Assembly: GCA_050701695.1 (NCBI GenBank)
Contig: JBOGDE010000212.1
Coordinates: 1-10,151 of the forward strand
Origin: Micromonosporaceae bacterium
Lineage (GTDB): Bacteria; Actinomycetota; Actinomycetes; Mycobacteriales; Micromonosporaceae
DNA length: 10,151 nucleotides
Reading direction: 5' to 3'
In this document: positions 1 to 10,151 of the stretch, one piece after another
Numbering within the stretch: position 1 is the first letter of the stretch
Layout: each line of letters opens with the position of its first letter
Made by a program: the position numbers and the translations under genes
The notes under the pieces: model-generated
Told to the model about the DNA's origin: nothing
Database searches by the model: none
The model's input: the letters and a program-made list of their open reading frames with translations, nothing else

Positions 1-300
1 GCTCCGTTGCTGGCGGCGGTCGCCCCGTCACCGGCCGGCAGCGCACCCGCACCCGGGTCGGTGTCGTACGCGATGATCGGCGAACCCACCTCGACGGTGG
101 CGCCCTCGTCGTGGAACAGCGCGGTGACCACACCGGAGTACGGGGACGGGATCTCCACCGCCGCCTTCGCGGTCTCCACCTCGACGATCGGCTGGTTGAG
201 CTTCACCTCGTCGCCGACCTTCACCATCCAGGAGAGGATCTCGCCCTCGGTGAGCCCCTCCCCGAGGTCCGGCAGCTTGAACTCCTTGATCCGAGACATG
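1..300 (-). CDS. Dihydrolipoamide acyltransferase (E2) of a 2-oxo-acid dehydrogenase complex; N-terminal lipoyl domain only, 3' end outside the window
   Basis: Hand translation of the minus strand from the ATG at 300..298 gives [83 protein letters not shown]... This is a canonical lipoyl domain with the lipoyl-lysine motif VETAKA. A GAGGAG RBS sits 6-11 nt upstream (reverse complement of 305-320). The gene lies 7 bp downstream of the E1-beta stop, which is operon context. The + strand ORF 7..318 in the track is antisense noise. Confidence 0.85.
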
Positions 301-307
301 CCGCTCC

Positions 308-1291
308 TCAGAAGGTGAACGTACGGTCGGCGGCGTCGAGCACCCGGTCCAGATCCGGCAGGTACTCCTCTTCGATCCGGGCCGGTGGGTACGGCACGTC
401 GAAGCCCGTCACCCGCATCACCGGCGCTTCGAGGGAGTAGAAGCACTCCTCGGCCACCCGCGCCGCGATCTCACCGCCGATACCGCCGGAGAGGGCAGCC
501 TCGTGCACGATCACCAGCCGGCCGGTACGGCGCACCGACTCGTACACCGGGCCGAGGTCCAGGGGTGCGATGGAGCGCAGGTCGATCACTTCGAGCGACC
601 GGCCGCCGTCATCCTCGGAGGCGGCGGTGGCGGCGTCGACCGCGACCCGCACCATCGGGCCGTACCCGACCACGGTGCAGTCGGTGCCCTCGCGCAGCAG
701 CACCGAGCGGTGCAGCGGGACCGGGGTCGCGGCCGTGTCGACCTCGCCCTTCTCCCAGTAGCGGCGCTTCGGCTCCATGAAGACGATCGGGTCGTCGCTG
801 GCGATCGCCTGCTGGATCATCCAGTACGCGTCCTGCGGATTCGAGCAGGAGACGACCTTCAGCCCGGGGGTGTGGGCGAAGTACGCCTCCGGCGACTCGG
901 AGTGGTGCTCCACCGCGCCGATGCCGCCGCCGAACGGGATCCGGATCACCACGGGCAGCGCGATCCGGCCACCCGAGCGGGTGTACATCTTCGCCAGCTG
1001 CGTGACGATCTGGTCGAACGCGGGGAACACGAACCCGTCGAACTGGATCTCGCAGACCGGGCGGTAGCCGCGCAGCGCGAGGCCGATCGCCGTACCGACG
1101 ATGCCGGATTCGGCGAGCGGGGTGTCGATCACCCGGTCCTCGCCGAAGTCCTTCTGCAGCCCGTCGGTGATCCGGAAGACACCGCCCAGCTTGCCGATGT
1201 CCTCACCCATCAGGACGACCTTGGAGTCGTCCTCCATCGCGCGGCGCAGGCCCGAGTTGAGGGCCTTGCCGATCGTCATGGTCTCGGCCAT
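308..1291 (-). CDS. 2-oxo-acid (branched-chain/pyruvate-type) dehydrogenase E1 component beta subunit
   Basis: The 327-aa ORF is [22 protein letters not shown]...[14 protein letters not shown]...APLD. It has the transketolase-like pyrimidine-binding and C-terminal domains typical of E1-beta. Its start ATG (1291..1289) overlaps the E1-alpha stop TGA (1293..1291) as ATGA. I cannot separate Bkd from Pdh/acetoin specificity from the sequence alone. Confidence 0.9.
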
Positions 1292-2466
1292 CAGTGGTCA
1301 CTCCCCTCGAAGCCCGCGTGGTAGTTCACGAACTGCTCCCGCTGGCCGGCCAGGATCGGCGAGCCGGTCGGGTAGACGTTGTCGAACATCGACTCCGGCT
1401 TCGGGTCCGGCAGCGCCAGCACCCGTTCTCGCAGGTCGACAGCGAGCGCGTCCGCCTCGGACTCCAGCTCCTGGTAGAAGCTGTCGTCGGCGACCTTGTG
1501 GTTGTCCAGGAACCGGCGTACCCGCAGGATCGGGTCCTTGGCCTGCCACGCCTCGACCTCGCTGGAGATCCGGTAGCGGGTCGGGTCGTCGGAGGTGGTG
1601 TGGGCACCCATCCGGTAGGTGTACGCCTCGATCAGGCTCGGCCCCTCGCCGGCGCGGGCGGCGTCCAGCGCCCGCTTGGTCACCGCGTAGGAGGCGAGTA
1701 CGTCGTTGCCGTCGACCCGGGTGCCGGGGAAGCCGTACCCGTTGGCCCGCTGGTAGATCGGGGCCCGGGCCTGGCGCTCGACCGGCTCGGAGATGGCGTA
1801 CTGGTTGTTCTGGCAGAAGAAGACCATCGGGGCGTTGAACACCGACGCCCAGACGAACGACTCGTTGACGTCGCCCTCACTGGTGGCGCCGTCGCCGAAG
1901 TACGCGATGACCGCCTCGCTGTCCTCGGAGCCGACCTTGCCGTCCTTGGCGATGCCCATCGCGTACCCGGTGGCGTGCAGGGTCTGCGCCCCGATCACCA
2001 CGGTGTACATCTGCATCTTGGCCTCGCGGGAGTCCCAGCCGCCGAAGTCGACGCCCCGGAACAGCCCGAGCGGCATGATCGGGTCGATCCCGCGGCACCA
2101 CAGCACCCCGTGCTCGCGGTACGTCGGGAACGCCATGTCCTGCGGCTGCAGCGCGCGCCCGGAGCCGATCTGCGCCGCCTCCTGGCCGAGCAGGCTGGCC
2201 CAGATGCCCAGCTCGCCCTGCCGCTGCAGCGCGGTCGCCTCGGCGTCGAGCCGCCGTACGATGACCAGGTCGCGGTACAGGCCGCGGTACTCCTCGTCGG
2301 TGAAGTCGACCGAGTACTCCGGGTGCTCGACGCGTTCGCCGTCGGGGGTCAGCAACTGGACGAAGTCGGGCTCGCTGCTGCGCGCCTTGCTGCGGGTGCC
2401 TCGCTTGGAGGCCGCGGGTCGGGTGCCCGCGCTGCTCCTGCTGCGGGCGACGTTGGCCTTCGCCAT
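1291..2466 (-). CDS. 2-oxo-acid dehydrogenase E1 component alpha subunit (TPP-dependent)
   Basis: The ORF contains the TPP-binding region ...YFGDGATSEGDVNESFVWASVFNAPMVFFCQNNQYAIS... and the phosphorylation-loop-like YRMGAHTTSDDP. I chose the ATG at 2466..2464 (MAKANVARSRSS...) as start because AAGGAGAG (reverse complement of 2469-2476) sits 5-6 nt upstream. The ORF track extends to 2724, but that R-rich N-terminal extension has no RBS and non-protein-like composition. The basic S/R/K-rich N-terminus is typical of actinomycete BkdA/PdhA-type E1-alpha. Confidence 0.85.
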   Translation of the reverse strand: MAKANVARSRSSAGTRPAASKRGTRSKARSSEPDFVQLLTPDGERVEHPEYSVDFTDEEYRGLYRDLVIVRRLDAEATALQRQGELGIWASLLGQEAAQIGSGRALQPQDMAFPTYREHGVLWCRGIDPIMPLGLFRGVDFGGWDSREAKMQMYTVVIGAQTLHATGYAMGIAKDGKVGSEDSEAVIAYFGDGATSEGDVNESFVWASVFNAPMVFFCQNNQYAISEPVERQARAPIYQRANGYGFPGTRVDGNDVLASYAVTKRALDAARAGEGPSLIEAYTYRMGAHTTSDDPTRYRISSEVEAWQAKDPILRVRRFLDNHKVADDSFYQELESEADALAVDLRERVLALPDPKPESMFDNVYPTGSPILAGQREQFVNYHAGFEGSDH

Positions 2467-2934
2467 CCTCTCTCCTTCTTCTCGCCAGTCGACGCGGGGT
2501 CGCCGCGCCACACTGCGGTGCGGCAGCCGTACCTCGTCCGGTTTGGAGAGGCCTACGGCGGTACGGGGATCCGCGGTGCCGGGTCGAGTGAGATCAGACA
2601 ACACGCTGACCGCCCGGCGGGCACGGACCTCCGCATCGGCGGTGAGGCGCGCAGCGGAAATCGCCGGGCGGCCCCGTTGCCGACGTACCAAGCATCGCAT
2701 GTGGGTGAGCCCAGCCACAGTCACGGGTCGATGAAGCGACCCTCCATCTCCCCCTGCGGCTGCGTGCCGTCCGGGAGGGAAGCGTTTTCCCGAAGCCGGG
2801 CGGCGCGAGCCCTCACAACTTTGGCAGGGCTCACTTATGGGAGAAATCCCTCGCTAGTCCCTCAAATCTTCCGCAATGAGGTCGCGCTCTGTGGGCCTTG
2901 CCGTCACTCTGGATAAGGACCGAACGGAGGTGCG
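2467..2934. promoter_or_regulatory. Divergent non-coding region, expected to hold the promoter and 5' UTR of the dehydrogenase operon (minus) and the promoter of the 2935 gene (plus)
   Basis: This is ~470 bp with no credible ORF on either strand. Segment 2800-2930 is distinctly less GC-rich than its surroundings: TTGGCAGGGCTCACTTATGGGAGAAATCCCTCGCTAGTCCCTCAAATCTTCCGCAATGAGG. It carries a -35-like TTGGCA at 2821-2826. I could not place exact -10 elements or a TSS with confidence. Confidence 0.3.
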
Positions 2935-3714
2935 ATGCGCCGGAGTGGTACCAGGAGGGACCTCGAGGTGGTACTCGAGGCCGTCGACCAGGCGCACCAC
3001 AGGGCGGCGGGAGACGATGCCCCGGCCGCCCCCATCGTCCTGCCCCCTCACCGGGTGCCGGTCGCGGGGGAACCCCCTGAAGCTGCCGCGTCCCTGGATG
3101 CGTCACGCGGCAGCTTCGCCCACCACGCGGCCGGCACCCCCGGTCACCGGGCCGGCGGGGTGCTGGGCTGGATTTCGGCGCACACCCAGCTGGTGGTGAT
3201 CGCGGCGTTGGTGGTGATCGCGTCGGTCGCCACCGGCATGGTGGTGACCCACGGCGCGCGACAGCTCGACGTCGCGCCGCGGGACGGCACCACGCCGTAC
3301 CTCGCGGTCGCCCCGAGCGGTCCGGTGCGGCCGCCGGCAAAGCCGGCGCCGGTGTCCGGCCAGCCGGAGGCCGACACCGCGGTACCCGCACCGCCTCCCG
3401 CCGCGCCGAATCCCACGCGGCCCACCGGTCAGCCGGAGGCGGCGGTGCCGGCCGTACCCCCAGGGGCCGACGGGTCGCCCGAGGTGGGTAGGTCGCCCGA
3501 GGTGGGTGAGGTGCCGCCGGTGCCCGAGCCCGACGATTCGGTGACCGAGCCGCCGGCGATGCCCACGCCGCCCGGCTGGTGGTGCCCCGCCGGCATGAAG
3601 CGGTACTTCGGACAGTGCGTGGTGCGCGTACCCCGGCTCCCCACGCCCCAGTTCCCGACACCGCGGCCACCGCCGCCGCCGGAGCCCGACGTGTCAGGAG
3701 TCTGGCCGCAGTAG
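2935..3714 (+). CDS. Proline-rich single-pass membrane protein with a C-terminal Cys pair (anti-sigma-factor-like architecture; function unknown)
   Basis: The start ATG at 2935 is preceded by GGAGG (2924-2928). The product has an ~80-aa basic N-terminal segment, then one hydrophobic helix (LGWISAHTQLVVIAALVVIASVATGMVV), then a ~140-aa Pro/Ala/Glu-rich low-complexity region. That region contains internal repeats: GQPEA x2, and GSPEVG/RSPEVG encoded by an 18-bp tandem duplication at 3473-3508. It ends WWCPAGMKRYFGQCVVRVP plus a PPPPEP tail. Coding is supported by third-position GC bias and the RBS. The low-complexity content lowers confidence. Confidence 0.6.
   Translation: MRRSGTRRDLEVVLEAVDQAHHRAAGDDAPAAPIVLPPHRVPVAGEPPEAAASLDASRGSFAHHAAGTPGHRAGGVLGWISAHTQLVVIAALVVIASVATGMVVTHGARQLDVAPRDGTTPYLAVAPSGPVRPPAKPAPVSGQPEADTAVPAPPPAAPNPTRPTGQPEAAVPAVPPGADGSPEVGRSPEVGEVPPVPEPDDSVTEPPAMPTPPGWWCPAGMKRYFGQCVVRVPRLPTPQFPTPRPPPPPEPDVSGVWPQ
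3473..3508 (+). repeat. 18-bp tandem direct repeat x2 (GGTCGCCCGAGGTGGGTA / GGTCGCCCGAGGTGGGTG) inside the Pro-rich gene
   Basis: 17 of 18 positions are identical. The repeat encodes the GSPEVG-RSPEVG duplication. Confidence 0.8.
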
Positions 3715-4374
3715 GGGCGGGTGCAGCCGGGTCGCCTGGCCCCGGCGGAACAGCTGGGCCGGACGTCCCCGGTCCCCGGTCGCGGTCTGGTCGGTCGCGA
3801 TCACGAAACCCGGGGTACCGGTCACCTTGCGGTGGAAGTTGCGGGGATCCAGCGGTACGCCCCAGACGACCTCGTACACCCGGCGGAGCTGGCCGACCGT
3901 GAACGCGGCCGGGCAGAACGCGGCGGCGAGCGGGGTGTACTCCAGCTTGGCGCGGGCGCGCTCCACGCCGTCGGTGAGGATCCGGTGGTGGTCGAAGGCG
4001 AGGCGGGTGCGGGTCAGGTCGGCGACGGGTCGCCACCGCGCCTCGGCGGCGTCGGAGCCGGCGGTCGGGGCGGGCAGGTCGGGCAGCAGCGCGAGGTACG
4101 CCACGGTGACCACCCGCATCCGTGGATCCCGCTCCGGGGCGCCGTAGCTGGCGAGCTGCTCCAGATGGCCGGCCTCGGCGCCGATCCCGGTCTCCTCGGC
4201 CAGCTCGCGCGCGGCCGCGTCGGGCAGGTCCTCGTCCGGTAGCACGAAGCCGCCGGGCAGCGCCCACTTCCCTTGGTACGGGGGGATGCCGCGACGTACC
4301 AGCAGGGCTTGCAGAGCGTCGTCGCGGACCGTGAGCACCACCAGGTCGACGGTGACCGCTGTCTTTTTCGTCAT
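3694..4374 (-). CDS. Nudix hydrolase domain protein with C-terminal winged-helix domain (NrtR-family ADP-ribose-responsive transcriptional regulator-like)
   Basis: The 226-aa ORF is MTKKTAVTVDLVVLTVRDD... It carries a Nudix box, GGFVLPDEDLPDAAARELAEETGI, matching Gx5Ex7REuxEExGu. The C-terminal half (FTVGQLRRVYEVVWGVPLDPRNFHRKV...) resembles the NrtR wHTH domain. The ATG at 4374 is preceded by GGAGGTG, though with a longish ~11-nt spacer. The 3' end overlaps the convergent 2935-3714 gene by 21 bp. Confidence 0.82.
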   Translation of the reverse strand: MTKKTAVTVDLVVLTVRDDALQALLVRRGIPPYQGKWALPGGFVLPDEDLPDAAARELAEETGIGAEAGHLEQLASYGAPERDPRMRVVTVAYLALLPDLPAPTAGSDAAEARWRPVADLTRTRLAFDHHRILTDGVERARAKLEYTPLAAAFCPAAFTVGQLRRVYEVVWGVPLDPRNFHRKVTGTPGFVIATDQTATGDRGRPAQLFRRGQATRLHPPLLRPDS

Positions 4375-4399
4375 GTTGACGAGAACACCTCCGGCTGAT

Positions 4400-4418
4400 T
4401 ATCGTCACTGTGACGATA
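4400..4418. promoter_or_regulatory. Perfect 19-bp palindrome TATCGTCACTGTGACGATA; candidate operator (most plausibly for the adjacent NrtR-like regulator) within the divergent promoter region
   Basis: I verified every base pair of the inverted repeat around the centre at T4409. It sits in a relatively AT-rich island (about 4396-4423, roughly 43% GC in a ~70% GC background). The island fills most of the 63-bp gap between the divergent starts at 4374 (minus) and 4438 (plus). A plausible sigma70-type promoter for the + operon is -35 TTGACG at 4376-4381, an 18-bp spacer, then -10 TATCGT at 4400-4405 (TANNNT). That placement would put the palindrome over the -10 and TSS. Confidence 0.5.
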
Positions 4419-4437
4419 TAACACGGAGGACGGGATC

Positions 4438-5493
4438 ATGGCAGACATCACGAGGTTCCCGCCGGTACGGCACCTGCGCGGCGGTGCCACCAGCTGGGTA
4501 CGGCACATGTCCGGCGGCACGGTGCGCCACGAGGGCGTCGGGCTGGCGTTCTGGTTCTGGCCGCGCACTGCGGTGCTCTCCGAGGTGCCGATCGACGACC
4601 GGGAGCTGCCGCTGCTGTTCCACGCGCGTACCGCCGACTTCGCCGACATCACGGTGCAGGCGACCGTGACCTACCGGGTGGCCTCGCCGGAGCTGGCGGC
4701 GCAGCGGCTCGACTTCGGCATCCACCCCGCCTCCGGGCTGTGGACCGGTCAGCCGCTGGACCAGCTCGCCACCGTGCTCGCCGAGCTGGCGCAGCAGCCG
4801 GCGCTCGATCTGGTCGCCGGGCTCGGCCTCGCCGATGCGGTCGCCGCCGTCACCCCGGTACGTGAGGCGATCACCGCCGCACTCGCCGCCGATCCCCGGC
4901 TGGCCGAGGTCGGCGTCACCGTGGTCGGGGTACGGGTGGTGGCGATCCGGCCCGAGCCCGAGCTGGAGCGGGCGCTGCAGACACCGACCCGGGAAGGCGT
5001 ACAGGCCGAAGCGGACCGGGCCACGTACGCCCGCCGGGCGCAGGCCGTGCAGCGGGAACGGGCAATCGCCGAGAACGAGCTGCAGAACCAGATCGAGCTG
5101 GCCCGCCGGCAGGAGCAGCTGGTCGAGCAGCAGGGCGCCAACTCCCGCCGGGAAGCCGAGCTTCGGTCGGCGTCCGAACTGGTCAAGGCCCAGGGGGTCG
5201 CCGAACGCGACATGGTCGCCGCGCAGGGCGCCGCCGAGCGGGAACGGCTCACCTCCGAGGCGAAGGCGCACGCCAAGCGGGTGGTCGGCGCCGCCGCGGC
5301 CGAGGCCGAGCAGGCCTGGGTCGCCGCGTACGCCGACGTGCCGATGGCACTGATCGCTCGGGAGATCTCGGCCAAGCTGCCACAGATCGGCGCGCTCACC
5401 ATCACCCCCGACGTGGTCACCGCCCTGCTGGAGAAGCTCGCCACCGGGGTACCGGCTTCCGCTGGGGCACCGGCTCCCGGGAGCCAGCGATGA
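4438..5493 (+). CDS. SPFH/band-7 (stomatin/flotillin-like) domain protein, apparently lacking an N-terminal transmembrane segment, with a long C-terminal coiled-coil
   Basis: The 351-aa ORF has the band-7 signature ...FADITVQATVTYRV.... A Glu/Ala/Arg/Gln-rich helical region follows (ERAIAENELQNQIELARRQEQLVEQQGANSRREAELRS...), typical of SPFH C-terminal oligomerisation segments. A strong RBS, GGAGGA (4425-4430), lies 7 nt before the ATG. Confidence 0.85.
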   Translation: MADITRFPPVRHLRGGATSWVRHMSGGTVRHEGVGLAFWFWPRTAVLSEVPIDDRELPLLFHARTADFADITVQATVTYRVASPELAAQRLDFGIHPASGLWTGQPLDQLATVLAELAQQPALDLVAGLGLADAVAAVTPVREAITAALAADPRLAEVGVTVVGVRVVAIRPEPELERALQTPTREGVQAEADRATYARRAQAVQRERAIAENELQNQIELARRQEQLVEQQGANSRREAELRSASELVKAQGVAERDMVAAQGAAERERLTSEAKAHAKRVVGAAAAEAEQAWVAAYADVPMALIAREISAKLPQIGALTITPDVVTALLEKLATGVPASAGAPAPGSQR

Positions 5494-5567
5494 GCGAGCT
5501 TGCGAGCGAATTGTCGGCACAGTGCCTGCGCGAAGCGCCGCCCGAGCGAAGCGAGGGTGTGCGGTGA
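5490..5567 (+). CDS. Possible 25-codon micro-ORF (MSELASELSAQCLREAPPERSEGVR) bridging the SPFH and kinase genes
   Basis: The ATG at 5490 overlaps the SPFH stop as ATGA (5490-5493). The TGA at 5565-5567 overlaps the downstream GTG start as GTGA (5564-5567). This could be chance. It has no RBS of its own. It is purely an observation from the sequence. Confidence 0.2.
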   Translation: MSELASELSAQCLREAPPERSEGVR

Positions 5568-6487
5568 GTCTGCTGCCCCGGGTGGTGGTGGTCCACCGCC
5601 GCAGTGAGTACGACGAGCTGCTCGCCCGGCACGGCACGCCGGGCGCAGCGGCGTACTTCCTGAGGCAGCGGGGGCGTTCGCTCGACGACGTGACCGTCCG
5701 GCACGAGGCGTTGACGGAGGCGCTGGCGGCGGTGGCGGCGGCCGTACCGGCGGACTGGCGGCGCGGATCGGTGCGGCGCGAGGACCTGCCCCGGTTCCTG
5801 TTCGGGCCCGAAGACATCGTGGTGACCGTCGGCCAGGACGGGCTGGTCGCCAACGTCGCGAAGTATCTCGACGGGCAGCCGGTGGTCGGTGTCGACCCGG
5901 AGTCCGGCCGCAACCCCGGCGTGCTGGCCCGGCACGCCGCCGGCGCGGTCGGCGAGCTGCTGCGCGCGGTCGCCGCCGGGAGTGCCGAGACGCAGCAGCG
6001 CACCATGGTCGAGGCCGAGCTGGACGACGGCCAGACCCTGTACGGCCTCAACGAGATCTACGTCGGTCACGCCGGCCACCAGTCGGCCCGGTACGTCGTG
6101 TCTGTAGCGGGGACTGCCGCTCGCACCGTGGGTCGTACGGGGGCCACGCGGCGCGAGCGGCAGTCCTCCTCCGGGATCGTGATCGGGACCGGCACCGGCG
6201 CCACCGGCTGGTGCGCCTCGATCGCGGGCGAGCGCGCGACGCCGCCCGCGCTGCCGGCACCCGGGGCCGCCACACTGTGCTGGTTCGTACGGGAGGCCTG
6301 GCCCTCGCCGGTCACCGGCACCAGCCTGACCGGCGGCGTGCTGGCCGAGGGGGAGTCGCTGGAGGTGGCCTGCGAGAGCGAACGGCTGGTGGCGTTCGCC
6401 GACGGGCTGGAAGCCGATCATCTGGCGCTCACCTGGGGTCAGCGGCTCACCGTACGGGTCTCCTCCCGCCGGCTCAACCTGGTCTGA
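5564..6487 (+). CDS. Atypical ATP-NAD kinase-fold protein (NAD kinase / diacylglycerol-kinase catalytic superfamily), non-canonical GQDG in place of GGDG
   Basis: The product carries VVTVGQDGLVANVAKYL (compare NAD kinase GGDGT[LM]L), YGLNEIYVGH (compare the NE[VI] motif) and SGIVIGTGTGATGWCASIAGE (compare DG...STPTGSTAYSLSAGGP). I chose the GTG at 5564 because GAGGG sits 6 nt upstream. An in-frame GTG at 5522, the ORF-track start, is the alternative. The gene lies in the same operon as the SPFH gene. Confidence 0.72.
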   Translation: MSLLPRVVVVHRRSEYDELLARHGTPGAAAYFLRQRGRSLDDVTVRHEALTEALAAVAAAVPADWRRGSVRREDLPRFLFGPEDIVVTVGQDGLVANVAKYLDGQPVVGVDPESGRNPGVLARHAAGAVGELLRAVAAGSAETQQRTMVEAELDDGQTLYGLNEIYVGHAGHQSARYVVSVAGTAARTVGRTGATRRERQSSSGIVIGTGTGATGWCASIAGERATPPALPAPGAATLCWFVREAWPSPVTGTSLTGGVLAEGESLEVACESERLVAFADGLEADHLALTWGQRLTVRVSSRRLNLV

Positions 6488-6513
6488 GCGCGGCACGCGG
6501 ACCCGCACGCAGG

Positions 6514-7053
6514 TCAGGCCAGCAGCTCGCGGGGCCGTACGGTGACCTGGCCGGGGCCGAAGCTGATGGTGGCTTCATCGTCGGGGCCGAGCTGGAGCCG
6601 TTCGGCGTAGCCGTGGCCCTCCAGCTCGAAGACCAGCAGCTCGGGGCCCTCCGGGTCGATGATCCAGTAGCGCGGCAGTCCGGCGGCGGCGTACTTGCCG
6701 AACTTGCGGACCAGGTCGGCGGCGCGGTCCGTGGAGAGCACCTCGACGGCCAGATGTGGGGTGCCGTGGAACCGCTTGTCCTCCCCAGCCTCGTCGAAGA
6801 CGATCACGTCGGAGCCGAACTCGTCCGCGCCAGGTTTCCAGCCCCAGCTCATCCGAGCCCGCACACCCGGTGGCGTGGCCGCGTCGATCACCTACCACAA
6901 CCTTGCGCAGATGTCCTGGTGCCGCCCGCTGGGCATCGGGGACATCACGAGGCATCCGTCGATGTACTCGCCACGCACATCGGGGCCGAGGGCTTCGTAT
7001 TCGTCCCACGACATGGGGATGCGGTGTGCCTCGTCCACCGCGGGTCGCGCCAT
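6514..7053 (-). pseudogene. Uma2-family (DUF820) PD-(D/E)xK-type putative endonuclease interrupted by a single in-frame TAG (amber) codon
   Basis: The N-terminal part (7053..6895) reads [53 protein letters not shown], then TAG at 6894..6892. The same reading frame (all positions 0 mod 3) continues directly as VIDAATPPGV...FHGTPHLAVEVLSTDRAADLVRKFGKYAAAGLPRYWIIDPEGPELLVFEL...*. Both halves carry Uma2 hallmarks: (Y/W)xxxDGxL..MSP at the N-terminus and PDLAVEVLS...Y...G(V/L)PEYW(L/I)(V/I)DP at the C-terminus. The ATG at 7053 is preceded by GAGGAGG. The 13-nt spacing is longish. Confidence 0.8.
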
Positions 7054-7220
7054 AGCATGCACGGTACCTCCTCACGATTCGAACATGTGTACGAGATCCT
7101 AGATGGGTGGTACAACGAAACGGTGCGAGGACGAGCGTCGCCCAGGTGGTGGCGGGAAGTTGACGGAAGCTGGCGCGGATGCCGGTGGTCGGCGCCGAGG
7201 CGGCTGGTTAGCGTCGGCGG

Positions 7221-7634
7221 ATGACGATCGCAGCCTCCCGCGCGGGTAGCGCGGTGACCGCCACACCCGCCGCTCCCCACCAGGAGGCCGAGCGGCACTT
7301 CGCGGGGTTGCTCGCGTACGAGACCGACTGCTGGGACGTGCACGACGCGTACGCCCAGGGCGCCGTCGACTTCGTGCTGCTCGACGTCCGCGGCCCCGAG
7401 TTGTACGCCGCGGGCCACGTACCGGGGGCGGTGAACCTGCCACACGGACGGATCGTCGAACGGAACCTGGTGGCGTACCCACCGGAGACGCTGTTCGTCG
7501 TCTACTGCGCGGGGCCGCACTGCAACGGGGCGGACAAGGCGGCGCTGCGGCTGGCGCGGCTCGGGCGGCCGGTGAAGAAGATGATCGGCGGGGTCACCGG
7601 GTGGCTCGACGAGGGCTTCAGGCTGGAGCCGTGA
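7221..7634 (+). CDS. Single-domain rhodanese-like sulfurtransferase
   Basis: The 137-aa product contains ...VDFVLLDVRGPELYAAGHVPGAVNLPHG...LFVVYCAGPHCNGADKAALRLARLGRPVKKMIGGVTGWLDEGF, with the active-site Cys in VYCAG. An in-frame TAG at 7209-7211 leaves the ATG at 7221 as the only possible start. There is no convincing RBS (GGCGG only), so the transcript may be leaderless or short-leadered. Confidence 0.8.
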   Translation: MTIAASRAGSAVTATPAAPHQEAERHFAGLLAYETDCWDVHDAYAQGAVDFVLLDVRGPELYAAGHVPGAVNLPHGRIVERNLVAYPPETLFVVYCAGPHCNGADKAALRLARLGRPVKKMIGGVTGWLDEGFRLEP

Positions 7635-7724
7635 CGGGTCGGTATCGACGTATCCGGATGTCTTGACCGGCCGTACCGCCGGTGCCAGGGTCAGGCACAC
7701 CGGGGGCAGACCTAGGAGGAGTCC

Positions 7725-8642
7725 ATGCGAAGGCCGTTGACCGCACTGCTGCTGCTCGCCGCCGTCGCGTTCGTACCCAGCGCCGCATCCGCGCAGGTCG
7801 GCGGCGGGTTGACCGAGGGGTGCCTGTACACCGTCGACTCGGGGGAGGTGCCCGAGATGGCGCGGGGCGAGGGCAGTACTCCGCGTGAGCCCGAGCTGCG
7901 CATGACGTACCAGGAGCTGCCCGACAGCGCCAAGGGCAAGGGCAAGAAGTGGAGCAGCATCGTCACCGTGCCGGTGTGGTTCCACGTGGTGCACGACAAC
8001 GGGGTCGGCAACGTCTCCGACGCCGACATCGCGCGCCAGATCCGGATCATGAACAACGGCTACTCCGGGGCGTACGGCGGGTACGACCAGGGCTTCCGCT
8101 TCGAGCTGGTCGGCGTGACCCGTACCAACAACGCGGAGTGGTACAACGCCGGGCCGACCACGCCGGGTGAGCGCGCGATGAAGCAGGCGCTGCGGCGCGG
8201 CGACATGGGCACGCTGAACTACTACTCGACCACCGCCGGCCCGTACCTGGGCTGGGCGTACTACCCGGGGCTGCCGGACGCCACCGCCTACCTGGACGGG
8301 CTGGTCGTGGACTGGGAGTCGATGTACAAGACCTCCGACCGGTACGCCGGCCGCTACGACCTGGGCTTCACCGCGGTGCACGAGGTGGGGCACTGGTTCG
8401 CGCTGGCGCACACCTTCGACGGCGGCTGCAACGCGCACGGCGACCACGTCGACGACACCCCGGCGATGAAGGTGCCGACCAGCGGCTGCCCGGCCGACGG
8501 CACCAAGGACACCTGCCCGAGGGACCCGGGCTTCGACCCGATCCACAACTTCATGGACTACTCGACCGACTACTGCTACGAGGAGCTGACCCAGGGCCAG
8601 GCGGAGCGTTCCCGCGACTACTGGCTGGAGTTCCGCGCCTGA
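7725..8642 (+). CDS. Secreted zinc metalloprotease, peptidase family M43 (pappalysin/ulilysin-type metzincin)
   Basis: A signal peptide, MRRPLTALLLLAAVAFVPSAASA-QV, is present. The zinc-binding motif HEVGHWFALAHTF is at 8379-8411. A Met-turn, NFMDYS, and several Cys residues suggest disulfides. AGGAGGA (7714-7720) lies 4 nt before the ATG. Confidence 0.85.
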   Translation: MRRPLTALLLLAAVAFVPSAASAQVGGGLTEGCLYTVDSGEVPEMARGEGSTPREPELRMTYQELPDSAKGKGKKWSSIVTVPVWFHVVHDNGVGNVSDADIARQIRIMNNGYSGAYGGYDQGFRFELVGVTRTNNAEWYNAGPTTPGERAMKQALRRGDMGTLNYYSTTAGPYLGWAYYPGLPDATAYLDGLVVDWESMYKTSDRYAGRYDLGFTAVHEVGHWFALAHTFDGGCNAHGDHVDDTPAMKVPTSGCPADGTKDTCPRDPGFDPIHNFMDYSTDYCYEELTQGQAERSRDYWLEFRA

Positions 8643-8663
8643 GCGCTGAGCGCTGAGTGCTGA
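8640..8663 (+). repeat. Heptad tandem repeat TGAGCGC TGAGCGC TGAGTGC TGA, placing TGA stops in all three frames
   Basis: The TGAs at 8640, 8647, 8654 and 8661 cover frames 0, 1, 2 and 0. The first is the metalloprotease stop. Confidence 0.7.
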
Positions 8664-8664
8664 A

Positions 8665-8695
8665 GGGCCTGCCGGGCCGTCCACCCGGCAGGCCT
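8665..8695. terminator. Stem-loop (11-bp perfect GC-rich stem GGCCTGCCGGG/CCCGGCAGGCC plus one G-U pair, 7-nt loop) between convergent genes; likely bidirectional intrinsic terminator
   Basis: Pairing 8666-8676 with 8684-8694 was verified base by base. No U-tract follows, which is common in high-GC actinomycetes. The stem-loop sits between the 3' ends of the metalloprotease gene (+) and the 8777 gene (-). Confidence 0.55.
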
Positions 8696-8704
8696 CACGC
8701 TCGT

Positions 8705-8776
8705 CCGGGGCCGGGGCCGGGGCCGGGGCCGGGGCCGGGGCCGGGGCTGGGGCTGGGGCTGGGGCTGGGGCTGGGG
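8705..8776 (+). repeat. Hexanucleotide microsatellite (CCGGGG)7(CTGGGG)5, i.e. (GGGGCC)n/(GGGGCT)n; 12 consecutive G4 tracts on the + strand
   Basis: I counted units starting at 8705, 8711, 8717, 8723, 8729, 8735 and 8741 (CCGGGG), then 8747, 8753, 8759, 8765 and 8771 (CTGGGG). The repeat ends exactly at the stop codon (TGA at 8779..8777, minus strand) of the downstream convergent gene. Confidence 0.9.
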
Positions 8777-10022
8777 TCAGTCCTGGCCGCGGCGGGCGCG
8801 GTCGGCGAGCACCCACTCCAGGACAGCTTCCTCGTCCATCGGGTCCACCCCGTCGGCCACCATCCGGGACAGCATGTCGGTGACCGGCTCGCCGAGCGCC
8901 TCACCCGCCATCAGATCGGTGTACGGCACCACGAACTCGGTGATCGCGTGCCGGGTGGCCGCGATCGCCGGCACCGCCTCGTCGCGGACCCGCCCGGCGT
9001 ACGTGATGAACGCGTCGAGGATCTCCGGCAGCCATGGTGCCGCCCGGTGGCCGGGCGCGATCTGCCGCGGGGTCCAGTCCAGCAGGAACAGCTCCACCGC
9101 GGTCGGGCTCCAACGCAGCGGATCGCCGGTGTTGTCGTCGCAGCCGAAGTCGACCGCCGCGCGCGCCCCCCAGGCGATCACCTCGATGGCGGGCGGCTCC
9201 TGGCCGGGGCTCGACACCCCCACCAGCGTCGCCTCCGGCGCGTCCAGGAACGCCGCGACCACCACGTCTCGTTCCGCGTCGTCGAGCCGTCGCGGCCGCG
9301 GCGTCGGCTCTCCTTCCGGGAGTACGGCGAGCCGGGCCAGCGCGAAGCCCCGGTCCTCGTGGTACGTGTCGCTGTACGGCTCGGTCAGCTCGTCGGTGCG
9401 CCCCAGGTACGCGGTGGTGTCCGCGCGCAGCCGCCCGGCGTCCACCGTCTCGATCGTCAGCTCCGGGTCCTCGGCGCACTCGGTCTGCCAGGCGCCCACC
9501 ACCTGCGCGGCGGGCACTCCGACCGTGATGTCCTTGCAGCAGCCGAGGTTGTGGTCGAGCAGGTACGACACCGCGTGATCCGGCCCGCCCCGCTCCGGGT
9601 CGGGGTACTCGTACGTGGCGATGTACTGGGTCTGGTCGCCGTAGTTGTCGCGTACCGCCCAGGTGCCGGTGCAGGTCGCGGCGCCGGCGGAGTCGAGCCA
9701 CGCCGGGCCGGTCTTCGGCGCTTTCACCTGGTCCGGGACCACGGCGGCGAGGGCGGCGCGTACCCCCTGGGCCTCGCTGGTACGCCGTTTCGCCAAGTAG
9801 CCACCGAAGTCGGCGGCGAACTGGCGTACCGCGTCGGGGCCGTGGGAGTCGTCGGCGGCGGCGTACACCCCTCCCAGCAGCGCCGAGGCGGCGAGCTCGG
9901 CGTCGAGAGCGAGCGGCATCGCGGCGATCGGCGCGGCCTCTTTGAGGATCGCGCCGAAGACCAGGTCGGTGGGGCCGGCGGTGGACTCGGGCTGTGGGCG
10001 GCGCGGCATCCGGCCACCATAC
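8777..10022 (-). CDS. Hypothetical acidic protein (~415 aa), no recognisable domain
   Basis: The ORF is long, with strong third-position GC bias and protein-like composition: ...YIATYEYPDPERGGPDHAVSYLLDHNLGCCKDITVGVPAAQVVGAWQTECAEDPELTIETVD... I placed the start at the ATG at 10022..10020 (MPRRPQPESTAG...). The ORF-track alternative is the GTG at 10057. Neither has a strong RBS. The stop abuts the G-rich hexanucleotide repeat. Confidence 0.6.
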
Positions 10023-10109
10023 GCCGGGCGCTCACTCGATGTGGCTTGCGTCCTCACGCTCCAGCTCGACCAGCGACCGGACCTGGTCGTCGCCCAGTCG
10101 GCGTCCCGC

Positions 10110-10151
10110 TCACTTGGTGCGTTGAACGGTGCCCGACACGCCGATCGGGCC
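10110..10151 (-). CDS. 3' end (last 13 codons ...GPIGVSGTVQRTK*) of an unidentified upstream minus-strand gene
   Basis: A minus-strand reading frame is open from the window edge to the TGA at 10112..10110. This is too short to identify. It would form an operon with the 8777-10022 gene across a ~50-90 bp gap. Confidence 0.25.
   Translation of the reverse strand, partial: GPIGVSGTVQRTK

Follow-up and report, generated by a model that had tools for sequence, protein, structure and literature searches.

The analysed window, i.e. the whole stretch of 10,151 nucleotides of a Micromonosporaceae contig, contains three genes arranged as a divergon. The minus strand carries nrtR (3694-4374), encoding a Nudix-related transcriptional regulator of 226 aa. 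The divergent plus strand carries a tightly coupled two-gene operon, comprising nrtX (4438-5493) for an SPFH/Band-7 protein of 351 aa without a membrane anchor, and nrtY (5564-6487, GTG start) for an NADK2-like protein of 307 aa with the NAD kinase fold. The start of nrtY at 5564 is consistent both with the NCBI gene call (P0001, 307 aa) and with the homologue alignment. All features described in an earlier note on this DNA are present in the sequence where it placed them, and its three domain assignments were correct: NUDIX and NrtR_WHD for the regulator and Band_7 for the SPFH protein (Pfam), and the NAD kinase fold for the third protein (family profile, AlphaFold and Foldseek). The note also placed a 25-codon reading frame between the two plus-strand genes. 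This frame does exist (5490-5567), overlapping the nrtX stop codon as ATGA and the nrtY start codon as GTGA, but it has no syntenic tblastn match in the related loci and is not conserved, so that its membership in the module is not supported.

The regulator and its predicted operators

The N-terminal domain of NrtR matches Pfam NUDIX (E = 3.5e-23), and its C-terminal winged helix matches NrtR_WHD (E = 3e-14, 53 bits versus the cut-off of 27); the HMM search proposed in the earlier note hence finds a DNA-binding winged helix-turn-helix. The full-length protein matches PDB 3gz5 and AraR (5bs6), both with E = 4.8e-31 and aligned from residue 5. The Nudix box (GGFVLPDEDLPDAAARELAEETGI) is intact in the window, as it is in 61 of 69 orthologues, and with such a box the actinobacterial NrtR may not just sense its ligand but also hydrolyse it. 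The score against the NCBIfam NtrR model NF050029, representing an ADPR-responsive repressor, is 142 bits, under the equivalog cut-off of 400, and the Proteus orthologue likewise stays under it (267 bits). Judged by these sequence matches, the regulators considered here are members of the NrtR family and not equivalogs of the protein modelled by NF050029. Binding of NrtR to DNA is suppressed in vitro by ADPR, pADPR, NADP and others, and with the NrtRs of Shewanella and Synechocystis, effectors were observed in vitro to release the protein from DNA (PMC2330246).

The spacer between nrtR and nrtX is exactly 63 bp long (4375-4437), and the perfect palindrome reported in it earlier is indeed there (box 1, 4400-4418). 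It is an inverted repeat that reads TATCGTCA-CTG-TGACGATA or, written differently, TATCGTCAC-T-GTGACGATA, with a GT-N7-AC core; no such palindrome (0) is expected in shuffled sequence. This core is the common NrtR motif, and the palindromic operator of the family is approximately 21 bp long (PMC2330246). Box 1, with the consensus form TATCGTCA-N3-TGACGATA, is one of two conserved NrtR boxes. The other, box 2 (4365-4385), is an imperfect inverted repeat, TTTTCGTCA-TGT-TGACGAGAA, with 8 of 9 positions complementary.

A consensus scan for promoters in 3600-6700 yields one site, with 0.0 expected in shuffles: a sigma-70-like candidate for nrtX-nrtY on the plus strand (4376-4405, TTGACG-18 nt-TATCGT), which is a consensus match only and not functional evidence. 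Both of its hexamers lie inside NrtR boxes. Box 1, whose centre precedes the SPFH start codon by 29 nt, overlaps the -10-like hexamer, and box 2 overlaps the -35-like one together with the start codon of nrtR (4372-4374).

Taking as a match at least 13 of 16 positions within at most 200 nt upstream of the SPFH gene, we observed box 1 in 70 of 79 related loci versus none of 881 control windows. This agrees with the proposal of the earlier note that the palindrome is an operator, and on sequence grounds we regard 4400-4418 as the predicted NrtR operator. In 61 of the 70 loci with box 1, a second site is situated approximately 34 bp from it. All nine loci without the box likewise have no adjacent nrtR. 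Among the loci lacking an adjacent nrtR, four from Kitasatospora (L036, L076, L082, L085) and one from Streptomyces (L080) nevertheless retain the box upstream of the SPFH gene, whereas at L068, one of two Streptomyces loci examined, no palindromic match was found upstream of the SPFH gene.

Conservation and earlier description of the module

The genes nrtR, nrtX and nrtY do form one functional unit, as suggested earlier, and this unit of three genes is conserved in several bacterial phyla. In Actinomycetota genomes, the SPFH gene is situated directly 5' of the kinase gene at 79 of 80 loci, that is, wherever upstream DNA exists, and nrtR is divergent from the SPFH gene at 63 of the 80. The stop codon of nrtX and the start codon of nrtY are at most 10 nt apart, abutting or overlapping, in 64 of 84 loci. 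The SPFH-kinase adjacency is also kept in four other bacterial groups. The triad is present as a divergon in Proteus mirabilis (L090) and Frankia torreyi (L083); it is also found on Rhizobium etli p42f, on a Bradyrhizobium-like contig (the kinase being 79-83% identical to Bradyrhizobium proteins) and in Lachnospiraceae, where the order is Band_7-kinase-NrtR with all three genes on one strand. The NrtY family comprises 1378 clusters at 50% identity (E <= 0.001), with hosts among Actinomycetota, Alpha-, Beta- and Gammaproteobacteria, Lachnospiraceae and Treponema. Across Actinomycetota, sequence identity drops with the taxonomic distance, as expected of vertical inheritance, and the genes around the module are ordinary housekeeping ones, varying between lineages. 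Some gammaproteobacterial copies are plasmid-borne.

The earlier note did not recognise this arrangement as a described operon; however, it corresponds to a divergon, nrtR<#>nrtX-nrtY, that Rodionov et al. 2008 (NAR 36:2047; Table 1, PMC2330246) list with the function "?" for Frankia, Kineococcus, Proteus mirabilis and Hahella. The present locus is an orthologue of this NrtR-controlled divergon, group Actinobacteria-2b; the same predicted regulon also appears there as Gammaproteo-1a. In both descriptions an NrtR gene is divergent from a two-gene operon, NrtR boxes lie between them, and the operators have the GT-N7-AC core in common. The layouts agree by lineage as well: divergons in Frankia and Proteus, and separate site-bearing loci in Streptomyces species ("#nrtR2; #nrtX-nrtY", PMC2330246), in line with our Streptomyces and Kitasatospora loci. 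Rodionov et al. gave no function for nrtX or nrtY, and we equate these genes with the SPFH and NAD-kinase-like genes via their arrangement in the named organisms, not via gene identifiers; the match was confirmed in Proteus mirabilis and Frankia, both on the list of that paper. The pair nrtX-nrtY has been a named regulon of unassigned function since 2008, and the new element here is the assignment of nrtY as an NADK2-like kinase.

The SPFH protein and the kinase-like protein

NrtX matches Pfam Band_7 with E = 3e-16 (60 bits versus the cut-off of 23.6). It consists of a conserved 20-aa N-terminal extension, the SPFH domain, a helix of approximately 115 residues (185-299 in the AlphaFold model, pLDDT 75) and a conserved C-terminal LPxIGxLTxTPD motif. 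A hydrophobicity scan of 17 family members, i.e. NrtX and 16 orthologues, revealed no transmembrane segment; the highest 19-residue Kyte-Doolittle mean of NrtX, 1.63, falls within the SPFH domain. Foldseek matches of the model include HflK/C, erlin, prohibitin, stomatin, flotillin and major vault protein (best E = 2.9e-09), and among these only the vault protein forms a soluble cage. No NfeD domain was found among the proteins of the window, the constant partner of nrtX being the kinase gene. We infer contact between NrtX and NrtY from gene order only. Of two apparent fusion proteins in the database, one is a frameshift artefact and the other a doubtful singleton.

NrtY is not an ordinary PpnK, in line with the earlier note, and its motifs are atypical. 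It has no match in Pfam, including NAD_kinase and NAD_kinase_C, and scores at most 25 bits against the NAD kinase models of NCBIfam, far from the 219-386 bits required there; PF01513 is reached, weakly, by 11 of 32 family members. The family profile nevertheless matches NAD kinases in the PDB, and the top 50 PDB matches of the AlphaFold model (pLDDT 93.5) found by Foldseek are all NAD kinases, the first being 7r4j (TM 0.72). The motifs are VGQDG (in place of GGDG), LNE, SSSG, GTGTGATGW and FADG, and there is a lineage-specific insertion of 11 residues (approximately 187-197). In the 32-sequence alignment, D92, at the position of the catalytic Asp of GGDG, is kept in at least 90% of the family, with two members lacking an Asp in register, and the flanking glycines are invariant, as are N163 (NE/ND), G212 and D280-G281 (the C-terminal DG). 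Where GGDG has its second glycine, the family members have Q, P, R, L or D instead. As this position belongs to the phosphate-donor loop, the donor or acceptor specificity of NrtY may differ from that of NAD kinase.

When the family profile was compared with the PDB, human NADK2 scored 86 bits (E = 2e-23) and bacterial NadK proteins at most 42 bits. The match to NADK2 covers two stretches, including a helical region at the N-terminus that has no aligned counterpart in bacterial NadK. In the reverse search, run with fragments of one NADK2 sequence, 28 of the 32 NrtY members scored 26-47.5 bits, whereas E. coli NadK reached 23 and no canonical kinase in the PDB more than 24. The NrtY of the window itself reaches only 16 bits against NADK2; the relationship is visible at the family level. 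By profile comparison and predicted structure, the human mitochondrial enzyme NADK2 is nearer to NrtY, in sequence as well as in fold, than canonical bacterial NadK/PpnK is.

Possible function and related systems

Combining sequence, structural models and analogy, we are moderately inclined to the view that this orthologue of the nrtX-nrtY divergon encodes an auxiliary NAD(H) kinase that is derepressed by ADP-ribose and expressed together with a soluble SPFH scaffold. Bound to the two boxes as dimers, NrtR would repress both nrtXY and nrtR, and ADP-ribose or a related adenine dinucleotide product, e.g. 2'-phospho-ADP-ribose, would free the DNA of NrtR. Translational coupling would then provide NrtX and NrtY in fixed proportion. 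As an inducible enzyme supplementing the housekeeping PpnK, NrtY would phosphorylate NAD(H) to give NADP(H), and a ring or cage of NrtX, soluble or only peripherally membrane-bound, may hold, confine or gate it, similarly to HflK/C enclosing FtsH. The net effect would be that signals of NAD(P) consumption raise the capacity of the cell for NADP(H) synthesis. A consideration against this proposal is that there is no obvious adaptive benefit in inducing a kinase that consumes NAD at a time when ADP-ribose reports a loss of NAD.

Within the same circuit, NrtY might instead phosphorylate the inducer itself (ADP-ribose to 2'-phospho-ADP-ribose) or compounds of the NaAD/NaADP type, in which case the operon would dispose of or recycle a reactive product of NAD breakdown rather than supply NADP. 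The adenosine 2'-OH phosphorylated by NAD kinases is also present in ADP-ribose, and repressors that sense a metabolite often control operons whose products act on that effector. AraR, a member of the NrtR family, controls arabinose utilisation (PMC4666351). The GGDG loop altered throughout the family and the failure to reach any curated NAD kinase model are also in favour of this possibility. Against it, the 50 best fold matches are without exception true NAD kinases, and the motifs common to these enzymes are conserved, namely NE/ND, the glycine-rich strand with its terminal W, and the C-terminal DG. For NADK2, the closest relative, NAD kinase activity is proven (PMC3535332). We consider another substrate unlikely.

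NAD depletion is a common theme in defence, and the earlier note also considered an NAD-targeting anti-phage or abortive-infection module. The Nudix domain is a weak match to the PADLOC candidate PDC-S07 (E = 6.5e-07), the neighbouring Uma2 fragment matches PDC-S03, and plasmid-borne copies could be read in the same way. However, the SPFH protein and the kinase have no PADLOC match, no homologue was found among 50,697 phage records, and the Uma2 fragment, invoked as defence context, is absent from all related loci. The signs of vertical descent, the housekeeping neighbours differing by lineage, and a regulator that is a classical metabolite-responsive repressor with conserved operators also make a defence role very improbable.

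Finally, some homologue records are named "inorganic polyphosphate/ATP-NAD kinase" or "NAD kinase", but the reading of nrtY as the housekeeping ppnK with an incidental SPFH neighbour is scarcely tenable and is contradicted at the family level by the scores far under the equivalog cut-offs, the missing Pfam match, the altered GGDG motif, the SPFH adjacency kept in Actinomycetota and four other groups, and the separate ppnK of Streptomyces coelicolor, SCO1781 (PMC8981147). As nrtX-nrtY is listed for Streptomyces species (PMC2330246), we infer that one Streptomyces species carries both.

Bacteria are treated as having a single NAD kinase, both generally (PMC9245612) and in Streptomyces coelicolor (PMC8981147). 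The family described here has the NAD kinase fold and is placed under a sensor of NAD metabolites, and almost throughout Actinomycetota (79/80 loci) its partner is an SPFH protein that lacks a membrane anchor. Its assignment as NADK2-like turns the auxiliary-kinase model into a directly testable hypothesis on inducible NADP(H) supply, makes NrtY a candidate bacterial relative of mitochondrial NADK2, and offers a tractable bacterial system for the effects of an SPFH assembly on a soluble enzyme. A broader scheme, which we find rather doubtful, is that NrtY-type proteins would constitute a distinct phylum-spanning second class of bacterial NAD kinases, the closest prokaryotic relatives and a possible source of the NADK2/NADK3 clade, with their obligate SPFH partner as a soluble vault-like cage gating NADP(H) synthesis by ADP-ribose. 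If this is true, control of a soluble metabolic kinase would be known for an SPFH assembly for the first time.

Among known systems, the SPFH cage complexes (HflK/C-FtsH, QmcA-YbbJ, stomatin, prohibitin, flotillin, erlin and major vault protein) have in common with NrtX the SPFH domain, a very long helix and a conserved C-terminal segment, an architecture that builds ring or cage assemblies, and NrtX is likewise encoded beside a presumed enzyme partner. In contrast to them, no N-terminal transmembrane helix or hairpin is found in any of the 17 NrtX family members, and the partner in the window is a soluble nucleotide kinase, with no NfeD or protease.

Canonical bacterial NadK/PpnK (PF01513 and PF20143) resembles NrtY in its fold of two domains, in the NE/ND motif and in the C-terminal DG, and most NrtY members have an Asp at the position of the catalytic one. 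NrtY differs in staying under the Pfam and NCBIfam thresholds, in the replaced GGDG glycine and in an extra N-terminal helical hairpin; the context of E. coli nadK, between grpE and recN, is also unlike that of nrtY.

The best profile and fold match of NrtY is human mitochondrial NADK2 (C5orf33; PDB 7r4j, 7n29), of the eukaryotic "mito-clade" NADKs; the provenance of the mitochondrial/peroxisomal NADK2/NADK3 clade is uncertain (PMC6675116). Both proteins have SSG and TG-x-G-x-x-x-W where canonical kinases have (S/A)DG and TPTGSTAY. NADK2, however, has GGDGT where NrtY has G-x-D-G-L, and contains a long animal-specific dimerisation insert (PMC9245612), whereas NrtY occurs in bacteria, under NrtR regulation and with an SPFH partner.

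Identity and genomic surroundings of the locus

The locus comprises nrtR (3694-4374, minus strand), a gene for a Nudix regulator with a winged helix-turn-helix domain, and the divergently oriented plus-strand genes nrtX (4438-5493), encoding an SPFH protein, and nrtY (5564-6487), encoding a kinase-like protein. All features of the locus described in the earlier note are present in the window. That note did not recognize the arrangement as a described operon, but it had been catalogued in 2008: Table 1 of Rodionov et al. (PMC2330246) contains, with "?" given as the pathway, the entries "Proteus mirabilis: nrtR<#>nrtX-nrtY" and "Hahella chejuensis: ...; #nrtX-nrtY", and nrtX and nrtY are called genes of unknown function in that paper. 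For Frankia, Streptomyces/Kitasatospora, and Proteus, the layouts observed here agree exactly with the table, genes for a Band_7 protein and a NrtY homolog being the two located downstream of nrtR in Proteus. Thus, the module is the nrtR/nrtX-nrtY regulon, with nrtX encoding the SPFH protein and nrtY the kinase; this identification rests on the arrangement and not on gene identifiers. The locus is real and is not a new kind of system. What is new is the predicted placement of nrtY in an uncurated, phylum-spanning family of kinases resembling NADK2, the human mitochondrial NAD kinase; the recognition of nrtX as an anchorless SPFH protein; the obligate character of the SPFH-kinase pair in the sampled genomes; and the definition of a predicted actinobacterial operator. 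In a literature search, nrtX and nrtY in the regulon sense were found only in the 2008 paper, the other matches being unrelated uses of the strings, and no paper was found that links NrtR with SPFH proteins or SPFH proteins with "NAD kinase".

The GC content is about 0.72 throughout the window, and the gene order was taken from Pfam. On the nrtR side, the 2-oxoacid dehydrogenase E1 beta and alpha genes (308-2724, minus strand) are followed by a gene for a proline-rich protein with one transmembrane segment (2935-3714, plus strand), which converges on nrtR so that the 3' ends overlap by 21 nt (3694-3714); this protein has neither a family match nor a homolog among the related loci. Three Micromonospora/Melissospora genomes (loci L003, L019, L020) likewise have the E1 genes on this side of nrtR, a local synteny that argues for vertical descent of the locus within Micromonosporaceae. 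Beyond nrtY lie a Uma2 fragment (6514-6891, minus strand), genes for a rhodanese (7221-7634, plus strand) and an M43 peptidase (7725-8642, plus strand), and a gene for a 426-aa protein without a family match (8777-10057, minus strand). The spacer between the end of the peptidase gene and the 3' end of the latter gene contains a near-perfect tandem array of twelve CCGGGG hexamers (8705-8776, 98% matches), translating to PG/AP repeats within spurious long ORFs. No Rfam family and no tRNA were found in the window.

The Uma2 gene had been taken by the earlier note as a possible sign of a defence or abortive-infection context. The 125-aa ORF aligns to positions 59-160 only of the 172-position Uma2 profile (E 8e-18), and hence is an N-terminally truncated remnant of the nuclease; it is absent from every related locus examined, being unique to the window contig, and is unrelated to the module. 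The genes flanking the module are housekeeping ones and vary between lineages. As there were no PADLOC matches for the SPFH protein or the kinase and no phage copies, and as sequence identity falls with taxonomic distance, a defence module is very unlikely.

Conservation and linkage of the module

We scanned one genome per GTDB species and obtained 80 kinase loci at 54-69% identity, 79 of them from Actinomycetota, the lineages including Micromonosporaceae, Glycomyces, Kribbella, Lentzea, Nocardioides, Paenarthrobacter, Frankia, Streptomyces, Kitasatospora, Acidimicrobiia, and others. An SPFH ortholog is situated directly upstream of the kinase gene in 79 of these 80 loci, the remaining one having no upstream DNA, and in 63 of the loci a NrtR ortholog and the SPFH gene are divergently oriented. 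The distance from the SPFH stop codon to the kinase start does not exceed 10 nt in 64 of 84 loci, which indicates probable translational coupling. The 25-codon ORF between nrtX and nrtY (5490-5567) does exist, as had been noted, but is not conserved, yielding only scattered tblastn matches with E > 0.2 in 85 related loci. Given that there is no conserved match and that the two genes usually abut, we reject it as a gene; it appears to reflect an unusually long spacer in the window contig alone.

The SPFH-kinase adjacency is retained across Actinomycetota and beyond. Band_7, kinase, and NrtR genes occur together on one strand in a Lachnospiraceae genome, and the triad was also observed on the Rhizobium etli plasmid p42f, on a contig encoding a kinase with 79-83% identity to Bradyrhizobium proteins, and in Proteus mirabilis. 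The Proteus module was reached through a plasmid collection; a protein search with the Bradyrhizobium-type member yielded near relatives only and no Proteus. Kinase homologs are further present on replicons of Roseomonas, Treponema, Ralstonia, Cupriavidus, Methylomonas, Providencia, Moraxella, and Acinetobacter; for the Acinetobacter copy, the one whose neighboring genes were checked, a NUDIX gene is annotated upstream. In two gammaproteobacterial loci, from Proteus mirabilis (L090; NZ_OL790811.1, 2094-6828) and the Acinetobacter lwoffii plasmid pALWED1.1 (L093; 3094-7841), nrtR and nrtY lie directly beside tetR-tet(J) or tetR(H)-tet(H). The Acinetobacter plasmid is predicted to be mobilizable, and its annotation has no gene in the expected nrtX interval. 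The module may have travelled with tetracycline-resistance determinants.

All-against-all clustering of flanking ORFs revealed no conserved partner beyond the triad, the next-largest cluster covering 10 of 86 loci at varying positions. Two apparent SPFH-kinase fusions were rejected as Rosetta-stone evidence: the database protein P0175 contains obvious frameshift sequence, and P0197, a singleton, has lost the kinase's first strand at its junction.

The regulator and its predicted operators

The Nudix protein indeed has a NrtR-like winged helix-turn-helix domain: it contains the Pfam domains NUDIX (E 3.5e-23) and NrtR_WHD (E 3e-14) and aligns over its full length to PDB entry 3gz5, the Shewanella oneidensis NrtR, and to the NrtR-family AraR (5bs6), with E 4.8e-31 each. 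The Nudix signature GX5EX7REUXEEXGU is intact in the window protein (4215-4283, residues ~31-53) and in 61 of 69 orthologs, while it is degenerate in the NrtRs of Proteus, Rhizobium, the Bradyrhizobium-like contig, and Lachnospiraceae, and in four actinobacterial loci. Both NrtRs characterized in 2008 had perturbed Nudix boxes and no activity (PMC2330246). The intact box suggests that the actinobacterial NrtR may hydrolyze its own ligand as well, and hence may combine the functions of an ADPR hydrolase and a repressor.

The divergent gap between nrtR and nrtX is 63 bp, as claimed, and the palindrome reported there (box 1, TATCGTCAC-T-GTGACGATA, 4400-4418) is perfect, with none expected by chance. 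In 79 loci we searched the 200 nt preceding the SPFH start for TATCGTCA-N3-TGACGATA, requiring at least 13 of 16 positions to match. Such a site was found in 70 of the 79 loci, whereas none of 881 control windows from those loci reached the threshold. The motif contains the GT-N7-AC core common to NrtR sites (Rodionov et al. 2008; PMC2330246). In 58 of the 70 loci the site center is 21-40 nt upstream of the SPFH start codon, and in 61 there is a second site. In the window, the latter is the imperfect box 2 (TTTTCGTCA-TGT-TGACGAGAA, 4365-4385), which covers the nrtR start codon, 34 bp from box 1 center to center. The only sigma-70-like site in 3600-6700 consists of TTGACG (4376-4381) and, after 18 nt, TATCGT (4400-4405), the former hexamer being inside box 2 and the latter inside box 1. 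This geometry would fit repression of nrtXY together with autoregulation of nrtR.

All nine loci without a site (L015, L022, L028, L031, L039, L042, L044, L047, L059) are also without an adjacent nrtR; in these Hamadaea, Aeromicrobium, and Microbacteriaceae genomes the SPFH-kinase pair was kept, while both the adjacent regulator gene and the operator were lost. The site is retained in the absence of an adjacent nrtR in the Kitasatospora loci and in one of the two Streptomyces loci. Among the neighbors in nrtR-less loci (genes for a TMEM175-like channel, an RDD protein, SnoaL-like, IMPDH-like, and DUF488 proteins, and pyruvate carboxylase) a search for an alternative regulator revealed no pattern, the upstream genes of the nine site-less loci being mutually unrelated.

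The kinase-like and SPFH proteins

NrtY reaches no Pfam family and scores about 25 bits with the NCBIfam NAD kinase models, the cut-offs being 219-386 bits; neither database has a dedicated model for its family, the members of which are named "hypothetical protein", "sugar kinase", or "NAD kinase". When 1.84 billion cluster representatives were scanned in full with HMMER, 1378 clusters matched at E <= 0.001, and 202 still did so at E <= 1e-30. We aligned 32 diverse members sharing 33-72% identity with the window protein, among which G90, G93, N97, N163, G168, Y177, S202, G204, G212, W216, S219, G258, D280, and G281 are invariant and D92 nearly so; on this alignment, NrtY retains the Asp, Asn, and glycine-rich motifs common to NAD kinases. 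The NAD-kinase fold, described earlier as atypical, is confirmed, the profile and structural matches being NAD kinases while the curated thresholds are missed. Among solved structures the family profile best matched NADK2 (E 2e-23, 86 bits) in two stretches, one being the N-terminal helical region, whereas bacterial and archaeal NAD kinases scored at most 42 bits. The alignment also served to build an AlphaFold model (mean pLDDT 93.5, pTM 0.90), whose best 50 Foldseek matches in PDB are all NAD kinases, the top one being the NADK2 entry 7r4j (E 2.1e-17, TM-score 0.72), compared with scores of 0.54-0.63 for bacterial enzymes.

In the reverse search with the NADK2 segments aligned by the profile, 28 of the 32 members scored 26-47.5 bits, versus 23 bits for E. 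coli NadK and at most 24 bits for any canonical NAD kinase in PDB; the window NrtY scored just 16 bits, so the relationship is visible at the family level. Canonical NAD kinases have the loop GGDG(N/T) and the glycine-rich strand SDGLIISTPTGSTAY, NADK2 has GGDGT and KSSGLNLCTGTGSKAW, and NrtY has G-x-DGL-x-x-N and QSSSG-x-x-x-x-TG-x-G-x-TGW; when aligned, these show what appear to be shared derived motifs. Since no member of the family has kept the phosphate-donor loop unaltered, the substrate is the least certain point of the predicted NrtY function. An 11-residue insertion in the window protein (GTAARTVGRTG, ~6122-6154, residues ~187-197), absent from seven close homologs, coincides with the sole low-confidence stretch of the model (pLDDT 65-78).

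That nrtY could simply be the housekeeping NAD kinase gene ppnK is contradicted, at the family level, by the missed thresholds and the motifs, and also by Streptomyces: the annotated NAD kinase of Streptomyces coelicolor is SCO1781, and nrtXY is listed for Streptomyces species in the 2008 paper (PMC2330246). A second actinobacterial "nadK2", described in 2019 in Streptomyces, Amycolatopsis, and Kribbella (PMC6675116), may be NrtY.

NrtX passes the Pfam threshold for Band_7, and, in agreement with the earlier description, no transmembrane segment was found in it, nor in 16 orthologs from four phyla. The family is well conserved and consists of a 20-residue N-terminal extension (MADITRxxxLRHLR...), the SPFH domain, a long helix, and a C-terminal LPxIGxLTxTPD motif. 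In the structural model, which is of lower confidence (pLDDT 75) since its alignment was restricted to close homologs, a single helix of about 115 residues follows the SPFH domain.

The domain identities, the conserved coupling of the genes, and the conserved operators over promoter elements are established. [quoted passage not shown] NrtY would then add NAD(H) kinase activity, and NrtX oligomers might scaffold or gate it.

Among the PDB matches of NrtX are structures of human vault cages with ADP-ribose, ADP, and PARP4 (9mxj, 9mxv, 9bw6). Vault protein is the one soluble SPFH-like cage among the matches, is linked to ADP-ribose biology, and provides a lead for the anchorless NrtX, not evidence. 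Overall, the Foldseek matches of the NrtX model are HflK/C, erlin, prohibitin, stomatin, flotillin, and major vault protein, each of which builds rings or cages; among them vault protein alone is not membrane-anchored, and NrtX likewise has no anchor.

Follow-up and report, generated by a model that had tools for sequence, protein, structure and literature searches.

Among the described systems closest to the locus analysed here, the NrtR of Mycobacterium smegmatis (MsNrtR; Gao et al. 2019, PMC6800001) is an auto-repressor whose binding to DNA, as followed by EMSA and SPR, is disrupted by ADP-ribose (ADPR), and its operator is a single 23-bp palindrome, GTTTTCGA-N7-TCGAAAAC, in the nrtR-nadABC intergenic region. 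For Shewanella oneidensis NrtR, the main text of Rodionov 2008 (PMC2330246) reports that both tandem sites of prs-nadV are occupied, with two EMSA shifts, and that ADPR causes release; together, Synechocystis and Shewanella (main text of PMC2330246) and M. smegmatis (PMC6800001) provide the precedents for binding of NrtR boxes. By the rule given in the same main text, NrtR sites are palindromes of 21 bp in which GT occupies positions 6-7 and AC positions 15-16 (core GT-N7-AC). The family also includes BtAraR, whose ligand is arabinose (PMC4666351). Of direct relevance to the present locus, Table 1 of Rodionov 2008 (PMC2330246) predicts the arrangement 'nrtR2<#>nrtX-nrtY' for Kineococcus and Frankia (group Actinobacteria-2b), and for Streptomyces the layout '#nrtR2; #nrtX-nrtY', in which each locus has its own site. 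In the main text of that study nrtX and nrtY are given as genes of unknown function and are listed without locus tags, and a literature search for 'nrtX' returned the 2008 paper alone.

The window, i.e. the whole stretch of 10,151 nt analysed here, is a contig of a Micromonosporaceae metagenome-assembled genome and has a GC content of 72%. Its nrtR gene (3694-4374, minus strand; GC3 0.91) encodes a protein of 226 aa consisting of a Nudix domain (Pfam NUDIX: 82.5 bits against a cut-off of 21.1, E=3.5e-23) and an NrtR winged-helix domain (Pfam NrtR_WHD: 53.4 bits against a cut-off of 27, E=3e-14), which is the N-terminal Nudix-like plus C-terminal winged-helix organization that defines the NrtR family. 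In PDB, the protein matched NrtR-family structures, DNA-bound ones among them: BtAraR (5bs6) and Shewanella NrtR (3gz5/3gz6), over both domains (E=4.8e-31). Its Nudix box, located by regular expression at residues 42-64 (GFVLPDEDLPDAAARELAEETGI), is intact, and so the regulator may hydrolyse its own ligand. It is not an equivalog of the NCBIfam 'ADPR responsive transcriptional repressor' (NF050029), for which it scored 142 bits against a cut-off of 400. At its 3′ end, nrtR overlaps by 21 nt with a converging ORF of 259 aa (2935-3714, plus strand; GC3 0.87) that is without a family match, and genes for the alpha and beta subunits of 2-oxoacid dehydrogenase E1 occupy 308-2724 on the minus strand. 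E1 alpha/beta genes are also found near nrtR in Micromonospora rifamycinica (locus L003), and the neighbourhood is thus partly syntenic.

Across a divergent gap of 63 bp (4375-4437), nrtR faces two plus-strand genes that are predicted to be regulated: (i) an SPFH/Band 7 gene (4438-5493; 351 aa; Pfam Band_7, E=3e-16), whose product has a long, charged and coiled-coil-like C-terminal part; (ii) an NAD-kinase-like gene (5564-6487; 307 aa), with a GTG start at 5564 in an ORF that is open from 5522. The former is probably the 'nrtX' of Rodionov 2008 and the latter probably its 'nrtY', the name used below. In orthologous loci nrtY always follows the SPFH gene. A Shine-Dalgarno-like GGAGGA was read from the sequence at 4425-4430 (plus strand), 7 nt 5′ of the SPFH ATG. 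A role of the SPFH operon in anti-phage defence was considered and rejected: PADLOC was blank for SPFH and nrtY and returned a weak generic Nudix match for the regulator.

The divergent gap has a GC content of 52%, as compared with 72% for the window, and is flanked by two genes with strong coding signal (GC3 0.90-0.91). In the initial annotation it had been described as the only low-GC stretch of the locus; the 60-mer at 4362-4421 (43% GC) is indeed the lowest, but other such stretches exist at 7061-7120 (48%) and 2811-2870 (50%). Base by base, the perfect 19-bp palindrome claimed for this gap was borne out: TATCGTCACTGTGACGATA at 4400-4418 is a perfect 9-1-9 inverted repeat, its reverse complement being identical except for the central base, and its symmetry stops there, the flanking positions 4399 and 4419 both being T. 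The distances given for it are likewise correct: 4418 lies 20 bp from the SPFH ATG (4438), and 4400 lies 26 bp from the regulator start (4374). Its rarity by chance, however, had been overstated, as 0.77 perfect palindromes (9-bp arms, loop of 0-3 nt) are expected per window in mononucleotide shuffles; for a perfect palindrome inside the 63-bp gap, shuffles of the gap gave a P value of about 5e-4. The chance argument is not decisive, and the weight of the palindrome rests on conservation rather than on statistics.

The pattern TCGTCANNNTGACGA matched the window with zero mismatches at exactly two places, 4399-4419 (box 1) and 4365-4385 (box 2), and for this reason the functional unit is taken to be a 21-bp box. 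Box 1, which reads TTATCGTCACTGTGACGATAT on the plus strand, contains the palindrome and is centred at 4409, 29 nt from the SPFH ATG. Box 2, TTTTCGTCATGTTGACGAGAA on the plus strand, is centred at 4375, 34 bp from the centre of box 1, and overlaps the nrtR start codon (CAT 4372-4374). The palindrome, previously proposed as a lone operator, is therefore the core of box 1, but it is one member of a tandem pair whose other member, box 2, had been overlooked. In orthologs, too, the intergenic region holds a pair of related palindromes. The GT-N7-AC core (G6T7, A15C16) is present in both boxes of the window, reading TCGTCA-N3-TGACGA. Box 1 is perfectly symmetric over its inner 19 bp, box 2 is symmetric in its matching TCGTCA/TGACGA cores, and the consensus of the orthologs is symmetric as well. 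The 21-bp unit consists of TCGTCA-N3-TGACGA with T/A-rich flanks, and the extra C/G pair that gives the perfect 9-1-9 repeat in this copy is unconserved.

Relatives of the regulator were sought in metagenome contigs, which yielded 80 loci of about 59-75% identity; these, together with loci from an exact protein look-up, made up an orthologous set of 74 non-redundant loci, each with 150 nt or more of upstream sequence, and the set was picked by NrtR homology and blind to the DNA motif. At least one box was present in 59 of the 74 loci and a tandem pair in 54. A divergent SPFH gene was found in 41, and 40 of these 41 carry the tandem pair, so that the palindrome is conserved at orthologous loci, in the form of a sharply bounded 21-bp box. 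The spacing of the 61 detected pairs is nearly fixed, at 33 bp in 29 and 34 bp in 26 (55 of 61 together). In nrtR orientation, the consensus of the 55 anchored pairs is TTnTCGTCAnnntGACGATAA for box 1 and TTcTCGTCAAgntGACGATTA for box 2. Over these pairs, the information content is 1.4-2.0 bits at the core positions in both half-sites of both boxes, with 2.0 bits at G6T7 and A15C16 (55 aligned orthologous loci), and is essentially zero at the three central bases and outside the boxes. The box consensus, TTnTCGTCA-N3-TGACGAtAA, agrees with the published NrtR rule (PMC2330246). Such a two-box pattern, conserved at the level of sequence, is a classic phylogenetic footprint of the kind left by protein binding.

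Seen from the SPFH side, each of the 78 non-redundant loci that include the SPFH start, some of them chosen through the box pattern itself, carries a box in the 150 nt before that start, and in most of them the centre of the nearest box is 20-35 nt from the start codon, as compared with 29 nt in the window. In more diverged NrtR homologues, either the boxes have drifted with GTCA-N3-TGAC being kept, or the regulator lies behind a nicotinamidase-like gene. In loci L061 and L067, for example, an NrtR homologue (62% identity) is second after an isochorismatase/nicotinamidase-like ORF (motif CGIATDHCV), and no box was found within 200 nt upstream of nrtR.

The initial annotation had also proposed a -35 and a -10 element for the plus-strand operon, and these are the sole sigma-70-like match in 4250-4550 (shuffles of the region: 0.0), embedded in the two boxes. 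In this candidate SPFH promoter (4376-4405, plus strand), the -35 hexamer TTGACG (4376-4381) lies in box 2 and the -10 hexamer TATCGT (4400-4405) in box 1, with a spacer of 18 nt; from these positions, SPFH transcription would start near 4412. The distance from box 1 to the SPFH gene leaves space for a short leader bearing the GGAGGA at 4425-4430. The box spacing of 33/34 bp corresponds to a promoter spacer of 17/18 nt and, in the orthologs, box 2 has one conserved base that breaks its symmetry, an A beside the centre, by which TTGAC is completed on the SPFH strand. As the hexamers lie within the boxes, their conservation is inseparable from that of the operator.

On the nrtR side, most orthologs have a TAnnnT element after box 2, and their nrtR looks leaderless or short-leadered. 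This element is absent in the window, as the nrtR ATG falls inside box 2, and no convincing promoter hexamers for nrtR were found there. Given this position of the ATG, the nrtR transcript in the window must begin upstream, at or beyond box 1, and to propose GATAAT (4403-4398, minus strand) as an nrtR promoter element is a guess.

It is highly probable that, of two predicted 21-bp NrtR operators in the control region shared by the divergent nrtR and SPFH-NAD-kinase-like genes, the palindrome represents the one proximal to the promoter. The earlier proposal of an autoregulatory repressor operator for both divergent transcripts is consistent with the conservation, the motif fit and the geometry described above, but as a tandem pair and not as a single site. 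Each box would be bound by a dimer of the Nudix/winged-helix NrtR encoded next to it. Since the -35 lies in box 2 and the -10 in box 1, the SPFH promoter would be wholly covered by two NrtR dimers: occupancy of box 2 would mask the -35, occupancy of box 1 would mask the -10 and the likely start, and RNA polymerase would be excluded. With box 2 over its start codon and box 1 at the start of its transcript, nrtR would be repressed too (autoregulation). By analogy with characterised members of the family, ADPR or a related NAD-derived nucleotide at the Nudix domain would cause release of the DNA, and both transcripts would be induced. Most likely, then, NrtR switches off its own gene and the operon of a membrane-scaffold-type protein and an NAD-kinase-like enzyme through predicted binding to these boxes. 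For this locus, the binding of NrtR, its role as a repressor, its effector and the sites where transcription starts are predictions, with repression and ADPR release carried over from the characterised regulators.

To follow the distribution of the motif, 185,579 species genomes were scanned with the pattern TNTCGTCANNNNGACGATWA, and at least 120 stretches were found; the regulon counts below are a sample among the matches listed, 61 of which are actinobacterial and 59 from other phyla. Of the 61 actinobacterial matches listed, 55 sit upstream of relevant genes: 23 belong to nrtR/SPFH-nrtY divergons of many families (including Kribbella, Nocardioides, Modestobacter, Actinoplanes, Amycolatopsis and Jiangella), 14 precede SPFH-nrtY alone (all in Streptomyces and without nrtR in the 8-kb block), and eight, seven, one and two are found upstream of nadA, a nadB-nadC fusion, nadE and nrtR alone, respectively. 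As a control, 49 of the 59 matches listed from other phyla fall within long ORFs, and among these 59 none has a partner box 33-34 bp away. The search near NAD genes that had been suggested in the initial annotation revealed, in other Actinobacteria, matching boxes that precede nadA, nadB-nadC and nadE, but the idea of a lineage-specific motif did not hold, as the box is common to many actinobacterial families. The motif tracks the regulator together with NAD/ADPR genes, as expected of a predicted NrtR operator.

Single boxes upstream of nadA, the nadB-nadC fusion or nadE were seen in the Streptosporangiales genera Nonomuraea, Planotetraspora, Planomonospora, Microbispora, Sphaerisporangium and Acrocarpospora (loci including L095, L113, L136, L164, L167, L183, L184, L197 and L203), and in locus L087 two boxes lie 26 bp apart upstream of nadA. 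Where tandem-box NrtR orthologs occur without SPFH, the divergent neighbour is an ADP-ribosylglycohydrolase fusion, the NMN transporter PnuC or a gene with a phosphoribosyltransferase domain. In locus L024, the ADP-ribosylglycohydrolase is fused to a dual-specificity-phosphatase domain (1341-2879, minus strand) and is divergent from an NrtR ortholog of ~71% identity; this layout recurs in L020-L023 and L032. PnuC takes that place in L069 (1593-2261, minus strand) and L052, and the phosphoribosyltransferase-domain protein in L037 (340-1269, minus strand). In Streptomyces sp. NRRL S-87 (locus L189), a box at ~2381 (TAATCGTCACCATGACGAGAA) lies ~80 nt upstream of a gene whose 608-aa product has a SIR2_2 domain and may be an enzyme that consumes NAD, although this is one case and could be chance. 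Matches in three species of Streptococcus (loci L089, L114 and L170) had looked interesting because NrtR occurs in that genus; they were rejected as operators, since they lie inside a conserved ORF of ~375 aa and represent a coding coincidence.

To characterise the second gene of the predicted target operon, nrtY was compared with known families and structures. As a single sequence it gave no Pfam match and, in the PDB search, only hits with E>0.02; a profile of 28 nrtY orthologs reached E=3.2e-16 with human mitochondrial NADK2 (7r4j), and with bacterial NAD kinases its E values were between 1e-8 and 1e-5. The same NADK2 structure is the best PDB match of the AF2 model of nrtY (pLDDT 90.2; E=5.9e-17, TM 0.69), and the best 50 PDB structure matches of the model are all NAD/NADH kinases except one 'putative kinase' entry. 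Matches to NCBIfam NAD-kinase models are weak and below cut-off, and Pfam NAD_kinase was matched weakly, below the gathering score, in 16 of the 28 orthologs. Among these orthologs, GQDG or GPDG stands in place of GGDG, and NE and GTGTGATGW are invariant or nearly so. Homologues in public sources are named 'ATP-NAD kinase' in some cases and 'hypothetical' in others. As modelled, the nrtY product has the two-domain NAD-kinase fold and is closest to mitochondrial NADK2. The operon is linked to NAD(P) metabolism because nrtY is NAD-kinase-like, even though the window is without a classical NAD biosynthesis gene. A 'nadK2' paralog has been noted in mycelial actinobacteria (PMC6675116), and nrtY may be this paralog.

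Other explanations of the palindrome have to be set against the observations made on this locus, namely its sequence, conservation, geometry, gene families and motif distribution. NrtR might bind the boxes as an activator or dual regulator, or respond to an effector other than ADPR, e.g. NAD, NaAD or NADP(H), given that both the effector and the sign of the window NrtR are assigned purely by analogy. Ligands do vary in the family, as with arabinose in BtAraR (PMC4666351), the main text of PMC2330246 describes soNrtR binding as affected by several nucleotides besides ADPR, and with an NAD-kinase-like predicted target a product or substrate signal is conceivable. We nevertheless regard a different sign or effector as unlikely, as boxes over the -35, the -10, the likely start and the nrtR start codon occupy positions typical of repression, and the characterised actinobacterial and proteobacterial NrtRs are both repressors that are released by ADPR (PMC6800001, PMC2330246).

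That the boxes serve another, unlinked transcription factor and are near nrtR incidentally is considerably less probable. This idea could draw on Streptomyces, where boxes precede SPFH-nrtY without nrtR in the 8-kb block, but in Table 1 of Rodionov 2008 this genus has a separate '#nrtR2' locus with its own site (PMC2330246). Moreover, the boxes lie directly upstream of nrtR in 59 of the 74 homology-chosen loci whatever the neighbour gene, the box sequence drifts along with divergence of the NrtR protein, the motif architecture is that of the NrtR family, and the targets are related to NAD/ADPR. Least credible of all is a symmetry that arose by chance or from the promoter only, or one whose role is in RNA, in a hairpin or a terminator. 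By expectation a shuffled window holds about 0.8 perfect palindromes with 9-bp arms, and the hexamers TTGACG and TATCGT do fall within the boxes; yet both half-sites of both boxes are conserved well beyond the hexamers in dozens of loci. It is the sequence that is conserved rather than the pairing, the 3-nt centre varies freely and, with the predicted start inside the palindrome, the full hairpin would not be transcribed. For the palindrome region Rfam gave no match at E<=1, no terminator-like site overlaps the palindrome and a U-tract is absent. The reading as an RNA element or terminator was rejected, the minimum-energy RNA fold of 4395-4440 leaving the palindrome unused.

With the palindrome read as one of a tandem pair of NrtR operators, the locus is, on this sequence-based evidence, a well-supported but ordinary example of the NrtR switch. 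The divergon type was already predicted in 2008, and the mode of action of NrtR is unchanged by the present results. What is added here is the second box, the fixed spacing and how it relates to the promoter, the wide occurrence of the motif in Actinobacteria and an NADK2-like second target. The result is a clean two-box operator model, with fixed 33/34-bp spacing and embedded promoter hexamers, for the least understood actinobacterial branch of NrtR, and a previously unnamed target operon is tied to NAD(P) metabolism through an NADK2-like kinase. The motif TTnTCGTCA-N3-TGACGAtAA is useful for regulon annotation, as it finds nadA, nadB-nadC, nadE, pnuC and the ADP-ribosylglycohydrolase gene in Actinobacteria. 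A more tentative suggestion, towards which we lean less than against it, is that the tandem operator places a bacterial NAD(H) kinase of the NADK2 type, along with an SPFH scaffold protein, under a sensor of NAD breakdown products. If true, many Actinobacteria would couple NAD consumption, with ADPR as the signal, to inducible NADP(H) synthesis, possibly in a membrane-organised manner, and nrtX-nrtY, listed as 'unknown' in the NrtR regulon of 2008, would turn out to be an SPFH/NADK2-type module.

As compared with known systems, the window resembles that of MsNrtR in having an actinobacterial Nudix-winged-helix regulator and a palindromic site between divergent genes, and the frame TTnTCG-N9-CGAnAA of its boxes is shared with the half-site frame TTTTCG-N9-CGAAAA of MsNrtR. 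In contrast to the window boxes, the MsNrtR operator is without the GTCA/TGAC core, and its target is nadA-nadB-nadC rather than SPFH plus an NAD-kinase-like gene. With S. oneidensis NrtR (3gz5/3gz6), the locus shares two adjacent boxes and a regulator that matches over both domains, whereas the Shewanella motif is proteobacterial, its target genes are different and its regulator lies upstream in the same direction. The nrtY product, in turn, is like NADK2 and bacterial NAD kinases (7r4j, 7n29, 1u0r and 2an1) in its two-domain fold, the Asp-Gly of the GGDG loop, the NE and the glycine-rich GTGTGATGW, but unlike them in its identity of ~17-18%, its GQDG/GPDG and its scores below the Pfam and NCBIfam cut-offs. 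The closest counterpart is the Actinobacteria-2b regulon, both layouts of which were recovered with SPFH-nrtY (23 divergons and 14 Streptomyces loci among the matches listed). Since architecture and taxa agree, the window almost certainly belongs to this predicted nrtR2/nrtX-nrtY regulon as a further member, and on the same grounds nrtX probably corresponds to the SPFH gene and nrtY to the NAD-kinase-like gene. Relative to the main text of Rodionov 2008, the tandem arrangement of the boxes, their fixed 33/34-bp spacing and their overlap with the promoter hexamers are described here.

Follow-up and report, generated by a model that had tools for sequence, protein, structure and literature searches.

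The spacer between two convergent genes of an uncultured, soil-type actinobacterium contains a compound hexanucleotide microsatellite, (CCGGGG)7(CTGGGG)5, that is probably young and lineage-specific and arose by replication slippage, rather than being a conserved functional element. It lies in the window, by which we mean the whole stretch of DNA analysed: a complete 10,151-nt contig of about 72% G+C from a short-read Micromonosporaceae MAG. Table 1 lists the features of the spacer and of the genes beside it. Along the + strand the spacer, 134 nt from stop to stop, reads as a heptamer array over the peptidase stop, a hairpin, a linker and the hexamer array, which ends at the base before the TGA (8777–8779; TCA on the + strand) of the gene for the conserved hypothetical protein P0001. 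The locus is a further example of the bacterial intergenic compound microsatellite, a kind already known; as one more of these, with no sign of selection, it carries little biological weight.

Table 1. Features of the convergent spacer and its flanking genes in the window.
Feature	Position (nt)	Strand	Evidence and remarks
Secreted M43 (pappalysin-type) zinc metallopeptidase gene, convergent neighbour, 305 aa	7725–8642	+	Pfam PF05572, E = 4.1e-13; HExxH in translation
Second tandem array, (CTGAGCG)×3.6	8639–8663	+	TRF score 43; overlaps M43 peptidase TGA
G+C-rich hairpin (arms 8666–8676 and 8684–8694)	8666–8694		11 bp, 100% complementary, 7-nt loop
Non-repetitive linker, 10 nt, TCACGCTCGT	8695–8704		Sequence; L002 has it too
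Compound hexanucleotide microsatellite, (CCGGGG)7(CTGGGG)5, 72 nt	8705–8776	+	Exact string match
(CCGGGG)7 block	8705–8746	+	Exact string match, TRF; minus-strand mRNA (CCCCGG)7
(CTGGGG)5 block	8747–8776	+	Exact string match; minus-strand mRNA (CCCCAG)5, directly after the stop codon
Conserved hypothetical protein gene, 410 aa (P0001; 'MAG: hypothetical protein ACRDT6_19080, Micromonosporaceae bacterium')	8777–10009	−	Translation, 100% match

A sequence-only reading of the window had described exactly this array, with twelve G tracts on the + strand, a start 10 nt past the hairpin and an end at the TGA of the 8777 gene, and string matching, TRF and the coordinates agree with it on each point. 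TRF gave the array a score of 109 (period 6, 12.0 copies, 98% matches). The longest perfect period-6 tract measures 43 nt, whereas 500 dinucleotide-preserving shuffles reached at most 19 nt (mean 13.3); chance does not account for the array. It consists of short units arranged head to tail over a length far beyond the composition expectation, as is the definition of a microsatellite. The CTGGGG unit is a variant of CCGGGG with a single C>T change, amplified five times. Since both blocks are pure, one unit must have changed from C to T and then been amplified, so that expansion went on after the mutation. Such a compound structure is typical where slippage is followed by mutation and then by more slippage. 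Like the intergenic SSRs described in bacteria (Huang & Mrazek 2014, PMC4060949), the array is lineage-specific, lies outside coding sequence and repeats a short unit perfectly from head to tail; tandem repeats with units of at least 4 nt are normally represented in prokaryotes and not suppressed (PMC4060949). Long SSRs have been reported to correlate with host dependence (PMC4060949), whereas the organism carrying this array is a free-living, soil-type, high-GC bacterium.

The array is seen only in near-identical members of one population, from which we recovered three further contigs (L001, L002 and L003). L001, from another NCBI MAG, is 99.93% identical to the window over 5,555 nt and ends 8 nt short of the array. 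L002, from the Logan assembly of SRR27067772, differs by 1 mismatch and ends 30 nt into the CCGGGG block; as this is k−1 for k = 31, at least 6 units must be present in SRR27067772. L003, from the same Logan assembly, matches the window at 100% identity and breaks off right at the TGA, before any of the (CCCCAG) block. Thus a single assembly spans the array, and the three contigs from two other assemblies end there. L002 independently confirms the array and the junction on its left, while the CTGGGG block and the unit count come from the window's assembly only. The array, its CTGGGG block or its length could in principle have been made or distorted by the short-read metagenome assembler, as the breaks in both other assemblies and the lack of a second contig across the array might suggest. 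We regard such an artefact as highly unlikely, however. CGT followed by (CCGGGG)5 occurs independently at the same junction in L002, the join is syntenic with that in the relative L004, where the same two genes converge, 150-nt reads can cover 72 nt, and an assembly error would not look like five identical variant units.

We note that the end of L003 at the TGA departs from what a k = 31 graph would be expected to yield for the window's sequence, possibly reflecting a second allele in the sample or a loss of coverage over the G-rich array. Scanning metagenomes with the 24-nt junction of hairpin and array gave 0 matches, and scanning them with the P0001 protein gave 181 pattern matches, 0 of which were confirmed by tblastn. 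That it fragments short-read assemblies is the main practical significance of the array: repeats of this type break up MAGs of high-GC taxa unnoticed, and a copy number read from a MAG is not trustworthy.

The longest open reading frame of the P0001 gene reaches 10057, where it starts with GTG; the database protein begins at a Met 16 codons in, and an exact-protein look-up with the 426-aa translation of the full frame accordingly gave no match. Pfam assigns no family to P0001, the homologues of which are almost confined to the Micromonosporaceae; distant matches in its family carry DUF6398 (PF19935). In four relatives (L006, L127, L128 and L130) the P0001-family gene closely follows one or two large dynamin-like/RsgA-like GTPase genes, with a small PIN or MarR gene in between in L127 and L128. 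This arrangement suggests that the neighbourhood of GTPase and P0001-family genes may be functionally conserved; the right end of the window would cut it off. On the other side of the spacer, an identical M43 peptidase protein is encoded on L001 and L002.

The hairpin is common to both convergent genes and was present in all folds. No T-run follows it on either strand and, because of this, a consensus terminator scan returned 0 sites: the stem of an intrinsic terminator is there and the U-tract is not. The hairpin resembles the U-less 'I-shaped' or HS-U-lack class of high-GC actinomycetes (PMC8269248), and is likely to be a bidirectional terminator or a stem-loop that protects 3' ends. Position 8683 in its loop is A in the window and G in the two overlapping contigs (L001 5543, L002 1113), the single difference here; a G would add a C-G pair, giving a 12-bp stem and a 5-nt loop.

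The closest relative (L004/L005, 76% amino acid identity) has the same convergent gene pair and keeps the core of the hairpin (CCTGCCGGG/CCCGGCAGG, common to the window and L004), and the repeat is absent from it. Its spacer is only 37 nt long, with the TGA followed at once by the hairpin, then 12 nt and the CTA of the peptidase stop. The array is absent also from L006 (74% amino acid identity), in which there is no peptidase gene, and from L127, L128 and L130, in which the gene has other neighbours. Absence from relatives was among the outcomes that, for the sequence-only reading, would point to a neutral SSR; this part of its test came out so in L004/L005, L006, L127, L128 and L130. Absence at orthologous sites is also what the rapid turnover of microsatellites produces. 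The heptamer array is present in L001 and L002 and absent from L004. Both tandem arrays of the spacer are therefore additions in the window's lineage, the hexamer array having been placed exactly between the stop codon and the arm of the hairpin. No database protein is between 76% and 100% identical to P0001, so the age of the array is only loosely bounded.

Other insertions and duplications were observed at these gene ends. In L006 the place of the M43 peptidase gene, past the end of the P0001 homologue, is taken by a 170-nt MITE-like element (6297–6466) whose terminal inverted repeats measure 23 nt (CTAGGGTCTGTCCTGTGGATCTT, 96% complementary). In L127 the final ~22 nt of the P0004 homologue, its TGA included, recur past the stop (3324–3400) in about three degenerate tandem copies, reading …GGGAACGGGACTGA / CCGGCACCCGGGGAATCGGACTGA / CCCGCGCCCGGGAACGGCACTGA…; a duplication has thus taken place at this gene end in a relative too. 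The heptamer array of the window puts a TGA into all three frames at the end of the M43 peptidase gene.

The same comparison bears on whether the array is, or was, coding. Reading on past the stop in frame had been predicted to give PQ/PR dipeptides, and the translation is indeed (PQ)5(PR)7, in a frame that stays open for 52 codons past the TGA (the dipeptide tract plus 28 codons). The array might then be the remnant of a C-terminal PQ/PR tail lost to a recent nonsense mutation, or a reserve added to the protein by stop read-through, and more than half of the (CCGGGG)n arrays elsewhere, among the matches listed, do fall in predicted coding regions. Against this, in an alignment of 15 homologues the C-terminus ...WVLADRARRGxD* is kept, with the same last residue, in the 11 closest homologues; the stop is therefore ancestral, and at no time did the protein include the repeat. 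None of these close homologues, all ending at ...ARRGxD*, has a Pro-rich tail, and in the closest relative it is the hairpin that lies directly 3' of the stop. The array is outside the reading frame of the P0001 gene and of those of the 11 homologues, and thus not a dipeptide-repeat coding sequence. The C-terminal conservation effectively excludes a coding origin, and the geometry of the open reading frames bears out the non-coding position, in which changes in unit number shift no frame, as had been noted from the sequence.

We therefore return to replication slippage. The array grew in the only position of the spacer free of sequence constraint, between the ancestral stop and the conserved hairpin, probably by slipped-strand mispairing that was favoured when the G-rich strand folded into a hairpin or a G-quadruplex. 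A folded G-rich strand stabilises slipped intermediates. The 72 extra bases past the stop and before the hairpin, in a spacer in which a consensus scan found no promoter-like sites, would disturb nothing.

Orientation may explain why the array persists. In E. coli, a G4-forming repeat mutated ~350-fold faster when its G-rich strand was the non-template strand, since transcription displaces that strand into an R-loop-associated G4 (PMC7023247). In the window the abutting gene is transcribed from the G-rich strand, which would be the stable orientation: routine transcription of this gene would yield C-rich RNA without displacing the G-rich strand into an R-loop or G4, and the G-rich strand would be non-template solely for such rare M43 transcripts as get past the hairpin. 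The net effect of the array is probably neutral, a view that follows from its lack of conservation, or at most a mild, strand-specific change in 3'-end formation.

As a slippage-prone SSR beside a gene, the array recalls the phase-variation contingency loci of Haemophilus, Neisseria, Campylobacter and Mycoplasma. Unlike these it lies between two 3' ends, is part of no promoter or reading frame, and provides no on/off switch. Because of this position and of a unit that is a multiple of three, changes in its length cannot switch either gene. Phase variation was thus ruled out by geometry: convergent stops on both sides, a frame-preserving 6-nt unit and no promoter-like sites.

On the mRNA of the abutting gene the array reads C48 G19 A5 U0 (67% C, 26% G), and it is the most strand-skewed 72-nt segment of the window. 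In the fold predicted for this RNA, the (CCCCAG)5 half is nearly unstructured and the (CCCCGG)7 half pairs with itself via CCGG cores, with a predicted folding energy of −23.8 kcal/mol for the C-rich 72-mer. Rfam covariance models searched against 8400–9000 on both strands (E ≤ 1) gave no match. These properties raise the possibility of a Rho-loading, rut-like element in the 3' untranslated region. Once ribosomes had left the mRNA at the TGA, Rho would load on the bared C-rich RNA and terminate transcription downstream, with the hairpin guarding the processed 3' end, and transcription would be kept from running antisense into the M43 gene. Known rut sites are C>G, weakly structured, optimally 60–90 nt long and bound via YC dinucleotides (PMC12360218). 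The array is likewise C>G and U-poor, 72 nt long, weakly structured in one half and untranslated, begins at the first base past the stop and lies upstream of a U-less stem-loop; U-less hairpins are common as 3' ends in Streptomyces, where they resemble the ends of Rho-terminated transcripts (PMC8269248). A tendency of similar arrays near stops to be C-rich in the mRNA (11:5; see below) is in the direction expected. The array differs from rut sites in being a perfect repeat rather than loosely C-rich and in not being conserved, and sequence is an unreliable guide to rut sites (PMC12360218). Moreover, the closest relatives have the hairpin alone, the (CCCCGG)7 half is able to self-pair, and the 11:5 bias is non-significant and has a mutational explanation (PMC7023247). 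A Rho-loading function is therefore unlikely in our view, slippage with a neutral outcome being preferred. No rho gene lies within the 10-kb window.

The + strand has the complementary property. Its twelve G4 runs, separated by 2-nt loops, make up three non-overlapping canonical G4N2 quadruplex motifs, and the array thus agrees with the general sequence rule for a predicted G-quadruplex (at least four runs of at least three G, with loops of 1–7 nt). It holds the only + strand PQS of the window, with a mean G4Hunter score of 1.87 over 8702–8786, and ViennaRNA with G4 energies enabled predicts that the strand folds into three quadruplexes. At the level of sequence, then, the G4 potential proposed at the outset is well founded, while hairpin folds that would compete with the G4 are predicted for (GGGGCC)n too.

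A role as transcriptional roadblock, insulator or mRNA stabiliser had also been proposed, and for this we find no support. As a roadblock, up to three G4s, formed in the DNA or in M43 read-through RNA, would keep polymerases that had escaped the hairpin from entering the opposite gene. The predicted motifs and folds are consistent with this, M43 read-through would have the G-rich strand as its non-template, an arrangement in which transcription induces G4 formation in E. coli (PMC7023247), and bacterial G4 motifs are enriched after gene ends (PMC12581993). In the mRNA of the abutting gene the array is C-rich, however, so G4 RNA or a non-template G4 could arise only via M43 read-through past the hairpin, and with a strong hairpin upstream few M43 transcripts are expected at the array. 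The same orientation is mutationally unstable when transcribed (PMC7023247), which argues against heavy read-through, the G4 would have to compete with the predicted (GGGGCC)n hairpins, and the array is not conserved in L004/L005, L006, L127, L128 or L130. A G-quadruplex or R-loop roadblock would on these grounds be very unlikely.

In lying just past a gene end, on the template strand of the upstream gene, the array is like the template-strand G4 motifs of the Quadrupia catalogue (PMC12581993). The array is a hexamer microsatellite, whereas the enrichment found in the catalogue is statistical and concerns mostly single G4 motifs, with no established mechanism. The repeat unit is also identical to that of human C9orf72 (GGGGCC)n, as are the predicted structures, in which the G-rich strand forms a G4 or a hairpin opposite a C-rich complement, and the C9orf72 dipeptide frames (PR, GP, GA, PA, GR) would apply to the array if it were translated. 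Here the setting is bacterial, the units number 7+5 rather than hundreds, and the location is an intergenic 3' spacer rather than an intron. The likeness is chemical only, and the array shows no evidence of translation or of transcription of the G-rich strand.

Long perfect hexamer repeats had been called unusual in bacterial intergenic DNA, which proved an overstatement. A scan for (CCGGGG)5 in one genome per species found at least 120 stretches with five or more units, nearly all in high-GC taxa. Among the matches listed, 38 are from Streptomyces and several from Micromonospora, Frankia, Pseudonocardia and Kribbella, with others from Burkholderiales and Myxococcota. Perfect units number five in 64 of the 120 arrays listed, six in 28, seven in 12, eight in 8, nine in 5, ten in 1 and twelve in 2. 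The median period-6 tract among these matches is 42 nt, and 10 of the 120 reach at least 72 nt, so that the array of the window stands in the upper tail for its unit.

Genes at the comparison loci were predicted with a crude GC3-based finder, which on the window matches the L001 gene calls wherever the two overlap. By these predictions about 55–60% of the arrays listed are in coding sequence and about 40% outside it. Several of the intergenic arrays repeat the layout seen in the window. In Micromonospora sp. NPDC000119 (L068) the stop of a cold-shock gene is followed by a hairpin, (CCGGGG)6, 18 nt and the stop of a convergent gene (the 64-aa open reading frame beside this array has no Pfam match), and in Streptomyces sp. 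NBC_01077 (L082) a polyprenyl synthetase gene and a TetR gene point at each other across (CCGGGG)5. Arrays were also found 0–13 nt past the stops of thiolase, LacI, ABC-2, AMP-ligase, pol III delta' and TetR genes. Pfam matches reach the C-termini in most of these cases, indicating that most of the stops next to arrays are real gene ends. Compound arrays recur as well, with (CCGGGG)5(CTGGGG)2 in L042, (CCGGGG)8(TTGGGG)8 in L104 and (CCGGGG)8(CCGGAG)5 in L122. The array of the window is thus long for its kind, and its class is a recurrent one, arising independently at unrelated genes.

We also compared the positions of the arrays with those of array-free spacers. Fifteen array-bearing spacers with predicted genes within 500 nt were available, the window excluded, and 333 array-free spacers from the same loci served as reference. 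Seven of the 15 are convergent, seven tandem and one divergent, where spacer length would predict 19% convergent and 27% divergent (binomial p = 0.014 for the convergent excess). This excess fits the survival of arrays where there is no promoter to disturb. With the window included, arrays within 60 nt of a stop place the C-rich strand in the mRNA in 11 cases and the G-rich strand in 5, and within 30 nt the ratio is 7:3; neither is significant. The direction of the 11:5 excess agrees with the template-strand bias of the Quadrupia catalogue, in which the enrichment of bacterial G4 motifs past gene ends is 2.78-fold for the template strand and 1.54-fold for the non-template strand (PMC12581993).

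Convergent enrichment and the 11:5 orientation excess are equally expected from a function at 3' ends. Post-stop (GGGGCC)n arrays with a G-rich template strand would then be recurrent, independently evolving and tunable 3'-end elements of high-GC bacteria. If true, the C-rich RNA would recruit Rho for the upstream gene, the G-rich strand would act as a G4/R-loop trap for convergent polymerases, and slippage in unit number would tune termination and antisense interference, amounting to a 'contingency locus' that acts on termination and not on initiation or translation. We hold this to be highly improbable. GGGGCC arrays after stops in convergent spacers, with the G-rich strand as template, are nevertheless a modest lead suggested by this side survey; if the pattern holds for larger numbers of arrays in properly annotated genomes, they would offer a simple natural system in which to set mutational survivorship against a termination role for G4-prone repeats at gene ends.

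Some further repeats deserve mention. In L104 (2194–2286, from an Acidimicrobiaceae MAG) the (TTGGGG)8 block consists of the Tetrahymena-type telomere unit and is followed by a run of N, so that the locus is either another compound array or a scaffolding artefact. Two Micromonospora species, with (CCGGGG)10 in L099 and (CCGGGG)6 in L088, were considered as an orthologous locus with 10 versus 6 units, and this was rejected as BLAST showed that the flanks are unshared. Directly 5' of the array, the two do share an inverted-repeat element of about 76–79 nt, CGCCGATCTTGCAC...TGCAAGATCG (L099 1590–1665; L088, in the orientation of the array, 1302–1380), perhaps a small element, mobile or repeated, by which the hexamer array is carried or seeded. 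Elsewhere in the window TRF found a 30-nt repeat of 2.0 copies inside a predicted gene (6615–6675, score 80) and an 18-nt repeat of 2.2 copies (3473–3512, score 73). The latter lies in an open reading frame called by the GC3 finder on the + strand (2935–3714), in a region where 2831–4408 is open on the − strand as well and where L001, which starts at window position 3143, has no called gene.
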